Notes: generated by a model not told the origin, from the sequence alone. A DNA stretch of 64,000 nt from Kiloniellaceae bacterium (GCA_048268885.1 JBLWUP010000028.1:6315-70314); one strand, 5' to 3'. Positions 1-64,000 are shown, counted from the stretch's first letter. Program-made: numbers and translations.

Positions 1-859
1 CATCGATGCTGGCTTTGTGCAGCAAATGGCCCTGGTCGTCGAGCAGCGGCACGCCGTAGCTCGCGAGAATGGCCTCGATCTCGTCCTTGCGCTTTTCCAG
101 GATGCCGTTCAGCAGGTGCTTCCAGTCCGGCTCGTTGTAGCGGATGCCCATGGAAATCCGGTAGTCGAGGCGCTCGTGGCCGGGATCGGGGGCCAGCGGC
201 GTGATCACCAGCGACGGCGCCAGCTCCTTCACCCAGTAGCCGGCCAACGGCCCCCAGGCGAGGGCGGCGTCGATCTCGCCCTTGGCCACGTCCTCGACCA
301 TGGCACGGGCCGGCTTTTCGAGCCGGGTGTCGACGATCAGGCGATAGGGCTTGGCGCGGGCCAGCAGTCCGTGGCGCGCGGCCAGGGTCGCCACCGGCGT
401 GCGCGGCTGGATACCCAGCCTCTGGTCCTTGAAGGCCGGATCGTCGAGCCGGCCGCCGTCCTGCAGCTTCAGATCGTCACGATGCACGATGACGTAGCTG
501 GAACGGTAATAGGGATTGGTGTTCTGCATCAGCTCGTTGGTGGTGGCGACCCCGATGATCAGGTCGCAGCGCTTGGCCGCCAGGGTCATGCGCACGAAGC
601 CGATGGTCTGCGGAAACCAAGTGTATTCCAAGGGAACGCCCAGGTCGCCGGCGATCAGTTTGGCGATCTTGTTCTCGAAGCCTTCGCCCTGCTCGTTGGA
701 GTAGGGCAGGTTGCCGGGGTCGGCGCAGACCCGGAGCTTGCTGCGGTCGACGACCTCGCCGGTTGCGGCAGATCCCTGTTCCGCGGTCCCGGCCACCGCC
801 GCCAGGGCGAGGCAGAGACCGCAGAAACGGGAAAACCGCGAACGCAGCGCAGCGGTCAT
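1..859 (-). CDS. xoxJ: XoxJ/MxaJ-family periplasmic binding protein of the quinoprotein methanol dehydrogenase system (3' end outside window)
   Basis: Manual translation from ATG at 859 (ATGA overlap with xoxG stop): signal peptide, then LRVCADPGNLPYSNEQGEGFENKIA, ending ...YGVPLLDDQGH. Not in the ORF track because the stop lies beyond position 1. Confidence 0.9.
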   Translation of the reverse strand, partial: MTAALRSRFSRFCGLCLALAAVAGTAEQGSAATGEVVDRSKLRVCADPGNLPYSNEQGEGFENKIAKLIAGDLGVPLEYTWFPQTIGFVRMTLAAKRCDLIIGVATTNELMQNTNPYYRSSYVIVHRDDLKLQDGGRLDDPAFKDQRLGIQPRTPVATLAARHGLLARAKPYRLIVDTRLEKPARAMVEDVAKGEIDAALAWGPLAGYWVKELAPSLVITPLAPDPGHERLDYRISMGIRYNEPDWKHLLNGILEKRKDEIEAILASYGVPLLDDQGHLLHKASID

Positions 860-1341
860 TGACTGGCTTTCCACTCCTGGAAAACGGGGTCCTCGTCAGC
901 CTTCAGACGCTTCGGCCGGCCGCGTCCGACCTTGTCGTCGGCACGGGCTTTCAAGTAGGCGTAGATGTGATCGATGTAGAGCATCACGTCGGCGGCCTCG
1001 GCGAAGCCCGGCATGACCGACTCCTTGCCGGCGGAGAGGTTCTCCCGGCCATTGACCACCACGTCGAGGAACTCGTCGTAGGTCATTACCTGCATAGAGT
1101 CCTTCAGCGCCGGGGCATAGGAACTGCCCATGGCATCGGGGCCGTGGCAGACGTGGCAGAAGGAATGATAGCGGCGAAAGCCGTTGTAGGTGCCGTAGTC
1201 GACCTTGCCGTCCTTGATGATGTAGGGCTGGTCGACCCAGTCGACCTCGCTGTTTTGGGCCGTGGCGGGGCTGCTGCAGGCTAGGGTGATGGCCATCATG
1301 GCACTGCTCGCCAGCGACAGCGTCGTCTTCCATGAACGCAT
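856..1341 (-). CDS. xoxG: XoxG c-type cytochrome, electron acceptor of XoxF
   Basis: Signal peptide, single CHVCH heme motif in GTYNGFRRYHSFCHVCHGPD context; lies between xoxF and xoxJ. Confidence 0.85.
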   Translation of the reverse strand: MRSWKTTLSLASSAMMAITLACSSPATAQNSEVDWVDQPYIIKDGKVDYGTYNGFRRYHSFCHVCHGPDAMGSSYAPALKDSMQVMTYDEFLDVVVNGRENLSAGKESVMPGFAEAADVMLYIDHIYAYLKARADDKVGRGRPKRLKADEDPVFQEWKASQ

Positions 1342-1430
1342 TAAATCTCGACTCCCAAGGATATGTTGCTACCGGTGCGTCTTGCGCCGATTCGGGGCGG
1401 GCTTTCTTTGCGGCCCTGTCCCCAGAAGGA

Positions 1431-1459
1431 TGCGGGCCGATGGAAATCATCGGCCCGCA
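1431..1459. terminator. 12-bp perfect hairpin between xoxF and xoxG (terminator or mRNA-stabilising stem)
   Basis: TGCGGGCCGATG-gaaat-CATCGGCCCGCA; no clear U-tract. Confidence 0.5.
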
Positions 1460-1499
1460 GAGGTGTTCTAAACTTCAGGACTTTATCACAGGGAGGCCT

Positions 1500-3296
1500 T
1501 CAGTTCGGGAGAGCGAACACCGTCAATTGTCCGCCGAGGTTGGTGTAGCTCGACAGGGACTTGTAGGCCCCCACCGCGCCGAGACCGGCGGTGTCCTCGG
1601 TCAGGCCCGCGGCAAGACCGATGCCGGCCCAGCCACCGATGCCCGAGAGGACGGCGACGTACTGCTTGCCGCCATGCTCGAAGGTGTTGACGTTGCCGAT
1701 GATGCCCGACGGGGTCTTGAAGCTGAACAGCTCGTCGCCGCTCATCGGATCGACCGCCTTCAGGTATCCCTCCAGGGTGCCGTAGAAGACCACGTCACCG
1801 GCCGTCGCCAGGGCGCCGGACCACACGGAGAAGGGCTCCGGCTTCGACCAGACGATCTCGCCCTTGGTCGCGTCGAAAGCGATGAAGTTGCCCAGGTTGC
1901 TTTCGCCTTCGGGCGGATACATCGACAGGGTCGCACCGACGTAGGGCTGGCCGGCCGTGTAGGAGACCTCGAAGGGCTCGTAGTCCATGCAGACGTGGTT
2001 GGTCGGGACGTAGAACAGGCCGGTCTTCGGCGAGTAGGCCGAAGGCTGCTGGTCCTTGGTGCCCAGCGCGGCCGGGCAGATGCCTTCGGAGTTCACGTCG
2101 GCACCGTTCTGGTCGGTCGAGTACTGCGAGACCACCTGCGGACGGCCGGTCTCCATGTCGACGTGGGTGGCCCAGTTGACCGCCGGATCGTACTTTTCGG
2201 CGACCAGCAGTTCACCCGTCACACGGTCAATGGTGTAGGCGAAGCCGTTGCGGTCGAAGTGGACCAGCGTCTTGCGCTCCGTGCCGCCGATGTTCAGGTC
2301 GGCCAGGATCATCTCGTTGACGCCGTCATAGTCCCACTCGTCGTGCGGGGTCATCTGATAGACCCACTTGGCCATGCCGGTGTCGAGATCGCGGGCGAAG
2401 ACGGTCATGGACCAGCGGTTGTCGCCCGGACGTTGCACCGGGTTCCAGGTGCCGGGGTTGCCGGAGCCGTAGTAGACCAGGTTCAGTTCGGGATCGTAGG
2501 ACATCCAGCCCCAGGTGGCGCCGCCACCCAGCTTCCACTGGTCACCTTCCCAGGTGTTGGTGCCGGAGTTCTCGCCGACGGGCTTGCCCAGGTGGGTGGT
2601 CTTCTGCGGGTCGACCAGGATGTTCTCGTCCGGACCAACCGAGTAGCCGCGCCACGCGATGGAGCCGTCGCTCATGTTGTAGGCCGTGACGTGGCCCTGG
2701 ATGCCGAACTCGCCGCCGGAGATGCCGATCAGCACCTTGTCGCCCGCCACTAGCGGCGCGGAGGTGCCGGTCTCGCCCTTGCCGGGGTCGCCGTTCTTCT
2801 TCGACCACTTCACCTCGCCGGTCGCCGCGTCGAGCGCGACCAGGGTGGTGTCGGCCTGGTGCAGGAAGATCGTGCCGTTGCCGTAGGCGACGCCGCGGTT
2901 GACGGTGTCGCAGCACATGACCGGAATGACGTTGGGATCCTGCCGCGGCTCATACTTCCAGATGATGCGGCCGTTGTCGTTCAGGTCCAGCGCGAAGACC
3001 TTGTTGGGGAAGGGCGTGTGAATGTACATCACATCGCCGATCACCAGGGGGCCACCCTCATGCCCGCGCAGCACGCCGGTCGAGAAGGTCCAGGCGACCT
3101 GCAGGTCGCCGACGTTGCCTTTGTTGATCTCGTCGAGTTCGCTGTAGCGCTGGCTGGCGTAGTTGCCGAGCGGCATGACCCAGTCGCTGGCGTTTTCCTG
3201 CATCTTCAGCAGATCGTCGTTGGCGAGCGCAGCCGTCGACGCAGTCGCAGTCAAAGCAACCGCAGACAAGGCCGCCAAGAGTTTAAACCTTTGCAT
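1500..3296 (-). CDS. xoxF: Lanthanide-dependent PQQ methanol dehydrogenase XoxF (probably XoxF5)
   Basis: Signal peptide from ATG 3296; vicinal CC (MCCDTVNRG), GGEFG Glu, GNPGTWNP Asn, and [10 protein letters not shown] with the extra Asp diagnostic of Ln-dependent enzymes; xoxFGJ order. Confidence 0.95.
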
Positions 3297-3554
3297 TTCC
3301 CGTCCCCTGATGAGTGTTGTTGGCACGCATTTGCTCAAGAAAGCTGCGCACGATTTCGAGGCGAAAACCGAGCAGTAGAAGCAAGGCGCTATTTACCCTT
3401 GGAAGTCTGCGAAGACGCCCGCTTTTTGTCGATAGAACCATAGTATTAAGCGGCTTGGAGGTGTGGAATCGACCGCCGTCGTTGCTCCGTCGATACCGCG
3501 GTGCAATATGGATTTTCGCCCCGTTATCGGCCCTGTTGCGGCTGCGAAGTGACC

Positions 3555-4331
3555 TCAGGCGAGGACCGTTTCGGGGTGCTCTCGATTGAGGGCGTCGAGG
3601 AAGCGGCGCAGGGCTTCGCCGTCGCGCGCATCGCGCGCCAGGGTGACCGGAACGTCCCCGACGATCCGTGCCGGCTGGCCGTTCATCAGCAGCAGCCGGT
3701 CGGCCAGGCGGGCCGCCTCACGCACGTTGTGCGTGACCATCAGGACGGTGGTGGAATGCCTTTGCCAGAGCTCCAGCAGCAGGGCGCGCAGCCGGTCGGC
3801 CGTATGCTCGTCCAGGGAGACGAAGGGCTCGTCCAGCAGAAGCACATCGGGCATGACGGCGAAGGCGCGGGCCAGCGCGACGCGGCGCGCCAGACCGAGG
3901 GAAAGCTCCGCCGGATAGCGCCCGCGCAGCTCCTGCAGGCCGAGGATGGCAAAGAGCCCGTCGAGGTCCGCTGCGCGCCCTCGCGGGTCGGTTTCCGGCG
4001 GCAGGGCGAGGCGCACGTTCTGCTCCACCGTGCGCCAGGGCAGAAGGCGCGGTTCCTGAAACACCGCCGCCATGCGCAGCGCCGGAGAGGGCAGCTCGAT
4101 GCTGCCGGCGAAATCGCGGTCGAGGCCGAGGAGAAGGCGCAGCGTCGTCGTCTTGCCGCAGCCCGAAGGGCCGATCAGGCAGGTGAAGGTCTGCGGCCGC
4201 AGCTCGAAGGCCAGGCCGTGCAATACCTCCGTCGCGGCGCCGTCGGCGGAACGGAAGGCCTTGCTGTCGATCCTGACCTTAAGCCGCCCGGGAAGCTGTC
4301 CGGGGCCGCCAGCGATTGAGGTGGGTTTCAA
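3555..4331 (-). CDS. NitT/TauT-family ABC transporter ATP-binding subunit
   Basis: Walker A GPSGCGKTT, FQEPRLLPW, LSLG signature variant, LLLDEPF; start codon uncertain (TTG 4331 proposed; ORF open to 4388). Confidence 0.85.
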   Translation of the reverse strand: MKPTSIAGGPGQLPGRLKVRIDSKAFRSADGAATEVLHGLAFELRPQTFTCLIGPSGCGKTTTLRLLLGLDRDFAGSIELPSPALRMAAVFQEPRLLPWRTVEQNVRLALPPETDPRGRAADLDGLFAILGLQELRGRYPAELSLGLARRVALARAFAVMPDVLLLDEPFVSLDEHTADRLRALLLELWQRHSTTVLMVTHNVREAARLADRLLLMNGQPARIVGDVPVTLARDARDGEALRRFLDALNREHPETVLA

Positions 4332-5064
4332 GAGGCTGAACCACGAGGAATTCGATGAACAACATGACGCAGACGAAGGCCAAGGCATAGCCGAGAATGG
4401 CCGCGACGTCGAAGAGTTGGAAGTAGAGGTGTATCTGGAAGCCGACGCCGTTGGACCGCCCCAGCAGCTCCACCACCAGCACGATCTTCCAGATCAGGGC
4501 CAGGCCGGAGCGTCCGGCCGCCGCGATGAAGGGCGTCAGCTGCGGCAGCACCACGTGCCGCAGCATGCGGCCGCGGGAGAAGCGGAAGACCTGCGCCATC
4601 TCGGTCAGCTTCGGGTCGAGGGCGCGGGCGCCTTCGCGCAGGGTGACGACGACATTGGGGATCTTGTTGATGGCCACGGCGGTGACGGCGGCCGCCTCGG
4701 TCAGGCCGATCCAGATGTAGCAGAGCACGATGACCACGAGGGCCGGGATGTTGAGCAGCAGAATGATCCAGGGATCGAACAGCCGGTTGGCCCGGTGGCT
4801 CTGGCCCATCAGCACGCCGATCCCCGTGCCGATGAACATGGCGATCAGGAAGGCCGCGGCGACGCGCGCCAGCGTGACCCCCAGATGATAGAACAACTCG
4901 CCGGCGGCGGCCTCCTTCATCACGAAGGCCATGACGGCTGCCGGCCCCGGCACCTCGGGCGAGGCCGCCAGGGCCGCCGCCCCGGCCCAGAGGGCGAGGA
5001 AGGCCAGGATGGAGATCAGCCGCAGCGGCGCGCGTGTCCCGCCATCCTTTGCGCTAGCGGCCAT
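4279..5064 (-). CDS. NitT/TauT-family ABC transporter permease
   Basis: Multiple TM helices, EGARALDPKLTEMA EAA-loop variant, ELLG motif. Confidence 0.88.
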   Translation of the reverse strand: MAASAKDGGTRAPLRLISILAFLALWAGAAALAASPEVPGPAAVMAFVMKEAAAGELFYHLGVTLARVAAAFLIAMFIGTGIGVLMGQSHRANRLFDPWIILLLNIPALVVIVLCYIWIGLTEAAAVTAVAINKIPNVVVTLREGARALDPKLTEMAQVFRFSRGRMLRHVVLPQLTPFIAAAGRSGLALIWKIVLVVELLGRSNGVGFQIHLYFQLFDVAAILGYALAFVCVMLFIEFLVVQPLETHLNRWRPRTASRAA

Positions 5065-5088
5065 CGCGGCGCGTCCTGCGGCGCGCGG

Positions 5089-6075
5089 TCAGGAGCCGTT
5101 GACCAGCACCGGCCAGAAGGTGCCGGGGGCCATGGTCTTGGACTTGCCGACCAGCTTCTCGCCGCCGAGTTCGGCCAGGAAGTTGTAGACCTCGGCAGTG
5201 TCGGCCATCTCCTCGCTGAGCGGCCGCGAGGGGATGCCCTCGCGGAAGCGGTCGCGCAGGGCGGTCAGCGTGGCGTCGTCCTTCGCCCCGGTCATCTCGC
5301 GCAGGGTCTCCCATTCGGCGTCGGAACTGCGCAGCAGCTCCTTGGCGTCCCGCGAGGCCTGGACGAAGCCGCGCACGGCCTGGGTGTTCTGCGCCGCCCA
5401 CTTTTCGTCGAAGACATAGCCGATGGCGGAGATCGGTCCCTTGGCCCCCAGTTCCATCGCGGCCTCGTTGGCGCCGATGATGCGGCGGAAGCCTTTGGCC
5501 TCCAGGCGCGCGCTGTAGTGCCAGTAGTTCAAGACCGCGTCGACCTCGCCCTGCTCGGCTTTCTTGGCCAGCAGCGGCGGGGCGCCGAAGACCGCTTCGC
5601 TCTCCTCGGCCGGGTCGAAGCCGTAGCGGCGCTGGGTCAGGCCGCGCAGTAGCAGCCAGCTCTTGTCGAGCGGTCCGCCGGCCACGGCGATCTTCTTGCC
5701 CTTCAGGTCGCCGAGGTCGCGGATCGCGGAATCGGCGGGCACCATGAGGGCGCCGACGGAGGCGGAGAAGGGAACGAAGGTGTAGGGCTTGCCTTCCGAG
5801 CGCTGGCGCGACACCCAGAGCCAGTCGGAGACGATTATGTCGACCTCGCCGGACTGCAGGGCGACCTTGGTGGCCTGGTCGCCCGCCAGCGGCAGAACGT
5901 CCAGGGTGAAGCCGTGCTTCTTGTCGAGCCCGTGACGCTGGATGGTGGTCAGTTCCCAGTTCACGGTGCCGAATTTCAGGACGCCGACACGGATCGTCTC
6001 CTCCGCGACCGCGGGCAGGCTCGACAGGGCGACCAGGACCGCTGCCGTCGCGACGACCTTCTGCAGTAAGCGCAT
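5089..6075 (-). CDS. NitT/TauT-family ABC substrate-binding protein (quinoprotein-associated)
   Basis: Signal peptide; IRVGVLKFGTVNWEL, DLKGKKIAVAGG; first gene of the transporter operon next to xoxF. Confidence 0.85.
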   Translation of the reverse strand: MRLLQKVVATAAVLVALSSLPAVAEETIRVGVLKFGTVNWELTTIQRHGLDKKHGFTLDVLPLAGDQATKVALQSGEVDIIVSDWLWVSRQRSEGKPYTFVPFSASVGALMVPADSAIRDLGDLKGKKIAVAGGPLDKSWLLLRGLTQRRYGFDPAEESEAVFGAPPLLAKKAEQGEVDAVLNYWHYSARLEAKGFRRIIGANEAAMELGAKGPISAIGYVFDEKWAAQNTQAVRGFVQASRDAKELLRSSDAEWETLREMTGAKDDATLTALRDRFREGIPSRPLSEEMADTAEVYNFLAELGGEKLVGKSKTMAPGTFWPVLVNGS

Positions 6076-6220
6076 GCTTTTCCTCCCGCCTTTCCAAGGT
6101 GTTGTTGGGTCACCTTAGACTTGTTCTATTTAGCTGGAAGCCTAGCAACCGGCCGGGCGGGCTGAATATAGGCCGAAAGGCTTATGCGGGTCGGGAAAGC
6201 ATCGTGAAGCGGGGCGTGGC

Positions 6221-7753
6221 TCAGACGGCCTGCCGCTGCAGCGGCTCCGGCGGCGTTTCGGCTGCCTTGTCCTTCAGCGGCTTGATCTCCCCGAAGCGCT
6301 GCATGACGTGCTGCGACCAGTGCGCGATGTCGTAGTGGCGCACGCTGGCGCGCAGCCGCTTCATGCGGGCTTGCTGTTCCTCCTCGCCCATGTCGAGGGC
6401 CTGGTCGATGGCCGCGTCCATGGAGCGGTCGGAGTAGGGGTTGGTCAGCACGGCGTTCGGCAGCTCGACGGCGGCGCCGGTGAACTCGGAGAGCACCAGC
6501 ACGCCCTTCTCGTCGGGCCGCGCCGCACAGAACTCCTTGGCCACCAGGTTGAGGCCGTCGCGCAGCGGCGCGATCCAGCAGACGTCGGCGGCCCGGTAGT
6601 AGGCGATCAGCTTTTCGAAGGGAATGGCCGTGGTGAAGAGGATGATCGGCTGCCAGCCGAAATTTCCGTAGCGCCCGTTGATGCGGCCGACCAGCGCTTC
6701 GATCTGGCGCTGCGCCTTGCGGTAGACCGCCATGTGGGGATTGGCCGAGACCGAGGTCACCATCAGCGTGATCTTGTCGCGCAGCTCGGGCCGGCGCTCC
6801 AGCAGGCGCTCGTAGGCGGCCAGCATCTCGCGCGTGCCCTTGGTGTAGTCGGTGCGGCCGACCGACACGATGAGGCGGCGCCCGTTCAGGGTCTGCTGGA
6901 TCTCCTCGATCTGCGCGTCGGTTTCCGGGCGCTCCACGACCTCCTCGATGTAGTCGGCATTGGTGCCGACCGGGAAGGCGTCGATGTTGACTTTGTGGCC
7001 GGCGTGGCTGATGCGGGTCGGCACCTCCGGTTCGGAGAGCGCCATGCCGGTCGGCGACATGCCGGCTTCGGTCTGCGTGACCTCGTCGATCTTCACATCG
7101 AACAGGGTGCGGGCGGCGCCGACGAAGTTCGCGGCGTAGCGCGGGATGTGGAAGCCGACCAGGTCGCACTGCAGCAGGCTTTCCATGATTTCGGCGCGCC
7201 AGGGCAGCACGTTGAAGACGTCCGCGGCCGGGAAGGGCGTATGGTGGAAGAAGGCGATGCGCGCGTTCGGCTTCAGCTTGCGCAGGTAGGCCGGCACTAG
7301 CCAGAGGTTATAGTCGTGCACCCAGATCAGCGCGTCGTCGGCCGCCTGCGCCGCCGCGGCTTCGGCGAAGCGCCAGTTGACCTCGCGGTAGGTCGGCCAG
7401 TCGACCGGCTCGTAGTCGTAGGTCTCCGGGAAGCTGTGCAGGATCGGCCACAGGGCCTCCTTGGAGGTGACGCTGTAGAAGCTCTTCACTTCCTCCGGCG
7501 TCAGCGGCAGGCGGGAGACGTTGTACTCGCCCACGGAATCGCTGACCGTGACCACTTGCTGGAAGGTGGCCAGCTGCTTGGCCTTGACCTGCGTCCAGGC
7601 GACCCAGGCGCCGCGGTCGATTTCTGCGAAGAAGCTCTTCAGAGTGGGAACAATGCCATTCGGGCTGGAGTGCGGCCGATAGACGGTCTGGCCGTCCTGG
7701 ATCACTTCTTCCAGCGGTTGGCGGTGATAAACGATAACGAGATCTGATTTCAC
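6221..7753 (-). CDS. ggpS: Glucosylglycerol-phosphate synthase (GT20, OtsA-like)
   Basis: GTG start at 7753 overlapping upstream stop; [25 protein letters not shown]-terminus typical of GgpS; [37 protein letters not shown]; co-transcribed with gpsA. Confidence 0.85.
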
Positions 7754-8487
7754 TCTATCGGCTCCGGCAGCAGGTTCAGGTGATGCATGGCTTCGAGGAT
7801 GCCGGCGGCGCCGGCCCCGTCGCTGTGGTAGACCGTGTCGCGGCCTTGCAGGCGCTCGACCAGCGCCGCCTCGCTGTTGCCGACCGCGACCCCTTGCAGG
7901 CCGGTCTCGAACAGCGACAGATCGTTCAGCGTGTCCCCCGCCACCAGCACGCGCCGCGGGTCGAGGTCCAGATTGGCGATGAGGTGCAGCAGCGTGGGCC
8001 CCTTGGCGATGCCCGGCGGCAGGACGTCGAGGAAGCGTTCGGCGGAGATCAGGACGTCCAGTCCGCGCGCCTCGATTTCTGCGATCCGGCCATGGTCGAA
8101 AGCGGCGGGGTCGTAGTCGTAGCTGACGCGGTAGCGAAAAGGCGTCGGCTGCAGCGTCAGGCCCGGAACGCCGTCCAGCAGGGCGCGCACTTCGTCGCCG
8201 CGATCGTCCCAGGCCCGGGCGATGTGGTCTTCCAGGGCTTCCATGGGCGCCAGGTCGCGGCCCCCGGCGATGGTGGTGCCGACATCGCCGATCACATAGT
8301 CGGGCCAGGGCACCATCGTGCCGGTGCAAAGCTCGCGGATGAACGGCAGGTCGCGCCCGGTCACGAAGATCAGCAACAGGCCGTCGCGCTGCGCCTCGAT
8401 CATCTCGTAAAGACGCCGGCGCGCGGCCTCGGCGCCGCCCAGGAACGTGCCGTCCAGGTCGGTGGCCAGGATGAGGTCCGGGATCAT
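7750..8487 (-). CDS. HAD-IIB (sucrose-phosphatase-like) phosphatase, candidate glucosylglycerol-phosphate phosphatase
   Basis: ATDLDGT motif I, VTGR motif II, K in GIAKG, AGDTLND motif IV; translationally coupled to gpsA and ggpS. Confidence 0.8.
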   Translation of the reverse strand: MIPDLILATDLDGTFLGGAEAARRRLYEMIEAQRDGLLLIFVTGRDLPFIRELCTGTMVPWPDYVIGDVGTTIAGGRDLAPMEALEDHIARAWDDRGDEVRALLDGVPGLTLQPTPFRYRVSYDYDPAAFDHGRIAEIEARGLDVLISAERFLDVLPPGIAKGPTLLHLIANLDLDPRRVLVAGDTLNDLSLFETGLQGVAVGNSEAALVERLQGRDTVYHSDGAGAAGILEAMHHLNLLPEPIE

Positions 8488-9587
8488 CGGGTCAGGGCTT
8501 CGACCTGGGCGTCGATCTTGTCGGAGGCCGGGTGGGGCAGGGCCAGGTCCAGGGCCTTCGGTTCGGCCTTCAAAGGTCTGCCGAGCAGCATGCCCAGGGC
8601 GTCGCCGATATCCGCGCCGTCCTCCAGCACGGCGCGCATGGCTTCGCAGATCGGCATCTCCAGGCCCAGCCGGCGCGCCAGGTCGGTGACGGAGACCGTG
8701 TTGACCACGCCCTCGACCACCTGCGCCTTGCCGTTCAGGATGTCGCGCGGGTTTTGGCCGCGGCCGAGCGCCAGGCCGAAGGACATGTTGCGCGACTGCT
8801 CGCTGGAGCAGGTCAGCATCAGGTCGCCGATCCCGGCGAGGCCGGTGACGGTCTCGCGGCGGCCGCCGAGGGTTTCGGCCAGGGCTTTCATTTCCTCGAG
8901 GCCCCGCGTGATCAGCGCCGCCCGGGTGTTGGAGCGGAAACCGAGTCCGGCGGCGATGCCGCAGGCGATGGCCAGCACGTTCTTCACCGCGCCGCCGACT
9001 TCCACGCCCACCAAGTCGTCGGACACGTAGGGGCGCAGCGTCGGCGTGCTGAGAGCCAGGGCGATCCGCGCGGCCAGCGATGTCTCGGCCTCGCCGTCGG
9101 CGGCGCAGCGCGAGGCGACGGTGACGGCGGTCGGCATCCCGGCGGCGACTTCTTCGGCGAAGGTCGGACCGGAGAGCACGGCCAGCGGCCGTCCCGGCAT
9201 CTCCTCCTCGACGATGCCGGTCATCAGCTTGCCGGTCTCCCGTTCGATCCCTTTGGAGCAGATCACCACGGGCACGCCGCCGGCGAGCAGTCGTTCCACT
9301 TCCGCCGCGGTCTGCCGAAGGAACTGCGAGGGCACGACCAGCAGCACCAGCTTGGCGTCGGTCAGGGCGTCGTCCAGGTCGTTAGTGGGCTCGATGCGCC
9401 GGGGCACCTCGTGCCCGGCCAGGAAGGGGGTGTTCTCGCCGTCGGCGCGGATCGCGTCCACGACTTCCGCTTCGCGCGCCCAGAGGCGCACCCGGCGCCC
9501 GGCGCGGGCGGCGGAGATGGCAAGGGCGGTGCCCCAGGCACCGGCACCGATGATGGCGATTTGATTGAAATGGATTTTTGCTGTCAT
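8484..9587 (-). CDS. gpsA: NAD(P)H-dependent glycerol-3-phosphate dehydrogenase
   Basis: ATG 9587 with AGAAGG RBS; GAGAWGTALA, CSKGIE, LSGPTFAEEV, GGAVKNVLAIACG, GIGDLMLTC..SRN. Confidence 0.92.
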   Translation of the reverse strand: MTAKIHFNQIAIIGAGAWGTALAISAARAGRRVRLWAREAEVVDAIRADGENTPFLAGHEVPRRIEPTNDLDDALTDAKLVLLVVPSQFLRQTAAEVERLLAGGVPVVICSKGIERETGKLMTGIVEEEMPGRPLAVLSGPTFAEEVAAGMPTAVTVASRCAADGEAETSLAARIALALSTPTLRPYVSDDLVGVEVGGAVKNVLAIACGIAAGLGFRSNTRAALITRGLEEMKALAETLGGRRETVTGLAGIGDLMLTCSSEQSRNMSFGLALGRGQNPRDILNGKAQVVEGVVNTVSVTDLARRLGLEMPICEAMRAVLEDGADIGDALGMLLGRPLKAEPKALDLALPHPASDKIDAQVEALTR

Positions 9588-9941
9588 CCTTCTCGCGCGT
9601 GGTTGTGGGTGGCGCCAAGGCGCTCGATCGCGTTTCTGCGGCTTGATTTCCCCCACAACACCGCGCGAACCCCGTGGGGCCCTCGGACAAAGCGCGGTGC
9701 GCGTCGTTTTCCGACATCTGCCTGCGGGATTGCCGTGCAGGACGTTTTTTGTTTTCACCAGCGTCTCGCCGCGTCGGGCCGGGCGCTCGTGATGTGTGCC
9801 GGACTTTGTATGATCACAGTATAGTTCAGTCAGCGTTGAATTTCTATGCCCGGGGCCGATATATTTCCGTGCACAGTGGCAAAAGCCCGGAAATGCAGGG
9901 CAAGTCACAGTAATTTTTTTCATCGGCCCCGGAGTAGTTTG

Positions 9942-11558
9942 ATGACGAATGATTGGTGGCGGGGCGCGGTTTTTTATCAGATCTACCCGCGTAGCTTCCA
10001 GGATACGAACCACGATGGAGTCGGTGACCTGCCCGGTATTACCCAGCGCATGTCCTATGTGGCGCGTTTGGGAGTCGATGCGATCTGGATCTCGCCGTTC
10101 TTCAAGTCGCCGATGCACGACTACGGCTACGACGTGGAGGACTACCGCGCCGTCGATCCGCTGTTCGGCACGCTGGCGGACTTCGACGAACTGGTGCAGT
10201 CGGCGCATCGCCAGGGGCTGCGCGTACTGGTCGACATGGTGCTCAGCCACACCTCGGAGCGGCATGTCTGGTTCGAGGAAAGCCGCCGCGGTCCAGACAA
10301 CGCTCACGCCGACTGGTACGTCTGGGCCGACGCCCGGCCCGACGGCACGCCGCCCAACAACTGGCTGTCGATGTTCGGCGGTGTCGCCTGGACCTGGGAG
10401 CCGCGCCGCGAGCAGTATTACCTGCACAACTTCCTGCCCAGCCAGCCGGACCTCAATCTGCACAACCGCGACGTCCAGGACGCCCTGCTGGCGGAGTGCC
10501 AGTTCTGGCTCGACCGCGGCGTCGACGGCTTCAGGCTCGACGCCTGCAACTTCCTGACGCACGACCGCAGTCTGCGCGACAACCCGCCGCGCCCGGCCGG
10601 CACTCCGCCGACGGATGCGGTCAAGCCGGGCAATCCCTACAACTTTCAGCTCCACCGCTACGACAAGTCACAGCCCGAGACGGTCGACTTCCTGCGGCGC
10701 CTGCGCGAACTGACCGACAAGTATTCCGACGTCGTTCTGGTGGCCGAGATTGCCGACGACGACTCCATCGCCCGCATCGGCGAGTACGCCGGCCCCGGCG
10801 GGCCGCTGCACACCGGCTACTCCTTTGCGCTGCTCGGCGACGAGCTGGATCTGCACGTGCTGCGCCAAAACCTGGAAGCCTTCATGGACGAGGAGCGCCA
10901 GGGCTGGCCGGCCTGGGCCTTCTCCAATCACGACGTGGCGCGCGTCCTGACCCGCTGGGGCGGTCCGCAGGCGCCGGCGGCCTTCGCCAAGGCGCTGCTG
11001 TTCCTGCTGCTCAGCCTGCGCGGAACGGTGTTTATCTATCAGGGGGAGGAGCTCGGGCTCAGCGAGGTGGACGTGCCTTACGGTCAGATCGTCGATCCCT
11101 ACGGCCTGGCTTTCTATCCCGAGTTCAAGGGGCGCGACGGCTGCCGCACGCCGATGCCCTGGAGCGACACCGATCCCTTGGCGCATTTCTCCGACTGCGA
11201 GCCCTGGCTGCCGATCCCCAACGACCATATCGCCCACTGCGTCGCCGCGCAGGAGGCCGACGAGGACTCGATCCTGCACTTCGCCAAGCGGATGGTCGCG
11301 CTGCGCAAGGCGCGCCTGGCGCTGCGGCGCGGGCGCATACAGTTTCAGCAGGTCGAGGAACGCCAGGTCGTCTTCCTGCGGCGCACGGAGGAGGAAACCC
11401 TGCTGGTCGCGGTGAACCTGGCCGACGAAAGCGTCGCGCTGCGCTGGCAGGGCGGGGCGCTGACGCCGCTGAGCGACGTCACGGCCGGCGCCGTGATCGA
11501 CGCGGGCCAGCTGGAGCTGGCGCCCTACGGCGTCCTGGTGGCGGAGGTCGCCGCTTAA
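9942..11558 (+). CDS. GH13 alpha-glucosidase
   Basis: ATG 9942 with GGAG RBS; WWRGAVFYQIYPRSFQD, DHGYD-like HDYGYD, GVDGFRLDA, FSNHD, GRDGCRTPMPW. Confidence 0.9.
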   Translation: MTNDWWRGAVFYQIYPRSFQDTNHDGVGDLPGITQRMSYVARLGVDAIWISPFFKSPMHDYGYDVEDYRAVDPLFGTLADFDELVQSAHRQGLRVLVDMVLSHTSERHVWFEESRRGPDNAHADWYVWADARPDGTPPNNWLSMFGGVAWTWEPRREQYYLHNFLPSQPDLNLHNRDVQDALLAECQFWLDRGVDGFRLDACNFLTHDRSLRDNPPRPAGTPPTDAVKPGNPYNFQLHRYDKSQPETVDFLRRLRELTDKYSDVVLVAEIADDDSIARIGEYAGPGGPLHTGYSFALLGDELDLHVLRQNLEAFMDEERQGWPAWAFSNHDVARVLTRWGGPQAPAAFAKALLFLLLSLRGTVFIYQGEELGLSEVDVPYGQIVDPYGLAFYPEFKGRDGCRTPMPWSDTDPLAHFSDCEPWLPIPNDHIAHCVAAQEADEDSILHFAKRMVALRKARLALRRGRIQFQQVEERQVVFLRRTEEETLLVAVNLADESVALRWQGGALTPLSDVTAGAVIDAGQLELAPYGVLVAEVAA

Positions 11559-11989
11559 CCGGGATCGGCGGCGAAGCCCGCCGCCTCGATGCCGGCAACG
11601 GCACAGGCTTCGTCGTTGTCGGAGGTATCCCCCGTCACGCCGACCGCGCCGACGATGTGGCCCTCGGCGTCGCGCACCAGCACGCCGCCGGGCACCGGCA
11701 CCAGGGAACCCCCGGCCAGGCCGTTGATGGCTTGAATAAAGAACGGCTGCTGCTGCGCGCGCTCGAAAATCGCGCGCGACCCGAGGCCGAGGGAGATGGC
11801 GCCGCGCGCCTTGCCTTGGGCCACCTCGGGGCGGAGTGTCGAGGTGTCGTCCTGGCGGGCCAGCGCCTTCAGGTGGCCCCCGGCGTCCAGCACCGCGACG
11901 GTCAGCGGCTTCAGCTTCCTTTCCGCCGCCGTCTTCAAGGTGACGTCGATGATGGCTGTGGCCTGGGAAAGGCTGAGCGGCTCGGGCAT
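11555..11989 (-). CDS. GlcG/HbpS-family heme-binding protein (DUF336)
   Basis: VAVLDAGGHL, AQGKARGA, VPGGVLVRD..GAVGVTGDTSDNDEACA. Confidence 0.85.
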   Translation of the reverse strand: MPEPLSLSQATAIIDVTLKTAAERKLKPLTVAVLDAGGHLKALARQDDTSTLRPEVAQGKARGAISLGLGSRAIFERAQQQPFFIQAINGLAGGSLVPVPGGVLVRDAEGHIVGAVGVTGDTSDNDEACAVAGIEAAGFAADPG

Positions 11990-12010
11990 GGACCTGTCTC
12001 TCTGTTGCGC

Positions 12011-13297
12011 TCAGGCCGAGACGTCGGCTCTGGCGTCGGCTCTTGCTTCGGCGGTGGCGCCTTCTTCGACCATGCGGTCGATCTCGGCCGTCGAGTAGCC
12101 GACCTCGCTCAGGATCTCGCGGCTGTGCTGGCCGAGCAGCGGCGCGGGCCGCGCGACGCCGCCCGGGGTTCCCGAGAACTTCACCGGCAGGCCGATGGCC
12201 TTCACCGCTCCGGCGACGGGGTGCTGGGTCTCGACGATCATCTCGCGGGCCAGCGCCTGGGGATCCTGCTGCATCTCGCCGATGCTCAGCACCGGCCCGG
12301 CGGGGAAGCCGCCTTGCTCCAGGATGTGCAGCCAGTCGTCGGTGGACCTGGTCTCGAAGACCTTGTTGAGCTCCGCCTCCAGGGCTTCGCGGTTGGCCAT
12401 GCGCTTGTCGTTGGTCAGGAAGCGCGCGTCGTCGCGCAGCTCGCGGTGGTCGAGGATGTCGAGCAGGCGCTCCCAGTTCTTCTGGTTGGCGGCGCCGATG
12501 TTGATCCAGCCGTCCGCGGTCTTGAAGGCCTGGTAGGGCGCGTTCAGCGGATGCGCCGACCCCATGGCGCCCGGCGAGACGCCGGTGGCGAAGGCGATGG
12601 CCGACTGCCAGTAGGTATGGACGATGCCGGCCTCGAAGAGCGAGGTGTCGACCCGCTGGCCTTCGCCGGTCTGCAGCTTGCGGGCATAGGCCGCGGAAAC
12701 GCCCATGGCGCCCAGGATGCCGGCGGTGATGTCGGTGACCGGCGCGCCGACCTTCACGGGCGGGCGGCCCGGTCCCTCGCCGGTGATCGACATGAGCCCG
12801 GACATGCCCTGGGCGATGAGGTCGAAGCCGCCGCGCTCGGCATAGGGGCCCGTGCGCCCGAAGCCCGAGATCTCGCAGTAGATCAAACCGGGGTTGCGCG
12901 CCTTCAGGGTCTCGTAGCCGAGGCCGAGCTTCTCCATGGTGCCCTTGCGGTAGTTCTCGATCACCACGTCGGCCCGGTCGAGCAGGCGCAGCAGGGCCTC
13001 CTTGCCGTCTTCCTGCTTCAGGTCCAGGGCGATGCCGCGCTTGTTGCGGTTCATCATCATAAAGGCGGCCGGTTCGCCCTTGATGTCCGGCGGCAGCATG
13101 CGCCGCGTATCGTCGCCGGCCAGCTTTTCCACCTTGATGACCTCGGCGCCCATGTCGGCCAGCATCATGCCGCAGACCGGCCCGGCCATGATATGCGCCA
13201 GTTCGACGACTCGGCAGCCGGTGAGGGGGCCGGTTCTCTCCCCGCTCTGCTCACCGCTCTTCTGCCCGCTCTTCGCCCCGCTTTTCTCCTGGGGCAT
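12011..13297 (-). CDS. CaiB/BaiF family III CoA-transferase
   Basis: GPLTGCRVVELAHIMAGP, GAEVIKVE, NRNKRGIALDLK, ISGFGRTGP, GFDLIAQGMSG; N-terminal KSG(x) 12-nt repeat. Confidence 0.9.
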   Translation of the reverse strand: MPQEKSGAKSGQKSGEQSGERTGPLTGCRVVELAHIMAGPVCGMMLADMGAEVIKVEKLAGDDTRRMLPPDIKGEPAAFMMMNRNKRGIALDLKQEDGKEALLRLLDRADVVIENYRKGTMEKLGLGYETLKARNPGLIYCEISGFGRTGPYAERGGFDLIAQGMSGLMSITGEGPGRPPVKVGAPVTDITAGILGAMGVSAAYARKLQTGEGQRVDTSLFEAGIVHTYWQSAIAFATGVSPGAMGSAHPLNAPYQAFKTADGWINIGAANQKNWERLLDILDHRELRDDARFLTNDKRMANREALEAELNKVFETRSTDDWLHILEQGGFPAGPVLSIGEMQQDPQALAREMIVETQHPVAGAVKAIGLPVKFSGTPGGVARPAPLLGQHSREILSEVGYSTAEIDRMVEEGATAEARADARADVSA

Positions 13298-13298
13298 C

Positions 13299-14078
13299 TC
13301 AGCGGCCCTTCCAGTCGGGCTTGCGCTTGGCAAGAAAGGCCTCGAGGCCCTCGCGGAAGTCCTCGCTGGTGTAGCACAGGACGATCAGGTCCTCGTCGTC
13401 GACGTCCGCCGCCGCGGCATTGAGCCGGCGCAGCGCTTCCTTGGTCGCCCGCAGGGTGAGCGGCGCCTGCCCGGCGAGCTGCGCGGCGAGCTCCGTCGCG
13501 CGGGCCTCCACCGCCGCCTTGTCGTCCAGCAGCTCCGTCACCAGCCCCGCGGCAAAGGCTTCCTCGGCGCCGACCAGGCGGCTGGTGAAAATCACCTCCT
13601 TGGTGCGTCCGGCGCCGATGAGGGCGGAGAGGCGGGCGAGGTTGTTGGCCGAAAGGCAATTGCCGAGAGTGCGCGCGATGGGAAAGCCGAACTTCAGGTC
13701 GCGCGCGGCGATGCGGATGTCGCAGGCCGCGGCGATGCCGGCGCCGCCGCCGGTGCAGGCCCCGGCCAGGGCGGCCACGGTGGGCAGCGGGCAGCGCTCC
13801 ACCGCCGTCAGCACCTTGTCGATGCGCTGCTCGTACTGAATTGCGTCTTCCGGAGACTTGAAGTCGCGAAACTGGGCGATGTCGGTGCCGGCGGCGAAGG
13901 CCTTGTCGCCGGCACCGCAGACCACCAGGGCCTTGGCCTCGCCCTTGGCGGGAGCGGTCTCGCAGATCTCCGCGAGGCCCTCGTACATGGCGAAGGTCAG
14001 GGCGTTGCGCGCCTGCGGCCGGTTGAAGGTGACGAAGCCGACGCCGTCGCGCACTTCGTAGAGCAGTTCGTCGCTCAT
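13299..14078 (-). CDS. Enoyl-CoA hydratase/isomerase family protein
   Basis: TFNRPQARNAL, AFAAGTDI, GACTGGGAGIAAACDIR, SEDFREGLEAFLAKRKP. Confidence 0.9.
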   Translation of the reverse strand: MSDELLYEVRDGVGFVTFNRPQARNALTFAMYEGLAEICETAPAKGEAKALVVCGAGDKAFAAGTDIAQFRDFKSPEDAIQYEQRIDKVLTAVERCPLPTVAALAGACTGGGAGIAAACDIRIAARDLKFGFPIARTLGNCLSANNLARLSALIGAGRTKEVIFTSRLVGAEEAFAAGLVTELLDDKAAVEARATELAAQLAGQAPLTLRATKEALRRLNAAAADVDDEDLIVLCYTSEDFREGLEAFLAKRKPDWKGR

Positions 14079-14087
14079 GAGTTCATC

Positions 14088-15368
14088 CTACCTGTAGAAG
14101 TATTCGACCAGGAACATCGGAATGGCCGGCACGTAGGTGCAGAGCAGCAGCACCGTCAGCAGCACCGCGACGAACCAGACGTTCACCTTGGAGACTTCCC
14201 AGATGTTGGCCTTGGCCACGGAGCAAGCGGTGATGAGCACGCTGGCCACCGGCGGGGTCTGCTGGCCGATGGCGAGGTTCAGGGTCACCACCAGGCCGAA
14301 ATGTACCGGGTCGATGCCGGCGGCCGCAATCAGCGGGATGACGATGGGCACCACCAGGATGATCGCCGCCGCCGAGTGCAGGAAGAAGCCGATGATCAGG
14401 AAGAAGACGTTGAGAATCAGCAGGATGACGTACTTGTTGTCGGTGAAGTCGAGGATCGCCGACGCTAGGTCCTGCGGCACCTGGGCGCGGGTCAGGAAGC
14501 CGCCCATGAGGACGGAAGAGGCGACCAGCAGCATGACCACGGCGGTCTGGATGCCGCCGTCCAGCATGGCCCGCTTCAGGTGGCGGATGTCGATTTGCCG
14601 GTACCAGATGCCGACGAGCAGGGCGGCGATCACGGCCAGGCCCGCGGCCTCGGTCGCGGTGACGAAGCCCCCGAAGATGCCGCCCAGGATGATGACCGGC
14701 AGGGTGAAGGCGGGCAGGGCCTCGACGAAGGTCCGCCGCAGGCGCGCCATCTCGAAAGCATCCTCGACCGGCAGGTTATAGCGCCGCGCGAAGGCGTAGG
14801 CGACGCCCATCAGGCCGGCGGCGCCGAGCAGGCCCGGCACCACGCCGGCCACGAAAAGTTGCTCCACCGAAGTTCCCGCCGAGACGGCGTAGAGGATCAT
14901 CGGGATCGACGGCGGGATGATGATCGCGAGCGACGCCGAGGAGGAGGTGACGGCGGCGGCCAGCGGCGCGCTGTAGCCGCGCTTTTTCATCTGCGGGATG
15001 AGGATCGAGCCCAGCGCCGCCACGTCGGCCACGGCACTGCCGGAGATCTCCGCGAAGAACAGCGACACGCCGATGTTGATCATGGCGAGGCCGCCGCGCA
15101 CGAAGCCGATGAGGGCGGAGACGAAGTTGATCAGCCGGTCGGTGATGCCGCCGGCGTTCATGATGGCGCCGGCCAGCACGAACATCGGAATGGCGATGAG
15201 CGAGAACTTGGTCGAGCCGTCGTACATGTCGAGCGCGACGGTGACCAGGCTGCCGGTGCCTTCCGTGGCGACCAGGCCGATGACGGCGGAGACGGCGAGC
15301 GCGACGGCGATCGGCACGTTGAGGCAGATCATCAGCACCAGGGCCGCGAAGATGACGAACATCAACAT
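14088..15368 (-). CDS. dctM: TRAP transporter large permease DctM
   Basis: IPMFVLAG, SGSAVAD, IIIPPSIPMILY, TATEAA, IGQQTPPV. Confidence 0.92.
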   Translation of the reverse strand: MLMFVIFAALVLMICLNVPIAVALAVSAVIGLVATEGTGSLVTVALDMYDGSTKFSLIAIPMFVLAGAIMNAGGITDRLINFVSALIGFVRGGLAMINIGVSLFFAEISGSAVADVAALGSILIPQMKKRGYSAPLAAAVTSSSASLAIIIPPSIPMILYAVSAGTSVEQLFVAGVVPGLLGAAGLMGVAYAFARRYNLPVEDAFEMARLRRTFVEALPAFTLPVIILGGIFGGFVTATEAAGLAVIAALLVGIWYRQIDIRHLKRAMLDGGIQTAVVMLLVASSVLMGGFLTRAQVPQDLASAILDFTDNKYVILLILNVFFLIIGFFLHSAAAIILVVPIVIPLIAAAGIDPVHFGLVVTLNLAIGQQTPPVASVLITACSVAKANIWEVSKVNVWFVAVLLTVLLLCTYVPAIPMFLVEYFYR

Positions 15369-15371
15369 GCT

Positions 15372-15914
15372 TCAGCGGCTCCCTGCCTGCTTGAGTTCGT
15401 GTTCGACTTCCTGTTCGATCTCGGCGTGCTCAAGCGATATGCCGGCGGCGGTCATGCGCCAGTAGTTCGGCAGGCTGATGAGCTCGCAGAGGATGAAGAG
15501 GGCGCCGCCGATGGGGATGACCGACTGGGTCAGCTGGATCGGGACCCAGGTGAGGGAGATGAGATAGCTGCCTTGCAGCACGTTCAGCACCTCCATGCCC
15601 GCCCAGGTCATGATGGCGAAGAAGCCGATGACGGTGATTTCCGCCAAGGCCACCGCGACCATGCGCGCCGGCATGGGAACGGCCAGCAGGACGCTGTCGA
15701 AGCCGATGTGGCTGCGCTTCAGCGCCGCCAGGGCCGCGCCGTAGTAGGTGATCCAGGCGAGCTGGATGGCGGCGATCTCGTCGTACCAGGACAGCGAATT
15801 GTTGGCGAGGCGATAGAGCACCGCCACGATGACCACCACGGAGAGCGAGACCATCAGGATGATGGTGATCCACTCCAGCAGCCATTCCAGGGTTTTATGG
15901 GCCGCCCTCAGCAT
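15372..15914 (-). CDS. dctQ: TRAP transporter small permease DctQ
   Basis: Four TM helices, SWYDEIAAI..W..Y.GAALA..R.SHI. Confidence 0.88.
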   Translation of the reverse strand: MLRAAHKTLEWLLEWITIILMVSLSVVVIVAVLYRLANNSLSWYDEIAAIQLAWITYYGAALAALKRSHIGFDSVLLAVPMPARMVAVALAEITVIGFFAIMTWAGMEVLNVLQGSYLISLTWVPIQLTQSVIPIGGALFILCELISLPNYWRMTAAGISLEHAEIEQEVEHELKQAGSR

Positions 15915-16011
15915 CGGCAGGCAAACTCCTCAACGCGCCGCCCGTGACCTTGCTTGCACGGGCGCGACAAATCACGCCGGCCGGGGCCGGCACAGTACTG
16001 CAGGAAAGAAG

Positions 16012-16040
16012 AAGCCCGGGACCGTAGGGGCCCCGGGCTT
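16012..16040 (-). terminator. Hairpin/intrinsic terminator after dctP
   Basis: AAGCCCGGG...CCCGGGCTT followed on the minus strand by CTTCTTTCC. Confidence 0.55.
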
Positions 16041-16051
16041 GGATCAGGCCG

Positions 16052-17035
16052 TCAGGAGCCTTCGCCGAGCTTCAGCACGGTGTCGATCATCTCCTGTCCG
16101 CCGTCGATGGAGGAGGCGAACTCGGTGTAGATCGGCTTGGAAGCCTCGATGAAGGCGTCCTTGTCGGCGACGTTCACCTGGATGCCGCCGGCCTTCAGCT
16201 TCTCCAGCAGGTCCGTCTCAAGCTGCGCGGCCGTCTTGTAGACGAAGTCCTGCGTCGAGCTGGCGCATTTTGTCAGCTCAGCCTGGACGTCGTCCGGCAG
16301 GGCCGAGAAGTGCTTGTCGGAGACCAGCAGGTAGGCCGGCGTGTAGACGTGGCCGGTGATCGAGAGGTACTTCTGCACCTCCTGGAACTTGGCCGACCAG
16401 ATCTGCGCGTAGGGGTTCTCCTGGCCGTCGATGACGCCCGTCTGCAGCGCCGTGAAGACCTCGGAGAAGGCCATCGGCGTCGGGTTGGCGCCGTACAGCT
16501 GGAACATCTTCACCCGCCAGGCGCCCTTGGGCGTGCGCAGCTTGATGCCGTCCAGGTCGGCCGGCTTGTTGATCGGCCGGGTATTGTTGGTGATGTTGCG
16601 GAAGCCGTTCTCCCAGACACCGAGGATGCGGTAGCCTTTGGCCTTGACCGCCGGTTGCAGCTTGCTCTCCAGGATTGCGCCCTGGACCCGCTTCATGTGT
16701 TCGCGGCTTTTGATGATGTAGGGCATCTCGAAGACGCCGAATTCGTCGGCGACCGACGACATGACCGAAGAGGGCAGGGAAAAGGTCACCTGGCCGAGCT
16801 TCAGTTTCTGCAGCAACTCGCTGTCCTTGCCGAGCTGCGAGGAGCCGAAGACCTGCACCTCCGCCTTGTCGCCCAGCGCCGCGTTGGAGCAGCGGGCGAA
16901 TTCGTTGGCGCTGGCTTCGAAGAGCGAGCCCGGCGCGCCGACATGGCCGAACTTCAGGGTCAGATCTGCGGCCGCGGCCGGGCTGGCGAGCAGCCCCGTA
17001 ACGGCAACGGCACTTACGAATCCAAGAACTTTCAT
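16052..17035 (-). CDS. dctP: TRAP transporter substrate-binding protein DctP
   Basis: Signal peptide; WENGFRNIT, DLDGIKLRTP, GANPTPMAFSEVFTALQTGVIDGQENP. Confidence 0.92.
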   Translation of the reverse strand: MKVLGFVSAVAVTGLLASPAAAADLTLKFGHVGAPGSLFEASANEFARCSNAALGDKAEVQVFGSSQLGKDSELLQKLKLGQVTFSLPSSVMSSVADEFGVFEMPYIIKSREHMKRVQGAILESKLQPAVKAKGYRILGVWENGFRNITNNTRPINKPADLDGIKLRTPKGAWRVKMFQLYGANPTPMAFSEVFTALQTGVIDGQENPYAQIWSAKFQEVQKYLSITGHVYTPAYLLVSDKHFSALPDDVQAELTKCASSTQDFVYKTAAQLETDLLEKLKAGGIQVNVADKDAFIEASKPIYTEFASSIDGGQEMIDTVLKLGEGS

Positions 17036-17117
17036 TATTTCCTCCCCAGGGTTTCTGTTTCTCGTTATCGCGTTTCTGCGCGGGTGTTTATTGGTTTTGG
17101 GTTACTCGGTTGTCAGA

Positions 17118-18305
17118 TTACTCGGCGGCACCCTCCGCCAAGGACTGGTCCTGGCCGGAAAGATAGCCGAGGGCCGCTTGCACCCCACCGCGGCGGTAGG
17201 GAATGCCGGACAGCTCCAGGCCCATCTCCACGCCGGAGAGGGTGCCCATGAGCATGAGATCGTTGAAGTCGCCGAGATGGCCGATGCGGAACACCTTGTC
17301 GGCGATCTTGGAGAGGCCGTTGCCCAGCGACATGTCGAAGTGTTCCAGCGTCACCTTGCGGAAGTTGTCGGCGCTGTGCCCCTCGGGCACCAGCACCGCG
17401 GTCAGCGAGCCGGAATAGTGGCGCGGGTTCTTGCACAGCACCTCCAGGCCCCAGGCGCGCACGGCGCGCCGCGTGGCTTCGGCATGGCGGTTGTGGCGCG
17501 CGAAGACGTTGTCCAGGCCTTCCTCTTGCAGCATGTCGACCGCCTCGGCCAGGCCGTACAGCAGGTTGGTGGCCGGGGTGTAGGGAAAGAAGCCCTGTCC
17601 GTTGGGGCCTTCCATTTCGTCCCACGACCAGTAGGAGCGCGGCAGCTTGGCGGTCTTGGAGGCCGCCAGCGCCTTCTCGCTCACCGCGTTGAAGGAGAGG
17701 CCCGGCGGCAGCATGAGGCCTTTCTGCGAGCCGGCCACGGTCACGTCCACGCCCCATTCGTCGTGGCGGTAGTCGATGGAGGCCAGCGAGGAGATGGTGT
17801 CGACCATCAGCAGCGCCGGGTGGCCGGCCTCGTCGATGGCCTTGCGCACCTCGTCGATGCGGCTGGTGCAGCCGGTCGAGGTCTCGTTGTGGACGACGCA
17901 GACCGCTTTGATGTCGTGGCTCTTGTCCTCGGCCAGGCGCGCGCCGATGGCCGCCGGGTCGGCGCCGCTGCGCCAGTCGCCGGCGATGAACTCCGGCACG
18001 ATGCCGAGACGCTCGGCCAGGCCCTTCCACAGGGTGGCGAAGTGGCCGGTCTCGAACATCAGCACCCGGTCGCCGGGGGAGAGGGTGTTCACCAGCGCCG
18101 CTTCCCAGGCGCCGGTGCCGGAGGCCGGGTAGATCACCACGCGGCCATCGGTCTTGAAGACCGAGCGCATGCCCGCGAGCACGCGCTGACCCAGCTCACC
18201 GAACTTCGGCCCGCGGTGGTCCATGGTCGGCAGGTCCATGGCCCGAAGGACACGATCCGGCACGTTGGTGGGACCCGGAATCTGAAGAAAATGACGCCCT
18301 GGCAT
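17118..18305 (-). CDS. Class V PLP aminotransferase, serine-glyoxylate aminotransferase-like
   Basis: HFLQIPGPTNVP, VHNETSTG, VDTISS, GSQKGLMLPPG (PLP Lys), FRIGHLG. Confidence 0.88.
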   Translation of the reverse strand: MPGRHFLQIPGPTNVPDRVLRAMDLPTMDHRGPKFGELGQRVLAGMRSVFKTDGRVVIYPASGTGAWEAALVNTLSPGDRVLMFETGHFATLWKGLAERLGIVPEFIAGDWRSGADPAAIGARLAEDKSHDIKAVCVVHNETSTGCTSRIDEVRKAIDEAGHPALLMVDTISSLASIDYRHDEWGVDVTVAGSQKGLMLPPGLSFNAVSEKALAASKTAKLPRSYWSWDEMEGPNGQGFFPYTPATNLLYGLAEAVDMLQEEGLDNVFARHNRHAEATRRAVRAWGLEVLCKNPRHYSGSLTAVLVPEGHSADNFRKVTLEHFDMSLGNGLSKIADKVFRIGHLGDFNDLMLMGTLSGVEMGLELSGIPYRRGGVQAALGYLSGQDQSLAEGAAE

Positions 18306-18398
18306 GCTTCCCCTATCGGCTCTTTTGGCCCTTTAGACCTACCCAGCCCAACCGCTTGGGCCGGGCACCAGACGCTTGCGCTACTGGGGTCTTTGTCG

Positions 18399-18426
18399 TT
18401 ATGAATTATGAATACAAAATACAAAA
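18399..18426. promoter_or_regulatory. Candidate GntR operator in the divergent promoter
   Basis: TTATGAA TTATGAA TACAAAA TACAAAA: two direct heptamers then two inverted ones (consensus TTWTGWA) in an AT-rich gap between divergent operons, one of which encodes a GntR. Confidence 0.55.
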
Positions 18427-18435
18427 CCGGGGCGA

Positions 18436-21393
18436 ATGTCAACAATGAGCGGCGGCGGCGACCTGGCCGGAGTGCTGGAAAAGAACGTCGAAGGGGAGGT
18501 GCTCTTCGACCTCTTCAGCCGTGGCCGCTACGCGACCGATGCGTCGATCTATCAGGTGGTGCCGCTGGGCGTGGTGGTGCCCAGAACCTGGGGCGACGTG
18601 GAGGCGACCCTGCAGATCGCGCGGGAGGCCGGGGTGCCGGTGCTGCCGCGCGGCGGTGGCACTTCGCAGTGCGGCCAGACGGTCAACCGCGCCGTGGTCA
18701 TGGACCTCTCCAAGCACCTCAGCAACATTGTCTCCGTCGATGCCGAGGCGCAGACCTGCGTGGTCGAGCCCGGCCTGGTGCTGGACCATCTGAACGCGGC
18801 CTTGAAGCCCAGCGGCCTGTGGTTCCCGGTCGACGTCTCCACCGCCTCGCGCGCCACGCTCGGTGGTATGGCCGCGAACAACTCCTGCGGCTCGCGTTCG
18901 ATTCGCTACGGCCTGATGCGCGACAATGTGCAGTCCATCGATGCGCTGCTGGCCGACGGCAGCAAGGCGACTTTCGGCGAGGTGCGCCGCGACGCGGGCC
19001 AGGGCCTGCACGACAACAATGCCGTGGCGACCCTGTTCCAGGATCTGCTCGACCTCGGCGGGCGCGAGGCGGAGGAGATCCGCGCGCGTTTCCCGCAGGT
19101 GCTGCGCCGGGTCGGCGGCTACAACATCGACGCGCTGGCGCCGACCCAGGCAGATGGGGGCGAGACCAACAACCTGGCGCACCTGCTGGTCGGCTCGGAA
19201 GGCACCCTCGCGCTGAGTGAGCGCCTCACCCTGAAGCTGTCGCCGATTCTCGCCAACAAGACGCTCGGCGTTTGTCATTTCCCGACGCTCTACGACGCCA
19301 TGGACTCGGCCCAGCACCTGGTGACCCTGGGGCCGACGGCGGTGGAGCTGGTCGACAAGAACATGATCGGACTGAGCCGCGACATCGCCATGTTCCGTCC
19401 GGTGGTCGACCGCTTCGTGCGCGGCGCGCCGGGCGCCATCCTGCTGGTCGAGTTCGCCGAGGAGGACCAGGACGAGAACCTGCGCCGCCTGAAGGCGCTG
19501 GGCGACATGATGGCGCAGCTCGGCTACCGCTGGGGGGACCCGGGCAAGAAGGACGGCGGCGTGGTGGAGGCCGTCGACCCCGGCTTCCAGAAACAGATCT
19601 GGGAGGTCCGCAAGCAGGGCCTCAACATCATGATGTCGATGAAGTCGGAGCGGAAGCCGGTGTCCTTCGTCGAGGACTGCGCGGTCGAACTGCCCGACCT
19701 GGCCGAGTACACCCGGCGGCTCACCGAGATATTCCACAAGCACGGCACCGACGGCACCTGGTATGCCCATGCCTCGGTCGGCACCCTGCACGTGCGCCCG
19801 GTGCTGAACCTGAAGCTGGATCAGGACGTGAAGGCGATGCGGGCCATCGCCGAAGAAGCCTTCGAGATGGTCCGCGGGTACAAGGGCTCGCACTCCGGCG
19901 AGCACGGCGACGGCATCGTGCGCTCGGAGTTTCATCGCGAGATGTTCGGCGAGCGCATGGTCGAGAGCTTCGAGTGGGTGAAGGACCGCATGGACCCGGA
20001 GGGCGTCCTGAACCCGGGCCGCGTGGTGCGCCCGCCGAAGATGGACGACCGCGCCCTGTTCCGCTTCGACCCGGACTACCACGTGCCGGAATTTGAGACC
20101 GTCTTCGACTGGTCGGCCTACAAGGGGGCCGGCAACGGCTTCCAGGGCGCCGTCGAGATGTGCAACAACAACGGCGCCTGCCGCAAGGTCGACGGCGTCA
20201 TGTGCCCTTCCTACCGCGTGACGCGCAACGAGCGGGACCTGACCCGCGGGCGCGCCAACACCCTGCGCCTGGCGATTTCCGGCCAGCTCGGCGAGGACGC
20301 CTTCACCTCCGAGGAGATGGCCGAGACCCTGTCGCTCTGCGTTTCCTGCAAGGGCTGCAAGCGCGAGTGCCCGACCGGCGTCGACATGGCCAAGATGAAG
20401 ATCGAGGTTCTGGCGGCGCGGGCCGCGAAGCAGGGCGTCGCGCTGCGCGAGATGCTGGTCGCCTACCTGCCGCGCTATGCGCCCTATGCGGCCAAGGCGC
20501 CCTGGCTGCCGAACCTGCGCGACCGCCTGCCCGGCATGGCTGCCTTGTCGCAGCGCTTCTTCGGCCTGGCCGCCGACCGCAAGCTGCCGCGCTGGCGTGG
20601 CGACGTCTACCGCCAGAAGGCCCTGCCGGTGCAGGGCGACGAAGTCCTGTTCTTCGCCGACACCTTCAACCGCTACTTCGAGCCGGACAACCTGCGCGAC
20701 GCCGAGACGGTACTGCTGCGCGCCGGCCTGGCGCCGGTCGAGGCCAAGCCCGACGATGGCGGCCGCCCGCTGTGCTGCGGCCGGACTTTCCTGGCCGCCG
20801 GCCTGGTGGAGGAAGCCAAGGCGGAGATGCGGCGCAGCCTGGCGGTGATCGGCCATGCCGTCGACCGCGGCGTGCCGGTGGTCGGCCTGGAGCCCTCCTG
20901 CCTGCTGACCTTCCGCGACGAGGCCCCGGCGCTGCTGGGCGCGGAATGGACGGCCGAGCAGGCGAAGAAGGTGATGCTCTTCGAGGAGTTCATCGCCGCG
21001 CGCCTCGGCCCGGAGGGCGGTGGCTTCGAGCTGCCGCTGGCGCCCCTGCCGGGCGGCGCGGCGCTGCTGCACGGCCACTGCCACCAGAAGGCCTTCAATG
21101 CCGTGGCGCCCGTCGAGCAGGTGCTGGGCCTCGTGCCCGACCTGGACGTGGAGCTGGTGCAGTCGTCCTGCTGCGGCATGGCCGGCAATTTCGGTTATCA
21201 GGCGGAAACCGCGGAAATCTCCCGCCAGATGGGCGAACTCAGCCTGTTGCCGCGGGTGCGGGCGGCGGGGGCGGAGGCCCTGGTCGTCGCCGACGGGACC
21301 TCCTGCCGTCACCAGATCGCCGACGGCGCCGGGCGCGAGGCGATCCACGTCGCACGCCTGCTTCGCGAATCCTCCGACCTTGCGCTAAACTAG
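18436..21393 (+). CDS. FAD-linked/Fe-S 2-hydroxyacid dehydrogenase (GlcD+GlcF-like fusion, YdiJ/Dld-II family)
   Basis: PRGGGTSQCGQ, GSEGTL, HASVGTLH, SGEHGDG, CNNNGACRK, CVSCKGCKRECP, CCG and HGHCHQK Cys-rich domains. Confidence 0.9.
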   Translation: MSTMSGGGDLAGVLEKNVEGEVLFDLFSRGRYATDASIYQVVPLGVVVPRTWGDVEATLQIAREAGVPVLPRGGGTSQCGQTVNRAVVMDLSKHLSNIVSVDAEAQTCVVEPGLVLDHLNAALKPSGLWFPVDVSTASRATLGGMAANNSCGSRSIRYGLMRDNVQSIDALLADGSKATFGEVRRDAGQGLHDNNAVATLFQDLLDLGGREAEEIRARFPQVLRRVGGYNIDALAPTQADGGETNNLAHLLVGSEGTLALSERLTLKLSPILANKTLGVCHFPTLYDAMDSAQHLVTLGPTAVELVDKNMIGLSRDIAMFRPVVDRFVRGAPGAILLVEFAEEDQDENLRRLKALGDMMAQLGYRWGDPGKKDGGVVEAVDPGFQKQIWEVRKQGLNIMMSMKSERKPVSFVEDCAVELPDLAEYTRRLTEIFHKHGTDGTWYAHASVGTLHVRPVLNLKLDQDVKAMRAIAEEAFEMVRGYKGSHSGEHGDGIVRSEFHREMFGERMVESFEWVKDRMDPEGVLNPGRVVRPPKMDDRALFRFDPDYHVPEFETVFDWSAYKGAGNGFQGAVEMCNNNGACRKVDGVMCPSYRVTRNERDLTRGRANTLRLAISGQLGEDAFTSEEMAETLSLCVSCKGCKRECPTGVDMAKMKIEVLAARAAKQGVALREMLVAYLPRYAPYAAKAPWLPNLRDRLPGMAALSQRFFGLAADRKLPRWRGDVYRQKALPVQGDEVLFFADTFNRYFEPDNLRDAETVLLRAGLAPVEAKPDDGGRPLCCGRTFLAAGLVEEAKAEMRRSLAVIGHAVDRGVPVVGLEPSCLLTFRDEAPALLGAEWTAEQAKKVMLFEEFIAARLGPEGGGFELPLAPLPGGAALLHGHCHQKAFNAVAPVEQVLGLVPDLDVELVQSSCCGMAGNFGYQAETAEISRQMGELSLLPRVRAAGAEALVVADGTSCRHQIADGAGREAIHVARLLRESSDLALN

Positions 21394-21429
21394 CGGAGCA
21401 AAAAAGGACGCAGGCATGAGCATCGACCC

Positions 21430-22095
21430 ATGACCATAGACGTTGCAGCCCCCATTCAAAGGCGCCCGCTTCACAACGAACTGGCCGATCGCCTGCGCCA
21501 CATGATCGTCGAGGGCGAGCTCGCCCCCGGCGAAAAGCTGGCGGAGAAGGAGCTTTGCGGCCAGTTCGGCGTGTCGCGCACGCCGCTGCGCGAAGCCATG
21601 AAGGTGCTGGCCACCGAGGGCTTGGTGCTGCTGACGCCCAACCGCGGCTGCGCCGTCGCTAAGTTGACCCTGGCCGACCTGAACGAGGCTTTCCCGATCA
21701 TGGGCGCTCTGGAGGCCTTGTCCGGCGAGCTGGCCTGCCAGCACATCACCGACGCGGAGCTGGCGCGCATCCAGGAACTGCACGAGCGTATGGTCCGCAA
21801 GTACGAAAGCGGCGCCTTGCGGGACTACTTCAAGCTCAACGAGCAGATTCACCAGATGATTCTCGACGCCGCGTGCAACCCGACCCTGGCGCAGATGCAG
21901 CTCAGCCTTTCCGGGCGGGTGCGCCGCGCGCGCTACATGGCCAACATGTCGCCGGCGCGCTGGGCCAAGGCGGTGGCCGAGCACGAAAAAATCCTGGAGG
22001 CCCTGAAGGCGCGTGACGGCAAGCGCCTCGCCGTGCTGTTGAAGGAGCACCTCGCCAACAAGCTGCAGACCGTGAAGGACGCCCTCACGGAGTAG
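21430..22095 (+). CDS. GntR family (FadR/FCD) transcriptional regulator
   Basis: wHTH FGVSRTPLREA plus FCD domain with His residues (FHQ, EHE). Confidence 0.92.
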   Translation: MTIDVAAPIQRRPLHNELADRLRHMIVEGELAPGEKLAEKELCGQFGVSRTPLREAMKVLATEGLVLLTPNRGCAVAKLTLADLNEAFPIMGALEALSGELACQHITDAELARIQELHERMVRKYESGALRDYFKLNEQIHQMILDAACNPTLAQMQLSLSGRVRRARYMANMSPARWAKAVAEHEKILEALKARDGKRLAVLLKEHLANKLQTVKDALTE

Positions 22096-22180
22096 CGCTC
22101 CCTGTCTCATGAGGACTATGCAGCGCCCGCGGGATCGGGTGTATGCTGCTGGTCGGCCGAGACGGTTGGAGGAGGCGGCG

Positions 22181-23059
22181 ATGGGCCGCGAGGTGTTGAG
22201 CGAGGATCAGGTCCGCTTCTACCGGGACAACGGCTATCTGCTTCTGGAAAAGCGGATCCCCGGGGAAATGCTGGAGCGGCTGCGCGGCGAGATCGCCCGC
22301 TTCGTCGCCGGCGCGCGCGGCATGACCGCCTCCGATGACTGCCTCGACCTGGAAGACAGCCACACGCCGGACAACCCGCGCGTCCGGCGTATCAAGCTGC
22401 CGCACAAGCTGTCACCGGTTTTCGCCGAGCTCATGCGCTCCGACTGGATGCTGGCGCCGGTGCGCGATCTGATCGGGCCCGACCTGCGCCTGCACACCTC
22501 CAAGCTCAACATGAAGTCGGCGGGCTACGGCGCCGCGGTGGAGTGGCACCAGGACTGGGCCTTTTATCCCCACACCAACGACGACATCCTGGCGGTCGGG
22601 GTCATCATCGACGACATGGCCGAGGAGAACGGGCCGCTGATGGTCTTCCCCGGAAGCCACAAGGGGCCGGTCTACGACCACCACGCCGGCGGCTACTTCG
22701 CGGGGGCCATGAACCTTGCCGAAAACGGGCTGGACATGAAGGACGCGGCGACCCTCACCGGTCCGGCGGGCTCGATCTCGCTGCACCACGTGCGCGCGGT
22801 GCACGGCTCGGCACCGAACCGCTCGGCCCGTGACCGGCGCATGGCGTTCTACGAGATCACGGCGGCGGATGCTTTCCCGATCAACGGCAGCATGTCGAAG
22901 ATGGAGAGCCTGGAGGAATACGACAGCCGCCTGCTGTGCGGGGAAGGGACCACGACGCCGCGCCTGACGGCGGTGCCGGTGCGCATGCCCTTGCCGCAGC
23001 CGCCCACCGTGGGCTCGATCTATGAAATCCAGAAAACGATGACGGCGCGGAACTTCTAG
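22181..23059 (+). CDS. PhyH-family Fe(II)/2-oxoglutarate dioxygenase
   Basis: ATG 22181 after GGAGG; WHQD facial-triad start, HGSAPNRSARDRR. Confidence 0.88.
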   Translation: MGREVLSEDQVRFYRDNGYLLLEKRIPGEMLERLRGEIARFVAGARGMTASDDCLDLEDSHTPDNPRVRRIKLPHKLSPVFAELMRSDWMLAPVRDLIGPDLRLHTSKLNMKSAGYGAAVEWHQDWAFYPHTNDDILAVGVIIDDMAEENGPLMVFPGSHKGPVYDHHAGGYFAGAMNLAENGLDMKDAATLTGPAGSISLHHVRAVHGSAPNRSARDRRMAFYEITAADAFPINGSMSKMESLEEYDSRLLCGEGTTTPRLTAVPVRMPLPQPPTVGSIYEIQKTMTARNF

Positions 23060-23123
23060 AGGCGCGGCCTGAGCGCTGGGCCTTAACGCTGGACCTGAGC
23101 GCCCGGACGGCGTCCCGGCGGCC

Positions 23124-24443
23124 TTATTGAACCGCCGTGCCGCGCGGCTTGCTCGCCGGGGAGGCCGCCGGACGCCGGCGGTCCGCTTCCGGCTCTGCGT
23201 CGTTGTCGGCTTCCCTGTCCAAGTCCACCGGCGTCATGCCGCCGCCCTCAAGCGGCACGCGGCCGTCGATGCCCAGCAGCTGCATGGTGGTTTCCAACGG
23301 CGTGCGGCTGCCGTCGGGCAGCTGCGGCAGGCTTGCCTGGGACGGGGCCTGCACGGCCTCGTCGTCGAAGGCGTGGCGCAGTTCGGCGCCGAGACGCTCG
23401 GCGCGCTGCCAGTCGGCGACCACGCTGTCGAGCAGTCGCTCGGCGCCGGCATTGTGCAGCTTGATGCCGTCGAAATAGGGTTCCTCGAAGCTGCGGTACA
23501 TGATCGCGACATGCTGGCCGCCTTCCAGGTAGCCGGGCATCAGGCCGCTGCAGGCATAGCCCCAGCCGCGCAGCAGCTCCACCGCCGCGGCCCCTTCGGG
23601 ATTGCCGAGGTTGATGAAGACCTGAAAGCTGCGCCGTCCGGCGGCCTCCGCTTCGGCTTCATGCTCGCCGACCAGGGACCAGAAGTCGCTGCCGGCGCGG
23701 CGCACCAGCAGGCGCGCCATGTCGAAGCGCGGCATGTCCTTGGCCTCGCAGATGCTGGGGCGGCCGTCGATGCCGGTCGCCAGGGTGATCTGGCGGTGGC
23801 CGCTGACCGAGGCGTCGTTCAGCAGGCGGGCGAACCACAGGGCATAGGAGGGCGGCAGGTGGCAGGGGGCATGCACCGTGCGGCCGAGGTCGAGGTACTG
23901 CAGCAAGGTGGCGGCGGGTCCCCCGGCGCCTTCCTGGACCAGCATGCGCTGCGGCACGTAGTCGACCTCCATGCCCACGTCGCGGAAACCCAGTTTGCAG
24001 GTGACCTTCTGGGAGACGATGTGGTTGGTCAGCGAAATGCCGAGGATCGCCTGGGCCCCCAGGGTGGTGCGGGCGAACTCCAGCGCCCGCTCGATCATGC
24101 GGACAAAGATGCCGGATTTGCGGTGATCGGGGGTGACGATGCCCTGGCACAATTCCACCACGCCGCGATTCGGCGAGGAGAAGGCCAGGGCGATGTGCCC
24201 GGCGATGTCCCCTTCGGGATCGCGGGCGACGAAGGAGATCTGCGCGCCGGAGGTGATCAGTTCCACGAAGGCCTGGGGATCGTAGACCAGGGGGCTGAGG
24301 TAGTCCTTGCCGTAGACCGCGGTGAAGGCGCGGGGGATGTCGGGTGCGTCCGCGGCCGTGAAGCCCGCAATGGTATAGCCGCCGTCCTCATGGGACAGCG
24401 GTGGCATCAAGACATCGATCTCGGATAAGGATGATTCGATCAT
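23124..24443 (-). CDS. GNAT-fold acetyltransferase-like protein of unknown function
   Basis: GIVTPDHRKSGIF resembles GNAT motif A; KLGF motif B; long C-terminal extension. Confidence 0.6.
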   Translation of the reverse strand: MIESSLSEIDVLMPPLSHEDGGYTIAGFTAADAPDIPRAFTAVYGKDYLSPLVYDPQAFVELITSGAQISFVARDPEGDIAGHIALAFSSPNRGVVELCQGIVTPDHRKSGIFVRMIERALEFARTTLGAQAILGISLTNHIVSQKVTCKLGFRDVGMEVDYVPQRMLVQEGAGGPAATLLQYLDLGRTVHAPCHLPPSYALWFARLLNDASVSGHRQITLATGIDGRPSICEAKDMPRFDMARLLVRRAGSDFWSLVGEHEAEAEAAGRRSFQVFINLGNPEGAAAVELLRGWGYACSGLMPGYLEGGQHVAIMYRSFEEPYFDGIKLHNAGAERLLDSVVADWQRAERLGAELRHAFDDEAVQAPSQASLPQLPDGSRTPLETTMQLLGIDGRVPLEGGGMTPVDLDREADNDAEPEADRRRPAASPASKPRGTAVQ

Positions 24444-24601
24444 AACCCCCCCCCCTCGTAGGTCGCGACAGTGAATTCCGCGAATTCACGCAACTACAGG
24501 TGAGAGGTTACTTGGATAAAATTAAAATAAAATTGAGTCTATCGTGTAAACGTTTTGTTTACCCGCGACTTAGCGAAGTGATATGGTTAATTTCTGGAAT
24601 A

Positions 24602-25081
24602 CTAGGTAAATATTTTCTTACCGTCACTATCGAAGAACTGGGCGAATCCAAGGATTCGCTCGACCCCCGCATCATCCCCGAAAGGCAGAAGAATCCGCTC
24701 AAACTGGACCTCCGAGCCGCGTTCCCGCCACGTCATCTTGTTGACATCGTAGATGGGGATTTGTTCCTGCATGCAACGTCCGTAGCTGAGCGAAATATCG
24801 CCCCGATTGTCGAAGGGAATCAGCTCGGTCACCTTGCGTCCCGTCACCTCGAAGCCGTAAAGCTCCCGGTAGACGGTGCCGGCCAGGCGGACTTGCAAAG
24901 CGTCGATAGTCCGGCCTTCCACTATGAAAACGCGTGATAGATAGGTGAAAAAGTCCAGCGGATCGAGGGCCTCGCAAGACGGCAGGTGCGCCTCGCCCTT
25001 CTGGCGGAGCCAGTAGTCGCAGAAGAAGCGAACCTCTTCGCAAGCCGTGTCTGGAATTCCTTCCAACGCGATCTTTACCAC
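24602..25081 (-). CDS. Stand-alone PAS-domain protein (PAS_5/DUF1457-like)
   Basis: DYW...KG..HLPS...LDP, VRLAGT..ELYGFEVTG, FERILLPF. Confidence 0.75.
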   Translation of the reverse strand: MVKIALEGIPDTACEEVRFFCDYWLRQKGEAHLPSCEALDPLDFFTYLSRVFIVEGRTIDALQVRLAGTVYRELYGFEVTGRKVTELIPFDNRGDISLSYGRCMQEQIPIYDVNKMTWRERGSEVQFERILLPFGDDAGVERILGFAQFFDSDGKKIFT

Positions 25082-25283
25082 CGGACCCTACTTCTGCTTG
25101 GGTCGGCAAGCCAGCCCTCGGGCATTATCTTGCCGACCTCGATTCAAAACATGCTGCTACCAAGCAGTTCTTCCTTAAAGCAATATGAAGAAGCTTGGAA
25201 GCCATTGAAAATTATACCACACCGCCCCTAAAGGATTACTTGACGCCTCGGGGGGGTGAAAGGGGGGCGGGTGCGGATCGGCT

Positions 25284-25688
25284 TCAATCGCTGTCCCCGC
25301 TTTCCGGATGGCGCGGCAGGTCATCCCTGACATCGAACCAGGGCAGCTGCTCGCTGCAATGCACGTGGCCTTGCGGCTGGTAGTTCTCCGGATCGTCCAG
25401 GCTGGCCGCGTAGAGGTGGATCTCATCCGGATAGCGGTCGGATTCGTAGGCCAGGGGTGAACCGCAGCGGCCGCAGAACAGCCGCCTGACCCCGGGCGAG
25501 GACTCGTAGAGCGCGGGGGCCTTGCCGGCGAAGCGGCAGGCCTCCCGCGGGACGCCGAAAAAGGCGGTGACGGGTGAGGAGGTGCAGCGCCGGCAGCTCT
25601 CGCAATGACAGTAGGCGCGCCAGTTCTCCGGACCGCTGTAGCGGTAGGTCACGTCTCCGCAGAGACAGCGTCCGCTCCTCATCGTCAT
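25284..25688 (-). CDS. GFA/CENP-V family zinc protein
   Basis: GRCLCG, CHCESCRR, FCGRCGSPL. Confidence 0.88.
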   Translation of the reverse strand: MTMRSGRCLCGDVTYRYSGPENWRAYCHCESCRRCTSSPVTAFFGVPREACRFAGKAPALYESSPGVRRLFCGRCGSPLAYESDRYPDEIHLYAASLDDPENYQPQGHVHCSEQLPWFDVRDDLPRHPESGDSD

Positions 25689-25741
25689 CTCGGCGTCACT
25701 CCCGGCGGGGTCCTGCCGTTGCGCCGGCTGTTGTGCAGGCG

Positions 25742-26251
25742 CTAGCGGGCCATGTTGTCGGGATCGAGTTCCTGGTAGACCTCATCGACCATCCAGTCGC
25801 GGATAACCTCCGGAATGTCCTGCTCGGTGAAGCTGCTCTGCACCGCCGGATCGGAGGCGAAGGCGGCGAGGTGCGCCAGCTCCTCCCCATTCAAATCGAT
25901 CTGGTAGCCCATCTCCATCTCCTGCAGCAGGATCATGGTCGGGGCCCCGCGCCACATGCGGGCGACGAAGTCGAAGACATCGAAGTAGGCCTGATCACTG
26001 TCGGCGTCCAGGGCGGGCGCCGCCTTGCCGCCGACACCGTTGACCGAGTGACAGACGACGCAGCCCTTGCCGACGAAAAGCTTTTTGCCTTCCGCGGCAT
26101 TGGCCAGGGGCAGGGCCAGCTTGCGGGCGGAGGATGCCATGGCGTCCTGGGCCAGTGCCGGGCCCGAACCGGTGAGGGCGAAGGCGGCGAGCAGCATCCC
26201 GAGAAGGACGCGGGAGCCGGCTCTCTTGGGGGCGGCAGCAGCGGGAACCAT
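25742..26251 (-). CDS. Periplasmic monoheme c-type cytochrome
   Basis: Signal peptide, GCVVCH heme motif, ARMW..APTM segment. Confidence 0.8.
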   Translation of the reverse strand: MVPAAAAPKRAGSRVLLGMLLAAFALTGSGPALAQDAMASSARKLALPLANAAEGKKLFVGKGCVVCHSVNGVGGKAAPALDADSDQAYFDVFDFVARMWRGAPTMILLQEMEMGYQIDLNGEELAHLAAFASDPAVQSSFTEQDIPEVIRDWMVDEVYQELDPDNMAR

Positions 26252-26378
26252 AGGGCCAATCCTTTCAGACAGTGTATTCCATTACCCAGCGAACACAGTG
26301 GTAGCATTGCAAGGCGAGTCGAGGATAGCCTGATTGGCCGCCGCGGCGTGGCGGCGGTTTGGAAGGGAGAAAAGCGCT

Positions 26379-26819
26379 TTGTTCAAGAGTGTCAGGACCT
26401 TTTCGGTCTTAACGGTCCTGGCGGCCGCCGTGGCGGCCTGTTCGCTTGTGACCGAGGAAAGCGATGAGGCGGCGGAGCGGCTTTACGACATAACCTGGGT
26501 CGCCGAGGAGGTGAGCGGGCAGCCGGTCGCCCTCGGGGTCGAATCGAACCTGCTGGTGGCCGCCGACGGCAAGGTCAGCGGCAACGCCGGCTGCAACGGC
26601 TATTTCGGCTCGGTGATCATCGACGGCCAGGCGATGTCCTTCGGCAACCTCGGCTCCACCAAGATTGCCTGTCCCGAACCGGCCATGAGCCAGGAAAACC
26701 GCCTGCTCGGTGCCCTCGACAGTACCCGCGGGTACCGCTTGCAGAACGGCAATCTGCTGCTGCTCGATGGCGCGGGGGCCACGCTGGTGCGCTTCCGTCA
26801 GGGGGCCCGGTCCGGCTAG
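26379..26819 (+). CDS. META/HslJ-domain lipoprotein
   Basis: TTG 26379 after AGGGAG; lipobox VAAC; GNAGCNGYFG, STKIAC. Confidence 0.82.
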   Translation: MFKSVRTFSVLTVLAAAVAACSLVTEESDEAAERLYDITWVAEEVSGQPVALGVESNLLVAADGKVSGNAGCNGYFGSVIIDGQAMSFGNLGSTKIACPEPAMSQENRLLGALDSTRGYRLQNGNLLLLDGAGATLVRFRQGARSG

Positions 26820-27754
26820 TCGGCATCCTTGTCGTCTTGCGGCTCCGCAAAGGCCCCGCAGGGGTCCTTCTCGTCGACCCGGGGGGTAAACCAGACATAG
26901 TCGAAGAGGCGCGGGTCGAAGGAGGGGTAGTCCGCCGCGTTGTCACGGTCGGCAACGACCTCCACCAGCGCCACCGTCACGCTTTCACCGTCCAGGTACC
27001 AGGGCACGGCGCGGTCTTCGCGCACGTGGCCGCTGCCGGCGATGAGGACCGCGCCCTCGGCGTCGAGCGGCGGCGCCTTGGCCTGCTGCATGGCGGCGGC
27101 CATCCAGATGTCCCAGAAGCGCTGCACCTCTGCCATGGGCGCCAGCGCCGTCTCCGGCAGGGCGCCGCAATGACTCGCCGCAAGCTCCTCACGCAGCTCG
27201 GCCTGCATTGCGGCGGAGTAGCGCTTTGCCGACGTCAGGCGGGCGGTGACTTCCTCCGGCAGGTCCTCACCGCGGGCGAGGGCGCGCACCTGCTGTTGGG
27301 CAGGCTTGCCGGGCAGCATGGGCAGCCCCTCGGCCAGGGCGGCCTCGGCGATCGGCTGATATTCGGCCCAGGCGGGCCAGCCGCGGGCCTGCCAGTCCAG
27401 GGCCTCGCCCAGCTCGGCGACGCTCTCCGCGCGCGCGGCCGCCAGGGCGTCGGCGTGCTCCGGCTCGGCCATCTCCCAGACGACAGCCAGACGCCGCCCG
27501 CTGCGCCCCAGCGCGGCGACAACCCGCGCCTGCAGGCGGTGGTGTTCCGCATTGTCGTGTTTCTCGCCGACGAGAACCCAGTCGGCAGCCGCCGCCTCGC
27601 GGAGCAGAACGTCTTCGCCGACGGCTTTGCCGCTGCGGGTGTCCCACAGGGTGCCGTTCAGCGGATGGTCGGGATAAAGCGTGGCCGGCGCCGCCATGGC
27701 GCTGGCCGGTCCCAGGACGCAAGTCAGCGCCGCCGCAAAAAGAAATCTACTCAA
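26816..27754 (-). CDS. ChaN-family protein (heme/iron-uptake associated, EreA-like fold)
   Basis: VLVGEKHDNAEHH, WEM, GW..W..Y.P, SHCG, IAGSGHV; start uncertain (TTG 27754 gives a signal peptide). Confidence 0.78.
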   Translation of the reverse strand: MSRFLFAAALTCVLGPASAMAAPATLYPDHPLNGTLWDTRSGKAVGEDVLLREAAAADWVLVGEKHDNAEHHRLQARVVAALGRSGRRLAVVWEMAEPEHADALAAARAESVAELGEALDWQARGWPAWAEYQPIAEAALAEGLPMLPGKPAQQQVRALARGEDLPEEVTARLTSAKRYSAAMQAELREELAASHCGALPETALAPMAEVQRFWDIWMAAAMQQAKAPPLDAEGAVLIAGSGHVREDRAVPWYLDGESVTVALVEVVADRDNAADYPSFDPRLFDYVWFTPRVDEKDPCGAFAEPQDDKDAD

Positions 27755-27855
27755 CAGACCGCCACCCGCTTCCTGGTGCTTCCAGGCTTCTAAGTTGGGC
27801 AGCGGGCCGGCGGCGTCAAGCAATGTTCTGCGCGCGACGCGCCGTCGGGTGATCT

Positions 27856-28131
27856 CTAGGCCGTCGAGCGGCTGGCGTTTTCCGGGGGCGCCGAAGGCCC
27901 CGCGGCGCCCTGGCGCGCCTGGCGGTGACGGTTCACCACCATGCGGTCGTGCAGCCGCGTGATCGCCTGGCTGCCGGTCTTTTCGAAGAGAAAGGGCAGC
28001 AGCGCGTGGATGAGGCACGCGAGGGAGGCCAGCATCATGCGCCAGGAAAAGCCCCAGGCCTGGCCCAGGTGCTGCCAATAGGTCTCGCCGACGATGGCGG
28101 GGTGTTCGGTAAAGAGGTTGCGGAAGGACAA
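27856..28131 (-). CDS. DUF6356-like small membrane protein
   Basis: FTEHPA.VGETYWQH...ACLIHALLPFLF; divergent from an Lrp regulator. Confidence 0.7.
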   Translation of the reverse strand: MSFRNLFTEHPAIVGETYWQHLGQAWGFSWRMMLASLACLIHALLPFLFEKTGSQAITRLHDRMVVNRHRQARQGAAGPSAPPENASRSTA

Positions 28132-28263
28132 GAGGGCTCTCCATGCTCAAGCGGCCCCTTAGAATAGGCCGCCGCCGGCGAAATCGGCTTGCAAATTTCC
28201 TCAAGATTCAGTTATTTGAAGGTATATTTATCCACTTATCACGTTTTTGTGGAATGATATTCC

Positions 28264-28725
28264 ATGGATGATATAGATCGAAGAATCCTGAAGGTGCTCC
28301 AGGAGCACGCCGACCTGCCGGTGGCCGACGTCGCCGAACGGGTCGGGCTCTCCGCGTCGCCCTGTTGGCGGCGGATCCAGAAACTGGAAGCCGAGGGGAT
28401 CATCGAGCGGCGCGTGGCCCTGCTGAATCCGGAGAAGATGAACGTGGGGGTGACGGTCTTCGTCGCCATCCGCACCAGCCAGCACGACGAGAACTGGCTG
28501 CGGGATTTTGCCGAGAAGGTGACGCGCATTCCGGAGGTGGTCGAACTCTACCGCATGAGCGGCGAGATCGATTACATGATGCGGATCGTGGTGCCGGACA
28601 TCAAAGCCTACGATGCGGTTTACAAGAAGCTCATCGCCGCGGTGCCGCTGTTCGACGTGAGTTCGAGCTTCGCCATGGAGGCGATCAAGTACACCACCGC
28701 GCTGCCCGTCGGCTACGCGCGCTAG
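28264..28725 (+). CDS. Lrp/AsnC family regulator (DecR-like)
   Basis: DRRILKVLQ, VGLSASPCWRRIQKLE, YRMSGEIDY, SSSFAME. Confidence 0.92.
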   Translation: MDDIDRRILKVLQEHADLPVADVAERVGLSASPCWRRIQKLEAEGIIERRVALLNPEKMNVGVTVFVAIRTSQHDENWLRDFAEKVTRIPEVVELYRMSGEIDYMMRIVVPDIKAYDAVYKKLIAAVPLFDVSSSFAMEAIKYTTALPVGYAR

Positions 28726-30071
28726 AAGGTCCAGCGCAGTTGAGCGGTAAGAATGTGGACGCGGTTCTGATACTCGCCGACCACTCTGCCGCTCTCAGGC
28801 CGGAACTGGTCGACCTGTGCATCCAATTCGTGATTGTAGGTGTAGCTGAAGTCCACCTTCATGGAGTCCAGCAGGCGGAGACCGGCGCCAAGCGCGAACA
28901 CCAGCCGGTCATTGCCCGGAATTCCCGGATTGCGGTTGGCATCAGGGATTGGCGTCTGATCGTAGGCAAAGCCAAGTCGGATGACATAAGGTTCCGCGGG
29001 TTGATATCGAAAGCCGACGGAGTAGCGGAACGAGTCGTTCCACTCCTCTTTCTGGACGATATCCGGCTGGTTGGTGTTGGCGAACTCGATCCTCAACGTT
29101 TCGAAACTGTGCCAGCGCGTCCAGGTCACATCGCCCAGCAAGGCGAACTTGGGCGAAAGCTCATGGTAGACGCTGGCTGAAAGCGAGGCCGGCAGCGTGA
29201 TTTCGACCGAGGCATCGGTGTCTTGGAACAGCGTCCCGCCCAGGGTCAAGGGCGCGGCCGCCGCAGGGACGTCGTAGTCGGCATCGCCCGTGAGACGGTG
29301 ATGAATCGACGAGCGGTAGGCTATGCCGATCCGCGTTCCGGGCTGGGGCGAGATCAGCACGCCAAAGTTATAGCCGAAGCCCCAGTCGCTTGCCTCGATG
29401 CTCAAGCGGCCGTCCGCCCCCTGGGGCACGATGCCGAGGCCCGTGCAGGCGCCGGGCCCGAAGAAGTCGTTGAAGCAAACCGTGCCGAAGTCGAGATCAC
29501 TGCGCCGCTTGCCTTCGGTGTATTGCGCGCTGACGCCCGCGCCGACGGAAAGCCAGCGGTTGACCTTGAACGCGATGGCAGGATTGACGTCGACAGTGGC
29601 GATCGCGGAGAGAAGCGTGTTGTAACGTCCGACCCAGTCGTCTTCGTATTCAGACGAGAGGCCGAAGGGCGACGTGATGCCCAGCCCCAGCTTTACTCTA
29701 TCGTTCAGATTCAGGACGCCGAACAGGCTGCCAACGGGAATGACAGGAGTTTTCAAGTCTTCCGTGCCGGCGATTGGGTTGCCGATACCGTCCACGGTTC
29801 CGCGGTTATCGAAGCTGTTGTTCAGGAAGAACGCGTTGACCGAGATCATCAGCTGATGGCCGTCTATCAGGGTCATGCCGGCGGGATTGTAGAACACCGT
29901 GCCTGCGTCTTCGGCAAGCGCGGCCGCCCCCGCCCCCGCGCTGCCCGCGGAAGTCGCGCTGTGCTCGGTGATGGCAAACCCGCCTGCCGCGGTCTCCCGG
30001 ATGCCGGAAAACCAGGTCATGACCAAGCAAAGATACAATGCCAACAACGACCGGGGCTGCATTCGGCGCAT
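28722..30071 (-). CDS. fadL: FadL/OmpP1/TodX outer-membrane channel for hydrophobic compounds
   Basis: ATG 30071; signal peptide; GGF..EHS..SAG.AGAG, NPAGM plug motif, NPAIAFKVN; C-terminal Phe (..QLRWTF). Confidence 0.88.
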   Translation of the reverse strand: MRRMQPRSLLALYLCLVMTWFSGIRETAAGGFAITEHSATSAGSAGAGAAALAEDAGTVFYNPAGMTLIDGHQLMISVNAFFLNNSFDNRGTVDGIGNPIAGTEDLKTPVIPVGSLFGVLNLNDRVKLGLGITSPFGLSSEYEDDWVGRYNTLLSAIATVDVNPAIAFKVNRWLSVGAGVSAQYTEGKRRSDLDFGTVCFNDFFGPGACTGLGIVPQGADGRLSIEASDWGFGYNFGVLISPQPGTRIGIAYRSSIHHRLTGDADYDVPAAAAPLTLGGTLFQDTDASVEITLPASLSASVYHELSPKFALLGDVTWTRWHSFETLRIEFANTNQPDIVQKEEWNDSFRYSVGFRYQPAEPYVIRLGFAYDQTPIPDANRNPGIPGNDRLVFALGAGLRLLDSMKVDFSYTYNHELDAQVDQFRPESGRVVGEYQNRVHILTAQLRWTF

Positions 30072-30326
30072 CGCTCCCCCCGACTGTCTTGCTGAACAAG
30101 ATAACACGTTTTTGTGGCACCGACCGTTGTATAGGATTGTAGTATTACCACTCGCCACACTCAAGTATTGAGTTGCAACGCAACGAAGAATTTCCACTAA
30201 AGAGTGGCGTTCGCTTTTAGCTTCCTGATAGAGATTTTTGATTCTGAATTAGAAAACCGGAACCGATACCTCTTGGCGCTGTAGGACCAGAGTTTTTCCC
30301 TAATTGGTTTCCCAGGGAGCGGACCG

Positions 30327-33300
30327 ATGAAGCCGGAGAACAGCCCCCAGAACGAGCGCAAGCGCGTCACGGTGCTGTTCGCCGACATCTCCGGCTCGAC
30401 TGAACTTGTCGAGAAGATGGATCCCGAGGACGTCGTTTCGGATCTCTTGCCGACAGTCGAACTGATGGTTCAGGCGGTCCAGCAGTTCGGCGGTACCGTC
30501 GTCAAGACGATGGGCGATGGGATCATGGCCATCTTCGGCGCGCCGGTCGCCCTCGAACGCCATGCCGAGCGGGCCTCTTACGCTGCGTTGGAGATCCAGC
30601 GGCTGGTCGAAGCGCAGCACAGTTCAGGCAGCGGAGATGATTCGACCGATATCCGCGTGCATCTCGGATTGACGACGGGGGAGGTTGTGGTCGGCTTCCT
30701 CGGTGACGAGGCCCATGCGACTTACGATGCCGCCGGTTTCACGGTTCACCTAGCGTCCCGCCTGCAGGCGATGGCGCCTGCAGGTGCAATTTACATCAGC
30801 CATGCCACGTTCAAATGGCTCGGAGACCGGTTTGTCTGCGATAGCCTCGGTCCCACGCGGGTCAGGGGCAGCGAGGAGCCTGTCAAAGTCTACGCGCTTA
30901 AGGGGTTGAAGCACGAAGGGGAACCGCATCCCGGGGCTCCGGGCGATCGCGAGGGCGTACCCTTTATCGGGCGCCAGCAAGAGCTCGATGAACTTCTCGC
31001 CACGACACGGAAGCTGATCGAAGGGCGTGGAAGCGTTGTTTCCATCGTCGGCGATCCGGGCATGGGCAAATCGAGACTGATAAGCGAGTTCAAGCGGGCC
31101 GTCGCCGAGATGCCCGTGACCTGGTTGGAGGGAGCCTCGCTGCCCTACGGAAGAACCCTCGCCTACTGGCCGTTCCTGGAATTGCTCCGCGGTTTTGCCG
31201 GGATCGTAGAGAACGACGACGAGTTGGAAGCCTGGCGCAAGCTCGAGAACCAGATTGTCGAGTTGTTCGGGGAGGAGGCAGCGGATGTCCTTCCCTACGT
31301 CGCAACCCTCCTGGGCCTGCGCGTCAGAGGCAAGCTGGATGAGCGGGTCCGGTTCCTTGATGGCGAAGGCGTGCGGCGCCAGATCTTTCGCAGCATGCGC
31401 CTGCTTCTTGCACGCCTGGCTCAGCAGCAGCCGGCCATCGTGCTGCTTGAGGATGCGTTCTGGATGGATCGCTCCTCGACCGTCCTTCTGGCTCACTTGA
31501 TCCCTCTTATTGAAGACCTGCCGCTCCTCATTTGTCTCGTGACCCGCGGGGAAAGCCTCGGCTCCGAAACGGGGATCCGCAGCGATGCTGCAAGTCTCTA
31601 TCCGCAACGTTATCAGGAAATCGTGCTCAACCCTCTCTCGGAGAGCGATACCGAGGCTCTCGTCGACCACCTAATGCAGACGTCAAACCTGCCTCTCCGG
31701 ATCCGAAAAGCCGTCTGCGCCGCCAGCGAAGGCAATCCGCTCTTCGCGGAGGAGCTCGCCCGCTCGCTTCTGGAAGGAGACTCGATGATGTCCCAGCAGG
31801 CGGGCGGAAGGCCGTCTGCCGCCTTCGCGGGAAACTGGCAACTTGAGCTTCCGGGGTCCATCGAAAGCGTAATCATGGCGCGGGTCGACCAGCTGGAAGA
31901 GTCGGCGAAGGAACTTCTCAAGACGGCCTCGGTCGTCGGGCGTACCTTCATCGTCCGTGTGTTGGCGGCGGTCACCGGCTCGGAAGAGGTCACGAGGAAC
32001 GGCCTGGTCGTCCTGAAACACGCCGACCTCATTCTCGATCGCCGGCGGGAGCCGGATCCGGAGTGCATGTTCAAGCATGTGCTGGTGCAGGAAGCGACTT
32101 ACAACAGCATTCTTGTCAAGCGGCGGCGCCAGCTCCATGCGAGGGTCGGAGACACGATCGAGCAACTCTTTAGCGACAGGCTGGACGACCTCGCCGGCCT
32201 TGTCGCGCATCACTACGCGCGTGCCGAGCAGTGGGAGAAGGCCCAGTTCTACCTTTTGAAGGCAGGCGATCAGGCCGACCGCCTGGCTGCCGACGAAGAA
32301 GCGCTGGCGCACTTCCAGATCGCGAGCGAGGCTTACCTGCGTGCCTTTGGACAGGAGGCGGAGCCGATTTGGCAGGCAACGCTGGCCCGAAAAGTCGGCG
32401 AGGCACACTACCGGAAGGGGGACAGCGAAGAAGCGAGAGATAAGTTCCGCGAAGCTCTTGGCCTGCTCGGCAGTCGGGATCCGCGAACCAAGTTTGGCCT
32501 GGTGTTCCAGATCATCTATCAAGTCACGGTTCAGCTTATTCACCGGCTGCTTCCCATCACTACTTTCGACCGCCGCCTGGGAAGCGCCACGCAGGCGGAC
32601 GAAGAGCGTGTCCGCCTCTACATCATGCAGTGGTGGTTGAACTTCTTCGAAAGCCCCTATCGAACGCTGCTCTACTCTCTGAAGACCTTGAATGAGAGCG
32701 AGGTCAGCGGCGCGGTTGACGGTATCGTGCACAGCTGTTCCACCCTGGGCTTCATATGCTGTGTCCTGGGGTTGACGGAGGTCGCCGAGAAGTATCACAC
32801 GCGTGCCGGCCTGCGGGCGCGCGACAGCAACAATCCGGTGGTATTCGGGCACGTTGCCTTGGGCTGGGGGTGGCAGGGAACCTACACCGGCCGCTGGCCT
32901 GATGCCGTCGCACATTTCCGGCGCTCGGCCGACGCCTCGCGCGGCGCCGGCGACCTGCGCCAGTGGGGCTCGGCGAGCTGGGGGACGATCCTGGTCCTTT
33001 GTCATCTGGGCCGATTTTCGGATGCCTGGGACTTGGCGCAGGAGCTGTTCGAGATCAGTGATGCTTCCAGCGATCAGGTGAATCTTCGTTGGAGCCATGT
33101 CGCACAGGGAGTGGTGTTGTTGCGCCTTGGCGCATTTGCTGCAGCGAAGCATCACCTCGAGACCGCCATCGCCGCCGGCGAGGCAGCGTCTGACTGGCAA
33201 ATCTATACGAAAGCGGCGTGCGAGCTCGCGCGATCGAGCCTGATGCAGGAGGACCTCACTGAGGCGGCGGCCTATCTGAAGGCGGCAGCGGGGACGGTCA

Positions 33301-33713
33301 GGAAGTTCGGCCTGCGGGGCCACCACGTCTGCGACCTGAAGAACGTCCAGGCAATGCTGCTACAGGCAAGATTCACGCGGGGCGGTCGCGGCTTGAAGTC
33401 GCTGGCTCTTCGCTGGCAATTCCAATGGGCCTGCTTTCGGGCGCTGCGCGGGGCTAAGACCTACAGCGGCGCGCTGCCGGAGGCGCTTCGCCTTCGCGGC
33501 CAGTGCGCTTGGCTCGCAGGTCGCCCGAAGAAAGCGCTGAAGTGGTGGGAGCTGTGCCGTAAGAAAAGCGAGCAACTCGGCGCCGCCTACGATCTCGCGT
33601 TGCTGGAGATCGAAATCGGCCGACGACTCGCCGACCGAGAACGCGTCGCCAGAGGCGAGGCGCGCCTCGCGCAATCCAGAAAGGGAGTTTCCATAAAGGA
33701 CCACAACGTTTAA
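30327..33713 (+). CDS. Class III nucleotide cyclase fused to STAND/AAA NTPase and TPR-like repeats
   Basis: VTVLFADISGST, KTMGDGIMAIFGAP, TVHLASRL; Walker A GDPGMGKSRL; Walker B LLEDAFWMD; GNPLF(AEE); FKHVLVQEATY; helical C-terminal repeats. Confidence 0.88.
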   Translation: MKPENSPQNERKRVTVLFADISGSTELVEKMDPEDVVSDLLPTVELMVQAVQQFGGTVVKTMGDGIMAIFGAPVALERHAERASYAALEIQRLVEAQHSSGSGDDSTDIRVHLGLTTGEVVVGFLGDEAHATYDAAGFTVHLASRLQAMAPAGAIYISHATFKWLGDRFVCDSLGPTRVRGSEEPVKVYALKGLKHEGEPHPGAPGDREGVPFIGRQQELDELLATTRKLIEGRGSVVSIVGDPGMGKSRLISEFKRAVAEMPVTWLEGASLPYGRTLAYWPFLELLRGFAGIVENDDELEAWRKLENQIVELFGEEAADVLPYVATLLGLRVRGKLDERVRFLDGEGVRRQIFRSMRLLLARLAQQQPAIVLLEDAFWMDRSSTVLLAHLIPLIEDLPLLICLVTRGESLGSETGIRSDAASLYPQRYQEIVLNPLSESDTEALVDHLMQTSNLPLRIRKAVCAASEGNPLFAEELARSLLEGDSMMSQQAGGRPSAAFAGNWQLELPGSIESVIMARVDQLEESAKELLKTASVVGRTFIVRVLAAVTGSEEVTRNGLVVLKHADLILDRRREPDPECMFKHVLVQEATYNSILVKRRRQLHARVGDTIEQLFSDRLDDLAGLVAHHYARAEQWEKAQFYLLKAGDQADRLAADEEALAHFQIASEAYLRAFGQEAEPIWQATLARKVGEAHYRKGDSEEARDKFREALGLLGSRDPRTKFGLVFQIIYQVTVQLIHRLLPITTFDRRLGSATQADEERVRLYIMQWWLNFFESPYRTLLYSLKTLNESEVSGAVDGIVHSCSTLGFICCVLGLTEVAEKYHTRAGLRARDSNNPVVFGHVALGWGWQGTYTGRWPDAVAHFRRSADASRGAGDLRQWGSASWGTILVLCHLGRFSDAWDLAQELFEISDASSDQVNLRWSHVAQGVVLLRLGAFAAAKHHLETAIAAGEAASDWQIYTKAACELARSSLMQEDLTEAAAYLKAAAGTVRKFGLRGHHVCDLKNVQAMLLQARFTRGGRGLKSLALRWQFQWACFRALRGAKTYSGALPEALRLRGQCAWLAGRPKKALKWWELCRKKSEQLGAAYDLALLEIEIGRRLADRERVARGEARLAQSRKGVSIKDHNV

Positions 33714-33832
33714 GCCGCGAGGTGTAGCGGGCGTCCGCCCCCTTCAAGGCCTTGGCGGGCTGGCGGCGTGGAGCCTGCCGCTACGGCAGTACTCTCGGAG
33801 GCGCGCCGCGCCCTGGCGGACTTCCTGTCGTC

Positions 33833-34441
33833 CTACTCCGGCAGCTCGAAGCCGGTGTCGACGCGGCGCACCTGGTAGCGGTTGCCGTTCACGAAGTGCT
33901 CGTACTCGAAGACCTGTTGCTCGAGCTTCAGGATCTTGTAGGCGTCGTAGAGCTGCTCGTTGCTGGTGTCGGCTTTCAGGAACATGCCGTCGTCGACCCA
34001 GCCCTTGGTCGAGAGAAAGTACACCGGACCGGAAATGCCCCATTCGCCGACCTCGACCTGCTCGCGGTAGCTGCCGTCGTCCTCGTAGAAGCGGAAGGTG
34101 ATGCGGAACACCCCATCGGGGAAGGCGTCGACGACCCAGCGCTTGGTGACGGCTTCGCCCTTCTTGTCCTCACCGTACCAGCGGCCGATGAAGACCTCGC
34201 GCGGCGCCTTCGCCATGGCGAGGGTCTCTTCGACCTGCGCCGAGGTGACATCGGGATCGCCGACGGCGGCGCGCGCCTGGTGGGTCCACATGAAGAGCAC
34301 CAGCGCCATGAGAATGGTGATGACGACGCCCAGCAGCGCGCCATTCCGGCGCTCGCTGTCGGACACGACGCGTGCCTGTGCGCGCTTCTTCTGTTTCAGC
34401 TTTCTCTCGCGCAGGCTCTGATTCCTTGTTTGCCAGCTCAT
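33833..34441 (-). CDS. Hypothetical membrane-anchored/exported beta-rich protein
   Basis: Basic N-terminus, one hydrophobic helix, beta-strand-rich domain (FIGRWYG..GEWG..YKIL); GC3-rich codon usage. Confidence 0.65.
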   Translation of the reverse strand: MSWQTRNQSLRERKLKQKKRAQARVVSDSERRNGALLGVVITILMALVLFMWTHQARAAVGDPDVTSAQVEETLAMAKAPREVFIGRWYGEDKKGEAVTKRWVVDAFPDGVFRITFRFYEDDGSYREQVEVGEWGISGPVYFLSTKGWVDDGMFLKADTSNEQLYDAYKILKLEQQVFEYEHFVNGNRYQVRRVDTGFELPE

Positions 34442-34749
34442 CTTCGCCTCTTCCTGTTGCGTGTCGCCGCCTTGCTGCAGCGGCCCCTTGGCACCCTGGG
34501 GCGTTAACCAATTCCTTGATCACTGCTTTGTATTTTAAGAGATTTTTTACTTTTTTGCGAAGACTTCGGTGAGCAGGCCGCAAATCTCATACATAAGCGT
34601 TGCGCCGGGCAGGGCGGCGGTCCCGGAAGGGTCGCAAAACGGGGCGGCTTCCACCACATTGCGCCAACAAGGTTAACGCCCGAAAGGCCGCTGCTTCCTT
34701 CGAGGCGCTGCGCGGCAGGCGCAGGAAGGTGGGAAATCCGGCGCGGCGT

Positions 34750-34990
34750 TCAGGCCGGCTGCGCTTGCGTGCGCCGCACCGCAGCGCAGATTTCCTTGTC
34801 GATGTCGCGCCGCAAGACCACGCCGTTGTTCCGGTCCCGGTAGGTGAAGCGAAAGATGACGCCCCGCTCCATCCAAAGGAGGCGCTCATCATCGGCGCAG
34901 CCCTGGTGCAGGAGCGGAGCATCGGTGAAGCGCGCGATGGCGGCGGCCGCCTCGGCGGGACAAGACGGTGCCTCGGTAGCTCGGAGAGAG
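34750..34990 (-). pseudogene. Possible remnant of an AspS/PA3611-like pilotin-fold gene
   Basis: Frame open 35073-34750 encodes ..QGCADDERLLWMERGVIFRFTYRDRNNGVVLRRDIDKEIC..; no suitable ATG or signal peptide. Confidence 0.3.
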
Positions 34991-35204
34991 GGCGGTTCGG
35001 ATGGAGGCAGTCTAGGGCGGGTTTGCCCCCCGCTTTCCAGCGGCGCGTTGCCGGCACGATGTTTCGCGCTCCCTCACACTTATGCTAACATTTGAATAAA
35101 CGAATATGTTAACTTGGTCACCCTGCTGGCGCGTCCGGGCTTTGCCTGCCGCGGTGCCGCCAGCGGCAAAAAAGAAACACAACAAAGCAGTGAGGAATGC
35201 CCCA

Positions 35205-35687
35205 ATGACCAGATTGCCCCTGACCAGGATACCGCTTTCCTTCGCCCTCGCATTGCTGCTGAGCGGCGGGTTGTTTGCCGGACAGGCTATTCAGAGCACG
35301 CCGGTGTCCGCCGGCGAGCAGCTGCACAAGATCGCCGTCCACGTCGATGAGGCCGACCCGCAGCGCATGAACATGGCGCTCAACAACGTGCAGAACATGA
35401 AGGCGTTCTATGACGCCGCCGGCCAGAAGGTGGAGATCGAGGTGGTGGCCTACGGTCCCGGCCTGCACATGCTGCGCAGCGACACCTCACCGGTGAAGGA
35501 CCGGATCTCGACGATGTCTTTGGAGATCGAAGGACTGACCTTTTCGGCCTGCGCCAACACCCTGAAGGGAATGTCGAAGAAAGAGGGCAAGGAGGTCGAA
35601 CTGGTCTCCGAATCCCACATGGTGCCTTCGGGGGTCGTCCGCCTCGTCGAGCTGCAGGAAGGCGGCTACGCCTACGTCAGACCGTAG
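35205..35687 (+). CDS. Periplasmic DsrE-family protein
   Basis: Signal peptide; ALNNVQN, EVVAYGPGLHML, FSACANTL, VPSGVVRLVELQE.GYAY. Confidence 0.85.
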   Translation: MTRLPLTRIPLSFALALLLSGGLFAGQAIQSTPVSAGEQLHKIAVHVDEADPQRMNMALNNVQNMKAFYDAAGQKVEIEVVAYGPGLHMLRSDTSPVKDRISTMSLEIEGLTFSACANTLKGMSKKEGKEVELVSESHMVPSGVVRLVELQEGGYAYVRP

Positions 35688-35788
35688 GGCGCGCCACCGA
35701 AAAGAAGAACCCCCGGGGACCGTCTTGCCGCCCTTGCCGGTGTCGGCAAGACGGAAACCCGCCTCGATCAAACGGAGGAAGTTCAAGC

Positions 35789-36739
35789 ATGCGTTTCGTC
35801 GTTCCGGTCCTGGCGCTGACGCTCGCGGCGGGATCGCCCGCCGCGGCCAGCGAAGATATTCCCGATCAGTATCCTCAGTCGCTGCTCTACAGCAAACCTG
35901 TGGAGGTGATCCCGCACGTCTGGTCCGCCATCGGGGCGACGGCGCCGCCGGGCTATGAGAACTCGGGACACAACAACAACCTGTCCTTCATCGTCACGGG
36001 CGAGGGTGTGATCGTCGTCAACGGCGGCGCCTGCGTTCAGCTCGCCAAGGCGCTGCACGACGAGATCAAGCAGGTCACCGACGAGCCGGTGAAGCTGGTG
36101 ATCAACGAGAACGGCCAGGGCCACGCCATGCTCGGCAATGCCTACTGGGCCGAACAGCAGGTGCCGATCCTGGCGCACGTCGAGGCGGCGGCGGAGTTCG
36201 AGGACCGCGGCGCGCAGATCCTCGCGCAGATGGAGAGTTACAATAAGGACAAGGCGGCGGGCACCGTCCTGCAGGGGCCGACGGAGACCTTCGAGGACGA
36301 GAAGATCATCGAGATGGGACGCTTCCGCATCGAAGTGAAGAATCTCGGCCCCGCCCACTCGCCGGGCGACATCGCCGTCTGGCTGCCCGAACAGCGCCTG
36401 GTGATTGCCGGCGACATGGCGTTTCACGAACGCCTGCTGCCGATCTTCGACGACACCGGCACGGCGGACTGGCTGGAGAGCTGGGAGAACTTCGAGGCGC
36501 TGGAGGCGACCTACGTCATCCCCGGTCACGGTCACCCGACCAACATGGACCAGGTGCGCCGCTACACGAAGGACTACCTGGTCTTCCTGCGCGGGCAGAT
36601 CGGCAAGCTGCTGGACGAAGGCGGCGGCCTGGAAGACGCCTTCTATGTCGACCAGTCGCCCTACGCTCATCTCGACACCTACGACGAACTGGCCAAGCGC
36701 AACGCCGGGCGCGTCTTCGAACAGATGGAGTTCGAATAG
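35789..36739 (+). CDS. SoxH-like periplasmic metallo-beta-lactamase-fold protein
   Basis: Signal peptide; GHNNNLSFIV, INENGQGHAMLGN in place of HxHxDH, AHSPGD, AGD, IPGHG. Confidence 0.8.
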   Translation: MRFVVPVLALTLAAGSPAAASEDIPDQYPQSLLYSKPVEVIPHVWSAIGATAPPGYENSGHNNNLSFIVTGEGVIVVNGGACVQLAKALHDEIKQVTDEPVKLVINENGQGHAMLGNAYWAEQQVPILAHVEAAAEFEDRGAQILAQMESYNKDKAAGTVLQGPTETFEDEKIIEMGRFRIEVKNLGPAHSPGDIAVWLPEQRLVIAGDMAFHERLLPIFDDTGTADWLESWENFEALEATYVIPGHGHPTNMDQVRRYTKDYLVFLRGQIGKLLDEGGGLEDAFYVDQSPYAHLDTYDELAKRNAGRVFEQMEFE

Positions 36740-36761
36740 CCGCCTGCGGTGACTCCCGTTC

Positions 36762-37850
36762 TCAGGCGGTCCGCAGGGTGTCGCGGCCTTGCCGGCGATA
36801 CTCGCCGGGCGTCCGGCCGGTGATCCGGCGGAACTCGCGATTGAAGTTCGACTTGGTGCGGAAGCCGGCTTCCAGCATGACGTCGGCGGCCGGCCGGTCG
36901 CTCTGAAGCAGCAGGGCCGCGGCATCTTCCACGCGCCGCCGGTTCACGAACTGGGAGAGGTTCTCGCCGCGCAGCCGGTTGACCGCTTCCGACACCCGCC
37001 GTGACGGCACGCTGAGGCGCCGCGCCAGCCGGCTGAGGCTGAGGTCGGGATCGTGGTGCAGTTTGTGGCTTTCCAGCAGCGTCTCGAGGCGGGCGATCAG
37101 CGCGCGGTCGGCTTCTGCGTCGCTGTCCTGGGTTTGTGCCGTCGCGGCGGATGGTGACGCGGCGCGCAGCGGATAGAAGACGGCGGCAGCCAACAGCACC
37201 GGGATGATGGCCGCACTGCCGAGGGCGATGAGGCCGCCGGCATGGCGCCCCGCCGCCGCCACGAAGTCGACCGCGATCGCGCCGTCCAGCGCGGCCATGG
37301 CGGCCAGCAGGGCGATCGCCGCCAGCAGCCAGGCGCGGGTCTGCGCCACCTCGCCGAAGCCCGCGGCCTCGAAGTGGTCGGGACCGCGCCGGTAGAGCCG
37401 GACCATCAGCACCAGATAGACGAGGAAGCTGCCGGCGATCAGCAGATCGACGATGCCGAGCGCCAGGGGCGCCAGGGGCGGCAAGGCCTGCGGATCAATC
37501 ACGGCCGGCGCCAGCCAGCAGGCGAGGATCGCCAGGCCCGCCGCCGCGGCGTGAACACGCGGCGCCTTTCCTTGCAAAACCTCCGGCGCCGCCATGGCCC
37601 GGAAGCCGAGATAGGTGAGCGGGCCGACGGCAAAGGGCAGGGCGCGCTGGAAGGGGGCGAGGGCCTCCACGCCGTAGCCGAAGCGCAGGCCGACCAGCAG
37701 GGCCTGCAGCGCGAAGACGCCGAACAGCAGGGCGAAGCAGCGGCGGCTGCCCGGGGTGCCCGCCCGGCTGCGGACGACGAGCAGCGCCAGCACCAGCGCC
37801 ACGGCGGCCGTCAGGAAAGAGATCGGCAGGGAAGGAAGGGACGACAGCAT
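36762..37850 (-). CDS. Membrane-anchored AraC family regulator
   Basis: About six N-terminal TM helices; C-terminal LSLSRLARRL..VSEAVN..FVNRRRV..AGFRTKSNFNREF. Confidence 0.88.
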   Translation of the reverse strand: MLSSLPSLPISFLTAAVALVLALLVVRSRAGTPGSRRCFALLFGVFALQALLVGLRFGYGVEALAPFQRALPFAVGPLTYLGFRAMAAPEVLQGKAPRVHAAAAGLAILACWLAPAVIDPQALPPLAPLALGIVDLLIAGSFLVYLVLMVRLYRRGPDHFEAAGFGEVAQTRAWLLAAIALLAAMAALDGAIAVDFVAAAGRHAGGLIALGSAAIIPVLLAAAVFYPLRAASPSAATAQTQDSDAEADRALIARLETLLESHKLHHDPDLSLSRLARRLSVPSRRVSEAVNRLRGENLSQFVNRRRVEDAAALLLQSDRPAADVMLEAGFRTKSNFNREFRRITGRTPGEYRRQGRDTLRTA

Positions 37851-37979
37851 CGGTGTCTCTCGGCTGGCCGCTGAGTGGTACTCGATCGCGATTCAGGTTT
37901 TGAATCCCCGGGGCGCCGGGCTGCAGCCGCCCGCAGGGGAGCATAGCTTCATGGCCTCTCTCGAACACGGAGTTTTGCC

Positions 37980-39065
37980 ATGCGCATTCTTACCTTGATC
38001 CAGGTGGCCGCGGCGGCCTTTCTCTCGCTGGCCTGCCTTCCGGCGACGGCGTCGTCAGCCGCCTCCTATCAGGTCGGCCTTGCCGAACTGCAGCTTGCCG
38101 ATCCGCAGGGCCTGCGCCCGCTTCACGTCCACGTCCTCTATCCGGCCGCGCCGGGCGGCGAGGCCATCCTGCTGCGCGACACCTGGGCGCAACAGGGTCT
38201 CGAAGCGGTGCCGGACGCGCGGCGGGCGGCGGGGCGGTTTCCCCTGGTGCTGATCTCCCATGGCCTCTACGGCCGCTGGACCAACTATGGCTGGCTGGCG
38301 GCGGCGCTGGTGGCCGAGGGCATGATCGTCGCCCTGCCGACCCATCCCGGGACGGCCTGGACCGACAAGGAGTCTCCGGAGACCGCCAAGCTGTGGCGGC
38401 GCCCGCAGGATCTCAGCCGGATCATCGACCACCTGACGGCCGCGCCGGGCTGGCGGGAGGCCGTGGACGCGGACCACATCGCCGCCATCGGCCATTCGCT
38501 GGGCGGCTTCACGGTGATGGCCGCCGCCGGGGCGCGTTTCGACACGGCGCGCTACCGCCGCTATTGCGCGGCCCACCCGCAACGCGGCGACTGCCGCTGG
38601 TACGCCGCCGCGGGTGTCGAGCGTGTCGCGGGCGCTGCCGCGAAGCTGGAAAGCATTGCCGCCGATCCACGCGTCACGGCGGTGGTGTCCTACGACCTCG
38701 GCTTCACCCAGGCCTTCGATCCGGCCAGCGTCGCGGCCATCGACATTCCGGTGCTGGTGATCGGCGCGGGCAACCATCAGGCGGAGCTGCCGGTGGCCGC
38801 GGAGTCCCGCCGCCTCGCCGAGATGCTGCCGCCCGCGACCAGCGACTACCACGAGATCGCGGACATCAGTCACTTCTCCATTTTTCCCCTCTGCAAGCCG
38901 GGCGCCGTCGAGCGCCTGGAAGCGATCGGGGAGGGCGATGAAGTGATCTGCCTGGACGGGCGCGCAGGCGGCCGCGGGCGCGTTGCCCTGCACGCAGAGC
39001 TGCTGAGGCTGGTGAAGGGTTTCCTGCGCGGCGCCGGTTTCGCGCTGGCGGGCAAGGGCGGCTGA
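37980..39065 (+). CDS. Exported alpha/beta hydrolase (dienelactone hydrolase/PAF-AH-like)
   Basis: Signal peptide; LISHG, GHSLGG nucleophile elbow, SHFSIF..CK. Confidence 0.85.
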   Translation: MRILTLIQVAAAAFLSLACLPATASSAASYQVGLAELQLADPQGLRPLHVHVLYPAAPGGEAILLRDTWAQQGLEAVPDARRAAGRFPLVLISHGLYGRWTNYGWLAAALVAEGMIVALPTHPGTAWTDKESPETAKLWRRPQDLSRIIDHLTAAPGWREAVDADHIAAIGHSLGGFTVMAAAGARFDTARYRRYCAAHPQRGDCRWYAAAGVERVAGAAAKLESIAADPRVTAVVSYDLGFTQAFDPASVAAIDIPVLVIGAGNHQAELPVAAESRRLAEMLPPATSDYHEIADISHFSIFPLCKPGAVERLEAIGEGDEVICLDGRAGGRGRVALHAELLRLVKGFLRGAGFALAGKGG

Positions 39066-39196
39066 CGGCGCTCCGGCGCGTCGAGGCGGGCGAAGGCGCC
39101 GGCGTGCCGCGCGAAGCGAAAGAAACATTTTTGCGGCTGCCGCGACATCCGACAGAAACACGGCGGCTCTAGATTTCTCCTCATTGACCTGCCCCG

Positions 39197-39311
39197 TTCC
39201 GGAGGGCTAACCCCATCTCCCAGTCCTCCGGAACAACAGGGATCACCCAGTCCCTGGGTTGGTGGGGCGCCGGTGCCCATCCGGCGTCCCACCGATCATT
39301 TCGCTCCTCCC
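39197..39311 (+). ncRNA. Candidate structured small RNA (or ssDNA hairpin cluster)
   Basis: 12-bp and 13-bp stems, each with one G-U pair on the + strand; C-rich loop; repeated CCCAGTCC; CTCCTCCC anti-SD motif. Confidence 0.4.
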
Positions 39312-39319
39312 TCTTCCTG

Positions 39320-39409
39320 CCGTTAGACGAGGGCTTCCGTTGGACGAGGGCTTCCGTTGGACGAGGCCTTCCGTTAGGCGAGGCTTGCCGTTGCGCGCGG
39401 CCTTCCGTT
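39320..39409. repeat. 17-bp tandem repeat, five units plus a partial sixth
   Basis: ccgttagacgagggctt / ccgttggacgagggctt / ccgttggacgaggcctt / ccgttaggcgaggcttg / ccgttgcgcgcggcctt / ccgtt. Confidence 0.9.
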
Positions 39410-39469
39410 CGGCGGGCCGCCGCTGCGGCCGCGCCCTGCCCATCCTTTCAAGCTGTGGCCCTGAATAAA

Positions 39470-39507
39470 GGGTCAGGTCTTGGAATTTGCATCGAGACTG
39501 CTATGAT
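39470..39507 (+). promoter_or_regulatory. REP-like end motif and probable leaderless promoter of the Y1 gene
   Basis: GGGTCAGGTCTTG overlaps TTGGAA (39480-85); TGcTATGAT extended -10 (39499-507) lies 6 nt before ATG 39514; no SD. Confidence 0.45.
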
Positions 39508-39513
39508 GCGCCC

Positions 39514-40443
39514 ATGGCGCGGCCTCTTCGTCTCGAACTGCCCGGTGCGGTCTACCACCTCACCACCCTCGGCAATGCCGGCCAGCCGGTGTTCCGCGAG
39601 GCGGAGGATTCCGCACTTTTCCTGGAGATCGTCGGCCAGGCTTGCGAGCGCTTCGACTGGCGCTGCCTGGCCTATTGCCTGCTGCCGGACCGCTATCACC
39701 TGGTGGTGGAGACCCGGCGGGCGACGCTGGCGCGCGGCATGCGCCAGATCAACGGGCGCTATACCCAGGCCTTCAACCGCCGCCGGGGCCTCGGCGGCCA
39801 CCTGTTCCAGGGCCGCTACCGGGCGGTCATGGTGGAAAAGCCCGGCTTCGTGGCCGCGGTCTGCAGCGAAACGCTGCGCCGGCCGCTGGAACTGGGCCTG
39901 ACGGGCGACGCCGCTGCCTGGCGCTGGAGCTCTTGCCGCGCCACGCTGGGGCGCCTGCCGCCGGGACGCGCGGCGCCGGACTGGCTGGCGGTGAAAGACG
40001 TGCTGGCGCTCTTCGGGGACGGCCCTGCTGTGGACGGCCCTGAAGTGGATGGCCAGCCCACATCGGATTTGGCCACGGCGCGGCGGCGCTTCGAGGCGGC
40101 GCTGCGGGAGACGGAGGGGCCGTCGGTGTGGGAGAACCTGCGCCACCAGGTCTTCCTCGGGTCCGAGGCCTTTGTCGCCGAGATGCGCGAGCGGGCGCGG
40201 ACGGAAGCGGGCCGGCGCGGCAGTCTGGCGGAAATTCCCAAGGCCCAGTGGCAGGCCCCGCCACCGCCCCTCGAGAGGTTCGCCGCCGAAGCCGCCAGCC
40301 GCGACGAGGCCATGGCCCGGGCCTACTTGAGCGGCGCTTACAGTCAGGGCAGCATCGCCGCGCATTTCGGGGTACACTACAGCACGGTCAGCCGGGCGGT
40401 CCGGCGCTTCGAAAAGAAGCTTGAAGAAGCGGACGCCCCCTGA
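39514..40443 (+). mobile_element. RAYT/IS200-like Y1 HUH transposase homolog with C-terminal HTH, catalytic residues degenerate
   Basis: MARPLRLELPGAVYH, AYCLL, GMRQING.YTQ.FNRR, GHLFQGRY, W.WSS, IAAHFGVHYSTVSR; HUH reads RYH and the catalytic Tyr position reads Glu. Confidence 0.85.
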
Positions 40444-40531
40444 TTTCTATAGTTCCCAGTCGACCGCGTCGCTTTGGTCGTGGCGGCTGACGTCGTGAAC
40501 GCCTAACCGGCCCAGAGGAGGGCTCGCCGTC

Positions 40532-40756
40532 GTGTTGTTGCGAAACCTGCTTGTCTCTGCGGCGCGGCGCATTGCCGCCAATCCCGAGGTCCAGGCAAAA
40601 GCGGCCGAGACCTACGAGACGGCGGTGAAGCCGCGCCTCGCGGTGGCCCGCGACGAGTTCCGCGACCTGGCAGCCGAAGTCGATCCGGTGAAAGATCCGG
40701 TGGCCTTCGCCCGGCGTATCCGCGACCGGATCCGCGACGTCAACAAAGGCGACTGA
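40532..40756 (+). CDS. Small hypothetical protein
   Basis: 74 aa, GGAGGG RBS, GC3-rich codons. Confidence 0.6.
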   Translation: MLLRNLLVSAARRIAANPEVQAKAAETYETAVKPRLAVARDEFRDLAAEVDPVKDPVAFARRIRDRIRDVNKGD

Positions 40757-40884
40757 TCCGGGTCTTCTGTTTCATCCAAGCTTCACGAAACCGCGGTGTG
40801 ACGCCGCGGGCAAGAGGTGGCAGCCTTTTGGGCTTTGCTAACCCTTGGTGCTATACTGAACCATTTGTTTCATGGCGTAGGGGG

Positions 40885-41433
40885 CTGACCATTTCAGCCG
40901 ATTTCACAGAGGCCGAGCGGCAGCGTTTTCACAATCTGCTGCAACTGGCGGCCGAAAGCCCCTTCGAGGGCGAACGCTCGAATGCCTTGGCGGCGGCCGA
41001 ACGGCTGGCCAAGCGCTTTGGGCTGACGCTCGACGAGGCGGCGGCCGGCGGCTCGGCGGAGGAACCGCCGCCCGATGAAGCGCGCGGCGACGCGCATATG
41101 GCCGACGACCTGGGCTTCCGGCCGGAAGGCCTGGACCGTTTCGCGCGCGCCGTCCACCTGATGGACAACTTCATCCTGCAGGACAAGGCGCGGCGGGAAG
41201 CGGCCATGCGTGCGGCACAGTCACGCGGTCTGGATGCGGACGAACTGCGCAAGGCCGTCACCTCCTCCGTGACCCAGGCGCGCAAGACCAAGAGCCGGCG
41301 CATGAATCCCTATCGCCACGCGGCCACCCTGCTGCGTGAGACGTCGCTCTCGTTCGGCGAGATCGCCAATATCACCGGCCTCGATATCTATTCGGTCGTC
41401 GGACTGAAGCTGAAGCTGCGCGCGACGAACTGA
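40885..41433 (+). CDS. DUF2786-like protein with C-terminal HTH-like segment
   Basis: RFHNLLQLAAESPFEGERSNALAAAERL (DUF2786 pattern); LSFGEIANITGLD; start codon uncertain. Confidence 0.6.
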   Translation: MTISADFTEAERQRFHNLLQLAAESPFEGERSNALAAAERLAKRFGLTLDEAAAGGSAEEPPPDEARGDAHMADDLGFRPEGLDRFARAVHLMDNFILQDKARREAAMRAAQSRGLDADELRKAVTSSVTQARKTKSRRMNPYRHAATLLRETSLSFGEIANITGLDIYSVVGLKLKLRATN

Positions 41434-41680
41434 GCCGGCACAGGGCTGTCACAGCTCGCCGGCGTTTATCTAAAATTATTCCTAAAATTCACGTGATCCG
41501 ATGCTGCCCGCCGCAGCGGAAAAGCCCTATTTTTCAGGCCTTTCCGCATCTTTTCTGAGTGTGATTTGCATCAATTTCCGCGCTTCTGTGACAACGCCGG
41601 GGCGACTGCGGGCGGGTAAGATTCGCGAAAGGCTAAAGCGCCCAGACTGTCTCCTGCGAGAGTAAGCGCCGGAAAGGCCG

Positions 41681-41748
41681 GCCGCGAAAGCGGCGGAAAA
41701 GAGAAACGCCGCGAAAGCGGCGGAAAACAAAAGCTCCGCGAAAGCGGC
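41681..41748 (+). repeat. Three GAAA-tetraloop hairpins at 27-nt period
   Basis: GCCGC-GAAA-GCGGC at 41681 and 41708; CCGC-GAAA-GCGG at 41736; A-rich linkers. Confidence 0.8.
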
Positions 41749-41803
41749 AGCAACAAGGCCCGCCCGGCAATGCGATGCGAATGCTTCAGGTGAGGACAAA
41801 GAT

Positions 41804-42283
41804 ATGGGCATGTCAAAGAAGAAGACGCGTTTTAAGCACAAGGGACGTTTCAAGAAGCGTGCCTTGGCCACGGTTGTCGCCATGGCGGCGATCGGCACCT
41901 CGGTCAGTGCGGCGCACTCCCTGGTGGTGCCGATGCTGATCGACGAGACCATCGAAGAACGCGCGGCTGCGGTGTTCACTTATCAGAACCAGGTCTCCGG
42001 CGATCTGGCCCAGACCATCGTCGATGCGGAGAGCCATGACCTGCCGCTGCTCGATGCGCTCTATAGCGTCGAGGAGCAGCTCAATGATGCCTGCGGTCCG
42101 CTGCAGGAGGCCGGCCGCCGCCACATCGAGGGCGAGGGCCTGAGCAGCCTGCTGCAGATTGCCGTCTATGGCGCGATCGACAGCTGCGAGGCGAAGAGCG
42201 AGGAGGTCGCCTACTACGTGCGGATGGCGCGCTCCTACTCCGCCAAGATGACCGGTGGCGCGCAGGCCGCAGTCTGGAACTAA
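41804..42283 (+). CDS. Hypothetical exported protein
   Basis: Very basic N-terminus, hydrophobic signal, helical domain with two Cys. Confidence 0.65.
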   Translation: MGMSKKKTRFKHKGRFKKRALATVVAMAAIGTSVSAAHSLVVPMLIDETIEERAAAVFTYQNQVSGDLAQTIVDAESHDLPLLDALYSVEEQLNDACGPLQEAGRRHIEGEGLSSLLQIAVYGAIDSCEAKSEEVAYYVRMARSYSAKMTGGAQAAVWN

Positions 42284-42514
42284 GGCGGTCTGGAACTGAG
42301 CGCGCCCGCCGCGCGCGGCGCCAGTCGCGCGCGATAAGCGAGCGCACTGGTAAAGCGCCAGGCAAAGTCATACCCTCTGCGGTGCCGTGCGCCCGCCCGG
42401 TGGTTTCCGGGCGGGCGGCGGCCTTGCGCCGTCCCGGTTTCGGGCTATTTAGGACGGACCAGGCCCCGCCGACGGGAGTTCCGCCACGCGGGGGTGGGCT
42501 GGAATGCGGAGGTT

Positions 42515-43060
42515 ATGGAGAAGAACGAAGTCATGCCGCTCGGCGTGGTGATCGAGCGGCGGCGCTCCGATCACCCCTGGAGCGACTACGTCTGGCAGCC
42601 GGTGGCGGTGATCCCCGGCGCGCCGGCGCTCGACTCCCAGGGCCCCTGGACCGAGCTGCGCCACGGCGAGGGCTGGGTGCAATACCATTGCGGCACTCTG
42701 CCGTTGGAGTTGTTTCGCGCGGACACGGAGGGCTACAAGGTCAACCTCTCCCAGCAGCCGCCAAGGATTTTCGTTCTGCTGCGCCGTGAAGACGATCCGG
42801 ACTGCGCGCACGACTATCTGCCTTTCCTGGTGACGGCCAGCCCTTACGAGGCGCAGGATTACCTCGACAGCGGCGAGGAGATCGTCGAAGCCGTGCCGAT
42901 GCCGGACGACATCGTTGCCTTCATCCAGGCTTTCGTCGATACCCACCACGTCGACGAGGTCTTCACCAAGCGCAAGCGCAAGAAGGCCGCGGCCGGCGAC
43001 GAGCTGTTCAGCCGCCGTCCGCCCGTCTCGCTGCCGCCGAAGTCCCGCAGCCGGAATTAA
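42515..43060 (+). CDS. DUF3305 protein (fdh cluster accessory)
   Basis: ATG after GGAGG; W.DY.WQP.AV.P, LELFRADTEGY..NL, VTASPYEAQDY, KRKR. Confidence 0.85.
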   Translation: MEKNEVMPLGVVIERRRSDHPWSDYVWQPVAVIPGAPALDSQGPWTELRHGEGWVQYHCGTLPLELFRADTEGYKVNLSQQPPRIFVLLRREDDPDCAHDYLPFLVTASPYEAQDYLDSGEEIVEAVPMPDDIVAFIQAFVDTHHVDEVFTKRKRKKAAAGDELFSRRPPVSLPPKSRSRN

Positions 43061-43078
43061 GGATTAGCCGAGGACCGC

Positions 43079-43822
43079 ATGGCATCAAGGGACCGCGACG
43101 ACGAAAAGAGCTTCCTGTCCCGCTGGTCGCAGCGCAAGCGGGCGGCGGAGGCCGAAGCGCCGCAGGAGGGCGAGGCGCTGCGCGACGAGAGCGCCGCGCC
43201 GGCGGCGCGGCTGGCCGCCATCGATCCGGCCGCCGCCGATCCGGCGCAAGAGGATCTTGCCGAAGCTGAGGAGGCCAGGATCGACCCGGCGGAGTTGCCG
43301 GACATCGACAGCCTGGACGCCAGTTCCGACTTCACCCCTTTCCTGAAGGAAGGCGTCCCCGACGCCCTGCGCCGCCGCGCGCTGCGCAAGCTGTGGCGCC
43401 TCGATCCGGTCTTCGGGCATCTCGACGGCCTCAACGACTACGACCTCGACTACACCAACGCCGCCACCGTCGTCGAAGGCATGAAGACCATCTACCAGGT
43501 CGGCAAGGGCATGGTGCTGCCGGAGGACGAAGAAGCCGAGAAGGCGGCCCTGGAAGAAGAGGGGCGGGCGGAGGCTGCGCCAGAGGCGGAGGCCGAGGCC
43601 GAAGCCGCCGGTGAGGACGGCGAGACGGCGGCGGAGGAGGAGACCGCCCGTCTTGAGGCGGCTTCCGACGACGCCCTGCCGCCGGCGTCTCCGGCGCCCC
43701 GGGTGAAGGCGCGGAATCCGGGGGATCCCCTGGTGTCGGCCGCGTCGACTCGGCGCAGCGGCGTCTCCCGGGCGCCGCAGCGGTCGGCCCTGCAGCGCCG
43801 CTGGGGTGATCCCGAGCGGTAG
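43079..43822 (+). CDS. DUF3306 protein (fdh cluster accessory)
   Basis: FLSRWSQRK, LPDIDSL..SDF..FL, RRALRKLW, DGLNDYD.DY. Confidence 0.88.
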   Translation: MASRDRDDEKSFLSRWSQRKRAAEAEAPQEGEALRDESAAPAARLAAIDPAAADPAQEDLAEAEEARIDPAELPDIDSLDASSDFTPFLKEGVPDALRRRALRKLWRLDPVFGHLDGLNDYDLDYTNAATVVEGMKTIYQVGKGMVLPEDEEAEKAALEEEGRAEAAPEAEAEAEAAGEDGETAAEEETARLEAASDDALPPASPAPRVKARNPGDPLVSAASTRRSGVSRAPQRSALQRRWGDPER

Positions 43823-44121
43823 CTACTCCTACTGGTTGTATTGCCCGCGCCGCGAGCCGTTGGAATCCGCCAAGAGGCCTGAAAAAATAACCACTTTTCG
43901 TGTCTCGCGAGTTGTGCGCTGCAACATGCGATTTAGTTGACAGTCGCGGCGCAAAGGGGGTCTAATTCGAAAGGTTCTAAGAAAAAACCCTGGGAAAATC
44001 AGGGATATAGAGCCTACAGGGCCGGTTTCGCGAAGCTTTGGAAGTACTGATCGGTACTCAGTTTCGCGACAAGAAGACGGGCCCCTGGCTGAAGGTTGGG
44101 AGAGTGTCGCGCTTGGGTAGT

Positions 44122-44718
44122 ATGGCGGCGCAAGTTCAGATATCCGAGGAAGACCAGTTGCGTGCCGGGTGGTACGCATTGCTGGCGCAACTGCTGTCGC
44201 GAGAGCCGAGCGAGCAGCTGCTGCAGATGCTGCGTGGCCTGGAAGGCGACGAGTCCGAACTGGGCGAGGGCATCAAGGCGCTGGCCGCGGCGGCACGCGG
44301 GACCAGCATCGAGACGGCGAAGCAGGAATACTTCGACCTCTTCGTGGGCATGGGCCAGGGCGAGCTGCTGCCCTATGCGTCCTACTATCTCACCGGTTTT
44401 CTGCACGAGAAGCCGCTGGCGCGCCTGCGCGGCGACATGGCCAGGCTGCAGATCGCACGGGCCGACGACGTGGTCGAGCCCGAAGACCACATCGCCTCGC
44501 TCTGCGAGATGATGGCCGGCCTGATCACCGGCAGCTTTGGCGAGCCCGCGGATCTGGCGGCGCAGCGTGAATTTTTCGACACCCATATCGGCTGCTGGGC
44601 GCCGCGGTTCTTCGAGGACCTGCAGGCGGCCCAGTCGGCTGTGCTCTACATGCCTGTGGGCACCATCGGACGCCTCTTCCTGGCGATCGAGACCCAGGCC
44701 TTTGACATGGCGGCCTAG
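44122..44718 (+). CDS. TorD/DmsD-family molybdoenzyme chaperone
   Basis: EYFDLFVG, PYASYYLTGFLHEKPL, EPEDHIA.LCEMM, FF..HI..W. Confidence 0.9.
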   Translation: MAAQVQISEEDQLRAGWYALLAQLLSREPSEQLLQMLRGLEGDESELGEGIKALAAAARGTSIETAKQEYFDLFVGMGQGELLPYASYYLTGFLHEKPLARLRGDMARLQIARADDVVEPEDHIASLCEMMAGLITGSFGEPADLAAQREFFDTHIGCWAPRFFEDLQAAQSAVLYMPVGTIGRLFLAIETQAFDMAA

Positions 44719-44845
44719 CGTCATCGGCTTCTCGCCCGGCTTGCCGGACGCGGGGACGGAATTCGGGGTTCGCGGCGGTCTTCTAGGTCCAATCGCCGCA
44801 GTTAGTGAAGTTACCAAGGTCACCACGACAAAGGAGGGTGGACCG

Positions 44846-45040
44846 TTGAGCAAAAAAGAAGAGATCAATGCGGGTCGCCGCGACTTCTTCAAGAAGGCCG
44901 GCTTAGGCGCCGGTGCGGCCGCGATTACCGTGACAGCCTCGCAAGCGGGTGCTGTCGAAGCGGTTTCGCCGCCGTCGAAGGGGTCCGGCTACTCGGAAAC
45001 CGACCACGTGCGGAAATACTACGAGCTGGCCCGTTTCTAG
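44846..45040 (+). CDS. Small Tat-signal protein of formate dehydrogenase clusters
   Basis: TTG after AAGGAGG; RRDFFK twin-arginine; C-terminal GYSETDHVRKYYELARF. Confidence 0.85.
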   Translation: MSKKEEINAGRRDFFKKAGLGAGAAAITVTASQAGAVEAVSPPSKGSGYSETDHVRKYYELARF

Positions 45041-45127
45041 GCCGGCCCGGCATTAGTGCTTTGTGGGCCATGAGGAGTTTTCCGAAACGGGCCCTTCCGT
45101 ACCAACTCACTCTTTAGGGAGAGGTCA

Positions 45128-47995
45128 ATGCTTACCAAAAGGACGAATGGGGTTGCGAATGGCCCCCGTTTGTCAAAGGCGGTAGCCGGCATTGCTGGTA
45201 GCGCCATTGACCGCCGTACCTTCCTGAAACGATCCGGATTGACCGCTGGCGGTATCGCCGCGGCATCGGTTCCGCTCGGGATGGTGAAGAAGGCCGAAGC
45301 GGCCTCAGCGGCGACAGGCGACGTACAAATTATCAAATCCGTGTGCACGCACTGCTCTGTGGGCTGCACAGTCATGGCGGAGGTTCAGGACGGTGTCTGG
45401 GTCGGGCAGGAGCCCGGCTGGGACAGCCCCTTCAACCTCGGCGCGCACTGCGCCAAGGGCGCCTCGGTGCGTGAACACGCTCACGGCGAACGCCGCCTGA
45501 AGCATCCGACCAAGATGGTCAACGGCAAGTGGACCAAGGTCACCTGGGAACAGGCGATCGAGGAAATCGGCGACAAGATGCTGGAGATCTATCAGAGCTC
45601 CGGTCCCGATTCGGTCTACTGGCTGGGCTCCGCGAAGCACAACAACGAGCAGGCCTATCTCTTCCGCAAGTTCTACGCTTTCTGGGGGTCGAACAACGGC
45701 GACCACCAGGCGCGTATCTGTCACTCGACCACGGTCGCGGGTGTTGCGAACACCTGGGGCTACGGCGCGATGACGAACAGCTACAACGACATCCACAACT
45801 CGCGCGCCATCTTCCAGATCGGCGGCAACCCGGCTGAAGCTCACCCGGTGGCCATGCAGCACATGCTGAAGGCCAAGGAGCAGAACAACGCGCCCTTCAT
45901 CGTCTGCGACCCGCGCTTCACGCGCACGGCCGCCCACGCCGATGAATACGTGCGGTTCCGCCCCGGCACCGACGTGGCGCTGATCTGGGGCATTCTCTGG
46001 CACGTCTTCGACAATGGCTGGGAGGACAAGGAGTTCATCCGCCAGCGTGTCTGGGGCATGGACCAGATCAAGGCCGAAGTCGCCAAGTGGACGCCCGACG
46101 AAACCGAGCGTGTCACCGGCGTGCCGGGCTCTCAGCTGAAGCGCGTGGCGCGGACGCTGGCCAACAACCGTCCCTTCACCATCATCTGGTGCATGGGCGG
46201 CACCCAGCACACGAACGGCAACAACAACACCCGGGCCTACTGCATCCTCGGTCTCGCCCTCGGCGTGATCGGCACGCAGGGCGGCGGCACCAACATCTAC
46301 CGCGGCCACGACAACGTGCAGGGCGCCACCGACCTGGGCGTGCTCTGTCATACCCTGCCGGGTTACTACGGCCTCTCGGCCGGTGCGTGGAAGCACTGGT
46401 CGCGTGTCTGGGACGTCGACTACGAGTGGCTGCAGAGCCGCTTCGCCAGCAAGGACTTCATGGAGAAGGCCGGCGTGCCGGTGTCGCGCTGGTTCGACCT
46501 TGCCCTTGAGGCGAAGGAGAACATCGACCAGCCGGACAATCTCCGGGCCATGGTCTTCTGGGGCCACGCGGCGAACTCGCAGACCCGTCTGCCCGACATG
46601 AAGAAGGCGATGGAGAAGCTGGACCTCCTGGTCATCGTCGACCCCTATCCGACGATGGCGGCGGTGATGAACGACCGCAAGGAGGGAACCTACCTGCTGC
46701 CGGCGGCGACGCAGTTCGAGACCTACGGGTCCGTGACCGCGTCCAACCGTTCGATCCAGTGGCGCGACAAGGTCTTCGATCCGCTCTTTGACTCGAAGAC
46801 GGATCACGAGATCATGTATCTCTTCGCCAAGAAGCTCGGTTTCGCGGACGAGATGTTCAAGAACATCAAGGTCGAGAACAACGTTCCGCTGATCGAGGAC
46901 GTGCTGCTGGAGATCAACCGCGGCATGTGGACCATCGGCTACACCGGCCAGTCGCCGGAACGCCTCAGGACCCACATGGCCAACCAGCAGACCTTCGACA
47001 AGACCACGCTGCAGGCACGCGGCGGTCCTGCCGACGGCGACTACTACGGCCTGCCGTGGCCCTGCTGGGGCACGGCGGAGATGGGTCACCCGGGCACCCC
47101 GGTGCTCTACGATCCGTCGAAGCCGGTGGCCGAAGGCGGTCTCTGCTTCCGTGCCCGTTTCGGCGTGGAGCGCGAGGGCGACAACCTGCTGGCCGAAGGC
47201 TCCTATCCGGTCGGCTCGGAAATCCAGGACGGTTATCCCGAGTTCACCATGGCCATGCTGAAGAAGCTGGGCTGGGACAAGGACCTGACCGACGAGGAGC
47301 GTTCGACCATCGACGCCATTGCCGGCGACAAGACCAACTGGAAGATCGACCTCTCGGGCGGTATCCAGCGCGTCGCCATCAAGCATGGCTGTGCCCCCTT
47401 CGGCAACGCCAAGGCGCGGACGGTGGTGTGGAACTTCCCGGATCCGGTGCCGCTGCACCGCGAGCCGCTCTACACCTCGCGGCGTGACCTCGTGGCCGAC
47501 TACCCGACCTACGACGACCGCAAGATGTATCGCTTGCCGATCCTCTACAAGTCGATCCAGGACAAGGACTTCTCGGGCGACTTCCCGATGATCCTCACCT
47601 CCGGCCGTCTGGTCGAGTACGAGGGTGGCGGTGACGAGACCCGGTCCAACCCCTGGCTGGCCGAGCTCCAGCAGGACATGTTCGTGGAGATCAACCCGGT
47701 GGACGCCAACAACAACGGCGTGCGCGACGGGGCGATGGTCTGGGTGCATGGCCCTGAAGGCGCCAAGGTCAAGGTCAAGGCGCTGGTGACCGAACGCGTG
47801 GGACGTGGCGTGGCTTTCATGCCCTTCCACTTCGGCGGCCACTGGCAGGGCGAGGATCAACGCTACAAGTATCCGGCGGGATCCGATCCTTACGTACTCG
47901 GTGAAGCCAGCAATACCGCGCAGACATATGGCTATGACTCGGTGACCAATATGCAGGAAACCAAAGCCACGCTCTGCCGTATCGAGCCGGCTTAA
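45128..47995 (+). CDS. fdhA: Tat-exported formate dehydrogenase alpha subunit (Mo/W-bis-PGD, Cys ligand)
   Basis: DRRTFLK Tat signal; CTHCSVGC..C 4Fe-4S; ARICHSTTV; RGHDNVQGATD; EINP..A. Confidence 0.95.
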   Translation: MLTKRTNGVANGPRLSKAVAGIAGSAIDRRTFLKRSGLTAGGIAAASVPLGMVKKAEAASAATGDVQIIKSVCTHCSVGCTVMAEVQDGVWVGQEPGWDSPFNLGAHCAKGASVREHAHGERRLKHPTKMVNGKWTKVTWEQAIEEIGDKMLEIYQSSGPDSVYWLGSAKHNNEQAYLFRKFYAFWGSNNGDHQARICHSTTVAGVANTWGYGAMTNSYNDIHNSRAIFQIGGNPAEAHPVAMQHMLKAKEQNNAPFIVCDPRFTRTAAHADEYVRFRPGTDVALIWGILWHVFDNGWEDKEFIRQRVWGMDQIKAEVAKWTPDETERVTGVPGSQLKRVARTLANNRPFTIIWCMGGTQHTNGNNNTRAYCILGLALGVIGTQGGGTNIYRGHDNVQGATDLGVLCHTLPGYYGLSAGAWKHWSRVWDVDYEWLQSRFASKDFMEKAGVPVSRWFDLALEAKENIDQPDNLRAMVFWGHAANSQTRLPDMKKAMEKLDLLVIVDPYPTMAAVMNDRKEGTYLLPAATQFETYGSVTASNRSIQWRDKVFDPLFDSKTDHEIMYLFAKKLGFADEMFKNIKVENNVPLIEDVLLEINRGMWTIGYTGQSPERLRTHMANQQTFDKTTLQARGGPADGDYYGLPWPCWGTAEMGHPGTPVLYDPSKPVAEGGLCFRARFGVEREGDNLLAEGSYPVGSEIQDGYPEFTMAMLKKLGWDKDLTDEERSTIDAIAGDKTNWKIDLSGGIQRVAIKHGCAPFGNAKARTVVWNFPDPVPLHREPLYTSRRDLVADYPTYDDRKMYRLPILYKSIQDKDFSGDFPMILTSGRLVEYEGGGDETRSNPWLAELQQDMFVEINPVDANNNGVRDGAMVWVHGPEGAKVKVKALVTERVGRGVAFMPFHFGGHWQGEDQRYKYPAGSDPYVLGEASNTAQTYGYDSVTNMQETKATLCRIEPA

Positions 47996-48010
47996 GGGAG
48001 GAACTGAATC

Positions 48011-48607
48011 ATGGCACGTATGAAATTCCTCTGTGACGCCGAGCGTTGCATCGAGTGCAATGCCTGCGTCACGGCGTGCAAGAACGAGCATGAAGTGCCC
48101 TGGGGCGTGAACCGGCGCCGGGTGGTGACCATCAATGATGGCAAGCCCGGTGAGCGGTCCATCTCCGTGGCCTGCATGCACTGTTCCGACGCGCCCTGCA
48201 TGGCCGTCTGCCCGGTGGATTGCTTCTACCAGACCGACGACGGTGTGGTGCTTCACTCCAAGGATCTCTGCATCGGTTGCGGTTACTGCTTCTACGCCTG
48301 TCCTTTCGGCGCGCCGCAGTATCCGCAGGCCGGCAACTTCGGCAGCCGCGGCAAGATGGACAAGTGCACCTTCTGCTCCGGCGGCCCGGAGGAGGACAAC
48401 TCCGCCGCCGAGTTCCAGAAGTACGGGCGCAACCGTCTGGCAGAGGGCAAGTTGCCGCTCTGTGCGGAAATGTGCTCCACGAAGGCCCTGCTCGCCGGTG
48501 ACGGCGATATGGTGTCCGACATCTATCGCGAGCGAGTCGTCGCCCGCGGTTTCGGGTCGGGAGCCTGGGGCTGGGGAACCGCCTACGATCAGAAGTCCGG
48601 CTCTTAA
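48011..48607 (+). CDS. fdhB: Formate dehydrogenase iron-sulfur subunit
   Basis: [35 protein letters not shown]...C. Confidence 0.95.
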
Positions 48608-48648
48608 GCCGGCCCTGGTCGGGGCAATGGGGATCGCATCCCGGGATG

Positions 48649-48676
48649 GGGGCGGCGCCTAGCGCCGCCCCTCTTT
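48649..48676 (+). terminator. Hairpin/terminator after fdhB
   Basis: GGGGCGGCGC-cta-GCGCCGCCCC then TCTTT. Confidence 0.55.
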
Positions 48677-48758
48677 CCCATGGGCGACAGAGTCCCGTAA
48701 GAAAATATTAACCATAAGCCGTTTGTTCTTGTTGCCTCGATTGGAGGTAGAAAACCTG

Positions 48759-48950
48759 ATGGTACTGCACAAGCTGATTCCCATCGTTGCCGGCGCCGGC
48801 CTCGTCATGGCCCTGGCGGCCTGTGACGAGTCGGAGCAGGGACGTGTCCTGCGCTACGAAAAGGGCACCTACCTGGGCAAGCCCGACAGCCAACTGACCG
48901 AACAGCAGCGCGAAGAACTGCGTTCCCGCGCGGCGCTGCAAGGCGGCTGA
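48759..48950 (+). CDS. Small lipoprotein within the fdh operon
   Basis: GGAGG RBS; lipobox LAAC; YEKGTYLGKPD..L...Q..ELR.R. Confidence 0.75.
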   Translation: MVLHKLIPIVAGAGLVMALAACDESEQGRVLRYEKGTYLGKPDSQLTEQQREELRSRAALQGG

Positions 48951-48988
48951 ACTGGCGGGGATGCCTAATTTTCCCTGCCCAAAAGACG

Positions 48989-50140
48989 ATGAAGAGACGT
49001 AGCTCGCTGAGAGGAATGACCATGACCGCCTCCGTCTTGCGCCTGCGGCGCGATGCCTTTCCCCTTTTCTTCGGTCTGGTGCTGCTGCTGGCCGCGCTGG
49101 CCGCCGTGACGGCGCCGACGTCGCCGGCCTGGGGCCAGTCCGCCGATCAGACCACCGCCGAGAGCCCGACGGGCGGGAACGTTCCGGGCAACGTGCTGGG
49201 CAATGCGGCCGACAGCGACTTCTGGCGGGCGATCCGCCAGGGCGAGGCCGGGCAGGTCTCGATCCCCGACGCCCAGGCCGGCCGCCTCATCCAGTCGGAA
49301 GGCGACAACTGGCGCGCAGTGCGCAACGGGCCTTTGACCGTCTACGGCGCCTGGGCGATGCTCGGCGTCGTCGCCATCATCGCCCTGTTCTTCGCCATCC
49401 GCGGCCGCATCCGCATCGATGCCGGCCCCAGCGGCACCACCATCGAACGCTTCAACATGCTGGAGCGCACGGCGCATTGGATCACCGCCACTTCCTTCGT
49501 GATCCTGGCGCTGACCGGGCTCAATATTCTCTACGGACGCCATGTGCTGCTGCCGATCCTTGGGCCTGAGATCTTTTCGGCCATCACCATCGCTGGCAAG
49601 TACGCGCACAACTTCCTCTCCTTCGCCTTCATGGTTGGCGTGGTGCTGATCTTCTTCCTTTGGGTCGGCCGCAACATCCCTGGAAAGCGCGACCTGCATT
49701 GGCTGGCGGTGGGCGGCGGCCTGTTCAAGAAGGGCGTGCATCCGCCGGCGGGCAAGTTCAACGCCGGTCAGAAGCTGATCTTCTGGTCCGTCGTCCTGGG
49801 CGGCGTTTCGATCAGCATCTCCGGGCTGGCGCTGCTGTTCCCCTTCCAGTTCGCACTCTTCGGCGGGACCTTCGAAGTGCTGAACATCTTCGGTCTCGGC
49901 TTGCCGACCGACCTGACGATGATGCAGGAGATGCAGCTCTCGCAGCTGTGGCACGGCATCGTGGCGCTGATCCTCACCGCCATCGTCATCGGCCACATCT
50001 ACATCGGCTCGCTGGGCATGGAAGGCGCTTTCGAGGCCATGGGCACGGGGCAGGTCGACCTGAACTGGGCCAAGGAGCACCACTCCCTCTGGGTCAACGA
50101 GGTGCGCAGCAGCTCCAGCGCCCAACAGCCCGCGGAATAG
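48989..50140 (+). CDS. fdhC: Formate dehydrogenase gamma subunit (cytochrome b) with N-terminal periplasmic extension
   Basis: ERF...ERTAHW, HNFLSF, GKFNAGQK, WHGI, GHIYIG, WAKEHH. Confidence 0.92.
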   Translation: MKRRSSLRGMTMTASVLRLRRDAFPLFFGLVLLLAALAAVTAPTSPAWGQSADQTTAESPTGGNVPGNVLGNAADSDFWRAIRQGEAGQVSIPDAQAGRLIQSEGDNWRAVRNGPLTVYGAWAMLGVVAIIALFFAIRGRIRIDAGPSGTTIERFNMLERTAHWITATSFVILALTGLNILYGRHVLLPILGPEIFSAITIAGKYAHNFLSFAFMVGVVLIFFLWVGRNIPGKRDLHWLAVGGGLFKKGVHPPAGKFNAGQKLIFWSVVLGGVSISISGLALLFPFQFALFGGTFEVLNIFGLGLPTDLTMMQEMQLSQLWHGIVALILTAIVIGHIYIGSLGMEGAFEAMGTGQVDLNWAKEHHSLWVNEVRSSSSAQQPAE

Positions 50141-50150
50141 GAGGCTTCCC

Positions 50151-50495
50151 ATGGCCGTAGGCTGCCGCAGTCTTCTCTTCGCTGTCGGCGTTGCGGGGGC
50201 AGTCCTGGCAGCGCCGGCCGTTGTTCCCGCGCAGGCCGCCATCAGCGGGGAAGCCGCGGGCAAGCAGCTCGCCGAGCGCTTCGGCGTGCGGGTGTTGCAG
50301 GTGCGTGCCGGCGAGCGCGCTGGCCGCAAGGTCTGGCTCGTCACGGTCATGCAGCCCGGCGGCAACCGCAACAACGCCTTCCAGGTGAACCTTCTGGCCG
50401 TCGATCAGGAAACGGGCGAGCTGGTGTCCTCCTTCCAGCACGGGGCCGACGGCTACAGCCTGCCGCCGCTGCCGCCGGGGGGCGAGCGGCCATGA
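50151..50495 (+). CDS. Exported PepSY-like protein
   Basis: Signal peptide; helix plus beta strands ending LAVDQETG. Confidence 0.55.
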   Translation: MAVGCRSLLFAVGVAGAVLAAPAVVPAQAAISGEAAGKQLAERFGVRVLQVRAGERAGRKVWLVTVMQPGGNRNNAFQVNLLAVDQETGELVSSFQHGADGYSLPPLPPGGERP

Positions 50496-50538
50496 CGGCC
50501 GGGCCGGCGGCCGGGTGGCGGAAAGCGCCTCTTCCGGC

Positions 50539-51180
50539 ATGAGGAGGGGGGCGTCAGGACTGTTCGCGGCTGGTTTGTCGCTGCTGCTGGTGTTGCCATT
50601 TGGGGCCGCCGCCCAGCAGTCCACTCAGCAGCCTACGTCGACAGCGCCGGTCCTCGGGAACAAGCCGGGCCTGCTCGTCACGCGTGTCTTCAAGAAGCCT
50701 CCCGAGAAGCTGACGGTCTCGGTGACCCCCTATGACGACAGCGACCTGAACCTGCGGCTCAAGCAGGACTTCGAGGCGCAGCTGGCCGCGCAGGATCGGG
50801 CCCGGGTGGAAACGGCGTCCGGGGCGGCCTATCTGTTATTGTTCGAGACGGAGGTCGTGCCGGCCGATGCGGTGCCGCGCGGCCCCAGCCTCGGCGCCGC
50901 CAACGTCACGGAAAGCGGGGTCGACGTGAACGTCAACGTCTGGTCGTCCAGCAAGGACAGTGTCCTCGGCGGCCGCCAGCAGGACGGCGACGTCGGCAGC
51001 AACGTGTTTCACATCAACGCCGTCCTGCGCGATCGCGGCAGCGGCGATGTGACCTGGCAGGGGGATGCCTACTATGAGCTGTCCGGGCCGGCAAGCGAGC
51101 GCGTCGCACGCGGCATGGTCGCTCCGCTGGTGCAGAAACTAGGTCAGTCCGTTGCCCATGAAGCCTTCACGATCGAATAG
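50539..51180 (+). CDS. Hypothetical exported protein
   Basis: Signal peptide; coupled to neighbours; start may be 50515 or 50539. Confidence 0.6.
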   Translation: MRRGASGLFAAGLSLLLVLPFGAAAQQSTQQPTSTAPVLGNKPGLLVTRVFKKPPEKLTVSVTPYDDSDLNLRLKQDFEAQLAAQDRARVETASGAAYLLLFETEVVPADAVPRGPSLGAANVTESGVDVNVNVWSSSKDSVLGGRQQDGDVGSNVFHINAVLRDRGSGDVTWQGDAYYELSGPASERVARGMVAPLVQKLGQSVAHEAFTIE

Positions 51181-52549
51181 CCCGGCACCGCGGATCTGCG
51201 GATGGCGCCGGTCGCTTGGCCGCTTGCTGCCGGCAGCGGCGCTGTGCATCGCCGTCGCGGCGGCGCCGGCGGTCCGCGCCGAGCTGCGCGGCCACGGCGG
51301 CTTCGTGAAGGGCGTCGCGGTGTCGCCTGACGGCACCCGGGCGGTTTCCGCCAGCTTCGACTACAGCATCATCCTGTGGGACCTGAAGAGCCAGGAGGCG
51401 CTCGAGGTCCTCGACGACCATGACGGCGCGGTCAACGCCGTGGTGCTGCTGGACGATGGCCGCAAGGCGCTCTCCGCCAGCGACGACGGCACACTGCGCC
51501 TCTGGGACCTGAGGCAAGGCGAGCTGCTGCAGGTGTTCACCGGCCACGGCGGCAAGGTGGCCGGCGTCGCCGTATCGCCGGACGGACGGCTGGCGGCTTC
51601 CGCGGGGTGGGACCGCAGCGTGCGCCTTTGGGATCTGGAAGCGGGCAGCCAGCTCTTCGTGCTCGACGACTACCGCAGCAATGTGAACGCGGTGGCCTTC
51701 GCCCCGGACGGCCGGCACCTGCTGACGGGCAGTTACGATTCCTCGATCCGCTACTACGCCCTGCCGGAGGACGGCGCCGCGCCGCGCCTGCTGCGGGTTA
51801 TGGAAGGGCACGATTTCGGGGTCAACGCCCTGGCCTTCCTGCCGGACGGCCGGCGCGCCCTCTCGGCCTCGGTGGACGAGACCGTGCGGCTGTGGGACCT
51901 GGCTTCCGGCGAGGAACGGGCCGAGTTGCGCGGGCATGAAGGACCGGTTTTCGCCGTCGCGGTCTCGCCCGACGGCAGCCTGGCGGCCTCGGCCGGGGTC
52001 GACGGGACGGTGAACCTCTGGAACATCGAGGAGCGGCGCATCATCGCCTCGCTCTACGGCCACCGGCAGCCGGTCTGGGCCCTGGCCTTCACACCCGACG
52101 GCAAGCGCCTGCTGTCCGCCGGGGCCGACGAGGTGACGCGCCTTTGGGACCTGGAAACCCGCAGCGAGGTGGGCGTTTCGGCGGATGTGGCCGCCGCGCC
52201 GGTGCCGTCGCAGCCGGGCGAAGCCGATTCACGCGGCGCCAAGCTGTTCCGCAAGTGCGTCGCCTGCCACACGGTCACCGCCGACGGCGGCAACCGGGCG
52301 GGCCCCACTCTGTATGGCGTCTTTGGCCGCCGCGCGGGGACCATCGAGGGCTACAACTACTCGGATGCGCTCAGCCACAGTGACCTGGTCTGGACGGAAG
52401 AGACGATCGACCGGCTGTTCGCGGAGGGGCCGGATGAATTCACGCCGGGCAGCAAGATGCCGCTGCAGCGCATGCCCTCGGCTGCGGACCGCGAGGAACT
52501 CATCACTTATCTGAAGAGTATTACCGCCGTCGGGGGGACGGCGAACTGA
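51152..52549 (+). CDS. Seven-WD40-repeat beta-propeller fused to a class I cytochrome c
   Basis: Signal peptide; seven GH..WD repeats; CVACH, GPTLYGVFGRRAG, PGSKMP. Confidence 0.9.
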   Translation: MPMKPSRSNSPAPRICGWRRSLGRLLPAAALCIAVAAAPAVRAELRGHGGFVKGVAVSPDGTRAVSASFDYSIILWDLKSQEALEVLDDHDGAVNAVVLLDDGRKALSASDDGTLRLWDLRQGELLQVFTGHGGKVAGVAVSPDGRLAASAGWDRSVRLWDLEAGSQLFVLDDYRSNVNAVAFAPDGRHLLTGSYDSSIRYYALPEDGAAPRLLRVMEGHDFGVNALAFLPDGRRALSASVDETVRLWDLASGEERAELRGHEGPVFAVAVSPDGSLAASAGVDGTVNLWNIEERRIIASLYGHRQPVWALAFTPDGKRLLSAGADEVTRLWDLETRSEVGVSADVAAAPVPSQPGEADSRGAKLFRKCVACHTVTADGGNRAGPTLYGVFGRRAGTIEGYNYSDALSHSDLVWTEETIDRLFAEGPDEFTPGSKMPLQRMPSAADREELITYLKSITAVGGTAN

Positions 52550-52616
52550 CGGCGGCCGCCTTGGGGGATGCCGCCGTGACTTGGACCAAGTCGATATCTT
52601 TGTAAGGAAGCGAGCT

Positions 52617-52739
52617 ATGAAATCGATCGTTGCCGGAGCCGTCGCCGCTGTTCTCATCGCCGTCCTGAGCGCGGTGGTGCTGTCGGGCCTGGGCATGACC
52701 GCCGCCGACGTTTACTCCACCTCCAACGTGCGTCTCTAA
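52617..52739 (+). CDS. 40-aa single-TM small protein
   Basis: AAGGAAG RBS; MKSIVAGAVAAVLIAVLSAVVLSGLGMTAADVYSTSNVRL; below the ORF-track cutoff. Confidence 0.65.
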   Translation: MKSIVAGAVAAVLIAVLSAVVLSGLGMTAADVYSTSNVRL

Positions 52740-52760
52740 CGCCGGCGCCGGCGCCCGGGG

Positions 52761-53954
52761 TTATTCCCGGGCACCCGCTGCGCGCAGCAGGGCCACGATC
52801 TCGCTGTCGCCGATCATGTCGGCCGCGGCGAGGGCGGTCCAACCGTCGTTGGCCTTCAAGGTGGCATCCGCCCCGGCTTGCAGCAGCAACTTCACTTCCT
52901 CCAGGCGTGCCCGATTCGCGGCGAGCATCAGCGCGGTGTTGCCGCTGCCGGCCTCGCGCGCGTTCGGATCGGCGCCGCTGTTGAGCAGCACGTAAAGCGC
53001 CCCCGGCTGGCCGGCTGCGGCGGCGAGCACCACCGGCGGGCGGCCGTTGCGGCCGGGCAGGTTGGGGTCTGCCCCGGCCTCCAGCAGGGCGATCACGGTG
53101 TCGATCTGGGCCGCTTCGATGGCCTGGCCCAGGGCGGTCTCGCCCTCCGCCGCCTGCTGGTCGACCGGAATCCCCGCGGCCAGCAGAAGCCGCAGCAGGC
53201 CGGTATGGCCGTGGGCCGCGGCCAGATGCAGCGCCGACCAGCCGTCGCGCCGCTGCGCCTTCACGTCGGCCCCGGCGGTCAGCAGCAGCTGGAAGCTGCC
53301 CTCCGCGCCGGCCCGTGTGGCGGCGATCAGCGCGGTGGTGCCGTCATCGGCGGCCAAGCTGGGATCGGCGCCCGCCGCCAGCAGTTCGGCGACGACGGCC
53401 GTGCCCAGCGGGTCGAAGGCGGCATTGATCAGCGGCGTGTTGCCGTCGCTCTCGTCCTGGGCATCGACCTCGGCGCCGCCGGCGAGCAGGGCGGCGACGA
53501 CGCTGCGCTTCAGGCGGCGCGCGGCGAGGTGCAGCGGCGTGTTGCCGTGGTCCTTCTCGCGCGCGTTGGCCGGCGCCCCGGCGGCCAGCAGCAGCTTGGC
53601 GACGTGGTCATGGCCTTCGTAGGCGGCGTAGTGCAGGGCGGTCCAGTCGTCGTCCGGCGTGGCCGCCGCGGGATCGGCGCCGCGCGCCAGCAGCAGCTCC
53701 GTCACCGCAGGGCTGCCGTCCATCGCGGTGACGTGCAGCGGCGTGTTGCCGAGCTGGTCGCGGACCTCCAGGTCGCCGCCGCGTTCCAGGGCGAAGGCGG
53801 CGAGCTCGGCGTCGTCGCTGCGGGCGGCCTGGTGCAGGGCCTGGTCCGGGATCGTCTGCGCCGCCGCGCCGGCCGCCAGCCATAGCGCGGCCGCCAGCAT
53901 CAGCGTGAGGGCGCAGGCGAAAGGCCGGGCCGGGGCGGCTTTAGGACGCACCAT
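52761..53954 (-). CDS. Exported ankyrin-repeat protein (about 11 repeats)
   Basis: Signal peptide; repeated TPLH/TALH..AA..G..LL.AGAD(P/V)N. Confidence 0.9.
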   Translation of the reverse strand: MVRPKAAPARPFACALTLMLAAALWLAAGAAAQTIPDQALHQAARSDDAELAAFALERGGDLEVRDQLGNTPLHVTAMDGSPAVTELLLARGADPAAATPDDDWTALHYAAYEGHDHVAKLLLAAGAPANAREKDHGNTPLHLAARRLKRSVVAALLAGGAEVDAQDESDGNTPLINAAFDPLGTAVVAELLAAGADPSLAADDGTTALIAATRAGAEGSFQLLLTAGADVKAQRRDGWSALHLAAAHGHTGLLRLLLAAGIPVDQQAAEGETALGQAIEAAQIDTVIALLEAGADPNLPGRNGRPPVVLAAAAGQPGALYVLLNSGADPNAREAGSGNTALMLAANRARLEEVKLLLQAGADATLKANDGWTALAAADMIGDSEIVALLRAAGARE

Positions 53955-54126
53955 CGGCGACGACCTCCAGCTCTACCTGCGAGGCGATGATCAGCAGTTT
54001 CCCGGCATGCTCGAAATTGACGGTGACCCTGTCGCCCACCACGGATTGGATCTGGCCCATCCCCCAGTCGGGCTGTCCCGGGTGGCGCACCCGCATGCCG
54101 GGCGCCAGGTGCTGGCTGCTGCTCAC
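53941..54126 (-). CDS. DUF3553 protein
   Basis: LAPGMRVRHP.QPDWG.GQIQS....VTVNFEHAGK. Confidence 0.8.
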   Translation of the reverse strand: MSSSQHLAPGMRVRHPGQPDWGMGQIQSVVGDRVTVNFEHAGKLLIIASQVELEVVADGAS

Positions 54127-54267
54127 GTCCGTCTTTCTCCGGGCCGCCGCGATGCGGCCTTTTTTGGTGCCTTCTACATCTTTAGTGTGGCTCGGCGCTT
54201 AGTGTATAAGGAAAAGCAAGTAGCGGAAACGACTTGTCCTTGAGATTACCTATGGAGTTGCCGGCTG

Positions 54268-54909
54268 ATGGATTTGAAGATTGACGTGCGTGTTGCGGAG
54301 CTTCTGGCCTCGCGTCTGTGCCATGATCTGGTCGGCCCGATCGGCGCCGTCGGCAACGGCTTGGAGTTGCTGGCCGACGACGAATTCGGCATGGCCGAGG
54401 ACGCCATGCAGTTGACCACCAACTCGGCACGCCAAGCCTCCAACATCCTGCAGTTCTTCCGGCTGGCCTACGGCATGGCGGGGGCCCGTGTCGGCCCGGA
54501 CTACACGCCGCTGCGCGATCTCGCCGCCGCCTTGCTGGAGACGTCCCGTACGAAGCTGGACTGGCCGATGCTGCAGGCGCCGGAAGGGGCGCCCGACGGC
54601 ATCGCCAAGATGATCCTGAACATGATCGCCCTGGGCCATGAAGCGCTGCCCCGCGGCGGCGATCTGAAGGTGGCCATTTCCCCCGGGGGGCAGGGCATCG
54701 ACTGCATCGTCACCGCCAGCGGCCAGGACGCCCACCTGAGGCCGGAAGTGCTGGCGGGCCTGCAGGACGACATCGACCTCGAGGAGCTCAGCGCGCGCGG
54801 TGTGCACGGCTATTTCACGCGGCTGATGGCCAAGCGTCTGGGCAGCGACCTGGTGATCGAGACGCCGGGCGCCGACAGCGTTCAGTTCTGCGTCACCCTG
54901 TCGACCTGA
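54268..54909 (+). CDS. chpT: Histidine phosphotransferase ChpT
   Basis: LLASRLCHDLVGPIGAVGNGLELL, FFRLAYG, ALPRGG, degenerate HATPase domain. Confidence 0.92.
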   Translation: MDLKIDVRVAELLASRLCHDLVGPIGAVGNGLELLADDEFGMAEDAMQLTTNSARQASNILQFFRLAYGMAGARVGPDYTPLRDLAAALLETSRTKLDWPMLQAPEGAPDGIAKMILNMIALGHEALPRGGDLKVAISPGGQGIDCIVTASGQDAHLRPEVLAGLQDDIDLEELSARGVHGYFTRLMAKRLGSDLVIETPGADSVQFCVTLST

Positions 54910-54971
54910 CGCCCGTCTGCCTGGTGTTGCGCCCGCGACGGGTGAAGAGGGCAGGGCAAGGCCACAAAAGA

Positions 54972-55009
54972 AAAGCGCCGGCAGTCCCCTGAGGGTCTGC
55001 CGGCGCTTT
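54972..55009. terminator. Bidirectional terminator between chpT and mcp
   Basis: AAAGCGCCGGCAG...CTGCCGGCGCTTT, flanked by A and T runs, between convergent genes. Confidence 0.75.
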
Positions 55010-55034
55010 GTCGTCTGGCCGAAGCCGGAGCGGC

Positions 55035-56729
55035 TTAGCTCGCGCGGATGTTGGCGAGGAAGCCGTCGACCTGGCTGCTGAGGCTCTTCGACTGCTCGGC
55101 CAGTTCGTTGGCCGCCGTCAGCATGGTCTTCGAAGATTCGCCGGACTCGGCAGCTGCCGCGGTGACGTCGCCGATGTTGGCCGAGACTTCGCTGGTGCTG
55201 GCCGAAGCCTCCTGCACGTTGCGCGAGATCTCCTGGGTCGCGGAGCTCTGCTCCTCGACCGCCGCGGCGATACCGTTGGCGATGCCGTGCACTTCTTCGA
55301 TGGTCGAAGTGATCTTCCCGATGGCATCCACCGCGCCGCCGGTGGCGTTCTGGATCTCGTTGATCTGCTGGCCGATCTGCTCGGTCGCCTTGGCCGTCTG
55401 GGTGGCCAGCTGCTTGACCTCGGAAGCCACGACCGCGAAGCCCTTGCCGGCTTCACCGGCGCGGGCCGCCTCGATGGTGGCGTTGAGGGCCAGCAGGTTG
55501 GTCTGTTCGGCGATGTCCTGGATCATGGTGACGACGTCGCCGATCTTCTGGGCGGCGTCGGCCAGGGCGCTGACTTCCTGATTGGTGGTGCGGGCCTGAT
55601 CGGCGGCGTCGCTGGCGATCTTGGTCGACTGCGCCACCTGGCGGCCGATTTCCTGGATCGACGCCGTCAGCTCCTCGGCCGCGCTGGCGACCGTCTGCAC
55701 GTTGTTGGCGGCCTGGTCGGTGGCGGCGGCCACGGCAGAGGTCTTCTTGCTGGTCTGCTCGGCGGTCTGCGACATCGACTGGGCCGTCGCCTGCACCTGA
55801 CCGGAGGCGCTGGTGACGTTGTCGACCACGCCGCGCACGCTGGACTCGAACTCGTCGGCCAGCTTGTGCATGGCCTGGCGCTTCTCTTCCTCGGCCTTGG
55901 CCTTCTCGGCCTCGCGGGCCGCGGTCGAGCGTTCCAGCTCGATGGCGTTGGTCTTGAAGGTCTGCACCGTGCGCGCCATGTCGCCGATATCGTCCCGGCG
56001 GTCCATGGCCGGCACGTCGACCGTGGTGTCGCCGTCGGCCAGCTTGCCCATGGTGGTGGTCATCATGGCCAGCGGCTTGCCGATCAGGCGGCTGGTGACG
56101 AAGCCCAGCAGGCCGATCAGGATGACCAGCGCGACAACGGAAATGATGCCCTGCTGGATGGCCGCCGACTGGATCTGGCCGTTCAACTCCTCGATCGACC
56201 AGGCGATGATCACCGTGCCGATGAAGGACCCATCCTTGGGATTGAGGGCAGGGCTGGACACCAGCACGTGGTTCCCCAGCTCTTCGAAATGACGTTCTTC
56301 CGAGCCCTTGGCCGTGGCGATGAAGCCCGTCAGGTCGGCCTGGGTCAGGCTCGGATGATTGAAGCGGATCAGCTCTTCGCCGTCCTTGCTGAGCGCGACC
56401 ACGTTGGCGATCACGGAGTCATCCGCGTTCGCAAAATCGATGTAGGCCGTCTCGATGACTTCGGGCTTGTTCCAGCGGATGCCGCCGGCCGCGTTGTTGG
56501 CGATCAGCCGGGTCATCGTCGCAAAGCCCGCCTCGCCGGTGACGAGGGCCAGCTTGCTGGTCTGGCTGATGCTGATCGCCACCAGGGCGACCAGGATCAG
56601 CGTGGCCGTGGTGGCCGCGGTCAGGATGACCTTGCGGGCCACGGAAAGGCGAGAGAACCCGCCCAGGCTCATTCCGGAAAGACCGGTTTTCGCAGTCTTT
56701 CCCGATTGTGGTTTCTGAGTTTCACTCAT
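55035..56729 (-). CDS. Methyl-accepting chemotaxis protein
   Basis: TM-periplasmic domain-TM-HAMP ([10 protein letters not shown]); [34 protein letters not shown]. Confidence 0.95.
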
Positions 56730-56807
56730 TGAATCCACCCCTCTTAGAACAATTGCCTGGACGGATCTTCTCGATATTCGCCAGGGATTGATTACACCTA
56801 GCGTTAC

Positions 56808-57389
56808 TTACAGCGCGTCGACGTTGATGCCGACGGTGATCGCACCGATCACCTCACCGGTGGCCGGATCGACGATCGACATGGAAACCTGCGACTGGAA
56901 GGTCTGAGTCGACTCGTCCATCTCGACCTCGTCGACGAAGATGGCGTCCGGACCGGCGCTGTAGGTCTTCTGCCACTTGGCCTCGTCACCCTGCCAGTAG
57001 TCGGAGGTGACGTCGCTCTGGCCCACGTTCAGGCCGCGGTTGTCCATGACGAACACCTCGGTCACCAGGCCCTGGGCGCTGTCCTTCTGATCGCGCAGGA
57101 AATTGGACAGGGCGTTGCCCAGGACGGCATCGATCATCGGCTTGCTGCCGGCGTCGGTCTGGGCACGCCAGTCCTTGTCCATGTTGTCGATGTCGGCCTG
57201 GCTGAGGCCGGCATGCTTGGCGTTCTGGGCCTTCACGGCGCTGATCACGGTGTCATTGGCCACCCACTGCTTCACCGTCGACTTGGCGAAGTCGGTAGCC
57301 GGAGCGACGTGGGCGTCACTGGCCCAAGCAGCCGTAGCGAGCAGCGTACCCGCGAGGCCGGACACGATTCCCTTCATAAAAGACATCAT
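56808..57389 (-). CDS. Stand-alone periplasmic PDC/Cache-like protein
   Basis: Signal peptide, no TM anchor; EVFVMDNRGLNVGQS..TSDYWQGDEAKW, DESTQ..QVS. Confidence 0.75.
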   Translation of the reverse strand: MMSFMKGIVSGLAGTLLATAAWASDAHVAPATDFAKSTVKQWVANDTVISAVKAQNAKHAGLSQADIDNMDKDWRAQTDAGSKPMIDAVLGNALSNFLRDQKDSAQGLVTEVFVMDNRGLNVGQSDVTSDYWQGDEAKWQKTYSAGPDAIFVDEVEMDESTQTFQSQVSMSIVDPATGEVIGAITVGINVDAL

Positions 57390-57473
57390 CTTGGCTCCAA
57401 TAGAGTTCCTCATAGAGACGCTCGCTGCTGCGCACGCCTTTCCAAAGTAAGATGAGTCATTAGCGCACCGGGT

Positions 57474-57488
57474 TTAATTTAAGGTTAC
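57474..57488. promoter_or_regulatory. Possible CtrA-type site upstream of the Cache/MCP genes
   Basis: TTAA-N7-TTAC, one mismatch from TTAA-N7-TTAA. Confidence 0.3.
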
Positions 57489-57621
57489 TTGCGCAATTAA
57501 CAGGTATGAAAAGCGGGCCGGCGTTCAGCCTTTAATTGAACAAGACCAAACTCAAGCAGCTTAAGATCGCCAGATTTCCTGCCTGCCTGATCGGGCCGCG
57601 ATTGGGGACTTGCGCCCCGGC

Positions 57622-57650
57622 TTGACAGGTGCGAATGATTTTCATTAACT
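57622..57650 (+). promoter_or_regulatory. Sigma70 promoter overlapped by a Fur-like box upstream of the Fe(III) SBP
   Basis: TTGACA at 57622-27; GCGAATGATTTTCATTAAC at 57631-49 matches 14/19 of GATAATGATAATCATTATC. Confidence 0.7.
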
Positions 57651-57745
57651 ATCGCGTCAAGGCCAATGCCGGAAACGGCTATGCGCCAACACAATCTTTC
57701 CCGACGGCCCGGAAGCCCGGAAAGTCTAGGGAAATCAAGGAGGTA

Positions 57746-58795
57746 ATGATGATCCTACGCCCGCGCGCCGTCCTTGTGGCTGCGGTGAGTGCTGTTGTCC
57801 TGGCTGGCTTGTCGCCGGCCCAGGCGCAGGAAGTTCTCAATCTCTATTCCTCGCGCCACTACCAGACCGATGAAGCGCTCTACGCAGGGTTCACCGAAAG
57901 CACCGGGATCGAGATTAATCGCATCGAGGGTGAGGGCGACGCCCTGATCGAGCGTATCAAGAGCGAAGGCCAGAACAGCCCCGCCGATGTGTTCCTCACG
58001 GTCGATGTGGGGCGCATCTGGCGCGCCGAGGAGGCGGGACTTTTCCAACCGGTGGAGTCCGAAGCCTTGAACAAGGCGGTCCCGGAGAACCTGCGCCACC
58101 CCGATGGCCTGTGGTATGGCTTCTCGGCACGGGCGCGCCTGATCTACTATGACAAGTCCTCGATCCAGCCGGGCGAGATCAAGAGCTACGAGGACCTGGC
58201 CGATCCGAAGTGGAAGGGCAAGGTCTGCATCCGCAGCAGCTCCAACGTCTACAACCAGTCGCTGCTCAGTTCCCTCATCGCCGCGCACGGCGAAGAGGCG
58301 GCTCAGAAGTGGGCGCAGGACGTGGTCGACAACTTCGCCCGCAAGCCGGTCGGCGGCGACACCGACCAGCTGCGCGGCATCGGTGCCGGCGAATGCGATA
58401 TCGCCGTCGCCAACTCCTATTACTTCGTGCGTCTGATGGTCGAGCCGAGCGACAAGGACAAGGGCCTGGCCGACAAGATCGGCTGGGTCTTCCCCAACCA
58501 GGAAGGCCCTAACAAAGCCGGCAGGGGCACGCATGTGAACATCTCCGCCGCCGGCGTGCTGAAGCACGCGCCGCACAAGGAGGCCGCGGTGAAGTTCCTC
58601 GAATATCTCGCCAGCCCCGAGGCGCAGCGCTACTTCGCCGACGGCAACAACGAGTATCCGGTGGTGCCGGGGGTCGAGCCCAACGAGGCGCTGAAGGCCC
58701 TGGGCGACTTCAAGGTCGATCCGGTGAACGTCTCGGTCTACGGCCAGAACCAGGCCAAGGCGCAGATGATCTTCGACAGCGTCGGCTGGAACTGA
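57746..58795 (+). CDS. futA: Fe(III) ABC transporter substrate-binding protein (FutA/FbpA type)
   Basis: AAGGAGG RBS; LYSSRHY, SPADVFLTVD, RSSSNVYNQSLL, GGDTDQL, ANSYY Tyr pair, HVNIS, NNEYP. Confidence 0.92.
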   Translation: MMILRPRAVLVAAVSAVVLAGLSPAQAQEVLNLYSSRHYQTDEALYAGFTESTGIEINRIEGEGDALIERIKSEGQNSPADVFLTVDVGRIWRAEEAGLFQPVESEALNKAVPENLRHPDGLWYGFSARARLIYYDKSSIQPGEIKSYEDLADPKWKGKVCIRSSSNVYNQSLLSSLIAAHGEEAAQKWAQDVVDNFARKPVGGDTDQLRGIGAGECDIAVANSYYFVRLMVEPSDKDKGLADKIGWVFPNQEGPNKAGRGTHVNISAAGVLKHAPHKEAAVKFLEYLASPEAQRYFADGNNEYPVVPGVEPNEALKALGDFKVDPVNVSVYGQNQAKAQMIFDSVGWN

Positions 58796-58820
58796 GCCGC
58801 CAAGCCGCTCGCCGCGCCCG

Positions 58821-58878
58821 GACAGAAGCCGCCCGCGGCGTCGCGACAGAAGCCGCCTGCGGCACCCGGGACAGGAAG
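58821..58878. repeat. 24/25-nt tandem repeat downstream of futA
   Basis: GACAGAAGCCGCCCGCGGC (58821), GACAGAAGCCGCCTGCGGC (58845), GACAGGAAG (58870). Confidence 0.7.
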
Positions 58879-58897
58879 TTCGGGCCGCAGGACGACG

Positions 58898-58933
58898 AAG
58901 GGCCTCCCTCGCGGGGAGGCCCTTTTTCTTTTT
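58898..58933 (+). terminator. Intrinsic terminator of futA
   Basis: AAGGGCCTCCC-tcgcg-GGGAGGCCCTT followed by TTTCTTTTT. Confidence 0.85.
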
Positions 58934-58968
58934 GAGGCCGGGGGTAAGTGCGCTATGAGCAGGCGCGT

Positions 58969-60744
58969 TTAGCGCCGTGCAGCCCGCCGCGGCGCCTTCT
59001 GGCCGGGACGGCCTCGGGCGATGGCGCGGCTCAACAGGATGACCGGCGGAATGCCGACGGCAACGATGGTCAGGGCCGGGGTCGCGGCCTCGGTGAGGCG
59101 CTCGTCGGCGGCGAAGTTGTGCGCCTGGACCGCCAGGGTGTCGAAGTTGAAGGGCCGCATCACCAGGGTCGCCGGCAATTCCTTCATCACGTCGACGAAG
59201 ACCACCAGCCCCGCCGTCAGCAGCGAGGGCCACATCATGGGCGCATGCACGCGCGCCAGGGTGCCCAACGGGCGTGAGCCCAGGGCGCGGGCGGCGTCGT
59301 CCATGGACGGCCGGATCTTGCCGAGCCCCGTTTCCACGGTGTTCAGCGAGACCGCCAGGAAGCGGACCAGATAGGCGAAGACCAGGGCGGCGATGCTGCC
59401 GGTCAGCAGCAGGCCGCTGGAGATGCCGAAGGTCTCGCGCAGCCAGGCGTCCAGGGTGTTGTCGAAGGCCGCAAAGGGCACCAGCACGCCGACCGCGATG
59501 ATGGTGCCGGGAATGGCGTAGCCCATGGCCGCGAGGCGGTTGGCGAGCTGCACGACGGTGCCGCCCTGCAGCCGGCGTCCATAGGCCATGAGGGTCGCCA
59601 GGCCGACCGCCAGCACGGCGGTGACCACGGCCAGGGTGACGCTGTTGCCGACCAGTTCCAGATAGCGCTTGCCAAACTGCTGGTCGCCGGCGGCGATGGC
59701 CATGGTCAAAAGAATGCCGGCCGGCAGCAGGAAGCCGAGAAACAGCGGCAGGAAGCAGGCCAGGAAGGCACCGCCGGCGGCGAAGCCACTGAGCCGCCGC
59801 CCGGGCAGCTGCTGGTAGCGGTCGGTGGCATGGTGGAACTGCGCCTTGCCGCGGCTCTGAACCTCGAGCAGCAGGACCAGGAAGACGAAGATCAGCAGGA
59901 TCGACGACAGCTGGCCCGCGGTGGTGCGGTCGCCGAAGGCGATCCAGGCCCGCACGATCCCGGTGGTGAAGTTGGGTACCCCGAAGAAGGAGACGGTGCC
60001 GAAATCGGCCAGGGTCTCCATCAAGGCCAGCGCGGTGCCGGCGATGATCGCCGGGCGCGCCAGGGGCAGGGCGACCCGGAAGAAGGTGGCCCAGGGACCG
60101 CAGCCGAGGGTCCGGCTGACGTCGAGGGCGCAGACCGACTGATCGAGGAAGGCGGTGCGCGAGAGCATGTAGGCGTAGGGGTAGAGCACCAGCGTCAGCA
60201 TGGCGACGGCGCCGCCCAGCGAGCGGACCTCCGGAAACCAGTACTCCTGATAGGTGAGGCCGGTGACCTCGCGCAGCATCGACTGCACCGGGCCCGCCGG
60301 CTGCAGGAAGTCGGTATAGGCGTAGGCCATCACGTAGGCCGGCACGGCCAGCGGCAGGATCAATGCCCATTCGAAGAGGCGGCGGCCGGGAAAGCGGCAC
60401 ATGGTGACGAGCCAGGCGGTGCCGGCGCCGATAATGGGGACGCCGATGCCGACGCCGCCCACCAGGATGGCGGTGTTGGAGAGGTAGCGCGGCAGCACCG
60501 TGGAGGCCAGGTGGCCCCAGGTGCCGTCGCCGGACTGCGTCAGGCTGAAGAGAACGCTGACCACGGGGATGAGGAACAACGCCGCGACCACGACCGAAAG
60601 CCAGGTCAGCGGCACCCAGGGGCGGCGCCCGCTACCGCGGCGGCGGCCGGGAAGGCGGGGGGGCTGATCCAGGGGGCCGGCCGGGTCGAAGGCCGGGTCG
60701 AGGGGCGGGTCGAGGGGCGGGTTGCTGGACGAGATGCCGGGCAC
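58969..60744 (-). CDS. futB: Fe(III) ABC transporter permease (FutB/FbpB type)
   Basis: Two permease repeats; FPGRRLFEWALILPLAVPAY, ETLADFGTV, DVMKELPATL.MRPFNFDTLA; N-terminal PLDP 12-nt repeats. Confidence 0.9.
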   Translation of the reverse strand: MPGISSSNPPLDPPLDPAFDPAGPLDQPPRLPGRRRGSGRRPWVPLTWLSVVVAALFLIPVVSVLFSLTQSGDGTWGHLASTVLPRYLSNTAILVGGVGIGVPIIGAGTAWLVTMCRFPGRRLFEWALILPLAVPAYVMAYAYTDFLQPAGPVQSMLREVTGLTYQEYWFPEVRSLGGAVAMLTLVLYPYAYMLSRTAFLDQSVCALDVSRTLGCGPWATFFRVALPLARPAIIAGTALALMETLADFGTVSFFGVPNFTTGIVRAWIAFGDRTTAGQLSSILLIFVFLVLLLEVQSRGKAQFHHATDRYQQLPGRRLSGFAAGGAFLACFLPLFLGFLLPAGILLTMAIAAGDQQFGKRYLELVGNSVTLAVVTAVLAVGLATLMAYGRRLQGGTVVQLANRLAAMGYAIPGTIIAVGVLVPFAAFDNTLDAWLRETFGISSGLLLTGSIAALVFAYLVRFLAVSLNTVETGLGKIRPSMDDAARALGSRPLGTLARVHAPMMWPSLLTAGLVVFVDVMKELPATLVMRPFNFDTLAVQAHNFAADERLTEAATPALTIVAVGIPPVILLSRAIARGRPGQKAPRRAARR

Positions 60745-61116
60745 TCAGATCCCCGCCGCCGGCTGTTGCACGAGAGTGTTAATCATCCCTCGTCCTGTCT
60801 CATATCTGCGCCCTTTCGGCAAGGATGTGACGCGGCTGGCGTCGGCCTCCGATTCCTCATCCCGCCTACTCACTTCGATCATTCTTGTGGTTTCCCTGCG
60901 GTGCCTCGGCGTGACGGAAATGCCCGACTTTGCCGCCCGTTAGCTTTGGTTCAAATGCCCCCTATCCGGCATTTCCCCTGCGGTTCCCGGCAGTTAAGTA
61001 AGGGGTTCTTAATCTATGTTTGGCACTGTTCAGCGTCGTTTCGGGGGCATTGGTTAACGACAGTGGTCGCCCCGGACTAAGCGCCTGATTGCCGGGCAGA
61101 GAGTAGGACTGTGGCG

Positions 61117-64000
61117 ATGGATGATCTTCTAAGCGAATTTCTTACTGAGACCAACGAGAGCCTCGCGGAGCTCGACGTCGAACTGGTTCAGCTGGAGCAG
61201 AACCCGAACGACAAGGAGCTGTTGGGGAATATTTTCCGGTTGATGCACACCATCAAGGGGACTTGCGGGTTCCTGGGTCTGCCGCGGCTGGAAAGCGTTG
61301 CGCATGCCGGCGAGAACGTGCTGGGCAAGCTGCGCGACGGCGAACTGGAGGTTACTCCGGAAGCCGTCACCCTGATTCTGGAATGTCTCGATAACATCCG
61401 CGCCCTCCTGGAGCAGCTGGAAGCGACCGAGGCCGAGCCGGAAGGTGACGATTCCGATCTCATCGCCCGCCTGAATGCTTTTGCCGATGGCGGCGGGGCG
61501 CCGGCAGAGCCCGCGCCGGCCGCGCCGGCTGCTGAAGCAGCGCCGGGCGACATCGTCAGCAGCACCAGCAGCGACGAGCTTGATGCGCTGGAGGCGGCCT
61601 TTGCCGCCGCCAAGGGTCCGGAAGAGCTGGCGGCCGAGAAGGCGGCTCAGGAAGCCGCTGAGGCCGGTGCCGAAGCCGGTGCCGAGGTCGAGGCCGACGC
61701 AGGCGCCGACGCTGAGCCCGAGGCTGAGCCCGAGCCGGTGAAGGCCGAGGCGCCGAAGAAGGCCGAAGCGCCGAAGAAGGCCGAGGCCAAAGGTGGCGAA
61801 GCCAAGGCGCCCGAGGGCAAGAAGGAAGGCTCCGTCGCCAACCAGTCCCTGCGCGTCAACGTCGACGTCCTCGAAAACCTCATGACCATGGTCTCCGAGC
61901 TGGTGCTGACCCGCAACCAGCTGCTGCAGATCCTGCGCAGCCAGAGCGAGAGCGAGTTCGCCGCGCCGCTGCAGCGTCTCAACCACGTGGTCTCCGAGCT
62001 GCAGGAAGGCGTGATGGCCACGCGCATGCAGCCGATCGGCAATGCCTGGGCCAAGCTGCCCCGCATCGTCCGCGATCTTGGCCAGGAACTGGAAAAGAAG
62101 ATCGACCTGGTGATGAAGGGCGCCGAGACCGAGCTGGACCGCCAGGTGCTGGAGCTGATCAAGGATCCGCTCACTCACATGGTGCGCAACTCGGCCGACC
62201 ACGGCCTCGAAATACCGGCCGACCGCCTGAAGGCGGGCAAGCCCGAGATAGGCACCGTGACCCTGAACGCCTTCCACGAGGGCGGCCACATCATCATCGA
62301 GATCGCCGACGACGGCAAAGGCCTCGCCGCCGACAAGATCAAGCAAAAGTGTCTCGACAACGGCTTGGCCAACGAGGCCGAGCTGGAGGCGATGAGCGAG
62401 CAGCAGGTGCAGCAGTTCATCTTCAAGGCCGGTTTCTCGACCGCCGCGGAGGTGACCTCCGTTTCCGGCCGCGGCGTCGGCATGGACGTGGTGCGCACCA
62501 ACATCGAGAAGATCGGCGGCACCATCGAGCTGACCTCGGTCGAGGGCCGCGGCACGAAGTTCGTGATCAAGATCCCGCTGACCTTGGCCATCGTCTCGGC
62601 GCTGATCGTCGAGTGCGCTTCCGAGCGTTTCGCCATCCCGCAGCTTTCGGTGGTCGAGCTGGTGCGCGCCTCTGCGCACACCGAGCACACCATCGAGCGG
62701 ATCAACGGCACCCCGGTGCTGCGCCTGCGCAACCGTCTGCTGCCGCTGGTCAACCTGCGCGACCTGCTGAAGCTGGGCGACGGCGAAGGCGTCGAAAAGG
62801 CCGCGAAGGCGGCCGTCGCCGCCAAGATTGCCGCGAAGGCGCAGGCAGAGGCGGAAGATGCCGAGCAGGAAGCCGCCGCCGAGTCCGCGAAGGGCGAAGG
62901 CAAGCAGGTTGAGGGCAAGGCGTCCGAGCCGAAGAAGGCCGGCGAGGCCAAGTCGGCTGAGCAGGCTGCCGCCAAGACCGCCGACGACGAGGAAGTCTTC
63001 ATCGTCGTGGCGCAGATCGGCAACTACTCCATGGGCATCATCGTGGACCGCGTCTTCGACACCGAGGAAATCGTGGTCAAGCCGGTGGCGCCGATCCTGC
63101 GCAACATCCAGCTGTTCTCCGGCAACACGATCCTGGGCGACGGCAGCGTCGTCATGATCCTGGATCCCAACGGCATCGCCGCGGCCACCGGTGAGATCTC
63201 GGTCGCCGAAGGTGCCGAGGACAACGCCAAGGGCCGCCATATGTCGAGCAGCTCGGACAGTGTCGCCATGCTGATCTTCCGCGCCGTGGACCAGACGCCG
63301 AAGGCCGTGCCGCTGGCGCTGGTCGCGCGCCTGGAGGAGATCGACCTGACCCAGGTGGAGTACTCCAACGGCCAGTACGTCGTGCAGTACCGCGGCCAGC
63401 TGATGCCGCTGGTGATGATGGATCCGGCGCAGAAGCTGGGTTCGGAAGGCCGCCAGCCGGTGCTGGTCTTCGCCGACCGGAACCGCACCATGGGCCTAGT
63501 CGTGCAGGAGATCGTCGACATCGTCGAAGGCCGCATCAATATCGAGCTGTCATCCGAGCGTGAAGGCTACGTCGGCACCGCGGTGATCGGCGGTAAGGCG
63601 ACCGACATCATCGACGCCGGTTACTACCTCACCCTGGCCTTCCACGACTGGTTCCAGGCCGACCGCGAGACGCTGGACTCCGAGGACGGTCATGGCCGGC
63701 GCCTGCTGGTCGTCGACGACAGCCCCTTCTTCCGCAACCTGTTGCAGCCTCTGCTGACGGTTGCCGGCTACGAAGTGGTCTGCGTCGAATCGGCTGACGC
63801 GGCTCTGGAGCTTTGCGACGCGGGTGAAGACTTCGACGTCATCATCTCCGACATCGAGATGCCGGGCATGAACGGCTTCGAGTTCGCCCGCAAGGTGACG
63901 GCGGAGACCCGCTGGTCGGAGACGCCGATCGTGGCGCTGTCCAGCTTCTCCAACCCGAGCGACCTGGCGCGCGGCCGCGATGCCGGCTTCAGGGACTACG
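61117..64000 (+). CDS. cheA: Chemotaxis histidine kinase CheA with tandem CheW domains and C-terminal receiver (runs off window)
   Basis: Manual translation: MDDLLSEFLTE, FRLMHTIKG (HPt His), HMVRNSADHG, DDGKG, GRGVGMDVV, two CheW domains, LLVVDDSPFF..SDIEMPGMNG; one frame checked at 63241 and 63721. Confidence 0.95.
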   Translation, partial: MDDLLSEFLTETNESLAELDVELVQLEQNPNDKELLGNIFRLMHTIKGTCGFLGLPRLESVAHAGENVLGKLRDGELEVTPEAVTLILECLDNIRALLEQLEATEAEPEGDDSDLIARLNAFADGGGAPAEPAPAAPAAEAAPGDIVSSTSSDELDALEAAFAAAKGPEELAAEKAAQEAAEAGAEAGAEVEADAGADAEPEAEPEPVKAEAPKKAEAPKKAEAKGGEAKAPEGKKEGSVANQSLRVNVDVLENLMTMVSELVLTRNQLLQILRSQSESEFAAPLQRLNHVVSELQEGVMATRMQPIGNAWAKLPRIVRDLGQELEKKIDLVMKGAETELDRQVLELIKDPLTHMVRNSADHGLEIPADRLKAGKPEIGTVTLNAFHEGGHIIIEIADDGKGLAADKIKQKCLDNGLANEAELEAMSEQQVQQFIFKAGFSTAAEVTSVSGRGVGMDVVRTNIEKIGGTIELTSVEGRGTKFVIKIPLTLAIVSALIVECASERFAIPQLSVVELVRASAHTEHTIERINGTPVLRLRNRLLPLVNLRDLLKLGDGEGVEKAAKAAVAAKIAAKAQAEAEDAEQEAAAESAKGEGKQVEGKASEPKKAGEAKSAEQAAAKTADDEEVFIVVAQIGNYSMGIIVDRVFDTEEIVVKPVAPILRNIQLFSGNTILGDGSVVMILDPNGIAAATGEISVAEGAEDNAKGRHMSSSSDSVAMLIFRAVDQTPKAVPLALVARLEEIDLTQVEYSNGQYVVQYRGQLMPLVMMDPAQKLGSEGRQPVLVFADRNRTMGLVVQEIVDIVEGRINIELSSEREGYVGTAVIGGKATDIIDAGYYLTLAFHDWFQADRETLDSEDGHGRRLLVVDDSPFFRNLLQPLLTVAGYEVVCVESADAALELCDAGEDFDVIISDIEMPGMNGFEFARKVTAETRWSETPIVALSSFSNPSDLARGRDAGFRDY

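Follow-up and report, generated by a model that had tools for sequence, protein, structure and literature searches.

The 64,000-nt stretch of Kiloniellaceae DNA analysed here (the window) carries a gene that resembles Y1 transposases, but in which the residues that such enzymes use for DNA cleavage appear to have been replaced. An initial annotation, made from the sequence, described the product as an intact but catalytically dead transposase, probably exapted as a binding protein for single-stranded DNA hairpins or RNA and possibly working with the hairpins and the 17-bp repeat array upstream of the gene. Such a gene raises two questions: whether it is a relic in decay or has been taken over by the host, and, if the latter, what the protein would recognise. 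We approached both by comparing the gene and its surroundings with those of orthologs and intact relatives.

A Y1 fold joined to a helix-turn-helix

The reading frame is full-length, as described initially, encoding 309 aa without stops. Pfam Y1_Tnp (PF01797) matched residues 13–109 (E = 1.4e-7; 32.1 bits against a cutoff of 23), and the NCBIfam RAYT model NF047646 (REP_Tyr_transpos) aligned with residues 6–139 at 47.4 bits, under its cutoff of 80. The C-terminal helix-turn-helix (HTH) was recognised by two Pfam models (Table 1), and six of its residues (H288, Y289, V292, S293, R294 and A295) are invariant among 66 dead and intact relatives. Searching the PDB by sequence with the protein yielded zero matches, and the structural relationship came from a fold search. 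The predicted fold was confident (AlphaFold model from 66 relatives; pLDDT 91.9, pTM 0.81), with pLDDT above 90 throughout the Y1 domain. The PDB entry that matched it best in Foldseek was E. coli TnpA_REP bound to a REP hairpin (4ER8; E = 1.2e-6, target TM 0.69), with the transposases of ISDra2 and IS608 next, among 29 matches at E ≤ 1e-3.

The linker between the two domains contains a 15-nt repeat, delimited by TRF at 40017–40054 with 2.5 copies. It had been noted to preserve the frame, and the ortholog alignment bears this out, placing it as an in-frame insertion in a variable linker; it is species-specific, most orthologs being without it. The repeat units are VDGPE here and APDL in the ortholog of another species (G038, L033), both in tandem and in frame. 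The name "addiction module toxin RelE", attached to some relatives in the databases, was rejected, as it was without Pfam or NCBIfam support. PADLOC found no match for the Y1 protein or its three downstream neighbours.

Table 1. Positions of the features discussed, numbered along the window unless a contig of the source genome is given.
Feature	Position	Strand	Basis
Structured RNA-like element: invariant 5' stretch, three hairpins, T-run	39185..39300	+	Covariation
17-bp tandem array, ~5–6 copies, species-specific	39316..39410	.	
Retained left terminal inverted repeat (GGGTCAGGTCTTG) of the putative ancestral TIRYT	39470..39482	+	13/13 orthologous loci
Promoter-like site: TTGGAA, 16 nt, TATGAT	39480..39507	+	Sigma-70-like match, conserved in orthologs
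Dead Y1 + HTH gene, 309 aa (P0001)	39514..40443	+	Stop-free ORF; Pfam Y1_Tnp and HTH_28
Y1 (HUH) fold domain, residues 6–141	39529..39936	+	NCBIfam REP_Tyr_transpos, Foldseek, pLDDT
Former HUH motif, now Arg60-Tyr61-His62	39691..39699	+	Alignment with intact relatives (NHYHL)
Former catalytic helix: Glu119 at Tyr, Arg123 at Asn (metal ligand)	39868..39882	+	Alignments
15-nt tandem repeat, in frame, variable linker	40017..40060	+	TRF, ortholog alignment
C-terminal helix-turn-helix, residues 267–301	40312..40416	+	Pfam HTH_28 (7.2e-7), HTH_23 (7.6e-5)
74-aa ORF and DUF2786 protein, conserved downstream neighbours	40532..41433	+	14/14 orthologous loci, Pfam
Extra 13-mer sites in the source genome (L076, L075, L073, L072)	C29:15485, C12:66006, C4:39739, C2:31269		

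Catalytic residues are lost across a clade

Alignment with intact relatives placed Arg at residue 60 (CGC, 39691–39693), where the relatives have the first histidine of the HUH motif, and Glu at residue 119 (GAA, 39868–39870), where they have the catalytic tyrosine. The helix around the latter position reads CSETLRRP, compared to CRYVVLNP in the intact relatives. Both replacements (an RYH in place of HUH, and SETLRRP with Glu at the Tyr position) had been read correctly from the single sequence.

The losses are not confined to the window. When the 120 closest homologues were aligned, P0001–P0065 shared LLPDRYxLVVET and VCR(D/E)xLRQP, with P0056 as the sole exception. These ~65 proteins are 57–86% identical, and some carry the source names Pelagibius or Kiloniellaceae. 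The next group, 46–50% identical, is intact, with NHYHLVVET and CRYVVLNP. In a tree of 245 relatives the dead clade that includes the window's protein (66 rows) was monophyletic with a support of 99 and stood beside an intact clade. A clade sharing the RY(H) and the loss of Tyr thus exists, and, P0056 excepted, close orthologs do not retain the His and Tyr.

Within this clade the positions have evolved differently. Where the first His would stand, Arg is near-constant, as is Asp or Glu in place of the Tyr. The position of the second His has drifted through H, Q, L, S, T, N, C, I, E and A. The Asn of the Y---NP motif, described for class 2 (PMC6006769), is Gln in the dead clade and Arg in the subclade of the window's protein. 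The ortholog alignment revealed no replacement Tyr elsewhere in the former catalytic helix, which speaks against another Tyr having taken over in the active site. We conjecture that a salt bridge between Arg60 and Glu119 may stand in place of the metal site.

Two sequences depart from their neighbours. P0056 joins an HUH region of the intact type to a C-terminal half of the dead type and may be a chimeric assembly. In the G041 copy (L038), ~25 residues past the helix that was once catalytic are garbled, suggesting a compensated frameshift.

The gene is inherited vertically and is under purifying selection

The gene is single-copy in the source genome, and 16 of the 18 other species of this genus of marine bacteria have one copy each. 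The orthologs are intact where the contigs allow the gene to be read; two are cut at contig ends, and in one MAG (G036:C75) the gene is split into two frames. The downstream side is syntenic and on the same strand in 14/14 loci, comprising the 74-aa ORF, DUF2786, a 159-aa protein, DUF3305, DUF3306, a NarJ-like chaperone and a molybdoenzyme; the upstream side is variable. The gene, the RNA-like element upstream of it and the downstream block are all absent from two genomes, G034 and G043, which a small tree of two genes (parB and the araC-like gene described below) places inside the genus.

Pairwise comparison of the orthologs by the Nei-Gojobori method (NG86) gave a median dN/dS of 0.27 overall, with regional medians of 0.25 (Y1 domain), 0.21 (HTH) and 0.55 (linker), and values of 0.06–0.14 for the dead Y1 domain in the closest pairs; these values are rough because codon bias in GC-rich genes makes dS underestimated. 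Rough as they are, they lie far from neutrality, and the dead Y1 domain is under purifying selection.

These results bear on the simplest alternative, that the gene is a decaying relic or, conversely, that it encodes an enzyme still active through other residues. Loss of catalytic residues has the look of decay in a single sequence, and the MAG copy split into two frames would fit it. However, the reading frames are intact, at 58–86% identity, in the species whose gene sequence is complete, and dN/dS is well below 1 in the very domain that has lost its catalytic residues. Residual activity is at odds with the unconserved second His, the lack of a substitute Tyr, the lack of extra gene copies and the loss of the right terminal repeat described in the next section. 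We therefore regard decay or residual activity as very improbable. The gene is immobile, single-copy, syntenic and under purifying selection, the features by which a domesticated transposase is recognised. Together with losses that span the clade, this agrees with the domestication proposed initially and argues against isolated decay.

A transposon end is retained at the promoter

A TIRYT gene lies between two terminal inverted repeats that have GGGGWSAS in common (Di Nocera et al., 2013, PMC3733652). Proteins combining Y1 with a C-terminal Bac_DnaA_C, HTH_23 or HTH_28 domain form subclass 2.1 of TnpA_REP (Quentin et al., 2018, PMC6006769), to which most TIRYTs of the earlier study belong (PMC6006769). 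In the intact relatives, from related genera of the same family, we found GGGGTCAGGTCTTG 45–60 nt before the ATG and its inverse overlapping the TGA stop. These intact elements are multi-copy and occur in tandem or with repeat arrays. In one such genome, seven tandem terminal repeats (CAAGACCTGACCCCCGGTTAAC-like units) directly follow an intact TIRYT (L027, G006:C5), upstream of which lie truncated fragments of the 5' part of the gene, every one of them carrying a left repeat.

The dead loci keep one end of this arrangement. GGGTCAGGTCTTG is identical in all 13 orthologous loci with upstream DNA read, and the spacers around it are unalignable. The repeat fits GGGGWSAS with one mismatch in the window (AGGGTCAG), and several orthologs and all intact relatives have GGGGTCAG. 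The right terminal repeat, on the other hand, is absent in all 14 orthologous dead loci. By these sequence features we identify the gene as an immobilised TIRYT descendant (TnpA_REP subclass 2.1), and the left terminal inverted repeat at its promoter as the conserved cis partner of the gene, which the initial annotation had overlooked.

The −35 box of the promoter-like site overlaps the left repeat. The site is the only sigma-70-like match within 2 kb (0.0 expected), and the positions of the −35 and −10 boxes are kept among the orthologs. The ATG follows the −10 box by ~7 nt, and the mRNA is therefore probably leaderless or nearly so. Conservation of the repeat at this place could reflect promoter function alone.

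In the four most distant orthologs (L040–L043), a short element of the form TCCCGTCAC...GTGA-like lies ~150–200 nt upstream of the gene and faces a divergent upstream gene across the spacer; it is duplicated in L041.

Extra copies of the repeat are frozen at orthologous sites

Copies of the 13-mer were located genome by genome as exact matches. All 19 genomes of the genus contained 3–6 copies each, compared to 0–1 for a reversed-pattern control. Related genera without the HTH-bearing type had 0–2 copies (0–1 in 13 genomes of the sister genus g8), and genomes with intact elements mostly had 10–20. Several of the extra copies occupy orthologous sites: one within parB in 19/19 genomes and, among the ten genomes examined for the others, one within an araC-like gene in 10/10, one in the spacer before pspA in 7/10 and one within a sua5/tsaC-like gene in 5/10. 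There are a few lineage-specific sites besides. Because the search demanded an exact match, invariance within the sites found is in part by construction, and the informative measure is the rate at which the orthologous site was recovered.

The copies within parB and the araC-like gene were compared with the sequence around them. The parB motif encodes Q-D-L-T, and its codons (CAA GAC CTG ACC) are identical in 19/19 genomes. None of the four motif codons varies, compared to synonymous variation in 18 of the 18 flanking codons (Fisher p = 1.4e-4, 19 genomes). Outgroups with the same QDLT peptide in parB use CAG, GAT, CTT and ACN freely. In the 615-column parB alignment no invariant run is longer than that of the motif (16 nt, the next being 5), and the same holds for the araC-like alignment (15 nt, the next being 8). 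In the source genome 12 sites are able to encode QDLT, six in the form with the rare codon CAA and three in the CAG form. Chance or codon usage was rejected as the source of the extra copies: the reversed control gave 0–1, related genera without the family have 0–1, and the CAA form outnumbers the CAG form. Further copies of the repeat, two at the least and perhaps as many as four, thus stand at orthologous sites and are conserved at the nucleotide level. We read this as selection that probably acts on the nucleotide word itself.

At all four extra sites, the strand that corresponds to the host mRNA is the one with CAAGACCUGACCC, an orientation that would also fit a reader acting at the RNA level. 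When the motif strand was compared with the replication strand inferred from local GC skew in the source genome, the skews were weak and the polarity mixed. The two genomes without the gene, G034 and G043, still keep the parB and araC-like copies; the gene may be unassembled there, the losses may be recent, or another factor may read the motif.

One alternative that the repeat itself brings to mind is a transposon-immunity factor, which would bind the repeats of incoming intact TIRYT elements or poison their transposase. Truncated transposases that inhibit IS elements offer a parallel. An intact member of the transposon family is absent from all 19 genomes of the genus, whereas related genera carry several copies and repeat arrays, and the HTH and the repeat that recognition would need are both kept. 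However, the lack of intact elements in one genus amounts to a single phylogenetic observation, and immunity leaves the frozen repeats inside parB and the araC-like gene unaccounted for. We consider immunity rather unlikely.

Loss of catalytic residues recurs in the subfamily

Relatives of the protein number ~9,400 at E ≤ 1e-10. We surveyed the 150 best representatives of clusters formed at 50% identity. Both motifs were intact in 94 of these best representatives, 32 lacked both, and five had the Tyr without the HUH. In a further 13 of the 150 the HUH was intact and the Tyr was replaced by His (for example CRHVVLNP); they include P0121, P0139, P0201, P0224, P0235, P0253, P0257 and P0267. These Tyr-to-His proteins may be inactive or may use another chemistry. 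Well-supported branches of the tree force at least five separate origins of the dead state, and parsimony gives 14, a count to be read with the deep branches poorly resolved. With 32 fully dead and 13 Tyr-to-His proteins among the 150 closest clusters, losing catalytic ability seems to be a frequent outcome in the subfamily and not an oddity.

The DNA of six further dead lineages was read, and the right repeat was present in none. An exact or near-exact left repeat was found at −96 in two of them (P0143 and P0136); three had degenerate traces of the left repeat only, one of these seen by eye only; and in the P0122 lineage the left repeat was entirely absent. Since the right repeat over the stop codon encodes Lys-Thr, a C-terminal Lys-Thr served as a DNA-free proxy for it. 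This ending was found in 19 of the 78 intact and in 0 of the 29 dead cluster representatives.

These lineages also bear on the possibility that the protein is a local regulator of the block downstream of it in the window, that is, of the 74-aa ORF, DUF2786, the secreted 159-aa protein, DUF3305/DUF3306 and the molybdoenzyme maturation genes. The common strand and conserved neighbours in 14/14 loci, the joint presence or absence of gene and block, and the finding of no terminator-like site between the Y1 gene and its 74-aa ORF and DUF2786 neighbours would all fit such a role. Synteny within one genus is, however, expected under vertical descent, and no copy of the motif was found near the downstream genes. 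The six further dead lineages, moreover, adjoin ordinary chromosomal genes that differ from lineage to lineage and are unrelated to this block (for example ribosomal protein L31, a ParA-like gene and membrane proteins). Local regulation of the block is thus quite improbable.

The upstream hairpins are conserved and the 17-bp array is not

The hairpins (39199–39296) and the 17-bp array (39316–39410) that had been reported upstream of the gene are both physically present, and their conservation differs sharply. None of the 14 orthologous loci has the array, and it does not recur elsewhere in the source genome. It was rejected as an operator, since it is absent in every ortholog, and on the same count the proposal that it is a working partner of the protein did not hold. 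At the position of the array, one other species carries a 17-nt triplet repeat unrelated to it.

The hairpins, in contrast, belong to a structured RNA-like element present in one copy in 17/19 genomes of the genus, exactly those with the gene, and in none outside the genus. It comprises three helices with 34 predicted pairs, nine of which show compensatory changes. Its invariant 5' stretch is CATTGACCTGCCCC, the loop of hairpin 1 (CCCCATCTCCCAG) is almost invariant, and it ends in a GC-rich hairpin followed by a T-run. A search of Rfam at E ≤ 1 gave no match for the upstream hairpins or the spacer. On these features the element is a candidate small RNA. Its co-occurrence with the gene is uninformative, however, because the whole block has been gained or lost together, and physical linkage alone explains it.

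Directly upstream of the element (36762–39065), the source genome encodes a secreted alpha/beta hydrolase and, on the minus strand, an AraC-family regulator. In the 14 orthologous loci, no homolog of either was found up to 6 kb from the gene.

The element and the dead Y1 domain together suggest a further alternative, in which the domain binds RNA or another single-stranded nucleic acid, partners the sRNA-like element and acts on mRNAs that carry CAAGACCUGACCC. The compensatory pairs, the presence of the element in exactly the gene-bearing genomes and the sense orientation of the four extra motif copies would be in keeping with this. The invariant 5' end of the element also resembles the motif at 10–11 of 14 positions, a likeness that may be due to chance. 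Against it, the element is not within the bounds of the old transposon, and three species have another gene in between, which sets it ~800 nt apart from the Y1 gene; the match in occurrence is accounted for by linkage, as above. No similar RNA stood out upstream of the other dead lineages, whose spacers were scanned for the repeat only. To our knowledge, Y1 enzymes are binders of single-stranded DNA and not of RNA. We consider partnership with the element unlikely. As a putative mode of binding, recognition of double-stranded DNA through the HTH is better supported than the binding of single-stranded DNA hairpins or RNA that had been proposed initially.

Discussion

The reading that we prefer, and hold to be probable, is that the gene encodes a sequence-specific DNA-binding protein that no longer cuts. 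It would still recognise the former end of the transposon, probably in double-stranded form and by means of the HTH. Because the repeat that it would recognise overlaps its own −35 box, binding there would repress its own promoter. It probably also occupies the copies in parB, in the araC-like and sua5/tsaC-like genes and beside pspA, which would make up a small regulon or a set of marks.

Several known systems resemble parts of this arrangement. The closest are the TIRYTs or TIRtrons (subclass 2.1, chiefly 2.1.2), with which the protein shares a size of ~280–310 aa, an N-terminal Y1 domain, a C-terminal HTH of the HTH_23/HTH_28 type, an absence of REP sequences and a left repeat that fits GGGGWSAS; its nearest intact relatives (46–50% identical) are bounded by the same 14-mer. 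The HUH and the catalytic Tyr are conserved in all TIRYT or subclass 2.1 members described (PMC3733652, PMC6006769), whereas the protein described here has lost both, and its gene lacks the right repeat and sits at one fixed locus genus-wide.

The RAYT or TnpA_REP proteins (E. coli YafM, 4ER8) provide the best structural match and are likewise single-copy, vertically inherited host genes derived from a transposase. RAYTs, however, retain the HUH and Tyr, cut REP hairpins and have REPs on either side. In the present case REPs and repeated hairpins are lacking (both the spacer and the hairpin element upstream occur once in the genome, so the gene lacks REP-type flanks), an HTH is added, and the score against the NCBIfam model falls short of the RAYT cutoff.

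TldR proteins, TnpB derivatives with a dead nuclease that serve as transcription factors (PMC10705468), correspond to the analogy drawn in the initial annotation. The proposed likeness is one of kind only: in both cases a protein of the IS200/IS605 world has lost catalysis and has repeatedly been kept by the host as a sequence-specific binder of nucleic acid, putatively so in the present case. TldR has a RuvC fold and is guided by RNA, whereas the protein described here has an HUH fold, and recognition would be by the protein itself.

InsA of IS1 and OrfA of IS911 are transposase-derived repressors that bind the terminal repeat at the transposase promoter. The overlap of the repeat with the −35 box is of this type, and binding would be autoregulatory here as well. 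IS1 and IS911 are active DDE elements, in contrast to the stand-alone host gene of the HUH class in the window.

Bacterial Y1 transposases have been domesticated as RAYTs, with their catalytic residues retained. The present case is a domesticated transposase and as such belongs to a known kind; what is new is that the protein is dead, immobile and selected genus-wide. We found no description of catalytically dead Y1 transposases in the literature searched, and the orthologous extra copies of the 13-mer in the genus are a new observation of this study.

A broader view, which we put forward as tentative, is that the dead transposase reads its former transposon end as a cis-element of the host. 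A handful of copies, among them those in the coding sequences of parB and the araC-like and sua5/tsaC-like genes, would be kept invariant at synonymous sites across the genus, for a regulon or for marking the chromosome. The subfamily has lost its catalytic residues repeatedly and possibly often. The frozen repeat copies are the most interesting and the most testable feature of the system, and they provide a concrete handle on its function. If this broader view is true, a transposon end turned into a regulatory word of the host would be the protein-guided counterpart of the transcription factors derived from dead TnpB.
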